A stretch of 61,148 nt of DNA, filler included, from 7 parts of 7 records of this genome joined end to end with filler, not necessarily neighbours in it; one strand, 5' to 3'; positions 1 through 61,148 are shown, numbered from the whole stretch's first letter. The notes: generated by a model from the sequence alone, not told the origin. Numbers and translations: made by a program.

Positions 1-1
1 A

Positions 2-265
2 GTGATCAGCAGGGATAAGAAACGGCGGCCTTGGGGCCGGTTGGTGGACCTTGAGAAAGTCATTGAAATGGGCGATGTCAGCCAGGATATCGTTTTGCGA
101 CAATACGATGTCGTATATGTTCCCAAGTCAGAAATCGCGAGAAGAAACCTCTGGGTGGAGCAGTATATCAACGGTTTGATTCCAGAAGACCTGTTGAGTA
201 GTTTTGAGTTAGGCGGATCAGCAGTCAGTGGGTCATTAATTGACCTGACTCCGGTAATCGAATAG
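2..265 (+). CDS. Polysaccharide export protein (Wza/GumB-like), C-terminal fragment
   Basis: SLBB-like end 'QDIVLRQYDVVYVPKS' followed by amphipathic 'NLWVEQYINGLIP'; lies directly upstream of a GumC-like gene; 5' end is outside the window. Confidence 0.75.
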   Translation: MISRDKKRRPWGRLVDLEKVIEMGDVSQDIVLRQYDVVYVPKSEIARRNLWVEQYINGLIPEDLLSSFELGGSAVSGSLIDLTPVIE

Positions 266-295
266 CATGGAATTAAATGTAAAAGGATAAGTAAA

Positions 296-1669
296 ATGGC
301 CATAAGTAGTGTACGAACGAAAAGAGATTTTGCAAGAATATGGTTTTATTGGAAAATTCCTGCGATTTTGGTTTTCTTTCTTATTGTTATTGGTATCTGC
401 TTGTATACTTTTACTCAGATTCCCATCTATGAATCAAAGGCAAAGATTTTACTTCTCCCGAAAACCAACGACGAGCTGGTCGTAAACGCTGGTCAGGGCC
501 GGACCCAATATGATGTAAAGCGTGTCGATACGGCAGATATCTTGACAGAAATTGAATTGATCAAAAGTAATTCTGTTCTTAAAAATACCATTGCCTATTA
601 TGAAGGAAGTGCCGGGGAAACAAGTGATCAGGATATTCAGAAAAAGGCGATGCAGCTTATTGAGGGGTTAACAGCCGAACCCATACCCAATTCAAATATG
701 ATAATGGTCAGTATGCAGTCGGCAAATCAGGAAAAAGTTGCTGATGTGTTAAATAAATTATTGGAGATATATATTACCTACCATAAAAAAATGTTTTCCA
801 CTGAAGAAAGCGAGACATTTTACAGTGAGCAGCAAGATTATTACGGAAAAAAATTGGCCGCAGCAAGAGCCGCTCTCAAGGACTTCAATAAAAGCAACGA
901 CATCACCAATATGCAGGGGCAGATTGATGCGAATATCGGTTTGATCACCCAGTTTAACGGTGAACTTCAGAATATAGAAGTGGCCATCGCTGAGAATGAT
1001 GCAAGAATCAAAATGCTGGAACAGGGCATTAAAATTCATGGCAGTAAGTTAATGCTTTCAAAAGAGATGAGGAACCTTACAATTATTCAGGAGTTGGCCA
1101 GAGGACTTGTTCCCCTGCTCATCAAGCGTACAGAAATCAGCAAGACCTTTACCAAGCAAAGCAGGGAATACCAGCAGATCGACGATCAGATTGCCATGCT
1201 GAGAAAAGAGATTCAAAATGAGAGTGAGGGGGCAGCCTGGAGCAATTCAGTAGAAATGAAGGCCTTAAAAATCAAGCGGGATGAACTTGCCAAACGGATT
1301 CAGCATCTTAAAGATCAGAACCGGGACATAGACCAGAAACAGGAAGCATTAAACGCTTTGGAGCTTGATGTGAGCATCGCAAAAAATAACTACTTAAAAT
1401 ATGGGATAAAAACAGAAGATTCAAGATTATATGCCATGAGGAATAAAACCAACATTTCCAATGTTGTTGTGGCAGAGAAGGCCGTCAGACCCTCGGAAGC
1501 CAAGTCACCTAAGAAAATGATTGCGCTTCAGGTCTCTATCCTCCTCGGATTGATCGCGGCTTTATTCCTGCCTTTCCTGCTGGAAACAACAGATCAGAAA
1601 CTCAAAACCATAGACGATATAGAACTGGGATTATCAGTACCAGTGGTTTGCAGTTACCGACAATTGTAG
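296..1669 (+). CDS. Polysaccharide co-polymerase / chain-length determinant (GumC/Wzc N-terminal-like, no fused kinase)
   Basis: N-terminal TM then 'PIYESKAKILL', long coiled coil, proline-rich 'VRPSEAKSPKK' and a C-terminal TM. Confidence 0.85.
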   Translation: MAISSVRTKRDFARIWFYWKIPAILVFFLIVIGICLYTFTQIPIYESKAKILLLPKTNDELVVNAGQGRTQYDVKRVDTADILTEIELIKSNSVLKNTIAYYEGSAGETSDQDIQKKAMQLIEGLTAEPIPNSNMIMVSMQSANQEKVADVLNKLLEIYITYHKKMFSTEESETFYSEQQDYYGKKLAAARAALKDFNKSNDITNMQGQIDANIGLITQFNGELQNIEVAIAENDARIKMLEQGIKIHGSKLMLSKEMRNLTIIQELARGLVPLLIKRTEISKTFTKQSREYQQIDDQIAMLRKEIQNESEGAAWSNSVEMKALKIKRDELAKRIQHLKDQNRDIDQKQEALNALELDVSIAKNNYLKYGIKTEDSRLYAMRNKTNISNVVVAEKAVRPSEAKSPKKMIALQVSILLGLIAALFLPFLLETTDQKLKTIDDIELGLSVPVVCSYRQL

Positions 1670-1707
1670 ACATCCAGGTAAATGGTCTTAGAGGGAAAGT
1701 ATAGACG

Positions 1708-2717
1708 ATGAACGACATTAGATGGCAGGATTCTTTTAATCAAAGGTCCGCTAAAAAGAGGCAGTCTATGAATAAAGACAGACAGAATTATTTGGGGAAG
1801 GATTCATTTGCCGACCAATTTTTAGGGCAGCCTGGACAACAGGCCCCATACACTGACAGGGCGTCTGCTGCCCCCCACAGCATGCCGCAGCATGAATATC
1901 ATAGTCCCCAGCAGCAATTGCCCCGCCAGGACATTCACTATCACGGCAATGCCCCCTCTGGACAACCTGTGTATCAGAATATGCCTTCCGGCGGATTTTA
2001 TAATATACCGCCTGGTAATTATCAGGAAACCCCTTCTGCATATCCAACCGAAAGCAACGGATATCGTCCACAATGGCGCTACCTGGATTTGAAGAACAGG
2101 AAACAGACCGGAGATCTATACAAAAAAGTTCTTAATGAAAATCGTAAAAATCAGGCAAAAACCTTTTGTTTCACATCCAGCCTTCCAAAGGAGGGAGTAA
2201 CAACGGTCCTGGTCAACCTAATCAATTATATCCAGTCCCAGGGAAGCAATAAGCGGTGCATTGTGATTGACGCAAATGTCGTTAATCCGAGTTTGGGCAA
2301 TGTGTTTGGACTGCCCAATAATACCCAGGGCTTAAGGGATGTGCTGTCAAAAAGGGTTGGCCTGGAATCGGTTCTCAATCCTGTGGGGCACAATATTTGG
2401 AGCCTGAGTTGCGGCAGTCTCCAAAACTATGACCGCAGCAATATTGAACCAGAGGACTTTTCAAAAGTTGTTAAAGAATGCCAACGGTTTGCAGATTATA
2501 TTTTCCTGGACTGTCCGCCCGTACTAAACTCGCCAGATGCCTTGTCAGTGGCCCCAGCCGCAGATTGTTCCTTTTGGTGGTTCAAGCCGTTAAAGTCAGA
2601 CGGCAGGTTGCCGAAAAATCCCTCGCAGTGCTTCGGAACAATGAATGTGGGTTAGGCGGTGTGGTTTTAAATCGGGTGCAACAAGTTATACCTTCTTGGA
2701 TATATAAATACATTTAA
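1708..2717 (+). CDS. CpsD/CapB-like BY-kinase homolog (frameshift near 2572, probably a sequencing error)
   Basis: Walker A-like 'SSLPKEGVTT', A' 'VIDAN', B 'IFLDCPPV'; C-terminus 'LVVQAVK...LGGVVLNR...IPSWIYKYI' is in the frame of ORF 2478..2717. Confidence 0.8.
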
Positions 2718-2720
2718 GTC

Positions 2721-4007
2721 ATGATAAACTTTCTTCTCATGATACTTTTGGCAAGTCTGTATATTTTAGATTACTTATTTTTTGTCTTGGGTATCGGCGG
2801 AAGAATCATGACCTGGATTCCGGAAATCATAACAATTTTTCTGGCAGTGGCCATTCTTTTTAAACTGGCATTTACAAAAAGCGTTAAGATACCATTTAAA
2901 TATCACCTCCTTATTTTTGCGTATCTTTTTCATCTTATCTCTGGTTTTTTTCTCAACGAGGTTTCAGCAGGAGTTGTTTTTGCCGGCATTCGAATTTATA
3001 CCAAGTTCATTCCCATTTTTCTGGTCCCCCTGGTATTCCCCCTCAGCCAAAAAGCGTTTCGAAATTTGTTGATCTGGATTTATGGCCTGTCCATGCTTCA
3101 ATTTCCTGTTGTACTGTTTCAACGCTATGTGATGTTTGAGTTCTCCGATAGCCCCGACAGGCTGGGGGGAACGCTTGGCTGGGGTACTTCAGGGGTTCTT
3201 GCTTTGTATTTGATCGCAGTTATGTCTTTTTTAATTTCATTTTACTACAAGGGGAAAATTTCTTTTCGGTTTTTCCTTTTTTCAGCTGCGGCTTCATTTA
3301 TCCCCATTACTATGAATTCAACCAAAATCAGTGTGGTTCTTCTTCCAATCGCTTTTGTCATTCCAGCATTTTTTATTGCCGAAAAAAGAGATGTTATATT
3401 TAAGACCTTGTTATTCATATCCATTTTACTTGGTTCCCTTGTGGTCTATAAGTTGGGGTATGACTATTTTGCTCAATTGCAGGGTCGGCGGAATTTGGTT
3501 CAATATGTCTCAAACAAGACGGTAGTGGATAGATACAAACAATTGCGCCTGAAACCTTTGGAAGATGCAATAAAGGTCGCCCCCAAAGGCGATCTCAGGT
3601 TTGCTCTTTTTGGTCGGGGGGCCGGCAATGTCTCCAAAGGCTTTATGCCTTTTTTAACGGGGAAATATTTTTATACAAAAGGAATAATTTATAATGTGAA
3701 TATGACATTTCCAAAGCTTATGTGGGAAATCGGCATCATAGGAACCCTGTTGTTTTTCCTCTTTCCAGTTTTTGTGTTTTTTGATTCCATTAAAGCCAGC
3801 AAAAGCCATGGAATACCAGGTGCCTATGGGCTTGGAATGTTAACGTTTAGCATCTTTATCATTCTGTCGACAGTCTATACCTATACCATCGATTCAAATA
3901 TCCTTATTTTCCTATACTTTTTTGCCGCAGGACAAGCCGTCCGGCTTGCCGTCGAATCTGAAGAAGAATTTTCCCAAGAGGAGGGGCCTGTCTTTTCAAT
4001 GGCGTGA
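2721..4007 (+). CDS. Polytopic membrane protein, probable Wzy polymerase / O-antigen ligase-like
   Basis: About 10-11 hydrophobic segments, a late soluble loop with 'LFGRGAG', EPS cluster context. Confidence 0.6.
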   Translation: MINFLLMILLASLYILDYLFFVLGIGGRIMTWIPEIITIFLAVAILFKLAFTKSVKIPFKYHLLIFAYLFHLISGFFLNEVSAGVVFAGIRIYTKFIPIFLVPLVFPLSQKAFRNLLIWIYGLSMLQFPVVLFQRYVMFEFSDSPDRLGGTLGWGTSGVLALYLIAVMSFLISFYYKGKISFRFFLFSAAASFIPITMNSTKISVVLLPIAFVIPAFFIAEKRDVIFKTLLFISILLGSLVVYKLGYDYFAQLQGRRNLVQYVSNKTVVDRYKQLRLKPLEDAIKVAPKGDLRFALFGRGAGNVSKGFMPFLTGKYFYTKGIIYNVNMTFPKLMWEIGIIGTLLFFLFPVFVFFDSIKASKSHGIPGAYGLGMLTFSIFIILSTVYTYTIDSNILIFLYFFAAGQAVRLAVESEEEFSQEEGPVFSMA

Positions 4008-5299
4008 AATCCCCTCCCATGAAAATATTAATAATTCACTATGCATTTTGGGTTACCGGAGGTCCTGAACGTTATCTGTTTAATTTGACGTCCCATTTTA
4101 GTCAGAAAGGGCATAGGATCATTCCCTTTTCAATGCATTGCAAAGAGAATCGCCCCACACCGTATTCCCGATATTTTGTCAGTCCCATCAATCCGGATGG
4201 ATCATGGTATTTTGACAAAAGCGCTAAAAATTTAAAAACCCTCTTTCGTCAGGCGTCACGTCTATTTTTCTCAAATGAAACCTATGACAACCTAACCCGA
4301 TTAATCCGCAGGGAAAAGCCAGATATCGCTTATGTACTTCTCTTTCATAAAAAATTGTCGCCATCAGTAATAACCGCATGCATGGATGAAAATCTGCCCA
4401 TGGTCATGAGAATTTCAGACTATTTGCCCATGTGCCCCAAGATGACGTTTTACAGGGATGGGCAAATATGTGAGCGTTGCAGGACAACAAAACTTTTTTC
4501 CGTGTTTCATAAATGCACCCAGAATTCATATGCTTCCAGCCTCTTATGGTATTTTGCAGATAAATGGCATCATTTCAGGGGCATTTATCGGGCGGTAAAG
4601 GCCTATGTGGTTACCAACCCATTTATGGAAGAAAAAATGTTGGAGTATGGATATGAAAACCATTACCAGGTGATAGCCTCTCCTTGCAACCTTTACTCCG
4701 ACCGGGTAATACCCATCAAAAAAAAGTTCGATTGAAGCAATTTTGTTATGTGGGTAACCTGTTCGAGCACAAGGGCATTGGTCTTTTGATTCGCTCCTTT
4801 GCACAATTTCATAAATCTTTTCCAGAGTATACCCTTGTCATTATGGGCAATGATTATGACGGGATTAGCGTCTATGAAGGCCGAATCAAAGGAGCTATTT
4901 GCAGGCATATCCTATAAAAAGCATTCGGATAAAAGCCAGGTTCTGGATCTTCTTTCAAACTCATTGTTTTCCTTAATTCCTTCTTTGTGGTACGAAAATC
5001 TTCCCAATTCAGTCATTGAAAGCTTTTCCGTTGGAACGCCTGTTATTGCATCTGATCTTGGAAGTTTACCCCATATGGTGAAACATAACCACAACGGCCT
5101 TTTATTTAAATATGGCGATGCTGGTGCATTGGAAAAAATCATGGCCGAAAGTGTTTCCACCAGTGATGCCCAGTATGGGACAATGCAGGATAACTGCCTA
5201 TTGGATGTCTCTGTGAAATATTCCCACCACGCTCACCATGACAAAATCATACAATTATTCAACAGGATCATTGATGAGACAAGGACGTCGCATGCCTGA
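4004..5299 (+). CDS. GT4 family glycosyltransferase (two apparent frameshifts near 4725 and 4870)
   Basis: 'GGPERY' N-terminal motif, 'CYVGNLFEHKGI' in ORF 4684..4917, and 'PSLWYENLPNSVIESFSVGTPVIAS' in ORF 4799..5299. Confidence 0.85.
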
Positions 5300-6397
5300 A
5301 TTGCGAATTCTGGGAATAAGAGGCATTCCAGCCCAGCATGGTGGATTTGAGACCTTTGCAGAACATCTGTCATTGTTCCTTGTCCAGCGAGGGTGGGAGG
5401 TTACGGTCTATTGTCAAAGTGATGAGATTCCCGCGGTTGCCGCGGATATGTGGAAGGGGATAAAAAGAATACATATTCCGGTTAAAGTTAAGGGTGCTGC
5501 AGGGACGGTTGTTTTCGATTGTCTGTCAACTTGGGATGCCTCAAAATCAAGCAGCCTTATTCTAACCTTGGGGTATAACACTGCGGTTTTAGGAATTTTA
5601 TATCGATTAAAAGGATTGACCAATGTCCTGAATATGGACGGAATTGAATGGCAAAGGGATAAATGGCGGGTCTGGGAGCGTCTATGGCTATATTTTAATG
5701 AGGTGGCGGGCGCATTAATTGGAAATCATCTCGTTGCTGACCACCCTGAAATCAGATCCCACCTTCACCGGTTGGTCCCCCAATCAAAAATAACCTTTAT
5801 TCCTTATTCAGCATTAAAAACTTCTTTTGCCAACGAAGAGGTGATCGCCGCATATCAATTGACTCCCGGCGGATATGCTCTTCTCGTGGCCAGGCCAGAG
5901 CCGGAAAATTCAATACTTGAAATCGTTCGGGCATTTTCGGCGGCAAAACCGGGTCGAAAACTGGTTATTTTAGGGGAGTATAATAAAGAAATACCCTACC
6001 ATGGAAAGGTAATGGAAGCGGCCGGAAACGAGGTTGTCTTTCTTGGGGCGATCTATGACAAAACCATTGTCCAGAATCTCAGGTGGTTTTCGCGATTTTA
6101 TATTCACGGTCATACTGTGGGGGGCACCAATCCTTCTCTGGTTGAAGCCCTTGCCTCAAAATCTGCAGTCTAGCCCATGACAATCGATTTAACCGATGGG
6201 TTGCGGGCCGTGGGGCATTGTATTTCTCTGAACAAAAATCCTGCGAAAAACAATTGGCTCTTTTAATGACAGATGACGATTTGATTTCCCAGTTAAAAAT
6301 TCAAAGCGAAAAGCAATACAATCAATTTTTTACAAAAGACAAAGTCTATGGCGAATATGAGATATTATTATCCCGTATGTCAAGGGCGCATAGATAG
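5292..6397 (+). CDS. GT4 glycosyltransferase with DUF1972-type N-terminus (frameshift near 6169)
   Basis: 'ILGIRGIPAQHGGFETFAE', 'VARPEPENS', 'HGHTVGGTNPSLVEAL'; continues in a shifted frame as 'LAHDNRFNRWVAG...' to TAG at 6395-6397. Confidence 0.85.
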
Positions 6398-6484
6398 TCC
6401 ATCCTAAAAAGATATTTTTAAGTTCTTGTGCCCCCTGTAAAAGGAACAGCGAGATCACTGAATCACAAAGCCTCCAAGAAGAGA

Positions 6485-7472
6485 TCAGGGGGTTCTTCCG
6501 ATAAGGGTTCGATAAACGGTTCTATTCAAGGACAATATTTTTCCATAAATAAACGGCAGGGTGATTCCTGGAATAAAAATAGATAAAAAGCTTAAATAAT
6601 TGGGGGTTTCAAAGACCAGCGGAGACAAATTCTTAAATAGGGTAAAGGTGGGCATATGGAAGACATATACAATGATTGAATATGTACCGTAATACCTCAG
6701 GATCCTTGTTAATAGAGCTTGGGAATAATTTTGGGCAATCAAATAACAGATGCCGAGAATAAATAGGGAGAAGAAGATTCCTGGCAGGCCCATTGCCTGG
6801 GATGCTTTTGATACCCAGAGTATTGCCACGTGGTAATCTGAAACGAACTGAGAGCCAAAGGTGACGATATAAAGCCCTAACAGGAGAATAAGATGCTTTT
6901 TTCCTGAAATGGCTTTTTTATAATAAGCGAAGAAAAATAATAACCCAGCGCATAGTAAATAAAATAAATTGAAATCTTATGGAATGCAAAATAGTGATAG
7001 TCCGTAAAAATATTTAAGTCACTTTTAAGAAAGATCGCAATTATAATCAAAACGCCGATATTCAGTTTAAATATGCGTATGTGTAAAAAGGTCAATATCT
7101 GGATGCTGTATAGGGTAAACAAAAACCAGAGTACCCCTGACGGCAGCAGCTTCCCATTGGACTGCTCCAGGAGCAGGGAATAGATCATTTGCCCCAGTGA
7201 TGGTGCTTGGGTATACCTGCCAAGGGTCAAATTGACCAGAAGATACACAAAGGACAAAGAATAAAAGGGTATAAGCAGCGATCTTGTCGTCTGAGTAAGA
7301 TAGGTTTTATTGCTTATATCTGGATTTGCCAGCCGGATGTGTTGAAAGCAGCCTGAGATTATAAAAAAAAGGGGCATTGCAAATGACCAGATGACCGGGT
7401 TGGTTATGGACAAAAAATTGTTCCAGACAGGATATCCTTTGTAATGGACTGCAGCATGACCATAGATAACTA
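6485..7472 (-). CDS. Acyltransferase family 3 (OafA-like O-acyltransferase), 5'-truncated, frameshift near 6870
   Basis: 'FAMPLFFIISG', 'LLIPFY', 'LWFLFTLY', 'YSIIVYVFHMP' motifs; multiple TM segments. Confidence 0.8.
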
Positions 7473-7572
7473 NNNNNNNNNNNNNNNNNNNNNNNNNNNN
7501 NNNNNNNNNNNNNNNNTTAATTAATTAANNNNNNNNNNNNNNNNNNNNNNNNNNNNNNNNNNNNNNNNNNNN
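7473..7572. other. Artificial contig linker (N44-TTAATTAATTAA-N44)
   Basis: Identical 100-nt spacer with stops in all six frames, occurring six times in the window. Confidence 0.98.
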
Positions 7573-7601
7573 CTATGGTCCAGTTTTAGGGGGAAACGTC
7601 A
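7573..7601. mobile_element. Possible IS3-family terminal inverted repeat at contig start
   Basis: 'TGGTCCAGTTTTAGGGGGAAACGTCA' has the general form of IS3-type ends (terminal ...CA); contig breaks often fall at IS copies; no transposase visible. Confidence 0.35.
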
Positions 7602-7709
7602 TCCCGATCAGCCGCTTCATGCGCGCTTCCATAGCGTTTAAATAAATGACACGAGACATCTACTTCAAGATAAGGGTAGAATACATTGATGTATGTTTTG
7701 GTTAAAAAG

Positions 7710-8603
7710 TTAGATCAATTCCGCTTTCTGTAAGATTTTATGAAGACTTTTTTTCGCAATATCATCCAACGGCTGCAGAGGTTTTCTAACATATCCACCT
7801 TCATATCCGAGTAAATCGGCAGCATATTTCAACCCAGCAATTCCAAACCCACCTGTTACGGCAGCGTTAACCGGAAATATTTTTCGATATATCTTCTCTG
7901 CTCCTTTTCGATTACCCGAATCGAACGCCTCTTGTAATGTTACACACTCATTGGGAATACAATTCGCTGCCGCAAATATACCACCAGAAACTCCAAGGGT
8001 TAAGGCAGGATACCAGGAGGAAACAGTTCCTGATAAAAGTTCAAATTGCTCATCAATAACAAGTTGATGTGAAACGAGTTGGGGAATATCTCCAGTACTA
8101 TCTTTCATCCCTATGATATTAGGATGTTGGCTTAACGTTTTAACTGCACCAATAGTTATATTTACATGAGTAAATTTAGGAACGTTATATATGAGAATTG
8201 GTATCGTGCTGTGACCAGCAACAGCTGAGAAGTAATCAATAAGGGCCTTTTCATTCATTTCACGATGATAATAAAATGGGGTGAGCACTAAAGCTGCATG
8301 AACGCCCAAATCTGCTGCACGATTAGTCAGATCAATCGTTTCTCTGGCTGAATCCATTCCCGTCCCAGCAAGGATTACGCGATCTTTTGCAGCATGTTTT
8401 ACCGTAATTTCTATAAGCTTAATCTTCTCATTTTCGCTGAGATATATCGTCTCACTATTGGACCCGAGTACGAGGTACCCCCGCAAAGAGGCTTTATTCC
8501 ACCTCTCTAGATTCCGAATATGGGCTCCATAATCAACCTGCTCATCTTCACTAAATGGAGTTATCATAGGAGGGAAAACTCCATTCAAATTTATTTTTTT
8601 CAT
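7710..8603 (-). CDS. DHDPS/NAL-family class I aldolase, 4-hydroxy-2-oxoglutarate aldolase (HOGA)-like
   Basis: 'GVFPPMITPF', 'GSNSE' (HOGA-type GSNGE rather than DapA GTTGE), 'IYNVP', Schiff-base 'GMKDS', C-terminal 'GIAGLKYAADLLGYEGGYVRKPL'. Confidence 0.8.
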   Translation of the reverse strand: MKKINLNGVFPPMITPFSEDEQVDYGAHIRNLERWNKASLRGYLVLGSNSETIYLSENEKIKLIEITVKHAAKDRVILAGTGMDSARETIDLTNRAADLGVHAALVLTPFYYHREMNEKALIDYFSAVAGHSTIPILIYNVPKFTHVNITIGAVKTLSQHPNIIGMKDSTGDIPQLVSHQLVIDEQFELLSGTVSSWYPALTLGVSGGIFAAANCIPNECVTLQEAFDSGNRKGAEKIYRKIFPVNAAVTGGFGIAGLKYAADLLGYEGGYVRKPLQPLDDIAKKSLHKILQKAELI

Positions 8604-8625
8604 CGGTTTTTCCTTTGTACAGCTA

Positions 8626-9666
8626 TTAATTGGTTTCTTGGATGATTCGAGCAATTATCTTGGCAGCACTCTGGGTCGTACCTGTACCGCCTAAATCAGG
8701 AGTCAACCCCTCCCCTTGTTCTAAAAATTTCTCTACTGATTGACGGACAGCATGTGCAGCATTCAATTCACCCAAGTGATCAAGCATCATCGCTCCACTC
8801 AAAATAAAGGCGATTGGATTGGCAATATTCTGCCCGGCTATATCGGGCGCTGCACCATGAATTGCCTCAAACATCGCAATTTCCTCACCATAGTTTCCTC
8901 CCGGTCCCAATCCAAGTCCACCGGTAATTGCCGAGGCAATGTCCGACAGGATATCGCCGTACTGATTAGGAGCAACAATCACATCGAACAGATCAGGTCT
9001 TGTTACCATCTCCGCGGCCGCAGCATCGATCATCCTGGCGTCGGTGGAGATATCCGGATACTTACCTGAGATGTCATTGAAAACCTGGAGATACATTCCG
9101 TCAGTATACGGCAACACATTGGCTTTATGGGCAAGTGTTACTCTCTTTCGCCCATCCCGGCTGGCCAATTCAAAACCGAACCGTATGATCCTTTCTGCTG
9201 CTCGCTCGGTAGCCAGAACAACTGCTTCAGCACGCCCCGGCTCGACAATACGCTCTCCTCCCACATAAACACCTTCAGACACTTCACGAACAATTACTAG
9301 ATCAATGTCAAGATCGGTAAATCTGCTTGAAACACCTGGAAATCCACGAGATGGTCTGATATTGGCAAAGGCTTGGCAGACACCACGCATAGCTCCGTTC
9401 GTTGACCCGTATGTTTTTCCACGAATAGTAACCGGTGGTGAACCAGGATGAACGATTAGTGGTGCCTTGAGCGCGACTTTGGTCCTGTTGAGACTCTCTA
9501 TGGTAATTTCAGGAAGCGGATTGCCAGTCTTCTCTTCAGAGCCATGGCCGGCTAGACATTCTTCATATGTTAATTCAACTCCGGTTGATTCAAGAACAAG
9601 CAATGTTGCTTCCATGATCTCCGGTCCAATACCATCGCCCGGAATGATAGTGATTTTATGAGTCAT
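8626..9666 (-). CDS. Isocitrate/isopropylmalate dehydrogenase family (beta-decarboxylating dehydrogenase)
   Basis: 'IPGDGIGPEI', 'ANIRP', 'HKANV', 'NQYGDILSD', 'EAIHGAAPDIAGQNIANP'. Confidence 0.9.
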   Translation of the reverse strand: MTHKITIIPGDGIGPEIMEATLLVLESTGVELTYEECLAGHGSEEKTGNPLPEITIESLNRTKVALKAPLIVHPGSPPVTIRGKTYGSTNGAMRGVCQAFANIRPSRGFPGVSSRFTDLDIDLVIVREVSEGVYVGGERIVEPGRAEAVVLATERAAERIIRFGFELASRDGRKRVTLAHKANVLPYTDGMYLQVFNDISGKYPDISTDARMIDAAAAEMVTRPDLFDVIVAPNQYGDILSDIASAITGGLGLGPGGNYGEEIAMFEAIHGAAPDIAGQNIANPIAFILSGAMMLDHLGELNAAHAVRQSVEKFLEQGEGLTPDLGGTGTTQSAAKIIARIIQETN

Positions 9667-11624
9667 AAAGTCTTTCCCCTCCCTTTGTTTTGAACTATTG
9701 TATCTGCATTTTGTTTTACATAATTGAGCAGTCCACCTTGCAGCAAGATCTGCTGAAAACGATCTGAGATTGATATCGTTGTTACAAATACCGCTCCATT
9801 ATTCTTATTTTTTACAGTCAGTTTCCCAGATCCCAGGCTTCCATGGATATCCTCCACGATGAGGACGTCGCCCTGTTCAATTTCGTCGTACGCGGACGGA
9901 TCCTCAAAAACTAGAGGCAATATTCCGAAATTAATAAGATTGTTAAAGTGAATCCTAGCAAAAGATTTGGCAATCACTGCCTTGACACCGAGGTACATTG
10001 GAGCAAGCGCAGCATGTTCACGGCTTGATCCCTGTCCGTAATTCTCACCGCCAATTATAATGCCGCCTCCAGCGTCTTTTGCACGGTCCACAAACCTATC
10101 ATCCAAACGCTCGAACACATGCTGTGAAAGGGCTGGAATATTGGACCTCAGTGATAGCAGTTGTGCGCCTGAAGGCATAATGTCATCGGTTGAAATATTA
10201 TTGCCGGTCTTGATAAGAACAGTTTTCTCAAGGGTGTCCCCTACCGAATCGTTAAGGGGAAACGGTTTGATGTTGGGTCCTCTCCACACTGATACCTGTT
10301 CTGGATCTGGCGCGGGTCTGACAAACAGATCATCGTTGGTGAGATGAAATGCTGGCTCGCTTTTTCTTAGGACCGGACCGAAAGTCCTTGGATCTGTGAT
10401 TTTTCCGGTCAAAGCTGACACAGCAGCAGTCTCCGTGCTTGCCAGAAAGACTTCGGCATCAATAGTGCCACTCCTGCCGGTGAAATTGCGATTCGTCGTT
10501 CTTAAAGAAACCCCTCCTGTAGGAGGAGACATCCCGACTCCGACGCAGGGTCCACAGGCACTTTCTAAAATTCGGGCCCCTGCACCGACCAAATGCTCGA
10601 GCAAACCATCATGAGTGATGGTTTGTAGAACATTACGCGAACCTGGAGTGATAACAAGGCTGACATCAGGGTGCACTTTTTTGTCTTTCAGTATCGCAGC
10701 AGTTGTCGCCAGGTCAGAGTAAAATGAATTACTGCAACTACCTATTACAACTTGATTAACTGGTATTGAGCTAAGCTCGCTTATTTTCTTTACATTGTCC
10801 GGACTTGGTGGAAGTGCCACTTGTGGTTCAATTTCCGAGAGATCTATTCGAATCTGATCATCGTACTCGGCTCCAGGATCAGGGCCAAATTCCTGCCAGT
10901 CAGATTCACGATGCTGGGATATGAAGAACTCGCGCGTAATTTCATCGCTAGGAAATATCGAGGTTGTTGCACCAAGTTCTGCACCCATATTAGTGATTAC
11001 CGCTCGATCGGTTATACTGATTGATGACAGGGCGGGTCCGGTATATTCTAGTATTTTTCCCACCCCTCCTTTTACGGTTAGACGTCGGAGAACTTCCAGA
11101 ATGATATCCTTACCGGTCACGTAATCCGGCTTGTTGCCATAAAGATCGATATTCATGACTTCCGGCATCTTAAGATAATACGGTGCCCCTCCCCAAACCA
11201 CCGCAAGATCGAGGCCGCCAATGCCAATGGCAATCATCCCAACACCGCCGCACGTGGGGGTATGGCTGTCAGCTCCTAGCAATATCTGACCTGGAGAAGA
11301 AAAACGCTGCATGTGAAGCTGATGACAGATACCGTTACCGGCAGGAGAATATACGGCACCGAATTTACGGCTGAATGATTGCAGGAAGAGGTGTTCATCC
11401 GGGTTCTGAAAACCAACTTGGAGGGTGTTGTGATCTGAGTAAATTACTGCGACATCAACGGCTATTTTTGATTTGCTGATTGCTTCAAATTCCAGGCAGG
11501 CAGTAGCGCCTGTTGAATCGGGCAACAAAGTTTGATCGGCTCTGATTGCAATCTCACTACCAGGTATTGTTTCTCCGGTTATAAGATGTTGTTTGATGAT
11601 TTTTTTTGCTAGTGGATCTCTCAT
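9663..11624 (-). CDS. Aconitase-family hydratase/isomerase (small ~650-aa type, [4Fe-4S])
   Basis: 'GICHQ', 'GADSHT', 'GSCSN', 'CGPCVG', 'NRNF', 'GQGSSREHA'; ATGA overlap with the next gene. Confidence 0.92.
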   Translation of the reverse strand: MRDPLAKKIIKQHLITGETIPGSEIAIRADQTLLPDSTGATACLEFEAISKSKIAVDVAVIYSDHNTLQVGFQNPDEHLFLQSFSRKFGAVYSPAGNGICHQLHMQRFSSPGQILLGADSHTPTCGGVGMIAIGIGGLDLAVVWGGAPYYLKMPEVMNIDLYGNKPDYVTGKDIILEVLRRLTVKGGVGKILEYTGPALSSISITDRAVITNMGAELGATTSIFPSDEITREFFISQHRESDWQEFGPDPGAEYDDQIRIDLSEIEPQVALPPSPDNVKKISELSSIPVNQVVIGSCSNSFYSDLATTAAILKDKKVHPDVSLVITPGSRNVLQTITHDGLLEHLVGAGARILESACGPCVGVGMSPPTGGVSLRTTNRNFTGRSGTIDAEVFLASTETAAVSALTGKITDPRTFGPVLRKSEPAFHLTNDDLFVRPAPDPEQVSVWRGPNIKPFPLNDSVGDTLEKTVLIKTGNNISTDDIMPSGAQLLSLRSNIPALSQHVFERLDDRFVDRAKDAGGGIIIGGENYGQGSSREHAALAPMYLGVKAVIAKSFARIHFNNLINFGILPLVFEDPSAYDEIEQGDVLIVEDIHGSLGSGKLTVKNKNNGAVFVTTISISDRFQQILLQGGLLNYVKQNADTIVQNKGRGKTL

Positions 11625-11706
11625 AAACTTGTTCTCCCTGTACTTTCAATTCAGAGCATCATCGCCCTCAAGTTGTTTTTTCATAGAATAATCTGATATA
11701 TTTTCT

Positions 11707-12567
11707 TTAAAAACGGAATAACTTAGCCGGGTTCTCAACCAGTACCTGATTGCACAATTTCTCACTTGCGCACCAATTTCTAAGCGTTACCAGTTCCCTG
11801 GGGACATCGATATCCCTGAACGGCTCGATTTCTTCTACACTTCTGGCTGCCCGGTCTTTGCCGCCGCCGGTGTGCGGCCAATCTGAACCCCATATTAGCT
11901 TTTCAGGAATGGCTTGGATCAGCGCCAGAGCAAACTCTGACAACACCTCGCACCCTTTTTCATTGCCAGTTCTATAAGGAGCAGAAAACTTAATCCAAAA
12001 ATCAGAACTTACGAGAAAGGCAATGATCTCCTTTAACTCATTCTTTGACAGAGCATCTGATAAGCCGGCGAAATGATCGAGAATTATCGGTACATCAAAG
12101 GACTCAAGAACATTTCTATCTGAAAGCAGTTCTTCAACAGAGCAGTAAATCTGTAGTATAAGTTGAGATCCTTTGATGCAGGAGACCGTATCCCTTAGTA
12201 CCTCAGCCTTATTCTTCACCCCGGAACGAGGTGAAGACTCGAAATTGGCCCTCACTCCTACGACTCCCAATTGACATAAGCTATCCAGGAAGTCATCTGA
12301 CGTGTCCCGCGGATCAATCACGGCAATTGCTCGTGCTGCAGCTCCTTTATCGGACAACGCCTGAATCAGAGCGGTATTATCTGTACCATAGACGCTTGGC
12401 TGAACAAGGATCGTACGGGACACACCAAGACGGGCGTGGAATACAGAAAGGGATCGAAGATCTGCCTGCGCAGGTGTGTAAGACCTTCCCGCTTGATACG
12501 GGAATCGATCTGGATCAAAAACGTGCACATGTGTATCGCAACTGTAGTCCGGCAACTCGTATGCCAT
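11707..12567 (-). CDS. Amidohydrolase_2 family protein, lactonase-like (LigI/COG3618-type)
   Basis: 'DTHVHVF', 'VQPSVYGTDN', 'LDHFAG', 'KFSAPYR', 'WGSDWPHT'. Confidence 0.85.
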   Translation of the reverse strand: MAYELPDYSCDTHVHVFDPDRFPYQAGRSYTPAQADLRSLSVFHARLGVSRTILVQPSVYGTDNTALIQALSDKGAAARAIAVIDPRDTSDDFLDSLCQLGVVGVRANFESSPRSGVKNKAEVLRDTVSCIKGSQLILQIYCSVEELLSDRNVLESFDVPIILDHFAGLSDALSKNELKEIIAFLVSSDFWIKFSAPYRTGNEKGCEVLSEFALALIQAIPEKLIWGSDWPHTGGGKDRAARSVEEIEPFRDIDVPRELVTLRNWCASEKLCNQVLVENPAKLFRF

Positions 12568-12600
12568 ATTTTTTCAACTAGTTATTGTGAATAGTGCGGG

Positions 12601-12666
12601 TTGACACAAAATCATTGTTGTGGTATTTTGAATTATCGAAATACCACAGTGCACTGAGCTTTGCAA
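12601..12666. promoter_or_regulatory. Overlapping divergent sigma70 promoters with inverted-repeat operator
   Basis: Plus strand: TTGACA (12601)-17 nt-TATTTT with TGn. Minus strand: TTGCAA (12666-12661)-17 nt-TATTTC with TGn. Inverted repeat TGTGGTATTT-N10-AAATACCACA at 12619-12648. Confidence 0.6.
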
Positions 12667-12952
12667 CCGTTTTTTTATGCATTTATGATTATTACTAGTA
12701 CTAACTCACATTTAAGCAGATCAAACCAAAAGGATGGCAAAACAAGTTGCCCTGTTAGTTTAATGTTTTCCTTTTCGTATCCCACCTGCATTGTTAGGAA
12801 AGTTATGTTTACACTGAAGCGACATTTGGAGGACTTTGCTATAATGGGCTACTCTCTCTACGAGTGTGGGGTCGTTATCAGGGTGGATTCGTATGCCTGC
12901 AACACATCGCTAACCATCCTCACAGGAAAAAATTAAGACATGGAGGAATGTC

Positions 12953-13855
12953 TTGGCAACAACACCACTAGTCAATCAAGTAGCGGAACAAATCATTGAT
13001 TACGTCAACTCCGTACCGCAACCGAAGGGTATGCGTTTGGTGGAGCGGAAACTTGCCGAACAGTTCAAGGTTTCCAGGAGCCCCATCAGACGTGCGTTGC
13101 AACTGCTGGAAACAAAAGGTTTTGTAAAGCCTGAATTGAAAGGAGGCTATTCTGTTAGAACCATTAATGGGACTGTTCCACAGATTGAAATCGAAAATGA
13201 CCATTCAATTGAAGAGTTAACCTATAAATCTATTTCTGAAAATCTGCTAAGTGCAGAACTGCCGAGGCGCATTACCGAGAACGAATTATTACGACGTTAT
13301 AGGGTTACCAAAACCCAATTAAAAAGAATATTGAAACAAATAGAGTTTGAGGGATGGATCGAACCATTGCCGGGGCATGGCTGGCAGTTTATAGAGGTTC
13401 TCACTACCATGAAAGCCTACAAAGACAGTTACCGGTTCAGAAAAGTCATAGAACCGGCAGCAATACATGATCCATCGTTTCGACTCAATCGCCGTGAGCT
13501 CACCAAACGGCTCGAGGAACAACATGAACTTTTAAGGGGCAGAATCTTCAACATCACTGATACAGATATCTTCGAGCTCAACAGCACACTGCACGAAACA
13601 ATAATCGAGTGCAGTAATAACAGTTTTTTTATTAGTAGCTTGAAGCGTCTCAACGGCCTGCGGCGGTTGATGGATTACCGTCAAACGCTCAACAAGAAAT
13701 CCGCCACTGAAAGAACAAAAGAACACATCAACATTGTTGAATTATTGCTCGACAATAAACGCAACGATGCCGCTCATGCCCTTAACCTTCATCTCAGTCG
13801 TGCCAGCGAGGAAAAAACCAGAAAAAAAGCTTTTAATAAAGGGTTCCTTGAATAA
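12953..13855 (+). CDS. GntR family regulator with two wHTH domains plus FCD domain
   Basis: 'ERKLAEQFKVSRSPIRRALQLL', second HTH 'ENELLRRYRVTKTQLKRIL..EGWIEPLPGHGW', FCD-like 'NSTLHETII...EHINIV...HL'; TTG start with GGAGG RBS. Confidence 0.85.
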   Translation: MATTPLVNQVAEQIIDYVNSVPQPKGMRLVERKLAEQFKVSRSPIRRALQLLETKGFVKPELKGGYSVRTINGTVPQIEIENDHSIEELTYKSISENLLSAELPRRITENELLRRYRVTKTQLKRILKQIEFEGWIEPLPGHGWQFIEVLTTMKAYKDSYRFRKVIEPAAIHDPSFRLNRRELTKRLEEQHELLRGRIFNITDTDIFELNSTLHETIIECSNNSFFISSLKRLNGLRRLMDYRQTLNKKSATERTKEHINIVELLLDNKRNDAAHALNLHLSRASEEKTRKKAFNKGFLE

Positions 13856-14640
13856 TAGCCTTCAAAAATCTCCTTAAAACTCAACAAAAACAGGGTAAAA
13901 TCTCTGAAAAACGATTAATATCAGCATGTTGAATAACAACACAGGCCATAATCGTACTTTCAGAGGTAATACCATGCCCCAATTCGGACTTTTCGATTTC
14001 CAGAAACAACTCGCTCTCCTGGATAAAGCCGGAGATCCATTGATAGCGCTAAACAAGACGATCGATTGGGAACAATTTCGCTCAATAATTGAAAGAGCCA
14101 GGGAGAAACCAAGGAAATCCCCAGCTGGCCCCAAAGGATACGATTCCATTTTATTCTTCAAGATACTCATTCTCTAATCACTCTATAATCTCTCGGATGA
14201 GGCCATGAAGTACCAGATTCTTGACCGGTACTCCTTCTCCGGGTTTTTAGGTATTCGCCAGGGTGCCAGGGTCCCTGATGCAACTACCATTTTCAGATTC
14301 CGCGATGACCTTGCAAAAGCAGATGTCATTGATCTTCTCTTCAATAAATTTGACCAGCTCCTGCACGCCAATGGTTTCCGGGCCCAGAAAGGCCAAATCG
14401 TTGATGCCAGTATCGTTCGTGTACCGACCCAGCGCAACACGCGGGAAGAAAACAAGGATATCAAAGAAGGTAAATCCATATCATCATGGTCCAAAGCAAA
14501 GAGACGGCAAAGCGTTCTTTGGTTATAAGAATCACGTCAGCATTGATGCCGGATACAAGTTTATTCGCACCTACAAAGTGACTGATGCCAGTGTTCATGA
14601 CAGCCGGATCTTTACTGAACTGCTTGATCCGAGCAATACC
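13841..14640 (+). mobile_element. IS5-family element with inactivated transposase, truncated by contig end
   Basis: Transposase from ATG 13974 ('MPQFGLFD..GDPL..IDWEQFR', 'VPDATTI', 'GQIVDAS', 'GYKNHVSID', 'ASVHDS'); in-frame TAA at 14175 and a frame-shifting deletion near 14510; left end placed approximately. Confidence 0.85.
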
Positions 14641-14740
14641 NNNNNNNNNNNNNNNNNNNNNNNNNNNNNNNNNNNNNNNNNNNNTTAATTAATTAANNNN
14701 NNNNNNNNNNNNNNNNNNNNNNNNNNNNNNNNNNNNNNNN
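14641..14740. other. Artificial contig linker
   Basis: N44-TTAATTAATTAA-N44. Confidence 0.98.
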
Positions 14741-14980
14741 TCCCGAGGTCTCTTATCGGGAATCCATGGGGGGATGGGACCGTCTAAATCGCAACCCAAA
14801 ATCCAAAATTCTAAACCTTGAATCACCTGATTACCATTTGCATAATAATTGTCAACCCAATACAGTATTTCCCACCATTCCGCTCTTAAACACAAACAAT
14901 ACCCCCTACCAATCAAATCAACCTAACTCAAATAATAACAAAACCAAAGTCCCCCTTAGCAAATGGGGATTTAGGGGGTT
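14741..14980. repeat. REP-like palindromes at contig start
   Basis: 'TCCCGA ggtctctta TCGGGA' at 14741 and 'TCCCCCTTAGCAAATGGGGATTTAGGGGG' near 14950. Confidence 0.4.
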
Positions 14981-15052
14981 GTTCCGTGCCGCCATGAAAA
15001 TTTCCAAAACACCTGGATCTTAATGATTATTACGTTACCAACCCATAAATCG

Positions 15053-16303
15053 TTACAACTTTTTCAACGCCTGCTCAAAATCAGCTAAAAGATCATCTGC
15101 TTCTTCCAACCCCACAGACACCCGAATCAACCCATCGGTAACGCCCATCACCATCTGCAGATCCGGTGGGAAACTGGAGTAAATGGTCGAAGCCGGATGA
15201 ATAACCAGCGTTTTCGCATCCCCGATGTTTGCCAGTCGTTGCCCCAGGGTCACTTTATTCAGAACCTCAAATGCCCGCTTTTCCGATCCCACATCAAAAG
15301 TCAACAGACCACCGTATCCGCCTCTCAATAAGCGGCTGGCCGTTGAAAACCCGGGATCCTCTTCCAGGCCGGGATAAGACACCTTTATTACCTGTGGATG
15401 TTTTGCCAGAAACCGCGCCAGAGTCTCGGCGTTCTGAAAATGCTGCTTTACCCTCAACCCTAACGTCTCAAGACCGGATACATGCAGGGCCGCGTTATAA
15501 GGCGACAGACAGCCACCCAGATTATTAAACAACTCGGCGCGAATAAAGGTCAGCAGCGCCTTTTGTTTGGCGCTTCTTTTATAATCAGCCAAATAATCAT
15601 ATTTCGATATATCCCACTGTCCTGTTCCCAGGTCCACCAGGCAGCCGCCAATGCCGCGGCCCTGGCCGTCAATAAACTTGGAGCTGGATTGAACAACCAT
15701 ATCCGCGCCAAAATCCTTAGCCCGAAGCAGATAGGGCGTGGTGACCGTATTATCCACAATCAATGGCAATCCATGTTTGTGCGCCACATCGGCCAGCTCA
15801 TCTATGGGCGCCACATCCATTTTGGGATTACCAATGGTCTCGGTAAAAACAACGCGGCTGGAAGCATCGATCACCTCTTCCAGCTCATCCGGTTTTGTCG
15901 GATCAAAAAACCGGACGCTGATTCCAAATCGCGACATGGTTCGTCGAAAAAGAGAATACGTACCGGCAAACAAACTGCTGCTGGAGAGAATGGTCTCCCC
16001 GCTTCTCACAAAAGCAAGCACAGCACAACTGATGGCTGCCATACCGGACGCACAGGCAATAGCACCCACTCCATCCTCGAGCATAGCCATTTTTTTCTCG
16101 AATTGCAATACCGAAGGATTATTCAACCGCGCATAAATATACCCCGGCTCCTCACCCGCAAAAATATTAGCAAGCTGTTCCGCGCTCTCTGCCGCAAATG
16201 CCGTGGACAATACCAGCGGCGCAGTCGTGGCCCCGGTTTGTACATCCGGTTTATAAGCGTCATGCAGTAATCTGGTTTGATTTATATTTTTATGTTTTTC
16301 CAT
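15053..16303 (-). CDS. metY: O-acetylhomoserine aminocarboxypropyltransferase / Cys-Met metabolism PLP enzyme
   Basis: 'YIYARLNNPS', 'ASGMAAI', 'ETIGNP', 'VDNT', PLP lysine in 'SSSKFI', 'LANIGDAKTLVIHPAST', 'IRVSVGLE'. Confidence 0.8.
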   Translation of the reverse strand: MEKHKNINQTRLLHDAYKPDVQTGATTAPLVLSTAFAAESAEQLANIFAGEEPGYIYARLNNPSVLQFEKKMAMLEDGVGAIACASGMAAISCAVLAFVRSGETILSSSSLFAGTYSLFRRTMSRFGISVRFFDPTKPDELEEVIDASSRVVFTETIGNPKMDVAPIDELADVAHKHGLPLIVDNTVTTPYLLRAKDFGADMVVQSSSKFIDGQGRGIGGCLVDLGTGQWDISKYDYLADYKRSAKQKALLTFIRAELFNNLGGCLSPYNAALHVSGLETLGLRVKQHFQNAETLARFLAKHPQVIKVSYPGLEEDPGFSTASRLLRGGYGGLLTFDVGSEKRAFEVLNKVTLGQRLANIGDAKTLVIHPASTIYSSFPPDLQMVMGVTDGLIRVSVGLEEADDLLADFEQALKKL

Positions 16304-16430
16304 CCTGGACCTCAAATCGATTTTATTAACAATAAAAAGGCACCTTTTACAAAATTGTCAATTCCATTTAGCTAGTATCAACAAATCATTCGTGTGGATA
16401 ATTCGGTTCAAGGGGATATTATCTTTAAGA

Positions 16431-16673
16431 AACCACGAAACACACAAAAAGCACGAAAAAAGAGCATTAAAAACCACGGAAAACACAGAAAACAGAGAAA
16501 AAGAGCATTAAAAAATTTAACAGAAGGACAAAATTGGTACAAAATTGATCCATGAAGCGGGTGTCCTTGTCCTCCCGGGCACAGGTTAATTTACATGTTT
16601 TGGTGAATTGTTTTTTAAACACGATCAACAGGATAAAAAATTTATAAACCACTGAATACACGGAAAAATAGAG
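16431..16673 (+). repeat. Degenerate A-rich AACCAC-type repeats (two tandem 41-bp units plus a third copy)
   Basis: 16431-16471 and 16472-16512 share AACCACG...AAAAAGAGCATTAAA; related AACCACTGAATACACGGAAAAA at 16647; inverted relative at 17061-17079. Confidence 0.6.
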
Positions 16674-16788
16674 TTATTCATTTGTTTATATTTGTTTAAT
16701 GCCACATCCAAGTCTTATAAACATGAATCCAAACGAATTGTGCGCAATTCTTGTAAAAATAAGTCATTTGTCGTGAATGCGCAAGATG

Positions 16789-16819
16789 AATCCCCCATAT
16801 GTGGCATATATGGGGGATT
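16789..16819. repeat. Perfect 12-bp inverted repeat (hairpin)
   Basis: AATCCCCCATAT-gtggcat-ATATGGGGGATT. Confidence 0.7.
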
Positions 16820-16825
16820 GTTTGA

Positions 16826-16867
16826 TCCCTCGACTCCGCACGGTCCCTCGGCTCCGCACGGGATGAC
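16826..16867. repeat. Tandem 18-bp REP-like units
   Basis: TCCCTCGACTCCGCACGG / TCCCTCGGCTCCGCACGG followed by GATGAC; the reverse complement resembles the element at 16947. Confidence 0.65.
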
Positions 16868-16946
16868 TGGGGGGTGTTTAGATAGAATTGTATTAGCGGG
16901 TGCAGATTTGGGAGACGGATTGGGTGGGTGGGGTGGGTTGGGTTGG

Positions 16947-16974
16947 GTCAGGCTGAGCGGAGCCGAAGCCCCCC
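16947..16974 (+). repeat. REP-like element, copy A
   Basis: GTCAGGCTGAGCGGAGCCGAAGCCCCCC; 26/28 identical to 18071-18098. Confidence 0.7.
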
Positions 16975-17225
16975 GCCACCTGCCTACTGTCCGCTCCCGA
17001 CTTGTAAACCAGCGAGTTACTCACATTTTTTTGTCTGCTACAGTGCTCTCAAGCAGCAACATCTGCGTAATCTGTGGTTCAGACACCAGGTAACTATAGT
17101 ATTCCCTTCCGACATATTTTCGACAGGCTTTTGCGCTAAATTATATTTCCTGTTGTATAGCTACAATTTTGTTTGTATATTATTTGAGGAAATTAAGAGA
17201 CATATATCCAAATTGGAGTATTCAC

Positions 17226-17540
17226 ATGTCCCTTGCCGAAACAAGTTACGAACATATCATCCTTAACGAAAAAAAACAGGCGATCATTAAAGGTACAAAA
17301 ATCAAGGTTATTGAACTCGTACTTGACAAAATCGCTTATGGATGGAGCCCCGAAGAACTCCAATATCAACATCCTCAACTTACTTTGGGCCAGGTATATT
17401 CAGCCCTTGCCTATTACTCTGACCACCAGGAGATTTTTGACAAGGAGATCGAAACTCAATTAAAACAAATAGATAAATTGAGCGAATCCGCAAAAATATC
17501 ACCTCTCATCAAACGGTTAAAGGCTAAAAAGCTGATTTAA
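17226..17540 (+). CDS. DUF433 family antitoxin-like protein
   Basis: 'IIKGTKIKV..LV...GWSPEELQYQHPQLTLGQVYSALAYY'. Confidence 0.85.
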   Translation: MSLAETSYEHIILNEKKQAIIKGTKIKVIELVLDKIAYGWSPEELQYQHPQLTLGQVYSALAYYSDHQEIFDKEIETQLKQIDKLSESAKISPLIKRLKAKKLI

Positions 17541-17887
17541 TGGCAATCGGACTATACATGGATCATAACGTGCCTCGGGCGATCTCAGATGGACTGAAGT
17601 CACGTGGTATAGACGTCATTACATCATTTGAAGATGGTACAAGTGAAATCGATGATTCAGCACTTTTGGATCGGGCAACCGAATTAGAACGTCCAATATT
17701 CACAAGAGATTACGACTTGCTTCAGGAAGCGACAATACGCCAAAGACATGCTGTTCGCTTTAGTGGTGTTATTTACGCACATCAATTACGAGTTTCAATT
17801 GGTACTTATATCCATGATTTAGAGCTCATCGCAAAAGCCGGACATCCTGAAGATATGGAGAATAGAGTCGAATTCCTGCCTTTGTAA
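17540..17887 (+). CDS. DUF5615 PIN-like toxin (VapC45/Mut7-C-like)
   Basis: 'LYMDHNVP...GLKSRGIDV...DDSALL..A....R.IFTRDYD'; TAATG coupling to the DUF433 gene. Confidence 0.85.
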   Translation: MAIGLYMDHNVPRAISDGLKSRGIDVITSFEDGTSEIDDSALLDRATELERPIFTRDYDLLQEATIRQRHAVRFSGVIYAHQLRVSIGTYIHDLELIAKAGHPEDMENRVEFLPL

Positions 17888-18070
17888 TGCCTGGCAGCAT
17901 AACCATGATTTTTCTCACACGAATCACTGTACAATCGTCTTTGGGAGATTGGGGAATATGGAGTCTAATGACTGTGTCATTAGATTTTGCGGACCATGAA
18001 TTTCCAACCCAGGACCGAGGGTGAAACAGGGCCTCTGCCAACCACATCAAACTCAACCATGTCACTCCAA

Positions 18071-18098
18071 GTCAGGCTGAGCGCAGTCGAAGCCCCCC
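18071..18098 (+). repeat. REP-like element, copy B
   Basis: GTCAGGCTGAGCGCAGTCGAAGCCCCCC; abuts the nitroreductase stop codon. Confidence 0.7.
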
Positions 18099-18785
18099 TC
18101 AGACTGCCAACTGGCTCTTCCCGTATCCCACCGGATGCTCCAGCAACACATACTGGCCATCCTTTAGCTTGAGCACCTCTCTGATCTTTTCCCTGTCCAT
18201 GGAAGCACGGGGCCGTGTTTTCAGACCGGTCGCGGCGCAAAACAGGGAAATGTTTTGCGATATAATTCCCGCATCGATGGCACCCCACTCATAGCGCAAT
18301 TCCTGCGATCCACTACGGAAACGCCCGGAATCAGATATCAAAATAATCTCAACCGGTGGTGTGGCCGGGGTTGGTTTCGCCGCGTCTGCCGGCCTGGACT
18401 TTATTATCTGCGACCGCAAATCCCCGCTCAGCACCGGGTCCAACTCATGGTTTAAGAAATCATATATATAAACCCCTTGTTGCATAAAAACATAAATATC
18501 CACATCATGTGCATTGAGAGCTGATGACGCAGTGGTCTTTTTCTCTTCAGGACGGTTCAATCCGTTGGCTGCCCACAGCAAATCCGACAGATCCTGCAGA
18601 CTCAATTCCTTTTCCGACCACTCTTTCGCCGACGCCTTGACCGACAGGGTTTGCATAAACGGCAGTCCCCGTTTTAAATCCGGCTGGTTCAGCTTGATGC
18701 CCTTTAGCTCCTGTGCCGAAGAAAAACCAAACACGAAAAAAATACAAACAACCATAGCCAAAAGCCGATAAAAACGTTTTTTCAT
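18099..18785 (-). CDS. Nitroreductase (SagB/ThcOx-like) family protein with signal peptide
   Basis: Signal-peptide-like 'MKKRFYRLLAMVVCIFFVFGFSSA'; 'LSDLLWAANG.NRP', 'IDAGIISQNISLFCAATGL', 'HPVGY'. Confidence 0.8.
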   Translation of the reverse strand: MKKRFYRLLAMVVCIFFVFGFSSAQELKGIKLNQPDLKRGLPFMQTLSVKASAKEWSEKELSLQDLSDLLWAANGLNRPEEKKTTASSALNAHDVDIYVFMQQGVYIYDFLNHELDPVLSGDLRSQIIKSRPADAAKPTPATPPVEIILISDSGRFRSGSQELRYEWGAIDAGIISQNISLFCAATGLKTRPRASMDREKIREVLKLKDGQYVLLEHPVGYGKSQLAV

Positions 18786-19216
18786 AAGAACCTCACCTTT
18801 TAAAATGAAACAACCAACACGAATCAGACTTTGCATGAATTTAATACAATAATGTTAAAGATGTCAATAAAAAAGGTGGAGGAAAAATGGAGGAATCTGT
18901 GAAGGGACACAAAAGACATCGAATTCTATATACCACAACCAGGAAGTGTATTGTCAAAATGAGCTGGACTGGCGACTGCCGCTTGTAAACAGGGTGTCCT
19001 TGCGAAGGTTTTTTACAAAATGCGGATTTAGCGTGACCAATATGGCGTGGTCATGAGCATAATAAACACGGTTCTGGGTTTTGGGGAGGTTGGGGGGACA
19101 TTAACAAAATTCTGCCAGCCCTTACTCCTATCGCATTGGGAATACTCCCGGTGTGCAATTATCTGGGGCAGTCGTCTACTAAATAAAACATGCAAATTGC
19201 TCCCTATTATTCACCT

Positions 19217-20305
19217 TCAAAACCCCTGCGGCACCAACCCAAGTTGATTAATGCTGGCATTCACATACTCCAGTTTTTCATGCACCTGCAATATCTCTTC
19301 ATAATCCCAGTATTTTAGCTTTTCGTTGAGATCTTTAAGGGCTTTAACATGCTTTTTAATTTTATCCAATTGCGCCTGATCTGATACGGCAACGACACCT
19401 TGTACCGCAGGATTATTTAAAGATTTTAACAAATTGATAATCAAACAATCAATACTCCCCTTTGTTTGCACCTCAAATACATAGATCACTCGTCCCATAT
19501 TACCAATTGTTGCTTCCCACGTAGCGTCAACAATAGAGCCTTCCGACACTTTTTGTTCTATATTGGCCGTAAATCCCAGCCATTGTCCGATATCCCGCAA
19601 CTTGTCACGAACGTCATTATGCATAAACTCTGAGACTTCCTCAGGCTTTATTACATTATCAATCGCTTCTTTTTCCTTTTTATCATACGCATTGACTAAT
19701 TTATCCTCAACCTGTAGTTCTTCCCAAATAAAATAATCAACAGCTAATAGTGTTGTGTCTTTAAATCCGGCATTTTCCATGACCTTACCAATTTCTATGC
19801 TGATGTCACAGAGATGCTTATAAACCTTACCGGTCAACTGATAATCGTATATGGGCAATCCTTCAACCTTTAAATAATTCAATCCAATAAAAGCACGGCG
19901 ATTCCACAATATATAATCATTCGGATGTGTCTTGCACAAAATTTCGCTGATCATTGCAGGGCCCATGCCTTTAATATCCTTGCGAAATGCATCCCATCGT
20001 TCACAAATGTCCTGCTTTCCCCAGACTAATTCAGCCAGTGCCTGGCGAAAATGATTCAATCCATTTTTCTCAATGAGTTTGTTCACCACATAACTCTTGT
20101 TTCCCCATATCAGCATAGCCCATAATTTGGAAATATAATCATACACATCCTGTTCGGACATTTTGAGAATTTTATTTTTTGTAAAGGATTGATAATAATC
20201 GGTGAGTTCCAGGCGTTCCCGGATATTTTCCTGAAATTGTTCTTTGTTTTCTTTAGAAGCTTTGATAAAGTGATCAATATGCTCTTTGAGCAAATTTTTA
20301 TTCAT
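19217..20305 (-). CDS. Hypothetical protein: HhH-like helical N-domain plus C-terminal PD-(D/E)xK-like nuclease domain
   Basis: 'IKGMGPAMISEIL...P..Y..WN...VDYFIW' then 'H.......IG..LGF....E......VDATW...VFEVQ'; starts 19 nt after the hsdR stop. Confidence 0.5.
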   Translation of the reverse strand: MNKNLLKEHIDHFIKASKENKEQFQENIRERLELTDYYQSFTKNKILKMSEQDVYDYISKLWAMLIWGNKSYVVNKLIEKNGLNHFRQALAELVWGKQDICERWDAFRKDIKGMGPAMISEILCKTHPNDYILWNRRAFIGLNYLKVEGLPIYDYQLTGKVYKHLCDISIEIGKVMENAGFKDTTLLAVDYFIWEELQVEDKLVNAYDKKEKEAIDNVIKPEEVSEFMHNDVRDKLRDIGQWLGFTANIEQKVSEGSIVDATWEATIGNMGRVIYVFEVQTKGSIDCLIINLLKSLNNPAVQGVVAVSDQAQLDKIKKHVKALKDLNEKLKYWDYEEILQVHEKLEYVNASINQLGLVPQGF

Positions 20306-20324
20306 AAAAAGAATACCTTTCTTT

Positions 20325-23312
20325 TTACTTGTTAATTTTGCGATATACCTCCATTAACATCCATTGAAAAACCACATCCTGAAATTCTTTATTATCCATG
20401 ATTTTTGTAAAAATATCCTGATTCTGATCCATTCGATCGATGAGTTTGTTGATGAAAACATCTTTGAAACCATATTTGAAATTATCAATTGTATTTGATT
20501 TGGCCTGTTTCGACAAGGTTTCATCTTCAATACAGTCTTCAACAATTTGGTCAAAAAACAATCTATCCGCTTCTGTAAAATCTGTGGCAAATCGTTCATT
20601 GAGCACAGCAATAATTTCAGATAGAAAGGCTTTTTCCTCTTTTCCCTTTCGGATACCTGCTTCCCGGGTTGTGCTCATTTCCCCGTCTGAATTTTCTTGC
20701 AGAGAAATATTTATGTTCTCGTTTATTTTTTGCAAACGATAATATTCCAGCGACACTTCATCGTCCAGTTTTAATCGTTCCTGTACACCCGTTTTGGGCA
20801 ATTTATTATTGAGCAGTTTTCCATAGGCATAAAACTTTTCAAGTTCCATATCCTGAAATGGCATCACCTGTGCTAAAAAAGAATACAGGCGTAAAAAGAC
20901 CGTTAATGTGTGTTTAAAATTCTCCTTGTCCTCTTCCTTTTCGATGGCTCTAAATCGTTGCACGGCCGGTTCGACACAAGCATACAATGCCCCATGATCT
21001 TTGGTGGTTCTTTTTTCCTTTGGCTTAAAAAACACCTCGCATAACTGATCGATCTCTGACTGCCAGTATATTTGTGCTTCATCCAGCTGATGTTTTAGAT
21101 CATATAAATGATTTGGATCTGTGTCCTCCGTGAGGATGGTCTGTTCATAATAGGGTTGGAACGCAGCCTGGATCTCTTCGGTCTCATTAACAAAATCCAG
21201 AATAAAGGTGTCCTCCTTGCCTGGAAAAGTCCTGTTTAATCGTGACAGTGTTTGAACAGCCTTGATACCGGATAATTTTTTATCCACATACATGGTATGA
21301 AGTAATGGCTGGTCAAATCCCGTTTGATATTTTTCAGCTACCAGCAATAGATTATATTCATTTGATCCAAACTTTTCCGGGACTTGACGTTCTTTTATTT
21401 TATTAATTCCTTGCTCGGTAAAGCAATTCCCGTATTCATCCGAAACCTTGCCGGAAAAGGCAACCAGTAGCTTGATATCTTTATACTGTTTTTCCTTTAT
21501 GTATTTTTGAAACTCGTGCCAATATCGAACAACATGGGCTCGTGAAGATGTTACAACCATGGCTTTGGCTTTTTCACCGATTTTTTTCATGGTAACATGC
21601 CGAAAGTGTTCGATAATCACTTCTGTCTTTTGAGATAAATTATGTGGATGTAATGAGACAAACCTGGCAATGGCTCTGTTGGCTTTCTTTTTGTTAAATT
21701 GGGGATCTTTTTCAATGGCTTTGTTGAGTTTGAAAAAAGTCTTGTATGTTGTATAATTTTTCAGAACATCCAGAATAAATCCTTCTTCAATAGCCTGACG
21801 CATGGAATATAAATGAAAAGGTTTATAATGATCGGTCTTTTCATCATGGATCCCAAAAAAACGAAGCGTTTTTGCTTTTGGTGTGGCAGTAAAACCAAAA
21901 TAGCTCAAATTATCATGTGGACCTCGTGCTTTCATGGTTTTCAGGATTACCTCTTCCACATCTTTCTTTTTACCAAATTTTTCTTTTTTGTCTTTAACCT
22001 TTGAGCTTTTTGACATGTCAATGACTGTCAACGCCTCCTTCATTTTGGTAGTGGATTGCCCTCCCTGGGAGCTGTGCGCCTCATCAACAATGATGGCATA
22101 ATTGCGTTGCGGAAGTAAACCAATTTTGTCAATCACATAGGGAAATTTTTGCAACGTGGTAATAATAATATTGATACCCGTGGCAAGGGCATCTGCTAAT
22201 TGCGTTGAATTTTCATCAATTTTTTGCACAACGCCCTGTTTGTGTTCAAACTGATAAATGGTGTTTTGCAATTGTTGATCCAGCACAAGACGATCTGTTA
22301 CAACAATGACGGAATCAAAAATGCGTTCATCTCTGGCATTATGCAGATTCGATAATCGATACGCCAGCCAGGCAATGGAATTACTTTTTCCGCTGCCAGC
22401 GGAATGTTCTATCAGATAATTTTTGCCAGGTCCGTTTTTCCTCACATCCGCGGCCAGTTCTCGCACAACATCCAATTGATGATAACGGGGGAAGATAAGG
22501 CTTTCCTTTTTGACAAAGGTACCATCTATTTTGATTTCTTCAATCTGTAAATGTAAAAATCGTCCAAGAATATCCAGCCACGATTCTTTCGCCCATACAT
22601 ACTCCCACAGATAAAACGTTTTGTGTTTTCCTTTTACTGGTGGATTACCGGCACCGCGATTATAGCCTTTATTAAATAGAAGATATGTTGTCTTGCCCTT
22701 CAAAAGCTTTGTTGTCATGTAAACCTGATCCGGATCCACGGCAAAATGCACCAGCGCCCGTTTCTTAAACTGAAACAACAGTTCCCTCGGATCACGGTCA
22801 TGGATATATTGCTTTTTGGCGTGTTCTACCGTTTGTCTGGTAAAGGGATTTTTAAGCTCAACGGTCGCAACAGGTAATCCGTTCAAACTCAGCAACATAT
22901 CTATGGAATGCTCACTTTTGACGCTATAATGTACCTGCCGGGTAATACCAGGGATATTTTTATCATATAGCTTTTGTGTATCCGGATTCATTCCACTTGC
23001 CGGTTTAAAATAGGCCATTTTAAACCGCACTCCAAAATCGACAAAACCATGTCGCAGCACATCCAGCATACCGCGCTTGTCAAGTTCCTTAACAAGACGC
23101 TGTAATAGTTTTGTCTCCATCGCTGATCCATGGATACTTGCCAGTTTACTCCATTCATCTGGCTGTGAATCTTTTAAAAATTGGATAACTGTAGTTGGAA
23201 AGAAGGCGAGTTCCCGGTCATATTCCGTCGCGTTTAATTTTGTGTACTCCCCATGCTCTAAAAGATGTTGCTCAATGGCTTCTTCAAATGCCTTTTCATC
23301 ATGAATATTCAC
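20325..23312 (-). CDS. hsdR: Type I restriction enzyme R subunit
   Basis: Nuclease motif 'IDMLLSLNGLPVATVELKN', 'HSAGSGKS', 'IIVDEAHS', 'FTATP', 'TGFDQP', 'QTLSRLNR'. Confidence 0.95.
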   Translation of the reverse strand: MNIHDEKAFEEAIEQHLLEHGEYTKLNATEYDRELAFFPTTVIQFLKDSQPDEWSKLASIHGSAMETKLLQRLVKELDKRGMLDVLRHGFVDFGVRFKMAYFKPASGMNPDTQKLYDKNIPGITRQVHYSVKSEHSIDMLLSLNGLPVATVELKNPFTRQTVEHAKKQYIHDRDPRELLFQFKKRALVHFAVDPDQVYMTTKLLKGKTTYLLFNKGYNRGAGNPPVKGKHKTFYLWEYVWAKESWLDILGRFLHLQIEEIKIDGTFVKKESLIFPRYHQLDVVRELAADVRKNGPGKNYLIEHSAGSGKSNSIAWLAYRLSNLHNARDERIFDSVIVVTDRLVLDQQLQNTIYQFEHKQGVVQKIDENSTQLADALATGINIIITTLQKFPYVIDKIGLLPQRNYAIIVDEAHSSQGGQSTTKMKEALTVIDMSKSSKVKDKKEKFGKKKDVEEVILKTMKARGPHDNLSYFGFTATPKAKTLRFFGIHDEKTDHYKPFHLYSMRQAIEEGFILDVLKNYTTYKTFFKLNKAIEKDPQFNKKKANRAIARFVSLHPHNLSQKTEVIIEHFRHVTMKKIGEKAKAMVVTSSRAHVVRYWHEFQKYIKEKQYKDIKLLVAFSGKVSDEYGNCFTEQGINKIKERQVPEKFGSNEYNLLLVAEKYQTGFDQPLLHTMYVDKKLSGIKAVQTLSRLNRTFPGKEDTFILDFVNETEEIQAAFQPYYEQTILTEDTDPNHLYDLKHQLDEAQIYWQSEIDQLCEVFFKPKEKRTTKDHGALYACVEPAVQRFRAIEKEEDKENFKHTLTVFLRLYSFLAQVMPFQDMELEKFYAYGKLLNNKLPKTGVQERLKLDDEVSLEYYRLQKINENINISLQENSDGEMSTTREAGIRKGKEEKAFLSEIIAVLNERFATDFTEADRLFFDQIVEDCIEDETLSKQAKSNTIDNFKYGFKDVFINKLIDRMDQNQDIFTKIMDNKEFQDVVFQWMLMEVYRKINK

Positions 23313-23322
23313 CTTTTACCCC

Positions 23323-23778
23323 TTAATCGGTTTCTGATTCATTTTCCTCGCTGATTCTGTTCAGGATTTCCAGTTTAAGCGCTTCTGAAAAATCATTTTC
23401 ATGGATTATGGACGTCATTATTTCAAGCAGCAATTCCTTGTCTATTCGTCCGGCTGCAAGATGATAACTGATATTTTCCATTTCTCTGACAAAACGTGAA
23501 ATACAATACAGATATCCGTTTAAATTCAGAAATTGAATGCCCAGAGCAATGGCAATCCGTTTATTACCATCCTGAAAACAGTGAAACTTGTTGCTACAGA
23601 AAAAAAGATGTGTTAATTTTTCTTCAAAAGTCGGATAATAGTCATCATTTTTAATATGTTCTAACGCACTCTCCAGATAATCGGTGTTGAGCTCACCCTG
23701 CTCACCGCCACCACTGATCTCAACAGTATTCGCGTGGATGTGCCGCGCCATATCCATATCGATATAGAGCGTTTTCAT
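23323..23778 (-). CDS. Fic/Doc family protein (Doc-type toxin)
   Basis: Motif 'HCFQDGNKR'. Confidence 0.9.
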   Translation of the reverse strand: MKTLYIDMDMARHIHANTVEISGGGEQGELNTDYLESALEHIKNDDYYPTFEEKLTHLFFCSNKFHCFQDGNKRIAIALGIQFLNLNGYLYCISRFVREMENISYHLAAGRIDKELLLEIMTSIIHENDFSEALKLEILNRISEENESETD

Positions 23779-24793
23779 TTACGATCCTTTAGTCGCTTGA
23801 ATACATCACGCGCTTCTTCCAGTCGCTCCTCAAGTGATCTGCTCTTGTCTCCGAGAAACCTTTCGAAATCGGCAGGATCGATAGCGCTAATATAATCTTT
23901 CAGGTTTTCGTGCAAAGCATCCCGAAAGCCGAGATCCCGGCTGGCCATTTTGTTGCGGGCTTTTTCACGCATGGGCTCCCACAAAGGATGACTCTCAAAC
24001 AATTCAAACAATCGATCCACTTCCCACGGCAGTAACCTGGCCTCTTTTTTTCACTTTTTCGGCGTAATTCATCTGCAAATCCATTCTCATACATGGCGAT
24101 CAGATCAAGAATCTCACTGTACATTGTCTCCCGAACCCGTTCTGATGCTTTTAACCTGAGCACCTGGCGGTATTCATCGGCATTTTCTTTAAAAATACTG
24201 CGATAAATGCGGTTAGTATAAATGGCATATTTGGCATTTCCCATGTCCACATAATTCCGCAATGCATCGGTAAATGTTTTGCGATAAACCTCACCCTTGA
24301 GCAAATTGACAACAAAATCTTCATCACGTTGATTGATATACCTGGTGCCACCACCTGTGCGTTGATTTATGGTATCCAGGACAATATCCAGGATAATACC
24401 TCGCATAATTCGCGCTTTATCACTTTCAACCATTAACATGGCCAAATTGAGAAAAGCGCGAAAATTGAACACACCAAGCTGAGTTATTTTGCTACCGACA
24501 TTCATGTCGGTAACACGCTGTTCTTCGGCAGCTAAAATAAAGTTTTTCAGGGCTTTGCCGCGTAAAACCGTATAGCCGTTTTGGACCAACTCCTGATCGT
24601 ACTTTGCCAGATACCGCTCTATTGTTCGTGTATCTACTTCAAAAAAACGGCTGACTTGATTTTTCACAACCCAATATTGATCTTCATAAAAGACACCGCG
24701 AATTTCCGCTGCTTTTTGGATCTCTTCCACGGCAAAGCGGTTATTCAAAATATTCTGCCGGTCTACAGCCGAATTTGTCAAATCTTTTTTCAT
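23775..24793 (-). CDS. Putative DNA-binding protein paired with Doc (frameshift near 24030)
   Basis: HTH-like 'VSRFFEVDTRTIERYL', 'FNFRAFLNLAMLMVES'; C-terminus continues in ORF 23775..24020; ATGA overlaps with hsdS and doc. Confidence 0.65.
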
Positions 24794-26127
24794 GCGATCA
24801 CCTTTTCCCGCACGTCGATTTTTCCGGTTACCACTTCACTGATGAGTGCTATGCGGTATTCTTGTAAAAGTTGGATTTCTTTTTTAATTTTAAAAACTGC
24901 TTTTTCGATCTTTTCAGTTTCATTTGAAAGAAATCTTATAATATTTTTTTGTTCTACCTTTGATGGTAATAAAATTTGGAATAATTTAATTTGCTCGAAA
25001 TTCAATCCTTCTCTGGAAATACCCTTTTGTCCATTAAATATTTGGAATTGGCCTTTCTCAGATGAGAGAAAAGCATTTAGAAATCTCTTGTCTATTTTAT
25101 TATTTGGTCTTAAAATACAAACATGTTGATTTACATTCGCTTCAGAAAAATTATCTGAAACATAAGCACATCTTCCTATTGATGCACCGGTTATATTTAA
25201 AAGAACATCGTTGTCGCCTACCTTACTTGTGCTCATTGAGGTATGTATTTCCTCAGAAATATAAGCTACATCTTCCAATCTTATTCCACTAAAATGAATG
25301 TTTTGACTTCTTAGAAAAGGAATTCCTTCATTTTGATAAACTGCTGCTCCGCCTTTTGGTGTTATTCCGCTACCAATTTTGGTTGTCACATACTTCAACT
25401 TTTTCACCTCCCAATGTGCTGGAATCTCACCCAGCCACTCGATACCCGAATCTTTCATGCGAACATCCGGGTTCAAGCCTTTTGTCACAGCCTGGTTGAT
25501 GACCGCGGCACGCTCTTCCTGCAGGAGATTTATCATGCGTTGTTTTTTGGCGATCAGGTCATCGATTTGGGCGGTTCTGTAGTCGAGATAGTTAGTAATC
25601 ATCTCTTGTTCCCGAATGCTTGGAACAGGTATAAAAATATTATTGTATTTATCAGCTCCAATATTTTGAATAGTTGCTTGAATGAATATACTATTTTTCC
25701 AATTCTCATAATTATTTGATTGTGTGAAATAATATAGAAAATCAGATGATAATACATTAGGTGATGGACTTGCTTTAATTAAATAACCTGCAAAACATGC
25801 TTGACCATTATTGCTTTTATATTGGAATGTTTTACCAACGGTAGCTCCACTTCTAGCAAAAAGTATGTCACCATTTTTTAAAATGTAATCTTTTGCTTTT
25901 TCAAATGGTAATGATTTGAAAGTTTCCTTTCGCAATTTACCATTCTCATTAAAATCACTAATTCTTAAATAACGGGGTAAATTTTTATCTTCCAAAATGG
26001 CGCTCTCATTTGCTCCATATTTTAAATTTTCTCTTACCAAATATTTCAGTTTCTGAGTATCCCATTGATCAGGAATTTCCCCAATCCATTCAACTCCCGA
26101 ATCTTTATAAGCCGGATATTGTTTCAT
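24790..26127 (-). CDS. hsdS: Type I R-M specificity subunit
   Basis: Two 'KDSG(V/I)EW(I/L)GEIP..W' conserved repeats, two TRDs, C-terminal 'LISEVVTGKIDVR'. Confidence 0.95.
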   Translation of the reverse strand: MKQYPAYKDSGVEWIGEIPDQWDTQKLKYLVRENLKYGANESAILEDKNLPRYLRISDFNENGKLRKETFKSLPFEKAKDYILKNGDILFARSGATVGKTFQYKSNNGQACFAGYLIKASPSPNVLSSDFLYYFTQSNNYENWKNSIFIQATIQNIGADKYNNIFIPVPSIREQEMITNYLDYRTAQIDDLIAKKQRMINLLQEERAAVINQAVTKGLNPDVRMKDSGIEWLGEIPAHWEVKKLKYVTTKIGSGITPKGGAAVYQNEGIPFLRSQNIHFSGIRLEDVAYISEEIHTSMSTSKVGDNDVLLNITGASIGRCAYVSDNFSEANVNQHVCILRPNNKIDKRFLNAFLSSEKGQFQIFNGQKGISREGLNFEQIKLFQILLPSKVEQKNIIRFLSNETEKIEKAVFKIKKEIQLLQEYRIALISEVVTGKIDVREKVIA

Positions 26128-28128
26128 GCCTCAAGCACCTCATCAATCAAACCTTCTGTTTCCCGTTCCAGTGCCAGAATATCTGCCCGAATCTCAGCAA
26201 GGCTTCGTAGTGGTTTATATGTGTAAAAGTACTTTGTAAAATTGATTTCATAGCCCGTCACTGTTTTATCCTCATCAATCCAGGCATCAGGTACATGCGG
26301 TAGCACTTCACGCTCAAAATAGGTTTGTATATCCTCTTTTAGAGGAACGTTCTCATAGTCTCGAAGCTGACTGTCCGCTTCCGGTTTACCCTTTGCGTCT
26401 GTGCATATATCAGCTGTTTCATCGCGTTCGCTCAGGGCATTTAATATGGCTTTTTTAGGGGTGCTGATGAGGATATGCCTCGGGATTTGGCTGTATTTTC
26501 CAGGTCCCTGATAAAATTATTTCTGTTTTTATAAAGTTTCGACGCATCCAGAGTACGGAGCATTGCGAGCACATCTTTTTGCAGCTTTTCACCCGTTTCT
26601 TTTTCCTGCAGACCAGCCTGACCTTTCTTTTTGCTTTTTGCCAGATTAACATAGGCTGTTTCGCTTTTTAACAGCTCAACGCGTTCTTCTGAGGTCTGAA
26701 AATTTAATCGCAGCGGCCGTTCCACTGTGATGCGCTGGTAACCGAAATCCATGTTATCAAAAATTTTACAATACTCATTTTCTGTAAAATCCCCGTAAAT
26801 ATTGGTTATCTCTTCAATATGCGCTGTACTCATTTCATTGCGCTTGTTGCCCATACTACGACTCATTTTTTCAAAAAAGGATGTGGCATTAACAAGCTGT
26901 ATTTTCCCTTTTCGTTCTTTTGTTTTTCGATTGGTTACAATCCATATATAGGTGTAAATACCCGTGTTGTAAAACAGTTGATCCGGCATCGCCACAATGG
27001 CTTCCAGAAGATCATTTTCAATTATCCAATTACGAATATTACTCTCACCGCTGCCAGCCCCACCTGAAAACAACGGTGAACCATTAAACACAATGCCCAA
27101 ACGTGAACCACCGTTGGCCGGTGTCATTTTTGATATCATGTGTAGTAAAAACAAAAAGACCCATCACTAATACGCGGCAAACCGGCGCCAAACCGGCCAC
27201 CGTAACCCAGCTTGTTGTGCTCGTCCTTTACGTTCTTTTCAATCTTGCGCCATTCCACACCAAAGGGTGGATTGGAGAGCATATAATCAAATTTTACATT
27301 TTTTAATCCGTCACCTGTAAAGGAATTGCCAAACTTGATGTTGGTTACAACTTCGCCCTTGATCAGCATATCTGCTTTACAGATCGCATAAGACTCCGGA
27401 TTTATTTCCTGACCGAACAAACGCAGACTGGCATCCGGATTCAAATCCCGTAGATACTCTTCGGAAACAGATAACATGCCTCCGGTCCCACAAGCCGGAT
27501 CGTACATGGTTTTCACAATTCCCGGTTTTGTTAATATTTCTTTATCCTTCAGGAAAAGCAGATTGACCATTAATCGAATGACTTCACGCGGGGTAAAATG
27601 TTCTCCAGCTGTTTCGTTTGAGGCTTCCGAGAATTTGCGTATGAGTTCTTCAAAAATGTAACCCATCTCTATGTTACTGACCTTTTTGGGATGGAGATCT
27701 ATTTTGCAAAATTCCTGGACAATGAGAAAAAGCAAATTTGACTCATCCAAACGATGAATATGATCATTAAAATTAAAATAATTAATAATTTCACGAGCAT
27801 TGGCAGAAAATCCATTAATATAATTCTTGAAATTAGCAGCAATATTGTCAGGATCCCCTTTGAGTTTGTCAAAATCATATAAACTGCGATTATGAAATTT
27901 GAGTCCGGCCTTTTTATTCAAAACCGGATCGATATTCTGCAAATTCATATGTCCCAGTTGGGGTAGGTAATCAAGAACCTTTTGTTTCGTTGGCGCTAAA
28001 ACGCAATCCAACCGCCGCAATACAGTCATAGGTAATATCACTTTACCATAATCAGCCTGTTTATAATCACCTCTGAGTAAATCAGCAATGTTCCATATAA
28101 AATTAGCATGGTCCCGAACGTTGAGCAT
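26124..28128 (-). CDS. hsdM: Type I R-M N6-adenine methyltransferase (apparent frameshifts near 27150 and 26450)
   Basis: 'FIWNIADLLRG', 'GEHFTPRE', 'YDPACGTGG', 'NPPFG', 'FNGSPLF', C-terminal 'GYEINFTKYFY'. Confidence 0.93.
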
Positions 28129-28424
28129 ATTAAATCATCCTTGTATCGAGTTCTGTATGTGCTCTAGTGATAGAAATAGAAATATTATATAATGTAACAA
28201 AATAATTTTTCAATACTATGAAAAATAAGTGATTTTTGCGCGGAAAAAAATATAGTTTGCGATACACCCCGGGAAAATCGAAAGAGGAGATACATTATTA
28301 ATACCTCCATTTTTCTGTTACTGTTACAAGTTCCTCTTTTTATCCCCGCTTTGTTATATATAAATACAGGCAATACCTGCATTTTGCATGATTTTTTTCA
28401 TTCAACAATAAATTGTTTGGGGGA

Positions 28425-28475
28425 ACATAGTGCTCGCGAACAACCTTCCGAAGGGGGTGTGTGAAAGCACTATGT
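28425..28475. repeat. Long hairpin near contig end
   Basis: ACATAGTGCT...AGCACTATGT 10-bp outer stem; inner CCTTC-cgaa-GGGGG stem. Confidence 0.5.
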
Positions 28476-28500
28476 CGGTTTAGCAGCATGGTGTGGACAT

Positions 28501-28600
28501 NNNNNNNNNNNNNNNNNNNNNNNNNNNNNNNNNNNNNNNNNNNNTTAATTAATTAANNNNNNNNNNNNNNNNNNNNNNNNNNNNNNNNNNNNNNNNNNNN
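28501..28600. other. Artificial contig linker
   Basis: N44-TTAATTAATTAA-N44. Confidence 0.98.
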
Positions 28601-30454
<1,854 letters not shown>

Positions 30455-30488
30455 TTATCCTATAAAAAATCTAAACCATGATATGGTT

Positions 30489-30734
30489 TTATGCTCTTGA
30501 ACGTTTGAAAAGCGTAGTAGAAGAAATGGGGGAGTAGTAGATAAAAAACTTATCAAGAAACTGCGCGACCACCACAGATTTAATACCGTATTCTTCAACA
30601 TGAAAGCTGTGCGCGCTGTCTTTTAGGCGCTCCAAAAAGCGGTGCGTATCGTCATTCGTCATCGCTTCTTTATAATCCAGAATCATAATGATGTCTTTCT
30701 TTGGAACCATTACGTCTTTTCCGATGTGGAGCAT
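30489..30734 (-). CDS. remB: DUF370 / RemB (YaaB) family protein
   Basis: 'LHIG.D..V..KDII.ILD', 'KS.V', 'YYSPISSTTLFKR'; canonical position upstream of gyrB. Confidence 0.85.
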   Translation of the reverse strand: MLHIGKDVMVPKKDIIMILDYKEAMTNDDTHRFLERLKDSAHSFHVEEYGIKSVVVAQFLDKFFIYYSPISSTTLFKRSRA

Positions 30735-30896
30735 GAACGTGTCTCCTCGCCAGTGAATACTGATGTTTTCTTCTATATATTATATACAAAAACCGTACAT
30801 ATTAAAAGAGAAAAATCATATAATGCGCCTTTTTTCATAGTTTTATCCCTATGAGCAATAGGAAGTATTCTCCTCTTCTTGATAACGTTACGCTTA

Positions 30897-30925
30897 TTGC
30901 ACCCTCCGCCAAAAACATATATACT
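30897..30925 (+). promoter_or_regulatory. Putative sigmaA promoter of purL
   Basis: TTGCAC-17 nt-TATACT about 105 nt upstream of ATG 31032. Confidence 0.5.
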
Positions 30926-31031
30926 AAAATCGCCAGCAGCAGACCAAAACAAAGCATCGGTTTTCCACAAAACGTCCGTGTTTTGTGCTGAGCATATGAA
31001 TATAAGATTTTTCATACAAAGGAGATCATTT

Positions 31032-33926
31032 ATGTCGGCAGTACGTCGAATCTACGTAGAGAAAAAGCATGGCTTTGATATCGCGGCCAATAAGGCTCGC
31101 ACAGACTTTACCGAGACGCTCGGCAAGACAAGCCTGAAAAATGTCCGTATCCTGATACGGTATGACATCGAAAACCTGTCGGAAAACGACTTTGCCGCAG
31201 CAGCGCACACTGTGTTTTCCGAACCCTCCGTCGACACCGTATACGAAGACAGCTATCCAAAAGCGGCTGACGAAATGTCATTTGCGGTGGAATACCTGCC
31301 CGGCAGTACGACCAACGCGCAGACAGCGCGGCGCAATGTACCGAGCTGCTGACAAAAAACAACCGTCCGTCCGTCAAATGCGCAACCGTATATGTGCTGA
31401 GCGGCGCAAGCGAGAAGGATTTGGACGACATCAAGTGCTATGTCATCAATCCGGTTGACTCCAGAGAAGCAAGCGAAGAAAAGCCCGAAACACTTCAGGA
31501 AAACCTTCCCGCACCGGACGATGTGGCAGTAATGGACGACTTTATCGCACTTGATGCGGACGGTCTGAACGAGTTCCGCAGAGAGTGGGGACTCGCGATG
31601 AGTGCAGAGGATATCGCGCACGTACAGAACTATTTCAAAAACGATGAGCAACGCGACCCGACCGAAGCGGAAATCCGTGTCATCGACACATACTGGTCGG
31701 ATCATTGCCGTCATACCACTTTTTTAACGCGGCTTGATAGCGTTACGTTTGACGAGAGCGCAAAGCAGGCAGAAGTCATCTACAACGAATATCTGAAAAC
31801 ACGCAAAAAGCTATACGGCGATCGAAAAAGACATCTGTCTGATGGATATCGCGACACTATACGGCAAAGAAGCCAAAGCGAAGGGGCTGATGGCTGATTT
31901 CGACGAAAGCGAAGAGATTAACGCATGCTCGATCAAACAAAAGGTTGTTGTGGACGGCGAGGAAAAAGACTACCTCGTCATGTTCAAAAACGAAACGCAC
32001 AACCATCCGACAGAGATTGAACCGTTCGGCGGTGCGGCAACGTGCCTCGGGGGCGCAATTCGCGACCCATTGTCGGGCAGATCATACGTATACCACGCGA
32101 TGCGTGTAACAGGCAGCGGCGACCCTCGCGAGAAAATTGAAGACACCATGCCCGGCAAGCTTCCGCAGAGAAAAATATCCAAGGAAGCCGCACACGGCTA
32201 TTCCTCATACGGCAACCAGATCGGGCTCGCGACAGGTCTAGTGAATGAAATCTATCACGACGGATATAAAGCAAAGCGCATGGAAATCGGCGCGGTTGTC
32301 GCAAGCGCACCTGCCGAAAACGTGATACGTGAGCGTCCCGCTCCAGGCGATATCGTACTGCTGCTCGGCGGCGCGACGGGGCGCGACGGCTGCGGCGGCG
32401 CAACAGGCTCATCCAAAGCGCACGACACTACATCCATTGATGAATGCGGTGCAGAAGTTCAAAAAGGTAACCCGCCTGTCGAAAGAAAACTTCAGCGGTT
32501 GTTCCGAAACGGCGAATTTTCACAGCTCATCAAGCGATGTAACGACTTTGGTGCAGGCGGCGTGTGCGTCGCCATCGGCGAGCTTGCGGACAGTCTCGAT
32601 ATCAACCTCGACAACGTGCGCAAGAAATATGAAGGTCTTTCCGGTGTCGAGCTCGCGATCTCCGAAAGTCAAGAACGCATGGCAATCGTGATTAACCCAA
32701 AAGACAAAGAGAAGGCTTTTGCCATGGCTGCAGCGGAAAACCTGCATATCGCCGAAGTCGCAACGATTACAGACTCAGGCGCAATGCGCTTGTTTTGGCG
32801 CGGTGCGCCAATTGTGAGCTTAAAACGCGCGTTCCTCGACACTAACGGCGCAACGGCAGTCGCGAGCGCACGCATTACTAATTTAAACACAGACGGTATT
32901 TTCGACGAACCGTTTACAGGTAATCTTTCCGAAAGGCTCTCGTCAATGATGTCCGACCTCAATATCTGCTCACAAAAAGGGCTGATCGAGATGTTCGACT
33001 CGACGATTGGTGCTTCTTCAGTAACCATGCCGCTTGGCGGGGCAAGTCAATTAACGCCCACACAAGCGATGGCGGCCAAAGTAGCGGCAGGCGGCGAATG
33101 CGATACCGCCAGCTTGTTCAGCTATGGCTTTGACCCGTTCCTCTCCGAACAGAACCCGATGCTCGGCTCGGTGTATGCCGTTATTCTTTCGCTAGCGAAG
33201 CTAACCGCTACAGGCGGCGACACACAGCGCGCATGGCTGACATTTCAAGAATATTTCGAACGAATGACAAACGAAGACGTTTGGGGTAAGCCGCTTTCCG
33301 CACTGCTCGGCGCGTGGTGGGCGCAGCGACATATGGGAACGCCTGCAATTGGCGGCAAGGATTCGATGTCGGGTACGTTTGAAGACATTCACGTTCCGCC
33401 CACGCTTGTATCGTTCGCGGTATGTACGGAAGAAGCGTCCAAGGTGGTCTCGCCCGAATTCAAAGCATCGGGTAACACAATCTATCGCGTGCGCATTGCG
33501 CGCGACAACACGGGTATGCCGGATTTCGATAGTGCCAAAGATGCATATACAAAGGTGTATAGCGCTATCCAAAGCGGCAAAGCCGTATCTGCCTACGCAG
33601 TAGAGCGCGGTGGCGTACTCGCGGGTATCGCGAAAATGGCGCTTGGCAACGGTATTGGCGCAAAGCTTACCGGCAGCTTAGACGACATGACAAACAAAGC
33701 ATACGGCGATATTATTCTCGAAGGCAACGACCTCGATTTTGAAATCATCGGGAATACGGAAGGCGATGCTATTATGCTGAATAGCGAAAGCGTATCCGTT
33801 TGCGAGCTAACAAGAACGTTTGAAGCGCCGCTTTCCAAGGTGTATCCCGCACACGCACCGACAAAAGGTAACGTACCCAGCGATCTATATATTCCAAAAA
33901 CCGTGCATGTTTACTCGGGCGAAAAG
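31032..33926 (+). CDS. purL: Phosphoribosylformylglycinamidine synthase, large single-chain type (3'-truncated; frameshifts near 31305 and 31830)
   Basis: 'RRIYVEKK', 'DTYWSDHCRHTTF', 'FKNETHNHPTEIEPFGGAATCLGGAIRDP', 'NDFGAGG', 'ISESQERM', 'GGKDSMSG'. Confidence 0.95.
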
Positions 33927-34026
33927 NNNNNNNNNNNNNNNNNNNNNNNNNNNNNNNNNNNNNNNNNNNNTTAATTAATTAANNNNNNNNNNNNNNNNNN
34001 NNNNNNNNNNNNNNNNNNNNNNNNNN
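33927..34026. other. Artificial contig linker
   Basis: N44-TTAATTAATTAA-N44. Confidence 0.98.
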
Positions 34027-34784
34027 GGAGACAATAGCCAACCCAAAATGCCAGAAGAGGGGGTTGTTGCTGAAGAAGAGAAGAAGAATTTTCCTCCCAG
34101 AACAATTGTATTGATAGTGCTGGTAGCCCTGGCGGGTTCTTTTGCTGTCTATACAAACTTCTTTGCTAATAAGAAAAAAGTGCTCCGAAGCCCGCGCCAT
34201 TTAGTAAGCCAGCACCTCAAGCAGAGCAACCTAAGCCAGATAAGGTTGAGATGGCTGATGTCAATATAGTCAAGAAGACGAGTGCAAAAGATTATGAAAT
34301 GTCTGATGAGGCAAAAGCCCTTTTTAATCAGGGCGAACAACTTTTTGAAAAAGGTTCGTTCGATATTGCGTTGGCAAGATTTAAAGAGGCTTTAATTTTA
34401 GCTCCTAAGTCTGCTCAAATCTTAAATAGTATGGGGCTGGTTTTCAAGCGTAAAGGTGAGCCTGAAAGAGCCGAAAAATACTATGTTAGAGCGATTCAAA
34501 GTGATCCAAAATGTGCAGAATGTTTAAATAACTTGGGTGTTCTTGAAGTTAGCCGTGGTGATTATGTAAATGCCGTTATGCGTTTCAAAAAAGCTGTTGA
34601 AGCCTCTGAAACATACGCCGACCCTTATTTTAATCTGGGTGTTGTTATGGAGAAAGAGGGGAATTTCAAAAGCGCAGTTGAAAATTATAAAAAGTTTTTG
34701 ATGTACACTTCCACGAACGATGAAAATTTGAAGAAGATGATTCGTACTAGAATTGAAGACTTGGTATTGAATTGGCAGAATTAA
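34027..34784 (+). CDS. Membrane-anchored TPR protein (5'-truncated; frameshift in the A-run near 34175)
   Basis: TM helix 'TIVLIVLVALAGSFAVY', Pro-rich linker, about four TPRs ('LNNLGV', 'YFNLGV'). Confidence 0.75.
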
Positions 34785-34800
34785 TAATAAGAGAGATTAA

Positions 34801-35862
34801 ATGATAAATCTTCAGTCAATATTTGGAATGATGAAGTCGAAAAGGTCTACAGGCTGTGATCTAGGGGCCTCTTGTCTAAAAGTTGTAAAATTGGATAAAG
34901 CTGAAAAGAAGGTTAAGCTTGTCTCTAAGGGGGTTGCAAAAATACCAAGTCTGTTGAGTGCAAATGAGAGAGCTCAAAGTATAGAGAATTTCTTGCAAGA
35001 GAATGACTTGCTCCCCGAAGGTCAAATAAGAGTCAATATTGAAGATTCTTCACTCAGAATTCGTCGAATGGATCTTCCCAAAATGCCCGATCGCGATCTT
35101 AAGACAGCCATTCGTTGGAACTTTAGAGAGTATGTAGATGGCTCTATAGAAAATTATATTACAAATCATCTTCCAGTTAAGGGTGTTATGGAAGAGGGGA
35201 AGCTTTCTATCTCCGCTTTTTGTGTTTCAAGGGAGTCGGTTGAGGATAGGCAAGCTTTGATGAAGGCCGCAGGGGTTAGAGTTTCTGTGGTTGAACCTAA
35301 TGCAACAGCATTGATGGCAGCATTCAATTTTAATTATAGAAGTGCTAATAAATACTATGTGTTGCTAGATTTGGGAGATAGTGTTTCTAATTTTATTGTT
35401 ATCGGAAATGGTTCATTAATGTTTTCAAGACCCTTGTCAAATTTAAGCGGAAAAGATTTGGTTGATATGGTTGCTCAAAATTTGGCGCTAATGCAAGAGG
35501 GTGCAGATGAAGCCCTAAAGAAGTATTTGCTGGATGTGAGTAAAAATGAGCTTGTTGAAGATGAAAAGAGTAAAAAGATTTCAGATAGTATTTCTACATT
35601 TATTTCTCAACTAGTTGTCGATATTCAGAGATCAGTAGATGCTTTCTGCTTGATGTATAAAAAAGACAGAGTCGATAAGATGTTTTTGTGTGGTGGTGGG
35701 ATTTGTTTGCCCGAAATTGTTAAACGTTTGTCAAGTGGTCTAGGTATTGATGTTGATCTTTTCAATCCCTTTAATAACATTGCTGGGGCAGAAGAAATCA
35801 GTAAATTGAATACAGCACCTTTGTATGCTGTTGCACTTGGTTTGGCTTTGCCTTGGGAGTAA
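34801..35862 (+). CDS. pilM: Type IV pilus assembly actin-like protein PilM
   Basis: 'GCDLGASCLKVV', 'LLDLG', 'FLCGGG', 'FNPF', 'YAVALGLAL'. Confidence 0.85.
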   Translation: MINLQSIFGMMKSKRSTGCDLGASCLKVVKLDKAEKKVKLVSKGVAKIPSLLSANERAQSIENFLQENDLLPEGQIRVNIEDSSLRIRRMDLPKMPDRDLKTAIRWNFREYVDGSIENYITNHLPVKGVMEEGKLSISAFCVSRESVEDRQALMKAAGVRVSVVEPNATALMAAFNFNYRSANKYYVLLDLGDSVSNFIVIGNGSLMFSRPLSNLSGKDLVDMVAQNLALMQEGADEALKKYLLDVSKNELVEDEKSKKISDSISTFISQLVVDIQRSVDAFCLMYKKDRVDKMFLCGGGICLPEIVKRLSSGLGIDVDLFNPFNNIAGAEEISKLNTAPLYAVALGLALPWE

Positions 35863-35864
35863 GA

Positions 35865-36437
35865 ATGGCGAATAGAGTTAATTTTATAGAAAAAGGAGCC
35901 AGCCTACTCACCTATAAAAAAATGGTGATTTATGGTGTTATTTGGTTTGTTTTTTGTTTGGGTATATTTGTGGTTGAGAAGGGCTACGTTTGGTGGCTAG
36001 ATAAGCGCGTTACAACAGAAAAAAGCGTCCTTACAAAGCTTAATGCCAGAAAAGAGCGAACTATGGCTTTGCTGGAAGCTTCAAAGACGAAACAGACAGG
36101 CCCAGATGTAAAAGAACTATCGCATGTCTATTCGAGTTTTCCTAACTGGTCTAAGGTTTTGTCAACATTGGCTGACAATATGCCAACGCAGGTCTGGCTA
36201 ACTTCAGTTAAGGCTCAGTTTTTATCTCAAGATTCTCTATACAGAAGACTTGAAATTGCGGGTGTTGGAAAAAATAACACTTCAATTGCGAGATTTGTTA
36301 AAAGACTGAATAGTAATCCTATATTTAGAAATATGGTTTTGCATAAATCAAAGAAGAGAGAAGATGACAAAATTGGTTTGGGGTACGACTTTACGATTGT
36401 GGGCGAGGTTAGGTTTAAGGAAAAAATATGGAATTAG
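35865..36437 (+). CDS. pilN: PilN-like protein
   Basis: N-terminal 'RVNF', TM, coiled coil, 'MPTQVWLTS'. Confidence 0.75.
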   Translation: MANRVNFIEKGASLLTYKKMVIYGVIWFVFCLGIFVVEKGYVWWLDKRVTTEKSVLTKLNARKERTMALLEASKTKQTGPDVKELSHVYSSFPNWSKVLSTLADNMPTQVWLTSVKAQFLSQDSLYRRLEIAGVGKNNTSIARFVKRLNSNPIFRNMVLHKSKKREDDKIGLGYDFTIVGEVRFKEKIWN

Positions 36438-37066
36438 GCTTTTCTAAAATAGATTGGAATGAAGAGGGTAGCTCAAGAGAGAAAATCTACTTTTTTGTTA
36501 TTCTTGGGTTGATCGTTTTTGCTATGTTGAGAGTTTTTTGGCTTCCGACATTACAGGGGATAAAAAAGAAATCTAAGGATCTAGATAATATTAAAATGCA
36601 GATCCAGACCCTCGAAAAATTTATAAATATTGATAAACAGATGATTACAAAAACCGATGCTGGCAAGATTAAGGTTGCTAATAAACAGATGCAGGCAATC
36701 CTAGATAGGATGTCCGGCGATCCTCAAAACATTATTGCAGAGGTTATCAGCGAGATTACTATAACCAGGTTTATGGGTAGTGTTCAGCTGGAAAGTCTCT
36801 CTTTTGGAAGCCCTCAGGCTCAAAGTGGTTATACATCTGTTCCTGTTACATTAAATGTCTTGGGTACTTTTTCAGCGTTACAGAATTATCTATCTAGATT
36901 AGAAAAATTAAACTTTCTCTTTACTGTAGATAATGTAGAGATGGAGGTTTCAGAAGGCTCCGGAGGAGTTATAAACGCTAAACTTGAGACAAAAATATAT
37001 ATAAGTGGTTTAGAGGCTCCAGGTGCTTCCACTGCAGGGAAACAAAAAGCAAAGGGTAAAAAATGA
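36428..37066 (+). CDS. pilO: PilO-like protein
   Basis: TM plus coiled coil; 'VPVTLNVLGTFSALQNYLSRLEKL'. Confidence 0.75.
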   Translation: MELGFSKIDWNEEGSSREKIYFFVILGLIVFAMLRVFWLPTLQGIKKKSKDLDNIKMQIQTLEKFINIDKQMITKTDAGKIKVANKQMQAILDRMSGDPQNIIAEVISEITITRFMGSVQLESLSFGSPQAQSGYTSVPVTLNVLGTFSALQNYLSRLEKLNFLFTVDNVEMEVSEGSGGVINAKLETKIYISGLEAPGASTAGKQKAKGKK

Positions 37067-37431
37067 AGAAAAAAATAGTTTTTTTAATTGGTGTATCGCT
37101 AATAATGATTCCATCGCTTGCAGTATTTTCACAGTCTATGTCTGAGTTGGATATAAGTGGTTTTGAATCTCAAGAGGATAGAGTTACTTCAAGTGCTGTT
37201 AAAAGTCCTTTTTCTCAGACACAGCCCGCAATGGAAGATTTGGTGATTGAAGATCTATTTTTAACAGGGATAGCTATTGGACGCTATAAAAGCTATGCAT
37301 TGATAAGTGGCCATATTTTATCAGAAGGCGATAGCATTGCAGGTCTAAAAGTCAGATCGATTACAAAGGATAAAGTGATATTACAGCATCTAGACAAAAT
37401 TCATAAATTATCACTAGAGGGAGGACTATAA
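37063..37431 (+). CDS. PilP/GspC-like small exported protein
   Basis: Signal peptide, 'SPF', 'LTGIA...ALISG....EGD.I.G..V..I....V.L'; sits between pilO and the secretin. Confidence 0.6.
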   Translation: MKKKIVFLIGVSLIMIPSLAVFSQSMSELDISGFESQEDRVTSSAVKSPFSQTQPAMEDLVIEDLFLTGIAIGRYKSYALISGHILSEGDSIAGLKVRSITKDKVILQHLDKIHKLSLEGGL

Positions 37432-38912
37432 TGTATAAACGTTTAGCAAGTATTATTGTCTGCCTTTCTCTTATCGTGACTTTTGTGTCTCCTGGAGTTT
37501 CTCAGGATACTGGTACTGCATCATCATATTTACCAAGTGCAGCAAGACAGGGTGGTATGGATAGATATACTGTTGTTTTGAGAGATGCCGAGTTGAAAGA
37601 GGCCTTAAGGTTTTTGGGTAAGGTTGCGGGGCTTAACATTATGATTCCTGAAGAGATTACCGGCGCTGTTAATGTTAATTTTCGTCAAGTCCCAATAATG
37701 GATGCAATAAATTCTATCGTTAGAGCCAATGGTCTTGATTATGCGATAGAGCGCGGAGTTTTAAGGATTGGCGATACTGAGAATTTTTCAAATACCGGCG
37801 AAGATTTAAAGACAGAGACAATTCGTCTTAAGTTTGCAACAGCTGCTGATCTAACAGATAAAATTAAAGATCTTCTTACGAAGAGAGGGTCGGTTCTTGC
37901 GGATGAAAGAACGAATTCCTTGGTAGTAAGAGAAAGAACTGCAAATATTGACAATGTAAGAAGATTTATAAAGGATATTGATATTAGAGATTCACAGGTC
38001 TTGATTGAAGCAAAGATTGTTGAGGCTACAAGAGATTTTACTCGTAATATAGGTGTTCAATGGGGTGTTAACTCTGGTGCCAATAAGGTTAATGTAGTTG
38101 GGCTAAGTGCCGTTGGCCAATCAGATGCAGGACGTAATTTGAATGTAAACTTGCCCGCTAATAACCCAACCTCTGGTATTGGTATGATTATTGGTACCTT
38201 GGCAGGGGCGACTAATATCGATATACAGATATCTGCAGCCGAGCAGAAGGGTGATGCAAGAATTATTTCTGAACCGTCAATTGTTACTTCTAACGGTGTT
38301 ACAGCAAAAATAAGAAGTGGTGAGACTTTGCTTATTAAGACGACGGGTGACTTGAATATAGGAACTTCTACTACTTCGGGTAGTACGGGTCTTCATGAAA
38401 TTGAGACTGGTGTTGAGCTTAATGTTACACCGCAAATTTCGATTGGAAATCTTGTTAAATTGAAGATTAATGCGACAACATCTCAACCCGATTTTGCAAG
38501 AGAGGTCGAGGGAATCCCGGTTATTGTTGATAATACAGCATCTACAGAAGTTTTGGTCCTAAACGGTCAGACAACCGTTATTGGTGGTTTGTTTAAATTT
38601 CAAGGTAGTGATACAAGACGTAATGTTCCTTTTTTCTCAAAGATTCCGCTTCTTGGAAATATGTTTAAATCAAAAAATAGAATGAAGAGAAATACCGAGT
38701 TGATGATCTTTATTAAACCAACGATTGTTAAGGCGATTGATCAGGTCTTGGAATATAATGCGGAAGCTGAGCGAGCCGAATCTTTGAAACAGGGTCTTAT
38801 TGTTGCCCCAAATGAGAAAAAAGTCAGAAAGAATAAGACAAGCGATACCCGAGATAGACCTGTTCGTAGAAATCATCATTTGAGATACAGAACTCGTAGA
38901 AGTTCCCACTAA
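37431..38912 (+). CDS. pilQ: PilQ-type secretin (short, no AMIN domains)
   Basis: 'DERTNSLVV', 'QVLIEAKIVE', 'NGQTTVIGGL', 'VPFFSKIPLLGNMFK', 'ELMIFIKPTIV'. Confidence 0.9.
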   Translation: MYKRLASIIVCLSLIVTFVSPGVSQDTGTASSYLPSAARQGGMDRYTVVLRDAELKEALRFLGKVAGLNIMIPEEITGAVNVNFRQVPIMDAINSIVRANGLDYAIERGVLRIGDTENFSNTGEDLKTETIRLKFATAADLTDKIKDLLTKRGSVLADERTNSLVVRERTANIDNVRRFIKDIDIRDSQVLIEAKIVEATRDFTRNIGVQWGVNSGANKVNVVGLSAVGQSDAGRNLNVNLPANNPTSGIGMIIGTLAGATNIDIQISAAEQKGDARIISEPSIVTSNGVTAKIRSGETLLIKTTGDLNIGTSTTSGSTGLHEIETGVELNVTPQISIGNLVKLKINATTSQPDFAREVEGIPVIVDNTASTEVLVLNGQTTVIGGLFKFQGSDTRRNVPFFSKIPLLGNMFKSKNRMKRNTELMIFIKPTIVKAIDQVLEYNAEAERAESLKQGLIVAPNEKKVRKNKTSDTRDRPVRRNHHLRYRTRRSSH

Positions 38913-39008
38913 TAATCAATTCTAATAAGTGCAATAATAGTTGTTTTTCCCAAAATTTTCCTTGCGGGAGATTTTTAGAAGTGTATATTTCGGGCTCTGA
39001 GGTCTGAA

Positions 39009-40766
39009 ATGGAAACTAATGATATTAGCTTAGGAATTGTTGGTTCTGGCGGAGATGGTGTTGTTGCTGCCGGAGAAATTTTAACTTCATTTGCAGCTAG
39101 TGTTGGTCTTAGTTGCATCATGGTCAAAAGCTTTGGTCCCCAGATTCGAGGGGGTGAAAGTTCCTGCCGTCTGAGAATATCTGGTGAAAAGATTTTTTCA
39201 AATGGTAGTGGCCTAAGGGTTTTGGTCTGTCTGAATTGGATGGATTATCAACGCTTCAGTGGCGAGCTTGAAGTCGAAGATGATGTTATTATCTTAATGG
39301 ATGAGGATGATGATATTGCATCAGACAAAATTCCTGTAAAAGGCGCTAAAAGACGCTCTGTCTACAATATCCCTTTTGCGAGTCTTTCTAAAGAGGCTAA
39401 GAATTCCAAGGGTAAGAATATGATTGTTCTTGGTCTTCTTACAGAGTCTTTGGGTCTTCCTGCTGATAAGATTGAAGAAGCCATAAAGAAGAAGTTCCAG
39501 AAGAAGAAAGCGGCTATTAGTGAAGCCAATTTGCTCTCTTTTAAAGTTGGTAGAGAATATGCCAAATCAAATCTTTCTAAAATTGATCTAAAATTTAAAT
39601 ATAAAAAGTCTAAACCGAAATATCTGATTACCGGTGACGAAGCGGTTGCTTTTGGGGCGCTCGCTGCGGGTTGTCGTTTTTATTCAAGTTATCCCATAAC
39701 TCCTGCAAGTGAGGTTATGGAATGGCTTGGAAAAGAATTGCCAAAGTTAGGTGGAACTGTTGTTCAAGCCGAAGATGAAATTTCTGCGATGTGTATGGTA
39801 ACAGGTGCTTCATACGGCGGTGTCAAGTCGATGACGGCAACGTCTGGACCTGGTCTTTCTCTAAAGCTTGAGGCTATTGGACTTGGTTGCATGGCGGAGC
39901 TTCCATATGTTGTTGTTGATGTTCAGAGAGGCGGGCCGTCAACCGGAATGCCGACAAAATCAGAGCAGGGTGATTTGAATCAGGCTATTTACGGTCTACA
40001 TGGTGATGCTCCTCATGCTGTAATGGCAGCATCTGATGTGGAGGATTGTTTTAGAGCAACGATAGAGGCCTTTAATGTTGCAGAAGGCTATCAGATGCCT
40101 GTTATCTTACTAACAGATCAAATTCTTGGGCACAGGAAAGAGACAGTTCGAGAGCTCAATTTTGAGGATGTTAACATTGTTGATCGCCTAAGGCCAAGGC
40201 AGTTATCAAAGGGCAAATACAAGCGCTTCCTAGATACGCCTGATGGTGTTTCCCCAATGACTTGGCCGGGAATTGAGAACGGACAGTATTTGTGTTCTGG
40301 TATTGAGCACGAAGAATCTGGGGCTCCAACTGCTAGTTATGATGTCCATGAGAAGATGTCAGAAAAGAGGAATAAGAAGCTTGTCGATCTTGAAAATAGC
40401 TTTAAATACATCAGAAGATTCGGTGATCGTACTCCAAAAGTTGGAGTTTTGGCCTGGGGATCTAACAAAGGGATTGTCAGAGAAGCTGTAGACTACTTTG
40501 TGGATAATAGAAACGCATCTGTTGGCAGTATAGTTCCTCAGTTGTTATATCCTCTACAAAGAGATATCTTTAAACAGTTTTTGGCATCCGTTGAGGTCCT
40601 GATTGTAGTTGAAAATTCGTTTACTGGCCAGTTTTTAAACTATTTAAAAACACAGTTGGACCTTCCTGAAAAAATTCTCCACTTAAAATCTGCAGGCGGA
40701 AAAATTTTTACAGTTCGAGACCTAACTGCTGAGATAGATAAAGCCCTATCTCAAATTGGTGAATAA
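39009..40766 (+). CDS. korA: 2-oxoacid:ferredoxin oxidoreductase, alpha(+gamma) subunit
   Basis: 'GSGGDG', 'QIRGGES', 'YPITPASE', 'QAEDEISA', 'TATSGPGLSL', 'QRGGPSTGMPT'. Confidence 0.92.
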   Translation: METNDISLGIVGSGGDGVVAAGEILTSFAASVGLSCIMVKSFGPQIRGGESSCRLRISGEKIFSNGSGLRVLVCLNWMDYQRFSGELEVEDDVIILMDEDDDIASDKIPVKGAKRRSVYNIPFASLSKEAKNSKGKNMIVLGLLTESLGLPADKIEEAIKKKFQKKKAAISEANLLSFKVGREYAKSNLSKIDLKFKYKKSKPKYLITGDEAVAFGALAAGCRFYSSYPITPASEVMEWLGKELPKLGGTVVQAEDEISAMCMVTGASYGGVKSMTATSGPGLSLKLEAIGLGCMAELPYVVVDVQRGGPSTGMPTKSEQGDLNQAIYGLHGDAPHAVMAASDVEDCFRATIEAFNVAEGYQMPVILLTDQILGHRKETVRELNFEDVNIVDRLRPRQLSKGKYKRFLDTPDGVSPMTWPGIENGQYLCSGIEHEESGAPTASYDVHEKMSEKRNKKLVDLENSFKYIRRFGDRTPKVGVLAWGSNKGIVREAVDYFVDNRNASVGSIVPQLLYPLQRDIFKQFLASVEVLIVVENSFTGQFLNYLKTQLDLPEKILHLKSAGGKIFTVRDLTAEIDKALSQIGE

Positions 40767-40767
40767 T

Positions 40768-41628
40768 ATGACAGATAAAATGAATCCAAAAGATTATATC
40801 TCTTCTCTAAAACCAATCTGGTGTGCTGGGTGTGGTGATTATGGTGTCTTGAATGCACTTTCAAAAGCCTTGGCGGAGTTTGGAAGACCAACAGAAGAGA
40901 TATCTGTTATCTCGGGAATTGGTTGCTCCTCCAGAATTCCAGGCTATCTAAATACTTATGGTTTCAATGCTATACATGGAAGAGCCATTCCCATTGCTTG
41001 TGGCTTGAAAGTTGCGAGACCCGAACTTGAAGTTATTGCAGTAGGCGGAGATGGCGATGGTTTCAGTATTGGCGGTGGTCATCTTGCTCATGTTGTTAGA
41101 AGAAATGTCGATATATCTTATTTTGTAATGGATAACTCGATTTATGGTTTAACAAAAGGACAGACCTCACCAACAACACCTAGAGGTGATATTACATCGA
41201 CAAGTTCGTATGGTAATGTCGATAGACCGATAAAGCCTTTGAGATTAATGTTGTCATATGGGGCAACGTTTGTTGCTCAAGCTACACCCCTCGACTTAAA
41301 GCATTTGTCGAAGATGATGATAGAAGCTATGAAGCATCCAGGTTTCTCTTTTGTGAATATCCTCTCACCATGTGTGACATATCGAGGAAAAGAGACATAC
41401 CAAGAGATAAAAAATAAGATGTACTATGTAGATAAAACAAAAGGTTATGATCCAACAGATTCTAGCAAGGCTTGGGATCTAATTTGTGATCCAGATAGAT
41501 ATTCGATGGGCGTCATCTATCAAAAACCTGCTAGAACATACCAAGATAAGGTTGAAGAGCTGAAGCAGAAAGCCGGAGTTGATAAAGGCTTTACTGTATC
41601 AGATGAAAGAGATCTTTTCTTGCCTTAA
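40768..41628 (+). CDS. korB: 2-oxoacid:ferredoxin oxidoreductase, beta subunit
   Basis: 'WCAGCGD', 'GIGCSS', TPP motif 'GGDGD...DN', 'YGLTKGQ.SPT', 'SPCVTY'. Confidence 0.92.
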   Translation: MTDKMNPKDYISSLKPIWCAGCGDYGVLNALSKALAEFGRPTEEISVISGIGCSSRIPGYLNTYGFNAIHGRAIPIACGLKVARPELEVIAVGGDGDGFSIGGGHLAHVVRRNVDISYFVMDNSIYGLTKGQTSPTTPRGDITSTSSYGNVDRPIKPLRLMLSYGATFVAQATPLDLKHLSKMMIEAMKHPGFSFVNILSPCVTYRGKETYQEIKNKMYYVDKTKGYDPTDSSKAWDLICDPDRYSMGVIYQKPARTYQDKVEELKQKAGVDKGFTVSDERDLFLP

Positions 41629-41633
41629 GTAAG

Positions 41634-41969
41634 GTGATTATGGAAGAAGTAAGACTTTGGTCAAAAAATTTGCTACCAACTCCTTTTCCTAGAGATCTCT
41701 TTAGTGATGAAGAGAGTGAGGAAATCAATGCTGTAAATGAAGTCTACCCTGAAGATAATTTTCCAAAAGGTAAGATTGCCAAGTACTTTGTTCATCAAGG
41801 ATACGGTTTTGTTAAAGATAGAGCTGGTAAAGACCGTTATTTCAATCTTTCAGAGGTAGAGCTGATCGGTGAAAAAGATAAAGATGAAATTAAAGTTGGT
41901 ATCACCGTAGGTTATGATCTCGCTCACGCTGGAAAAACTCAACACGTTAAAAAAATGAAGATATATTAA
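41634..41969 (+). CDS. Cold-shock (CSD/OB-fold) domain protein with N-terminal extension
   Basis: 'KGKIAKYF..QGYGFV......RYF' RNP1/RNP2-like motifs. Confidence 0.7.
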   Translation: MIMEEVRLWSKNLLPTPFPRDLFSDEESEEINAVNEVYPEDNFPKGKIAKYFVHQGYGFVKDRAGKDRYFNLSEVELIGEKDKDEIKVGITVGYDLAHAGKTQHVKKMKIY

Positions 41970-41987
41970 GAATGTTAAATTTATAAT

Positions 41988-42030
41988 AAAACCCGAGTAT
42001 CAAGAATTGCAGATACTCGGGTTTTTTATT
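41988..42030 (+). terminator. Rho-independent terminator
   Basis: AAAACCCGAGTATC-loop-GATACTCGGGTTTT followed by TTATT. Confidence 0.85.
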
Positions 42031-42119
42031 GTTCATACAGAAGACTCAATTATTGTCACCTTCTGGGACGCTTTTTTTGTCTTCAGCGGCACATTTTGAC
42101 ATCTTTGGAGCTACCTCTT

Positions 42120-42146
42120 GTCATCCTCGGGCTTGACCCGAGGATC
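42120..42146. repeat. REP-like palindrome at contig end
   Basis: GTC-ATCCTCGGG-cttga-CCCGAGGAT. Confidence 0.55.
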
Positions 42147-42246
42147 NNNNNNNNNNNNNNNNNNNNNNNNNNNNNNNNNNNNNNNNNNNNTTAATTAATT
42201 AANNNNNNNNNNNNNNNNNNNNNNNNNNNNNNNNNNNNNNNNNNNN
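42147..42246. other. Artificial contig linker
   Basis: N44-TTAATTAATTAA-N44. Confidence 0.98.
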
Positions 42247-43041
42247 GGGGATACTTTTGACGCTGTTATGAATTACCGTTTTGCCCGAAATGTGATCCGG
42301 TTTTTTGTCAATCAAAATAAAAAGCTGACAGTGACAGAATTCGATTCCATTTTTCATCAGATAGAAAAAGAATATCCGCAAGAAAACCTCTATGTTATGC
42401 AAAATCTGGTGGACAGTCATGACACTGACCGGATTGCGTCCATGATTATCAATCCGGATCGAATATATGGTTATAAAAATCAGGTGCAGCACAATCAGGA
42501 TTACCTGGTCAGAAAACCCTATGAAGATGAAAGACAAATTCAAAAACTGATTGTCCTTTTTCAAATGACGTTTCAAGGTGCTCCAATGATTTATTATGGT
42601 GATGAGGCTGGGATGTGGGGTGCTTCTGATCCGGATGAGCGAAAACCAATGGTCTGGCCCATGTTGAAATATGATGACGAAGTCAGTCATCCCTTTGACA
42701 ATGTAAGACCGTATGACACTAATGAGTTTGACTATGATTTGTTCGAATATTATAAAAAGTGTGTTCATATGCGACGAAATGAGCCGGCGCTTTTGCTGGG
42801 AAATTTTACTACAGTTTTAACCAGTGACGAGCAGGATGTCTATGCATTTCAGCGGAAGCAAAATAATGAAAAAATTGTTATTATTTTAAATAATTCTGCA
42901 AGTTCCCAGGACATTACACTTGAAGTAGATGGAGTTGAGTGGGTGGATTTAATGACCGGAAAACAATATCAGTCAATAAATGGCATTCTTAAGGTGAGTA
43001 TCCTGGGCAAACAGGGATTAGTACTGAAATGGAAAAATTGA
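42247..43041 (+). CDS. GH13 alpha-amylase family (neopullulanase/cyclomaltodextrinase-like), C-terminal part
   Basis: 'FDAVMNY', region IV 'NLVDSHDTDR', 'GAPMIYYGDEAGM.GA.DPD.RKPM.W'. Confidence 0.88.
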   Translation, partial: GDTFDAVMNYRFARNVIRFFVNQNKKLTVTEFDSIFHQIEKEYPQENLYVMQNLVDSHDTDRIASMIINPDRIYGYKNQVQHNQDYLVRKPYEDERQIQKLIVLFQMTFQGAPMIYYGDEAGMWGASDPDERKPMVWPMLKYDDEVSHPFDNVRPYDTNEFDYDLFEYYKKCVHMRRNEPALLLGNFTTVLTSDEQDVYAFQRKQNNEKIVIILNNSASSQDITLEVDGVEWVDLMTGKQYQSINGILKVSILGKQGLVLKWKN

Positions 43042-43057
43042 ATCGATCATACATGCA

Positions 43058-44722
43058 ATGAAAAATATGATAAAAAATATCATTGGTCGGACAGGAATTA
43101 TTGGGTGGATTGTGCTTATCATTCCTTTTATGACAGCCTGTCAATCCAATAAAAATGAAAAGCTTACTCTGGCCAAAGTGGAGAATTTAAGCGTTACTCT
43201 TGGGGACTTTCGCCATCGGCTCAATAATATTTTGCTCTACACAACACAGGATAATGCAGAAATACGTGATGCTGTTTTACAAAATCTGATTAATGAAAAA
43301 GTGTTAATTCATGAGGCAATAAAAAGAGAATACGATAAATCGGACGATTTTATATTTGAAAAAAAACGCTCCGAGTATGATGCCATTTTGAATGCTTTTC
43401 GGGATAAAATAGCCACTAAAAGAGTTAATGTCACTGAAGAGGATGTCAAACAGGCTTTTGCTCTGAAAAATGAGCAGGTAAGAGCACGTATCTTGTATGC
43501 ACCGACTGAAGAAAAAGCACAGCTTTATTATCAACAATTGCAGAATGGTGCATCGTTTGAACAATTAGCGAAAATAGCTTTTCAGGATCCGAGACTTGCG
43601 GAAAATGGCGGCGATATGGGATATTTTTCCTGGGAAGACCAGGATTTACCTTTTTCAGAGGCGGGCCAGCAATTAAAAATCGGTGAAATATCAAAACCCG
43701 TGCTAACCCGAAACGGATGGTATATTATCAGAGTAGAAGATCGTTTTTTACCTCCACTGAGCGATTTGGATTATCATAATGAATATAAAAATAACAAGTG
43801 GGTTGTCACCCATCGGAAAAAAGTAAAAGCCGTTCGAGAGTATACCAACGATCTGCTTAAAGAACAGCATATAATGTTTAATCAATCCATATTGAAGGAG
43901 CTTATGCAGGACGTACCAGTGGAAGGCACGATGAATCCTGTTTCATTTGAACAGTATGGGCTTGATAGTAATGAAACGATTGCCACTGTGAATGGCGTTC
44001 CCTGGACCTTGAATATGTTTTACGAGAAAGCAAAGTGGACCTCCTACCAACAACGTAAAAGTGTCAAGGACGTGAAAAGTCTGGAACGGTTTCTGGAAGG
44101 ATTGATTTTGCGGGATATTCTTCTTGAAAAAGCGTATTCCGCTGGTTTTCAAAATAAAAAGGGTATTCAACAACTGGTTCTTCAGCAGTGTGATCTTTAT
44201 CTGATTGAAAAAATGAATAATATCATCACCGATACTGTCCGAATAAATAATCAACAAGCACGTGAATATTATAACCAGTTCAAAAGGCAATTTGTTTTTC
44301 AAAAAGCAGTAAATGTTCGTGAAATACTTGTAGATTCTGAAGAGAAAGCAAAGGATCTGTTGACCAGAATCCGGCAGGGCGAAAAGTTTGCTGATCTTGC
44401 CCAAAAGTATTCCTTGCGAAAATGGGCAGCAAAACGACAAGGCGAGTTAGGTTTTGGTACGAAATCCAATTATGGTATACATGCAGATGATATTTTTTCA
44501 ATGAAAATTGGTGAAATTCGCGGACCTTTGAAAACAAAAGGTTACTTCTCTCTTATTAAAGTGATTGATATACGCGAGGCGCGTCCTAAAACTTTTGAAC
44601 AGGCCCGTCCGGAGATAGAAAAACAATTAATCGAAGAAAAAAAACAAAATGTACTGCTTGAAACAATCGAAAAGATGCGTCAGAATCTGAAAATAGAATA
44701 TGATATGAATGGTATAGCCTGA
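43058..44722 (+). CDS. Lipoprotein peptidyl-prolyl isomerase with two parvulin domains (SurA/PrsA-like)
   Basis: Lipobox-like 'MTAC'; 'SFEQLAK...NGGDMGYF', 'FADLAQKYS...GELGF'. Confidence 0.85.
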   Translation: MKNMIKNIIGRTGIIGWIVLIIPFMTACQSNKNEKLTLAKVENLSVTLGDFRHRLNNILLYTTQDNAEIRDAVLQNLINEKVLIHEAIKREYDKSDDFIFEKKRSEYDAILNAFRDKIATKRVNVTEEDVKQAFALKNEQVRARILYAPTEEKAQLYYQQLQNGASFEQLAKIAFQDPRLAENGGDMGYFSWEDQDLPFSEAGQQLKIGEISKPVLTRNGWYIIRVEDRFLPPLSDLDYHNEYKNNKWVVTHRKKVKAVREYTNDLLKEQHIMFNQSILKELMQDVPVEGTMNPVSFEQYGLDSNETIATVNGVPWTLNMFYEKAKWTSYQQRKSVKDVKSLERFLEGLILRDILLEKAYSAGFQNKKGIQQLVLQQCDLYLIEKMNNIITDTVRINNQQAREYYNQFKRQFVFQKAVNVREILVDSEEKAKDLLTRIRQGEKFADLAQKYSLRKWAAKRQGELGFGTKSNYGIHADDIFSMKIGEIRGPLKTKGYFSLIKVIDIREARPKTFEQARPEIEKQLIEEKKQNVLLETIEKMRQNLKIEYDMNGIA

Positions 44723-44851
44723 TTGTAATGATGAATTTAATAACAGTTAATTGTAATGATAAATTAAAAATCCATTTAAAATATTTTACATCAAGGACAT
44801 ATGTTTGCAGATTTTGATTCAATGGTGTGTTTTCAATAGAGGAGTTGGCTT

Positions 44852-47583
44852 ATGAATTTTAAACAATTCACAAGAAATATGCTATTTTCCTGATCCTGGC
44901 CTTATGGAGCCAGAGTTTTGCCGGTACGACCGGCAAGATCAGGGGATTTATCACGGACAAAAAATCGGGTGAAGCGTTGCCTGGTGTGAATGTTGTTGTC
45001 CAGGGCACAAATACCGGAGCTGCAACCGATTTGAATGGAGAATATATTATCACGAATATACCTCCAGGTACCTATAGCCTTACTTCGAGTATGATTGGCT
45101 ATGCCAAAGCCACAGTTGTAGATGTCAAGGTGTCCATTGATTTGACCACTGAAGTTAATTTCGGTCTTGAGGAGGCGGTGCTGGATATAGGTGGAGAGGT
45201 TGTTATTCGGGCCGAACGTCCTATCGTGCAAAAGGATCTCACCTCATCCCAGGCGTCTGTATCTTCTGAGGATATTGACTTGTTACCTGTCCAGAATGTG
45301 GACCAGGTCCTGACGTTACAGGCAGGTGTGTTACAGACAAGTGATGGTATCCACATACGTGGTGGACGTGCCAGTGAGGTTGCTTATTATGTGGATGGTG
45401 TCTCTGTCACTGACTCTTACGATAACAAGCTGGCGGTTGAGGTCGAAAATGCGTCCGTTCAGGAATTACAGGTTATCAGTGGAACATTCAATGCCGAATA
45501 TGGTCAGGCCATGTCAGGCATCGTCAATATTGTAACCCGCGATGGTGGCAGCGAATATCATGGAAATATTAATCTGTATTCCGGAGATTATCTTAGTGAT
45601 AATACAAAATGGTTTCCGCATATTGATGATTTTGAACCGACAGCAACAGCGAATATTCAGGGAACCCTTTCAGGACCTGTTCCCTTTACGAAGAACAAGT
45701 TGACCTTTTTCGCGACCGGCCGTTATTATGATACGGATGGGTATATATTCGGAGAAAGACGTTATAATATCGATGGCACACCAGGCGATGGCGCTGCCGT
45801 TCCTTTGGCCAGGGAAGAAAAATTGTCAGGTCAGGCAAAATTTACTTATCAATTAACTCCCGGATTAAAAATCAGAGTAGGTGCTTACGGAAGTACGGAA
45901 GAGAACGACAAGGATAATAAGGATAATTATCGTGATTTTAAGTTTTTGCCGGATGCGAGGAAAAATAAATTTGATGATGGTTATAACTTTACCACACAAA
46001 TTACCCACACACTAAGTTCTTCTACCTTTTATACGTTAAATGTTTCCCGCTTTCATAAAGCTTATGAGGATTATGTTTTTGAAAATCCGATTGATTCCCG
46101 CCTCGTACCCAAGGATTCTTTGGATCAGGTGCCTCCATTTAATGTTAAAAACGTAGGAACCATTCTGGAATGGTTTCAACGCAATACAACCTCACTTGTT
46201 AGTAAATTTGATATAACCAGTCAGGTAGACAGATACAACCAGATGAAATTTGGAGTTGAATTTAAACGACATAAATTGTATCAGGAGTCTATTACTCCTG
46301 TTCCTGCCCGGGATGAGACTGGTGTTCAACTTGATCCTTTGCAGTGGAATATCGAACCGTTCAGTTCCACAAATCATTCCACTTATACAGAAAGACCTAT
46401 AGAATTATCGGCATATTTGCAGGACAAGATAGAATATCAGGACATGATCGTAAATATTGGGTTGCGCCTGGACTATTTTGATGCCCGTTCACAGATACTG
46501 AATGATCCGTCTGATCCGAATATTTATGCCCCCCTGAGTACAGAGAACAAGGCATTAACTCTTGAAGAACGAGCGCAGGTATGGTGGAAAGATACATCCG
46601 CAAAGTACAGGCTTTCACCACGTTTTGGAATTGCATATCCAATTACGGATAAAGGTGTGATACATTTTTCCTATGGCCATTTTCTGCAGATTCCTTCTTT
46701 TAAATTGCTGTTCGATAATCCCGGATTTAAGGTGCCTGCTACTTCAGAAATTCATGGTGTTTATGGCAATCCCGATCTTGAACCGCAGAAAACAATCATG
46801 TATGAAATTGGATTACAACAACAATTGGGCGAATCCATCGGATTTGATATCACAGGATTTTATCGCGATGTTCGTGACTGGGTAGGTGTGAGTGTACCCA
46901 TTGAAACCGTTGGTGCTGGTGGACAGATCCTCACCGGTCGAACTTATGTGGAATATACAAATCGTGATTATGCAAATGTCCGCGGAATCACGGTGTCTTT
47001 AAATCAGCAAATATCACCTCTCGTTAATTATACTTTTGATTATACATTTCAAATTGCTGAAAACAGCAATTCAAAAGCGGATGAGGAATTCACATCCATT
47101 AAGGATAACAAGGAACCGACTCGGTTGATAAGTCCAGCTGATTGGGATCAAAAGCAGACTCTTAATGGCTCACTTCGATTCGGTCGCCGCAACTGGGGGC
47201 TCACATTTTTGGGACGATATGGATCCGGAAAACCTTATACACCAACAATTACCAGGGCTGTTCGTTTGGGCGCCAACGCGAATCTGGCGTTTACAACAAA
47301 TTCCCGTCGTAAACCTGTTGATATGACTTTTGATCTAAGAGCTTTTAAATCTTTTGATTTTGCCGGACTTCGATATACTGTTCAACTCAATGTTTTTAAT
47401 GTTTTCGATCGACTGAATGAAATTGAAGTTTATGGAGATACTGGCCGGGCGATCACATCAAGCGAATTTAGAAAAGTACGTGAGTCAACACTGGAGAATA
47501 ATACAGCAGATGAGTGGATAGCCCAACCGGGGCGTTTTGCAGCGCCACGCGAGATAAATGTAGGATTGCAAATCGATTTTTAA
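44852..47583 (+). CDS. TonB-dependent receptor (start frameshifted near 44865)
   Basis: Signal peptide then 'AGTTGKIRG', carboxypeptidase-regulatory-like domain, plug 'HIRGGRASEVAYYVDG...FNAEYGQAMSG', C-terminal Phe 'GLQIDF'. Confidence 0.9.
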
Positions 47584-47599
47584 TCGGAGAGGATAAAAC

Positions 47600-50500
47600 A
47601 TGAGCTATTTGAAAGGATTATTAATTGTTATTATACTTTTCCCAATATCGTTAGTTGGGCAACACGTTCCTTCGAAGGAGCGCACGGATTTTTCTTTTCG
47701 ACGAAAAACCGATATCGCCTCCAACCTGGTGAGGACCAGTATTTTTAATCGCGTTATTACCGGACGCGAAACCGGATCTCAACCTGACCAAATTCCATAC
47801 GAATGGCCAAAAAATTCTGGTAAAAAATACATGGCTCTGACATCGCTTCAGGTTGGTGGAATCGCTAAACTGGATGATGGCTCTGAAGTGAAAATATTCG
47901 AAGCCGGATTAGGCAAGGGTGACAGTCCGGAAGGAACATCCTGGGATTTTGATCCGATACCGGATTATTTAAACCCTGATTTCCCCGGTCTTGCCAACCA
48001 GGCTGAGCCAGGCTCCTGGCCAACATTATGGCCGGATAAACTTGATGATGAGATTGATCCGGGATGGATGGGATCATGGAATGGTTTATTTGGTAAAAAC
48101 CAGTTTAATGCGGATCAGGAAATCTTTTTCAGAGCAGGAGATGATCATTATAATAAATTCAGTTATTTCCCGGATTCAACAGATATATCACGTCGTGGAA
48201 TGGGATTGATTATCGATACACGTGTATTACAATGGTCCCAGGTTTTAATACAGGATGTCACTTTTATCCTGCATTACATGATGAATGATGGCGATAAAGA
48301 TCTGGAACAGGTGGGAATGAGTGTCCTTCTCGCAGACCTTGTTGGTGGTGATGATGACTCTGATGATGATGTCGCATTTTACGATTTGCGCGATGAAATA
48401 GCCTGGTCCACGGACTCGGATGGGATCGGTAACCGATTCTTTGGCGATGATCCGGTTGGCGTTGTTGCCACCACATTTTTGGAAACCCCTGGAAACGCAC
48501 GGGATTATATGGATAATGATTTTGATGGAGAGGAAGGGAATCCCATCGTTACTGAAGCAATGCTGAGTGGAGAGGATCCGACAAACTCTGTTGATGATAA
48601 CAATAATGGCCTGATTGATGAAAATAAACGAAATACCTTTTTTGATGATGCGACCGGTTCCGGCCCGGGCTCGGCTTATCGGGATTTTATTGATAACGAT
48701 AGCGATGGAGAACCGGGTAGCCCGGTTGTTACTGCCGACATGCTGAGCGGTGAAATACCGGAAAATGCTATTGATGACAATGATAATGGTATTATAGACG
48801 AAGATCAAAGTGATGTAAATCTGCGTTACGCAGATGGTATTGATAATGATGATTCTTATCAAAATGATTTTGGTATTAATCACGGTGAAGCAAACAGCCC
48901 TGTTGTAACCCCGGATATGATTGCATCAGCTGCCCAGGATCCGTTAAAGCGTTATTTTGTGCCAGGGACAAATATTATCCTGTATGATGTTGGTTCAGAA
49001 GATCTGGGCAAAGCCTACAAAGATGGAATCGACAACGACAATGATGGCGCCACAGATGAAGGAATCGATGAGGGGATCGATGAAATGATTGATGAACGCC
49101 GGGATGATGGTATTGATAATGATAGAGACTGGGATCCAATTAAAGATGATGTGGGTCTTGATGGCGCACCGAATACCGGCGATAAAGGTGAAAATGACGG
49201 TAAACCAACCTCCGGAGTAGGCACAGATTTTCCCGGAGAGCCCAATATCGATAAAACCGATGTCGCTGAAAGTGATCAAATCGGTTTGACAAATGCACAG
49301 TATTTCCCGTCTGACGGTTTTAGTGTTGGTAATGATGCCGGATCTTATCGGACTTATTTAACGCCTGGTTCTTTTTATACCACACAACCAAAGGCCAGTG
49401 ATTTTAATCTTTTTATTGGTTCCGGTTTATTCACACTTGAATCCGGTGCAACCGAACGTATCTCAATGGCCATAGCCATGGGCATCGACACTACAGATGC
49501 CATCACCAATCGGAAAAACTCTTTAACAGCTTATCTTTCCGATTACCAGTTTGCTCAGGCTCCACTTACACCGAAACTGACAGCTGTCCCGGGCGACGGT
49601 AAAGTTACCCTCTATTGGGATGACAGTGCAGAGTCTACTTTTGATCGATTCCTGGATCGTTTAGGTTTACCTGCCAATGATTTTGAAGGGTATCGCCTGT
49701 ATAAAAGCACCGAATCCGCTTTTGAAGATCCGCTTGAAGTTACGGACGCACAAGGTGTGCCCGTTTTTCAGAGGCCTCTTGCTCAATTTGATCTCGTAGA
49801 TGCGTGGCAGGGAATCCATCCTGTCCCAACTGAAGATGGAGCTCATTTTTTTCTCGGTAATAATACAGGATTAAGACACACTTTTGTGGATTCTCCGCTC
49901 ACAAATGGACAGAGATATTTCTATTTACTTCGATCCTATGATTATGGCCTTGTGGCTGCCGATGAGGTGAATAAGGGAATTATCCCAACAGAAAGTCCCT
50001 TCCGCTTAACAAAAACAGCGAGTGGCGAGTTTGAGTTTGGTCAAAGCGTGGCTATTGTCACACCAAACGCGCCGGCTGCAGGATATGTAAATCCTCATCT
50101 GGTTAATGGAATAGAGCATCCAACAGGTGCATCTTCGTCATTGGTGCAAGTGAACATTAAAGATCCCGAGACATTAATAGATGGTCAGAATTACCGTATC
50201 ACATTCGAGGATACAACCATTATCGATCCTCGAGGTATCGTTTCAGACACTCTCAGAACATTAAACTTTACCCTGACATATCTGAATTCCAATGACAGCG
50301 TTGAAGATACATTAATAGACCGCCAGGAAGATTTTGATTTAACGGATGTCGTTATTGACGGCTTTAATCTCACCTTTGAAAACGTGGAACAGGTCAGACC
50401 GGATCTGGCGAATTCTTATTATAATGATGATCTGGCCAATACAAATGCCGACAGTATACATCCTTTTGAATTTCGGGTATTTGTGCAGGGATTTGATAAA

Positions 50501-51244
50501 GGTAAAAAAGTTCCTCATGATTATGATGTTGTTTTTGGAGAACCTGGGTCAGGACAATCCATTGATTTAACCTTTGGCGGTATTCCATTTACTGCCACCC
50601 CTGTTAATTTTAAAGTGTTTAACAGTTCAGAGAATAAAGAAATACAATTTGCCTTTTTTGATGTAGACCGTACAGGCAGCACAAGTGAATCTGCTCTGTT
50701 TTCTCGAACAAAGTTAAACAGGGATGTTGTGGTGTTTGTTGAAGATGTTGAGGGAGAGCCAACAGTCACATGGCTTTTAACCTTTTTACCAACATTCAGT
50801 GAGCGTTTACGCAATCCTCAGGCTGGGGATGTTTTACACCTGGCCACGGAAAAGCCATTTTTACAAAATGACGTGTTTGAATTTACCATTCAAAAATCGT
50901 CGATCGATAAAGAAAAAGCTAAAAATGATCTTGATGATATTCGTGTTGTGCCTAATCCATATATCGCCTCCGCCACATGGGAACCGTTAAATCCATTTGC
51001 CAGCGGACGTGGACCACGAGCCATTCACTTTAATCATCTGCCGCAAAATTGTACCATTCGGATCTTTACCGTAAGCGGTGAACTGGTTCGGACAATTGAG
51101 CATAATTCGATGGCTGAAAGTGGCACAGCAATTTGGGATCTGTTGACAGAAGATCAATTGGATGTATCGTATGGTATTTATATATATCATGTTGATGCTC
51201 CGGATATTGGAGAAAAAATTGGTAGATTGGCCATTATTAAATAG
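47600..51244 (+). CDS. Large secreted Asp-rich protein with T9SS-like C-terminal domain
   Basis: Signal peptide; several 'DxxDNDxDGxxDE'-type repeats; Fn3-like 'AVPGDGKVTLYWD...FEGYRLYKS'; CTD 'VVPNPY...IRIFTVSGELVR...GIYIYHV...RLAIIK'. Confidence 0.7.
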   Translation: MSYLKGLLIVIILFPISLVGQHVPSKERTDFSFRRKTDIASNLVRTSIFNRVITGRETGSQPDQIPYEWPKNSGKKYMALTSLQVGGIAKLDDGSEVKIFEAGLGKGDSPEGTSWDFDPIPDYLNPDFPGLANQAEPGSWPTLWPDKLDDEIDPGWMGSWNGLFGKNQFNADQEIFFRAGDDHYNKFSYFPDSTDISRRGMGLIIDTRVLQWSQVLIQDVTFILHYMMNDGDKDLEQVGMSVLLADLVGGDDDSDDDVAFYDLRDEIAWSTDSDGIGNRFFGDDPVGVVATTFLETPGNARDYMDNDFDGEEGNPIVTEAMLSGEDPTNSVDDNNNGLIDENKRNTFFDDATGSGPGSAYRDFIDNDSDGEPGSPVVTADMLSGEIPENAIDDNDNGIIDEDQSDVNLRYADGIDNDDSYQNDFGINHGEANSPVVTPDMIASAAQDPLKRYFVPGTNIILYDVGSEDLGKAYKDGIDNDNDGATDEGIDEGIDEMIDERRDDGIDNDRDWDPIKDDVGLDGAPNTGDKGENDGKPTSGVGTDFPGEPNIDKTDVAESDQIGLTNAQYFPSDGFSVGNDAGSYRTYLTPGSFYTTQPKASDFNLFIGSGLFTLESGATERISMAIAMGIDTTDAITNRKNSLTAYLSDYQFAQAPLTPKLTAVPGDGKVTLYWDDSAESTFDRFLDRLGLPANDFEGYRLYKSTESAFEDPLEVTDAQGVPVFQRPLAQFDLVDAWQGIHPVPTEDGAHFFLGNNTGLRHTFVDSPLTNGQRYFYLLRSYDYGLVAADEVNKGIIPTESPFRLTKTASGEFEFGQSVAIVTPNAPAAGYVNPHLVNGIEHPTGASSSLVQVNIKDPETLIDGQNYRITFEDTTIIDPRGIVSDTLRTLNFTLTYLNSNDSVEDTLIDRQEDFDLTDVVIDGFNLTFENVEQVRPDLANSYYNDDLANTNADSIHPFEFRVFVQGFDKGKKVPHDYDVVFGEPGSGQSIDLTFGGIPFTATPVNFKVFNSSENKEIQFAFFDVDRTGSTSESALFSRTKLNRDVVVFVEDVEGEPTVTWLLTFLPTFSERLRNPQAGDVLHLATEKPFLQNDVFEFTIQKSSIDKEKAKNDLDDIRVVPNPYIASATWEPLNPFASGRGPRAIHFNHLPQNCTIRIFTVSGELVRTIEHNSMAESGTAIWDLLTEDQLDVSYGIYIYHVDAPDIGEKIGRLAIIK

Positions 51245-51263
51245 GTTGAAAGAGGAGTAGCCA

Positions 51264-52310
51264 ATGCTAAGAAAAGTAAAAATAATAACACTGGGCCTGA
51301 TAGTTCTTTGTGTTAGTATAAATTTTGCCCAGAATGTCACAAAGGTAGGTACGACATCCGCCAAGTTTTTGGCAATCCCGGTTGGAGCGCGTGCCACTTC
51401 CATGGGAACAGCATTTGTTTCCGTAGCAGATGATGCGACCGCCACATTTTGGAATCCTGGTGCTTTGGATATGATAAACAGAACCGAGGTTTATATCAGC
51501 CATTCCGAATGGTTTGGAGGTTTGTCATTTGATTTTGGTTCTCTGGTTTATCCACTTGGATTAAATGGTTCTTTTGGAACAGTTGGCATCAGTTATACGT
51601 CGATGCGAATGCCAGAGGAACAGGTTACCACTGTAGATGATCCGGAAGGGGAGTTTAGTGGAACATTTGATGCGGGTAGCTATGCAATCGGTATAAGTTA
51701 CAGTAAAAGCTTAACAGACAGATTTGCCATTGGGGGCACGGCCAAGTTCATAAATGAAACCATTTATAATTCCAAAGCAACAGGAATGGCATTGGATATT
51801 GGTACTCTGTACAAAACGCCCATCAAAGGTATACGTCTTGGTGTCAGTATTTCCAATTTTGGCCAAAAAATGCAAATTGAAGGTGAGGATTTAATCGTTC
51901 AGAAAGACATTGATCCTTCCATTGCCGGAAATAATGAGAGCATCAATGCCATGTTAACCACAGATGAATTTGATATGCCATTACTTATGCGAATCGGTGT
52001 ATCATGGGAACCGATTAAAAACGATTTTAACCGTCTGACTCTCCTAGCTGACGCAATGCATCCCAATGATAATTCAGAGAGCCTGAGCCTGGGAGCAGAA
52101 TATTCCTTTTTGAATGAAACTTTTTTTCTCCGGGGTGGATACAAAAATCTTTTTCTGGATAATAATGAAGGTTCTTTGGCTCTTGGTTTTGGAGTTAAAT
52201 TGCAGTCTGCTTTGACTGTTTTAAAAATTGATTATGCCTATAGCGAATATAAACATTTACAAGATGTTCATGTTTTTCTCTTGGATTGGTTTTATAAAAA
52301 AGTGTATTGA
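51264..52310 (+). CDS. PorV/PorQ-family outer-membrane beta-barrel (true end probably near 52297 after a T-run error)
   Basis: 'FLAIPVGARATSMG.A...DDATATFWNP', 'DIGTLY', 'SLGAEY...LRGGY', 'IDYAY'. Confidence 0.8.
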   Translation: MLRKVKIITLGLIVLCVSINFAQNVTKVGTTSAKFLAIPVGARATSMGTAFVSVADDATATFWNPGALDMINRTEVYISHSEWFGGLSFDFGSLVYPLGLNGSFGTVGISYTSMRMPEEQVTTVDDPEGEFSGTFDAGSYAIGISYSKSLTDRFAIGGTAKFINETIYNSKATGMALDIGTLYKTPIKGIRLGVSISNFGQKMQIEGEDLIVQKDIDPSIAGNNESINAMLTTDEFDMPLLMRIGVSWEPIKNDFNRLTLLADAMHPNDNSESLSLGAEYSFLNETFFLRGGYKNLFLDNNEGSLALGFGVKLQSALTVLKIDYAYSEYKHLQDVHVFLLDWFYKKVY

Positions 52311-52390
52311 AAGGTGGTGATGCCAGTTTAGGTCGATTTTCTCGTAAATTTATACAAACATTATAACATTAGTGAGAGGAGACTGTGATA

Positions 52391-54054
52391 ATGAAAAAAC
52401 TTTTAATCTTCGTTATTTTTGGCATTGTCTTGCTTACGATGTCGAACGCAACATTTGCTGATAACGTCACTTTTAAGGTGGATATGAGTTACCTGAATAG
52501 TGTGGGCCTCTTTGATCCGGCTACTCAGAGTACTGCCATTCGTGGAAGTATGACGAATTGGCATGATTCACCTGAGAATCTTCCTGACTGGACCATGGCT
52601 GATGCAGATGCAGATTTGATCTACGAAGGAACATTTGATGTTGGTACCGATACACCCATTAATTACAAGTTTGTGATCGTCGATCTGGCTACCAGCGAGA
52701 TAGGCTGGGAATCAGATCCGAATAGAAGTTTGGCTCTGACAGGTGCTGATCAGGTTCTAGATCCTGTTGTATGGGAAGTTGAAGTGACTTTCCAGGTGGA
52801 TATGACACGTGCTGAAGCGCTTGGAATATTTAATCCTGCCGAGCATGGAGTGTCTCTGCGAGGAAATTTGACCAGCTGGAATGATGATCCTGCTACGCTA
52901 CCAGACTGGGCCTTGACGGATGATGACGCTGACAAAGTCTATAAAGGTACCTTTACTGGTATAAATACGTCCACATTGTCTTACAAGTATGTTATCACAG
53001 CTGCTGACACGTTGAAAAATTGGGAAGAAGCCATATCCAACCGCGAAGATACGTTAGGTGTAGGAGATATGACACTTGAAGTAGCATTCTGGGATAGTAT
53101 TCCACCAGTTGCTACAGCAATTACCGCAAATGTGTTGTTTAAAGTTGATGTTTTGCCATTACAGGAATTAGGCGCTTTTGATCCGACACTTGGTGATACG
53201 TTACAAATTCGTGGTCAATTTAACGGCTGGAATGACGAGAATCCGGAAGATTCCATCATGCGCCAGTCATTTGTATTTCCAACCCAATATGAGATAACCG
53301 TACCAATAACCGCCGCTCCTGGTGATAGACTTCCCTATAAATTCTTTATCGCCTATGATGATCAGGGAGGCACAAGATCGGTACCGGAATCCGGATGGGA
53401 AGAACCAGGTTCAACAGGCGGTGCTAACAGAGAGTATACTTTTGGTGATCAGGTGCAACAGGAAGTGCCCATTCAGGTCTTTAATGATATCTCTATAGAT
53501 GATGTCATTCCTGAAGGCACAACCGTATCTGTTGAAATGACAGCGGATATGCGTTGCGCTTTAAGAAATACTGAACTGGCTCTTCCGGCTGGAGGCCCAC
53601 TCCAGGCTGATACTCAGGATCCAATCTGGCGTTTCATTACCGGTACAGCAAATCCGGAAAATGATCCAACATCGCTTGTGTTTGAGGATGCTGAAGGTGA
53701 TTCTGTCTTTACCTTAATGTTCGATCTTGTTGGACCCGCTCCTAATTGGGTACAATACAAGCTGCAATGGTCTGGAACGGATGAAGAAGGTAGTGATACA
53801 CAGGCTACCGGCCGTCGTCGGGTTCGTTTCGTTCGCAAGAATGTAGATGATACCTGGCCTGCCACCTTCAAGATGGGTGTGGATGTCTGGAACGGCGTAT
53901 CCGGTTCCCCACTCGTCGTGGAAACACCGGATGGCGGATCCATCGATGATGATCCACCCTGTGATGTGATCCCTGTTTTCGTGGAGATGAGAGATGCGAC
54001 CGTACCTGGTTCTTACAGCCTTGGTCAGAATTATCCGAATCCATTCAATCCCAC
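52391..54054 (+). CDS. Secreted protein with three CBM20-like starch-binding modules and a T9SS type A CTD (3'-truncated)
   Basis: Repeats 'V(T/L)F.VD...RG....W...YK(F/Y)'; ends 'YSLGQNYPNPFNP'. Confidence 0.75.
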
Positions 54055-54154
54055 NNNNNNNNNNNNNNNNNNNNNNNNNNNNNNNNNNNNNNNNNNNNTT
54101 AATTAATTAANNNNNNNNNNNNNNNNNNNNNNNNNNNNNNNNNNNNNNNNNNNN
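54055..54154. other. Artificial contig linker
   Basis: N44-TTAATTAATTAA-N44. Confidence 0.98.
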
Positions 54155-54445
54155 CGGAGCAGGGTGACTCCCCAAAGGCCGGATCTGATCATCAAACAGG
54201 GCCAGAACAATCCCCGAACGCTCACGAACACTGCTGATATAACTGTCCAGCGCAGCTTCACCCCCCCGCTCATAATGCTGAATCGCATCGTGACCGTATT
54301 CCGTCACAGCAGCGCGGACGAAGTCCTGATGCCCCAGCGGGGGGAACTCCTGATTCCTGAGATAGGTCAATACAACAACCGCCGTTGAAATCAACAGGAT
54401 GGTCATAAGGAAGGAGAGAAATATCCGAACAAAAATACTACGCAT
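54155..54445 (-). CDS. CpxA-like sensor kinase, N-terminal fragment
   Basis: 'MRSIFVRIFLSF' TM1; overlaps the stop of the response regulator. Confidence 0.65.
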
Positions 54446-55154
54446 CACTCGCCTCTCCCGGGAACGCGTACAGATAGCCCACGCTGCGTATGGTTCGAAT
54501 CCGCTCAACATCACCCTGATAGCGACCCAGCTTTTTTCTCAAAGCGCTGACATGAACGTCAATGCTCCGATCGTAAGCCGACAACTTGCGCCCAAGGACT
54601 TCTTCGACCAGTTCTTCGCGCCCGATAACCTCTCCGGCACGTGCCAAAAAGACATCCAGCAAACCAAATTCAACAGAGGTCAACTCAACAGGCTGGTCCT
54701 CTTTCTTGACAACTCTGGTTGTACGACAAAGAACAATGTCACCGACGCTCACTTCGCTCTGAGCTGCTACCGCAGAATTGTCTCTATTACCCTGTTCGGT
54801 GCGCCTTTGAACCGCCCGGATTCTGGCGATCAACTCGCGGGGATTAAACGGCTTTGGAAGATAGTCGTCGGCTCCCAACTCAAGTCCGACAATACGATCA
54901 ACATCATCGCCACGAGCCGTCAGCATCACCACTGGAACCTGACTCGTCTCACGTATTTTGCGCAACACATCAAAGCCGTTCATTCCGGGCAGCATGACGT
55001 CAAGGACAACCAGAGTGTACGATTCACGCTGAACGCGGTCGGCACCATCATCCCCCCGATGCACGGCTTCAACATCGAATCCCTCACCTCCGAGATAATC
55101 CCGTAAAAGATCGCACAGCTCCTGATCGTCATCTATGACCAGTATCTTTTCCAT
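54438..55154 (-). CDS. cpxR: OmpR-family response regulator, CpxR-like
   Basis: 'VIDDD', 'LDVMLP', 'GADDYLPKPFNPREL', 'DRSIDVHVSALRKKL', 'TIRSVGY'. Confidence 0.85.
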   Translation of the reverse strand: MEKILVIDDDQELCDLLRDYLGGEGFDVEAVHRGDDGADRVQRESYTLVVLDVMLPGMNGFDVLRKIRETSQVPVVMLTARGDDVDRIVGLELGADDYLPKPFNPRELIARIRAVQRRTEQGNRDNSAVAAQSEVSVGDIVLCRTTRVVKKEDQPVELTSVEFGLLDVFLARAGEVIGREELVEEVLGRKLSAYDRSIDVHVSALRKKLGRYQGDVERIRTIRSVGYLYAFPGEASDA

Positions 55155-55200
55155 GACCTCTCCTTTTGCCTCATCATAACGCCCAACCCGGGGAAAAGCT

Positions 55201-55291
55201 GTAAAGAATTGTTAAGCGCAAAGCCCCGTTTTTGCTTTACACAACTTTACACAATCCACACAGCTCTTAACCCACCTTTAAAGCTGTTTAC
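55201..55291. promoter_or_regulatory. CpxR-type boxes in divergent promoter
   Basis: GTAAA-N5-GTTAA at 55201; perfect TTTAC-N5-TTTAC at 55236-55250; further half-sites at 55267, 55277, 55287 with 10-bp spacing. Confidence 0.65.
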
Positions 55292-55342
55292 CCTATAGTC
55301 GAACCATCACAACATACATTCACCTGATAAAGGAGCAAAACA

Positions 55343-55894
55343 ATGAAATTGAAATCAACACTGACAACCGCGACTGTTTTTTTACTTCTGACCTCAGCAA
55401 CTGCCTTTGCCTGGCCCGGCAAAGGAGGACAAGGCTGTGGCGACTGTGACCGCAGAGGAGCAGGGATGGGCTACGAGCAACAAGAACAGAGGATGGAAGA
55501 TCGTCATGAAAAAATGGCCGTCATTCTCGATCTGACAGAAGATCAGCAGGCCAAACTGACGGCTCTGGCAGAAGAGCATCAGAAACAGCGCAAGGAACTG
55601 CGGGAGAAGATGCGCAACAGCCGTGAAGAGATGCACGAATTCCGATCCGGTGATGATGTCAACGTAGACGATTTCAGAACCAAAGCGCGCCAGCAGGCCG
55701 ACCTGAAAGCGGACATGATGGCCCAGCGAATCGAACATAAAAAAGCCGTCCTGGCAATCATGACACCGGAGCAGCAGGAAAAAGCGGAAGAGCTCTGGGA
55801 GATGTTTAAAAACAAGCGCGGACAAAAAGGACACGGCAAGCGTGGCTGCGACCGCTCTGGTGAGCGCTCAATGAAACGTTGCGGTAAAGTTTAA
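55343..55894 (+). CDS. Spy/CpxP family periplasmic chaperone
   Basis: Signal peptide; LTxxQ motifs 'LTEDQQ' and 'MTPEQQ'; divergent from cpxR. Confidence 0.85.
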   Translation: MKLKSTLTTATVFLLLTSATAFAWPGKGGQGCGDCDRRGAGMGYEQQEQRMEDRHEKMAVILDLTEDQQAKLTALAEEHQKQRKELREKMRNSREEMHEFRSGDDVNVDDFRTKARQQADLKADMMAQRIEHKKAVLAIMTPEQQEKAEELWEMFKNKRGQKGHGKRGCDRSGERSMKRCGKV

Positions 55895-55929
55895 CCGTTA
55901 CAGCCAAAACACATCAGACCATTTCAACA

Positions 55930-55969
55930 AGAAAGAGCAGATTTCTGGGAGCAGGGATCTGCTCTTTCT
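55930..55969. terminator. Stem-loop after the Spy/CpxP gene (probable terminator)
   Basis: AGAAAGAGCAGAT...ATCTGCTCTTTCT 13-bp stem. Confidence 0.6.
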
Positions 55970-56067
55970 ATATTCAGAAGAAAGGAGCGCAAAGGTAGAG
56001 AAAAATTAAAATTGTTGTAATCATTTATTAGCTGTATATAATATTTGAAACCTTTAAAGTTGGTTCT

Positions 56068-58062
56068 ATGGCTAATACGCGTCGCCTCACACACAGCTTT
56101 TTCCTCTGCTATCTGGCAGGCACCACTCTGTCTGTCCTCATCATCGGTCTGTTCTGGCTTGTCAGTAGCTATCAACATCTCCAAGAAGACAAAAACATCT
56201 TTAAAAAACAGTCTGTTGAGCAACAACTTGAGCAATTGAAAACGCGTGTTCACAGTGTTGTTGAAATGATTCAGGCCGAGCAAACGCTGAACATTTCACT
56301 CTCGGAAAGGGAGCTTCAGGAGCGACTGCTCAGAACGATCGAAAAGATGACCTTTGAAGGCAAGGGTTACGTTTTCGTGACCCGCTACGACGGCGTGTCT
56401 CTTTCATACCCGGCTAAGGGTAAAAACATGTACGAAGTCACCGACTCGCAGGGAGTGAAGATTGTCCAGGAGATGATCAAGCTGGCGCAGAGCGGTGGCG
56501 GCTACCTTCATTACGTCATGCCTCCTCTGCAGGGGCAGCGTTCGGAGCAGAAGGTCAGCTATGTCGAAGGGATTGAAGAGTGGCAATGGTACATCGGTAC
56601 GGGGGATTTCGTTGCCGATCTAGATCAGGAGCTGGCAACGCGACTGGGAGAGAGAGTTTCCGCAATAAAATGGAAGGTTGCAACAATCCTTCTTATTCTC
56701 GTTCTGTTCCTGCTCCTCGGCTATGCGTTTTCACGCAACCTCCGCCGCAGAGTTCAATCCGGGTTTGATGAGTTTCTGAAATTTTTTGACCAGGCGGCCC
56801 GTGAAGCGACACCAATGGCCTCGAAAAACCAACCCTTTTCTGAATTCAAACAGCTTGCAGACGCGGCCAACCTGATGCTTGAGCAGCGCAACCATTACGA
56901 AAAGGACGCTCTGGAATCGCGCCAGTTGATCCGCAGCATCATCGATTCAATGCCGTCCATCCTCCTGACGATTGATGATCAGGGACGCATCAACCAGTGG
57001 AATACATTCGCCACACAGGAAACCGGACTGAAAGAAACCGAAGCCATTGGACAGCCGGCCCAGAGTTGTCTTCCCTATCTGAAAGATCGTCTGGACGACA
57101 TCCTCACAACCTGCTGCCGCCAACAGCTTGTCTATCAAGCCACGTTCGATCTTGAGCTCAACGATGGTATCCGAACAAAGCAGCTTTCCGCCTATCCGTT
57201 AAACAGCGCAGTTCCACAACGGGTCGTGCTCAGGATCGACGATATTACCGATCGGATCCGGGTGGAAGAAATGATGGTTCAAACTGAAAAGATGATGTCG
57301 ATTGGCGGCCTCGCCGCAGGAATGGCTCATGAAATTAACAATCCTCTAAGCATCATCAGCCAGGCAACCCAGAATACTTTAAGACGAATATCACCAGAAC
57401 TTCCGGCCAATCTCAGTGCGGCGGAAGAAGCAGGCATTGATCTGGTAAAGATGAATTGTTATTTCAAAAAACGGGGAATCTTAGGTTTCTTCGATAATAT
57501 GCTGACAGGTGTTGATCGGAGTGCTGAGATTATCAAAAACATGCTCAGCTTCAGCTCCAGCAGTGCCTCTCATCGTGAGCTCTGCTCCCTGCAAAATATC
57601 ATCGACAGCTCAATCAAGCTCGTCCACAACGACTATGATCGTAAAACGAAAAAAAGCTTTAAAAATATTCAGATTGCTATTGATCTCCCTGACGATCTCC
57701 CCAAAATTGCGGTCAACAGGATTGAGATTCAGCAAGTCATCTTTAACCTGCTGAGAAATGCCGGCCAGGCGATGTTCGAAATAGAAACGAACGACTATCA
57801 GCCTCAGATTCAACTATCAGCCGAGGCCCGGGAACAGATGATATCCCTGACCGTCAAAGACAACGGACCAGGCATTCCTGAACAAATTCAGTCGCGTATC
57901 TTTGAGCCATTCTTCACAACAAAAGAAGTTGGCGTCGGGACTGGGCTCGGTCTGTCAGTGTCCTACTATATTGTCGTCAAACGGCACAATGGCCACTTCA
58001 GAATTGACTCTCAACCTGGCCAGGGATCAACCTTCACAATCGAACTCCCTCTGGAGACATGA
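56068..58062 (+). CDS. Cache-PAS sensor histidine kinase
   Basis: Single Cache-like 'GYVFV...GGGYLHY...KVSYV...WQWYIGTG', PAS domain, 'AHEINNPL', 'NLLRNA', 'IFEPFFTTK..G.GTGLGL'. Confidence 0.9.
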   Translation: MANTRRLTHSFFLCYLAGTTLSVLIIGLFWLVSSYQHLQEDKNIFKKQSVEQQLEQLKTRVHSVVEMIQAEQTLNISLSERELQERLLRTIEKMTFEGKGYVFVTRYDGVSLSYPAKGKNMYEVTDSQGVKIVQEMIKLAQSGGGYLHYVMPPLQGQRSEQKVSYVEGIEEWQWYIGTGDFVADLDQELATRLGERVSAIKWKVATILLILVLFLLLGYAFSRNLRRRVQSGFDEFLKFFDQAAREATPMASKNQPFSEFKQLADAANLMLEQRNHYEKDALESRQLIRSIIDSMPSILLTIDDQGRINQWNTFATQETGLKETEAIGQPAQSCLPYLKDRLDDILTTCCRQQLVYQATFDLELNDGIRTKQLSAYPLNSAVPQRVVLRIDDITDRIRVEEMMVQTEKMMSIGGLAAGMAHEINNPLSIISQATQNTLRRISPELPANLSAAEEAGIDLVKMNCYFKKRGILGFFDNMLTGVDRSAEIIKNMLSFSSSSASHRELCSLQNIIDSSIKLVHNDYDRKTKKSFKNIQIAIDLPDDLPKIAVNRIEIQQVIFNLLRNAGQAMFEIETNDYQPQIQLSAEAREQMISLTVKDNGPGIPEQIQSRIFEPFFTTKEVGVGTGLGLSVSYYIVVKRHNGHFRIDSQPGQGSTFTIELPLET

Positions 58063-59138
58063 TGCTTACTGAATCAAACCTACACCAATACACTGTTCGA
58101 CGCATCCTTGTTGTCGATGATGAAGTCGACCTCTGTGCCAATATTCAAGCCTATCTCACAGATGAAGGCTATAATGTCACCACAGCCCACAACGGGCAGG
58201 ACGGTCTGGACCTGTTCCTTTCGGACCCACCGGATCTGGTGATCCTCGACCTGCATATGCCCGTGATGTCCGGTCAGGAGCTGCTCTCTCAGCTGGCCGC
58301 CTTCCCCCATATTCCGAAGCTCATCATCTCTGGGATCGATGATGTGACGGAAGCGATGGAGACCATCAAGTGCGGCGGTTGGGATTTTATCTCCAAGCCG
58401 ATTAACAACCTGGAAATCGTCAGCCACAGGATCTCTCAGCTGGCAGACAAAGCCACCCTGATGGTTCAGAACAAGCTGTACCGTGAACAGTTCAATCGCC
58501 TGGTCGAAGAACGGATCATTGAGGCCCAGGCTCCGATTATTGAAACGCACAAAGAAATTGTTTCGCGATTAAGCGATGTCATCGAAATGCGCTCGCGAGA
58601 AACCGGCAACCATGTTCGCAGAGTCGCCCAGATTGCTGAATACCTCGGCCTCGCTTATGGATTGGCTCCGGCCGAAGCCGAAACCCTCCGCTTAGCCGCG
58701 CCCCTGCATGATATTGGAAAAGCGGGAATCCCGGATGTGATTCTCAATAAAAATGGTAAACTTGTAGACGATGAATTCAAAATCATCAAAACACACACGA
58801 CCATCGGCTATGAGATGCTAAAAGACTCTGAACAGCCGATCATCCAGGCCGCCGCAACCATCGCCCTGCAGCACCATGAACACTGGGATGGGTCTGGCTA
58901 CCCACAGGGCCTGGCTGGTGATCAGATTCATATCTATGGCCGAATTACGTGCCTGGCCGACATTTACGACGTTCTTTTACAGAAACGTCAGCACAAAGAC
59001 TCCTGGAACCGCGAACGGGCTCTGGAGTATATCAAGCTGCACACCGGAACCTTTTTTGACCCGGAACTGGTTCGCCTGTTTCTCGACAATATTGATGCTA
59101 TTACCGACCTGATTTCAGACAGCCCGCAAGGGTCGTGA
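58059..59138 (+). CDS. Response regulator with HD-GYP domain
   Basis: REC domain ('VVDDE', 'LDLHMP', 'SKP'); 'HDIGK', 'HHEHWDGSGYP'. Confidence 0.9.
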   Translation: MMLTESNLHQYTVRRILVVDDEVDLCANIQAYLTDEGYNVTTAHNGQDGLDLFLSDPPDLVILDLHMPVMSGQELLSQLAAFPHIPKLIISGIDDVTEAMETIKCGGWDFISKPINNLEIVSHRISQLADKATLMVQNKLYREQFNRLVEERIIEAQAPIIETHKEIVSRLSDVIEMRSRETGNHVRRVAQIAEYLGLAYGLAPAEAETLRLAAPLHDIGKAGIPDVILNKNGKLVDDEFKIIKTHTTIGYEMLKDSEQPIIQAAATIALQHHEHWDGSGYPQGLAGDQIHIYGRITCLADIYDVLLQKRQHKDSWNRERALEYIKLHTGTFFDPELVRLFLDNIDAITDLISDSPQGS

Positions 59139-59176
59139 TTGACACCACCGATCAAACAACGGAGCCCGCACTCAAC

Positions 59177-61148
59177 ATGACTCCTTTTACATTGACCACG
59201 CCTTATTGTCGCTGGAATGACGCCTTGCGCCTGTTTTCACTTTGTCTTCTGACGCTTGTTCTTCTGCTGACAACTCAAAGCAAAGCTCTGGCACAGCCAC
59301 TCAAGGTCGGTGTCTATCCGAATAAGCCCCTGACCTATATAGATCAGAACGGGGAGGCTCAGGGGCTGACGGTTGATGTTCTGAAATATACAGCCGAACA
59401 GGAAGGCTGGGATCTTGAGTTTATCTCAGGCTCCTGGTCAGAAAGCCTCGCCCGCCTCGAGCAGGGGGAAATCGACCTGCAGGTCGCTATCGCCGTTTCT
59501 GATGCGCGTAAAAAGTTGTATGACTTTCCTGAACAGACGCTGATTACCAACTGGGGGCGCCTCTACAGCCACCCCAACTCAAGCATCGAATCGCTGCTGG
59601 ACCTGGAAGGTCTCCACATCGCCATGTTGGAAAAAGACATCCACTCACGTGTTTTTCTGACGCTGATGGACAAATTCAACCAGGCATTTGAGCCGGTCTA
59701 CGTCAGCAGCTATGACGACGTTCTTGATGCCATTGAAAAGAACCGGGTCGACGCCGGGGTCATCAATCGCATGTACGCCATGCAGAACGCTCATCGCTTC
59801 AATGTTCAAACAACCCCGATGATTTTTAACCCGATCGAGGTCCGCTACGCCGCTCCGAAGGGGTCCGACCCCGCGATACTGAATGCGCTTGATCGCCACA
59901 TTGCCGATCTGAGAGCGGATAAAAACTCCATCTACTATCAGTCCCTGGAAAAGTGGTTCGGCCAAGAACAGGCTCTAACGCTGCCGGCATGGCTGAAAAG
60001 CGTTCTGATCCTGTCGGCTGCTGTTATTGTTCTGTTCCTTGCATTCTCCGTGTTCCTCAAAAAGCAGGTTTCTCTGAAAACGGCTGAGGCCAACCGGGCC
60101 AACACCCAGCTGAAACAACAGCTGGACAAGCTTGAGCAAGCCCAAACAGCGCTCAAGGAGTCGGAGCACAAGTACCGCTCCGTTCTGGACCATCAGCAGG
60201 ACTGCCTGTTGTTGCACAAGTATATTGATGGTGGCTACGCAACCTTTGCCGAGGTCAATGAAACAGCGGTCCACTTCTACGGCTACAGTCACGAAGAGCT
60301 TCTCGGAATGACGATCGAAGATCTCATCGCTCCTGAGAGTATGGAGGTCCATCGCGCTGAAAGGTGCAAAGAGCGGCTCCTGGAGGACAACGAGATCTCG
60401 ATTGAATCTATTCACATCAAAAAATCTGGCCAGCAGGTTCCGGTCGAGGTCAGCGTCTCAACGGTCGAGCTGTCAGGAGAAACCTATATTCTCTCGTCTA
60501 TCAGGGATGTGACCGAGCGCAAAAAAACTGAAGAAGAACGGAACATGCTCGAAGGGCAGATCCGTCAGAAATTCAAAATGGAAGCCGTCGGCGCTCTGGC
60601 TGGCGGAATCGCGCACAATTTCAATAACAGCCTCGCGATCATTCTTGGCAACATCGAGATGGCACTGCGAAAAGCGGACGACGCCGATAAAGTCAACAGT
60701 TACCTCAGAAATGCACAGAAAGCTGTTCTTCTAACGCGTAGCCTGATCCAGCAGATCCTGACCTACAGCCGGAAAAGCTCGCTTGAAAAGGTTCCGGTTC
60801 TACTCCCGGAGATGGTTGAGGATGTTCTCAAGTTGCTCCGTTCAACGCTGCCGACATCGATCGATCTGAAATTCCAAAAACCGACGGGGCAATGCACAAC
60901 GATGATTCTCGCAGATCCGGGTCAACTGCACGAGATTTTAATCAATCTGTGCGCCAATGCCGTTCACGCCATGGATGAAAAGGGGACTCTGGAAATCAAG
61001 GTCGAAGAGGTCTCCCTGAAGAAAGCCGCCCTGCCGACCCACGAAACCTTTCAACCAGGACTGTACGCCAAGCTCAGCGTCAGCGATACGGGCTGCGGTA
61101 TGACCGCCGAGATTCTGGACAAGATCTTCGATCCCTTCTTCACCACCA
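59177..61148 (+). CDS. Sensor histidine kinase with periplasmic solute-binding domain and PAS (runs off the window; absent from the ORF track)
   Basis: Manual translation: 'PLKVGVYPNKPL...GEIDL', TM, PAS, 'LAGGIAHNFNNSL', 'NLCANAVHAM', 'DTGCGM...IFDPFFTT'. Confidence 0.85.
   Translation, partial: MTPFTLTTPYCRWNDALRLFSLCLLTLVLLLTTQSKALAQPLKVGVYPNKPLTYIDQNGEAQGLTVDVLKYTAEQEGWDLEFISGSWSESLARLEQGEIDLQVAIAVSDARKKLYDFPEQTLITNWGRLYSHPNSSIESLLDLEGLHIAMLEKDIHSRVFLTLMDKFNQAFEPVYVSSYDDVLDAIEKNRVDAGVINRMYAMQNAHRFNVQTTPMIFNPIEVRYAAPKGSDPAILNALDRHIADLRADKNSIYYQSLEKWFGQEQALTLPAWLKSVLILSAAVIVLFLAFSVFLKKQVSLKTAEANRANTQLKQQLDKLEQAQTALKESEHKYRSVLDHQQDCLLLHKYIDGGYATFAEVNETAVHFYGYSHEELLGMTIEDLIAPESMEVHRAERCKERLLEDNEISIESIHIKKSGQQVPVEVSVSTVELSGETYILSSIRDVTERKKTEEERNMLEGQIRQKFKMEAVGALAGGIAHNFNNSLAIILGNIEMALRKADDADKVNSYLRNAQKAVLLTRSLIQQILTYSRKSSLEKVPVLLPEMVEDVLKLLRSTLPTSIDLKFQKPTGQCTTMILADPGQLHEILINLCANAVHAMDEKGTLEIKVEEVSLKKAALPTHETFQPGLYAKLSVSDTGCGMTAEILDKIFDPFFTT

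Follow-up and report, generated by a model that had tools for sequence, protein, structure and literature searches.

The route from citrate through isocitrate to 2-oxoglutarate, in the form found in Clostridia and Aquifex, pairs a PRK07229/TIGR01342-type aconitase with an NAD-isocitrate dehydrogenase: the hydroxyl of a tertiary carbon is shifted to a secondary one, and oxidative beta-decarboxylation follows. The isopropylmalate isomerase/dehydrogenase and homoaconitase/homoisocitrate dehydrogenase modules share this logic (2-substituted malate to 3-substituted malate to 2-oxoacid), but serve biosynthesis, with split enzymes of the LeuC/LeuD type. In protocatechuate 4,5-cleavage, the 2-pyrone-4,6-dicarboxylate hydrolase LigI opens a carboxylated lactone ahead of a hydratase and a class II aldolase, and in animals HOGA1, which acts as the aldolase for 4-hydroxy-2-oxoglutarate (HOG), ends hydroxyproline breakdown. 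Bacterial use of hydroxycitrate has biochemical precedent, since the review PMC4945632 cites a single 112-kDa Micrococcus enzyme, with no gene known, that converts hydroxycitrate to 2-oxoglutarate (Zemlyanukhin 1996); it also cites action of isocitrate dehydrogenase on the Garcinia isomer. No gene-level pathway for hydroxycitrate breakdown was found in the searchable literature, in line with the view of a sequence-based first-pass annotation that a hydroxycitrate pathway composed of a lactonase, an aconitase, a decarboxylating dehydrogenase and a HOG aldolase is undescribed.

The locus analyzed here lies in a window of 61,148 nucleotides (the whole stretch of DNA under study), in which six artificial linkers (N44-TTAATTAATTAA-N44) join at least seven contigs. 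The DNA is not continuous, and genes beyond the linkers therefore have no genomic adjacency to the cluster, which occupies the whole of one 7,068-bp metagenome contig (7573-14640) between linkers at 7473-7572 and 14641-14740. One end of this contig lies 137 bp past the aldolase stop codon, and the other falls inside a transposase fragment (DDE_Tnp_1, PF01609, E 3e-7; 14263-14640, plus strand) that runs into the contig end. A contig from a public run terminates at the identical two points. At the transposase end, the final bin reaches a depth of 52, up from 9.4, with short repeat contigs mapping to the same place. No transporter gene is present on the 7,068-bp contig, which ends close to the cluster on both sides.

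Four minus-strand open reading frames (7710-8654, 8626-9666, 9663-11624 and 11707-12567) and one plus-strand frame (12953-13855) encode four enzymes and a divergent GntR/FCD regulator, all intact and with full-length Pfam matches. The aconitase stop and the dehydrogenase start overlap by four bases (9663-9666), the lactonase and aconitase genes are separated by 82 nt with GGGAGA ahead of the ATG, and the divergent intergenic region spans 385 nt. The four enzyme genes form an operon. The first-pass description of four co-oriented, closely spaced genes divergent from the regulator was confirmed by the reading frames, the 4-bp overlap and the ribosome-binding sites, and its four enzyme family assignments were upheld by Pfam and curated profile scores.

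We tentatively read this locus, with somewhat less than even confidence, as an operon under GntR repression that breaks down a lactone-forming, hydroxylated tricarboxylic acid of plant or microbial origin; the substrate that fits best is hydroxycitrate gamma-lactone of the garcinia/hibiscus acid type. The LigI-like lactonase would open the lactone to hydroxycitrate. A remodelled aconitase would then, by dehydration and rehydration, shift the tertiary hydroxyl onto the CH2 arm, giving 1,3-dihydroxypropane-1,2,3-tricarboxylate, and the isocitrate-dehydrogenase-like enzyme would oxidize and decarboxylate this intermediate, via enzyme-bound oxalomalate, to HOG. Finally, the HOGA-type aldolase would cleave HOG to pyruvate and glyoxylate, while the regulator, probably bound to a palindrome at 12619-12648, would come off the DNA in response to the acid or its lactone. 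We infer the substrate, the order of steps and the regulation from sequence comparison: if the three enzymes act one after another and the aldolase takes HOG, the usual 2-substituted to 3-substituted malate logic leads back to hydroxycitrate, the lactone of which is the best single candidate substrate. The retro-chemical derivation in the first-pass annotation, from HOG through the dihydroxytricarboxylate to hydroxycitrate, is sound, and its interpretation as a whole is supported in part. If this reading is right, the operon would share its substrate with the Micrococcus activity, but as a multi-enzyme route rather than a single enzyme yielding 2-oxoglutarate. Hydroxycitrate could also be processed in a redox-neutral manner, the aconitase dehydrating toward the CHOH arm to give oxalosuccinate, a compound that isocitrate dehydrogenases decarboxylate; the dehydrogenase would then act as a decarboxylase only, yielding 2-oxoglutarate, and the aldolase would have a side role such as oxaloacetate decarboxylation. 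Such a route appears quite improbable, as it gives the closely linked HOGA-type aldolase no part in the pathway, and the Micrococcus activity is tied to no gene.

The first gene of the operon (11707-12567, minus strand) encodes a 286-residue LigI-like lactonase of the COG3618/Amidohydro_2 family (PF04909, 103.7 bits against a cut-off of 26.4, profile 1-289 of 289). Its best solved relative is LigI (4D8L, E 3e-22), which is distant (82 bits) but shares the Amidohydro_2 fold and the His/Asp stretches: D-T-H-V-H (D-x-H-x-H), L-D-H and D-W-P-H all align and are retained. These stretches hold the conserved His-x-His, His and Asp residues of the family. Here the lactonase is followed by an aconitase and a dehydrogenase, unlike in the LigI pathway. 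The nearest database proteins are just 45-46% identical. An identity as 4-sulfomuconolactone hydrolase was rejected (NF042924, 118.7 against a cut-off of 500).

The divergent regulator (12953-13855, plus strand) is a 300-residue protein of the long-linker type, with an N-terminal GntR winged helix (PF00392, 57.3 bits) and a C-terminal FCD domain (PF07729, 51.3 bits), both past their cut-offs. Members of the long GntR subfamily also regulate unrelated clusters. Within the intergenic region, the inverted repeat TGTGGTATTTTGA-N4-TCGAAATACCACA (12619-12648, 13-nt arms, 92% complementary) overlaps the top promoter-like site (12601-12629) and is a probable operator. Similar 24-mers occur in the regulator-lactonase intergenic regions of two other loci (L131 and L168), the pattern having been derived post hoc from these same three sequences.

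Relatives of three of the five genes recur together elsewhere. The regulator, lactonase and dehydrogenase are found as a trio on four proteobacterial plasmids (Cupriavidus taiwanensis, NZ_LT984809; Roseomonas mucosa, NZ_CP025064; Lichenicola cladoniae, NZ_CP053709; Microvirga, NZ_CP069356), and a fifth plasmid (Paraburkholderia sabiae, NZ_CP125297) carries the lactonase-dehydrogenase pair with no regulator match. The carriers of the trio comprise Proteobacteria associated with plants or lichens, together with one skin isolate. These uncharacterized clusters share the divergent GntR layout, and identity to the contig proteins is 38-41% for the lactonase, 35-41% for the dehydrogenase and 42-50% for the regulator, the homologs of which in Microvirga, Cupriavidus and Roseomonas are likewise divergent from lactonase homologs. 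In four annotated records, the dehydrogenase adjoins the lactonase or lies one gene off; in Lichenicola it adjoins a second, more distant lactonase copy. On four of the five plasmids, the annotation includes TTT (tricarboxylate) or MFS transporters.

This recurrence, the Paraburkholderia cluster with lactonase and dehydrogenase only, and the similar palindromes in three intergenic regions all point to another reading, namely that the locus is a variant of a proteobacterial regulator-lactonase-dehydrogenase pathway, in which the lactonase product (for instance from a carboxylated sugar-acid or isocitrate-type lactone) passes straight to the dehydrogenase, and the aconitase and aldolase serve side or downstream reactions outside the linear scheme. 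An ascorbate pathway in Cupriavidus necator reportedly also follows an amidohydrolase-superfamily lactonase with an oxidative decarboxylase. We nevertheless regard this variant as improbable: the aldehyde dehydrogenase, cupin, ABM protein and SerA-like enzyme of the plasmid clusters are absent from the contig, the aconitase gene stands between lactonase and dehydrogenase with translational coupling, and the kinship of the regulators extends to unrelated clusters under the same long subfamily. Conversely, neither an aconitase nor a DHDPS-type aldolase accompanies the clusters on the five plasmids, which, if they use the same lactone, would process it by a different route. The full four-gene set was not found elsewhere in 50 genome loci, 80 metagenome loci and plasmid searches with the four proteins and the regulator, a survey in which the contigs of the closest homologs were out of reach; the contig-length fingerprints of these closest homologs showed no overlap among the four proteins.

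The aconitase (9663-11624, minus strand, 653 residues) is a diverged PRK07229-type hydro-lyase of the aconitase family (Pfam Aconitase, 327 bits; Aconitase_C, 84 bits) that exceeds curated cut-offs (NF005558, 874.8 against 612; TIGR01342, 791.3 against 719.15). Equivalents of D100/H101, H147, D165/S166/H167, N258/E262, R447/R452 and S642/S643/R644 are retained together with the three Cys ligands, and its residues C297, C357, C360, D64/H65, H101, D119/S120/H121, N212/E216, R379/R384, R493 and S533/S534/R535 are the same in 119-120 of the 120 closest homologs. At residue 35, by contrast, the protein carries a Pro where all 120 have a Gln. Alignment with 5ACN equates this position with pig Gln72, which we take to be a substrate carboxylate ligand. 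Besides Pro35, eight more positions near-invariant among the 120 homologs are altered, and a conserved Lys/Arg is lost; the protein deviates at 24 of 209 near-invariant columns (Pro35 included), against 0-8 in 12 control homologs, and its terminal branch is the longest among 121 sequences (0.87 against a median of 0.026). The Pro35 substitution, the column changes and the branch length together argue against a housekeeping enzyme and for a strongly diverged copy.

The same divergence bears on whether the aconitase and dehydrogenase are simply an ordinary citrate-to-2-oxoglutarate branch, of the kind formed by Clostridium-type pairs, that merely sits beside an unrelated lactonase and DHDPS-family gene. 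The aconitase does pass the PRK07229 cut-off, the dehydrogenase is of a broad NAD-IDH-like type, and such aconitase-dehydrogenase pairs are common (six of the 80 metagenome loci). Yet the loss of the invariant Gln and the 23 other near-invariant changes set this aconitase apart from that branch, the dehydrogenase falls under every curated IDH cut-off, and the pair is coupled in an operon to a lactonase and a HOG-type aldolase, with a regulator of catabolic type that has homologs in control of lactonase clusters. We give an ordinary citrate branch only a small chance.

The dehydrogenase (8626-9666, minus strand, 346 residues) belongs to the beta-decarboxylating isocitrate/isopropylmalate family (Pfam Iso_dh, 293 bits). 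It falls short of every NCBIfam cut-off, with its best score to the NAD-IDH model NF006529 (347.9 against 510) and 294.8 against 432.4 for TIGR00175, and its best solved relatives are the NAD-IDHs 6LTF and 6LKY (about 310 bits). It retains S88-x-N90, R94, R104, R127, Y134, K181, D214, D238 and D242, a set that comprises the S-x-N motif for the gamma-carboxylate and the catalytic Arg, Tyr, Lys and Asp residues. This isocitrate-type S-x-N differs from the pattern of the isopropylmalate and homoisocitrate modules; the Thermus homoisocitrate dehydrogenase has g-a-i there. The enzyme groups with proteins of Caulifigura coniformis and Phycisphaeraceae, among others, in a clade of 28 proteins at 54-70% identity. 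Its motifs, genome distribution and branch give no clear sign of specialization away from isocitrate: the PNQYGD and REV motifs are common to all of the 120 top matches, the broader type is present in 136 of 401 genomes from one phylum, at roughly one copy each, and the branch length is not unusual. Because of this broad type, these shared motifs and this distribution, the enzyme may accept plain isocitrate.

The last gene encodes a HOGA-type class I pyruvate aldolase of the DHDPS fold (Pfam DHDPS, 193 bits, profile 2-288 of 289). Although its listed reading frame opens at a TTG at 8654, the start is most likely the ATG at 8603 (7710-8603, minus strand), because this codon lies 22 nt past the dehydrogenase stop, is preceded by AAGGA, and the HOGA1 alignment begins from residue 18. 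The best solved match is human mitochondrial HOGA1 (3S5O, E 7.7e-62, 212 bits), followed by a DapA at 135 bits. A DapA identity was rejected (TIGR00674, 182.4 against a cut-off of 206.15); the GSNxE motif reported in the first-pass annotation is present as GSNSE (residues 64-68), in place of GTTGE, and the KDS motif is retained. Residues K184, Y156 and S65 align with the Schiff-base Lys196 and the Tyr168/Ser77 proton relay of HOGA1, while N66, S186 and G209 correspond to its Asn78, Ser198 and Gly222; according to PMC3188589, which also describes the Lys196 and Tyr168/Ser77 roles, Asn78 touches the distal carboxylate of HOG and Ser198 its 4-hydroxyl. Among the 146 nearest representatives (four of 150 were left out for length), the Asn78 equivalent is N in 76 and the Ser198 equivalent is present in 125. 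HOGA1 Asn173, which takes the place of DapA Arg138, is replaced by Phe161, Phe being the commonest residue in the relatives (65 of 146). At the sequence level, the HOGA-type assignment thus stands, and the splitting of HOG into pyruvate and glyoxylate is the predicted reaction, although here the enzyme is encoded, in a bacterial operon, behind an aconitase and a dehydrogenase rather than closing hydroxyproline breakdown.

All that the retro-chemistry pins down is the skeleton R-CH(OH)-C(OH)(COOH)-CH2-COOH, so the same enzyme chain could serve the lactone of another 2-(1-hydroxyalkyl)malate-type acid, such as 2-hydroxyparaconate/itatartarate (leading through 4-hydroxy-2-oxobutanoate to pyruvate and formaldehyde), or an analogue that is methylated or longer. 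Loss of the conserved Gln and Lys/Arg in the aconitase could equally reflect a lost carboxylate contact; Asn78 is of moderate importance in HOGA1, N78A raising KM six-fold, according to PMC3188589; and both 2-hydroxyparaconate and itatartarate occur naturally as acids of fungi. Retention of the isocitrate-type S-x-N in the dehydrogenase and of Asn78 in the aldolase nevertheless favors a tricarboxylate, as do the tricarboxylate transporters that accompany the plasmid relatives, and PMC9875883 deals with branched dicarboxylate metabolism in Pseudomonas. Another lactone acid is therefore an unlikely alternative to hydroxycitrate lactone.

The boldest form of the hydroxycitrate-lactone proposal is rather doubtful. 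It would make the operon a complete undescribed pathway with 1,3-dihydroxypropane-1,2,3-tricarboxylate as a new intermediate, an aconitase re-tooled by loss of its Gln and the first defined bacterial catabolic role of a HOGA-type aldolase, and would make the plasmid clusters a second way, without an aconitase, of dealing with this class of plant acid lactones. Garcinia and Hibiscus contain abundant hydroxycitrate, which is marketed as a supplement and counts as a classic inhibitor of ATP-citrate lyase. If the proposal is true, the operon would yield enzymes useful for assaying hydroxycitrate stereoisomers and for their biocatalysis, and would offer an entry point to the widespread clusters of regulator, lactonase and dehydrogenase that plant-associated bacteria carry on plasmids. 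It would also provide a natural case of an aconitase re-specified through few pocket changes, and a bacterial role for an aldolase whose loss in humans causes primary hyperoxaluria type 3. Should the substrate be another lactone acid, these families would still gain a function from the same work.

Four closely spaced genes and a divergently transcribed regulator make up the cluster on the contig at 7573-14640. The minus strand encodes a HOGA-type aldolase (DHDPS, 7710-8654), a dehydrogenase (Iso_dh, 8626-9666), an aconitase (Aconitase and Aconitase_C, 9663-11624) and a lactonase (Amidohydro_2, 11707-12567), while a GntR/FCD regulator (12953-13855) is encoded on the plus strand. The four-gene operon with divergent regulator described in the first-pass annotation is borne out by these ORF calls and by Pfam matches that are full-length for every protein. 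The start of the dehydrogenase gene and the stop of the aconitase gene share a four-base overlap, and the 82 nt between the lactonase and aconitase genes contain a GGGAGA ribosome site. Translation of the aldolase most likely begins at the ATG at 8603, preceded by AAGGA, a start that agrees with where the alignment to HOGA1, the human aldolase for 4-hydroxy-2-oxoglutarate (HOG), begins. Within the 385-nt divergent region, two 13-nt arms form an inverted repeat (12619-12648) that overlaps the best promoter-like site.

The setting of the cluster is defined by the contig itself. Six N44-TTAATTAATTAA-N44 linkers with stops in six frames (7473-7572, 14641-14740, 28501-28600, 33927-34026, 42147-42246 and 54055-54154) indicate that the window comprises at least seven artificially joined contigs. 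Adjacency across linkers and ORFs reading into them are thus not real, and the window's polysaccharide, restriction, gyrB and pilus genes are not demonstrated neighbors of the cluster. One end of the cluster's contig lies 137 bp beyond the aldolase stop and the other inside a DDE transposase fragment; no RNA run is listed as containing this DNA, and a contig of the only public DNA run that does, probably its source, has the same end points, and read depth in that run rises about five-fold over the transposase. The absence of a transporter gene is uninformative. Scanning the window against Rfam and for tRNAs gave no matches, and comparison of its GyrB, 55-58% identical to proteins of three phyla, gave no taxonomic placement. 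The contig at 14741-28500 encodes the type I restriction methylase HsdM in two pieces, as overlapping ORFs at 27136-28128 and 26441-27154 that indicate a frameshift, and has a Fic/DOC gene (23323-23778) between hsdS and hsdR. A DUF433/DUF5615 gene pair at 17169-17887, also on a contig other than the cluster's, is likely a toxin-antitoxin type module. On the polysaccharide contig, two interrupted genes (4004-5299 and 6485-7413), one for a GT4 glycosyltransferase and one of the Acyl_transf_3 family, each fall into two ORFs, reflecting either frameshifts or assembly errors.

The best-supported part of the putative pathway is its final step, in which the aldolase would yield pyruvate and an aldehyde from HOG or from a closely similar compound. 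The best solved relative of this protein is human HOGA1 (3S5O, E 7.7e-62, 212 bits), followed by a DapA at 135 bits, and its score against the DapA family model falls below the cut-off (182.4 against 206.15). The HOGA1 study (PMC3188589) assigns Lys196 as the nucleophile, Tyr168/Ser77 as the proton relay, Asn78 and Ser198 as contacts to the distal carboxylate and the 4-hydroxyl of HOG, respectively, and Gly222 as a backbone contact, and describes DapA as lacking equivalents of Asn78 and Ser198. All six residues are retained in the aldolase, within its GSNSE and KDS motifs among others. The position of HOGA1 Asn173 is occupied by Phe, as it is in 65 of the 146 nearest representatives (4 of 150 having been dropped for length).

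The aconitase scores above the PRK07229 and TIGR01342 cut-offs, and alignment to pig aconitase shows that the three cluster cysteines and all mappable catalytic residues are kept. Its 120 closest homologs form a flat set at 54-60% identity in which housekeeping enzymes, from Firmicutes and other groups, predominate, and the protein departs from them at positions that are otherwise nearly invariant. Pro35 replaces a Gln found in all 120 homologs, at the position aligned with pig Gln72, a ligand of the substrate carboxylate. Ala40 and Thr41 stand in place of Thr and Met, Gln106 in place of Glu and Ser298 in place of Thr (each 120/120), as do Leu34 for Thr, Phe301 for Ser and Gln488 for Lys or Arg (each 119/120), and Met365 for Gln (118/120). 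Altogether, 24 of 209 near-invariant columns are altered, against 0-8 in 12 control homologs, and the protein's terminal branch, at 0.87, exceeds every other among 121 sequences (median 0.026, maximum 0.55). An intact catalytic set within a remodeled pocket points to a changed substrate rather than to a housekeeping copy or a dead gene.

Six of the 120 closest aconitase homologs (P0264, P0268, P0271, P0279, P0283 and P0305) are about 961 residues long and carry fused methyltransferase domains (PF13847, PF13649, PF08241). Plasmid-borne PRK07229-type aconitases of Azotobacter, Polaromonas and Octadecabacter (L133, L134 and L135) are flanked by IS elements; in the latter two, MarR regulators lie nearby, as do suf/erpA or other Fe-S genes. 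Such copies could be extra aconitases associated with stress islands; their IS, MarR and Fe-S contexts are unrelated to the cluster.

The dehydrogenase falls under every NCBIfam cut-off, the nearest being NAD-IDH (347.9 against 510), and matches solved NAD-IDHs at 310 bits, roughly the distance between two family members. It keeps the S-x-N signature of isocitrate enzymes, where the Thermus homoisocitrate dehydrogenase has g-a-i, together with the Arg, Tyr, Lys and Asp set, a combination that favors a substrate carrying a gamma-carboxylate. Comparison with the 120 top hits revealed no further sign of specialization: the PNQYGD and REV motifs and a loop insertion, considered as special features, are common to all 120, and the branch in the tree is ordinary. 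Of 401 genomes of one phylum, 136 encode the broad type, about one copy each; three of these (G116, G141 and G244) are flagged unpublished. A closer clade comprises 28 proteins at 54-70% identity, including those of Caulifigura coniformis and Phycisphaeraceae. The model of this clade had no match at E 1e-110 in 88 genomes of one phylum, and in 401 genomes of another it recovered the broad type only, the best (genome G343) being 45% identical and without partners. A housekeeping aconitase-dehydrogenase pair beside unrelated genes, an unlikely rival reading, would accommodate a dehydrogenase of this broad type but fits the remodeled aconitase poorly.

The lactonase is distantly related to LigI (4D8L, E 3e-22) and keeps the conserved stretches of His and Asp residues. 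None of its relatives is close, with 45-46% identity at best, and its Atlas label is simply 'amidohydrolase'. The subfamily is rare among the genomes sampled: at E 1e-50, one of the 401 genomes searched in one order has it, and none of 401 in one phylum.

Genomic neighborhoods resembling part of the cluster were found on plasmids from Proteobacteria associated with plants, lichens and skin: Cupriavidus taiwanensis (L131, NZ_LT984809), Paraburkholderia sabiae (L132, NZ_CP125297), Microvirga (L168, NZ_CP069356), Lichenicola cladoniae (L169, NZ_CP053709) and Roseomonas mucosa (L170, NZ_CP025064). The best plasmid lactonase relatives (38-41%) are divergent from a long GntR regulator 42-50% identical to that of the contig. 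An Iso_dh-family dehydrogenase (35-41% identical) adjoins the lactonase or lies one gene away in the annotated records, and lies about 1.1 kb from it in the unannotated Microvirga record. This proximity is accompanied by the regulator in C. taiwanensis, Microvirga, R. mucosa and L. cladoniae; in the last, the lactonase next to the dehydrogenase is a second, more distant copy (30%), and no regulator match exceeded the blast limit. P. sabiae has the lactonase-dehydrogenase pair only. TTT or MFS transporters are present in all four annotated records; three of the five (Cupriavidus, Lichenicola, Roseomonas) add a cupin and an enzyme resembling succinate-semialdehyde dehydrogenase, and two (Lichenicola, Roseomonas) an ABM protein with a SerA-like enzyme. 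The four plasmid dehydrogenases scanned are all under every NCBIfam cut-off. The operon could, less probably, be read as a variant of the plasmid-cluster pathway; however, the plasmid clusters have neither the aconitase nor the DHDPS aldolase, both of which the contig encodes. Members of the long GntR subfamily also control unrelated clusters on plasmids, so a shared regulator is no proof of a shared ligand. A similar 24-base palindrome lies between the regulator and lactonase genes in the window, in Cupriavidus and in Microvirga, a pattern drawn post hoc from the same three sequences and thus an observation rather than a test. Separately, a 476-residue protein (P0186), 48% identical to the contig's dehydrogenase, fuses an Asp/Glu-racemase-family domain (PF01177) to Iso_dh, and the Cupriavidus cluster has a stand-alone racemase-family gene nearby.

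The complete four-gene set was found neither in 50 genome loci scanned with the lactonase as query, nor in at least 80 metagenome loci scanned with the dehydrogenase clade, nor in plasmid searches with each protein. The genome scan returned lactonase relatives 28-34% identical and one partial 44% match (locus L050), some of these loci adjoining DHDPS-like or LeuC-like genes; among the matches listed, the metagenome scan returned proteins at most 48% identical, none with the clade's PNQYGD motif. Both large scans missed close clades, which makes the absence of the set elsewhere a weak negative. The contig-length fingerprints of the four proteins' closest homologs do not overlap. Nearest relatives in different lineages, together with the flanking IS fragment, fit a cluster that was assembled and is possibly mobile.

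Acting in succession, enzymes of the aconitase and Iso_dh families turn a 2-substituted malate into a 2-oxoacid, as is established for citrate, isopropylmalate and homocitrate. For that product to be the one a HOG aldolase cleaves, the malate would have to carry CH(OH)-COOH as its substituent, which makes hydroxycitrate the starting acid. The natural forms of hydroxycitrate are gamma-lactones, 3-hydroxy derivatives of isocitrate lactone, so a carboxy-lactone hydrolase suits the first step. In the proposed route, the lactonase would open the gamma-lactone, and the aconitase, whose altered pocket suits an extra hydroxyl on one arm, would act with the dehydrogenase to convert hydroxycitrate to the 2-oxoacid cleaved by the aldolase. 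As cited in a review (PMC4945632), isocitrate dehydrogenase acts on the Garcinia isomer of hydroxycitrate, and a Micrococcus enzyme converts hydroxycitrate to 2-oxoglutarate. A redox-neutral route to 2-oxoglutarate is an unlikely rival for the operon; it would leave the HOGA-type aldolase without a role in the pathway.

The hydroxycitrate pathway proposed in the first-pass annotation is partly supported, as read from one short metagenome contig: the enzyme families, the HOGA-type site and the diverged aconitase speak for it, whereas the set was not found elsewhere in the loci and plasmids searched and the dehydrogenase shows no clear specialization. In line with the annotation's statement of knowing no described pathway with this set, the searchable literature yielded no gene-level hydroxycitrate or isocitrate-lactone pathway. 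Breakdown of hydroxycitrate lactone to pyruvate and glyoxylate is a tentative assignment, and the same enzyme chain could act on a different substrate with the same skeleton. Stated more broadly, pyruvate and a small aldehyde are probably what the operon makes from a hydroxylated di- or tricarboxylic acid able to form a lactone.
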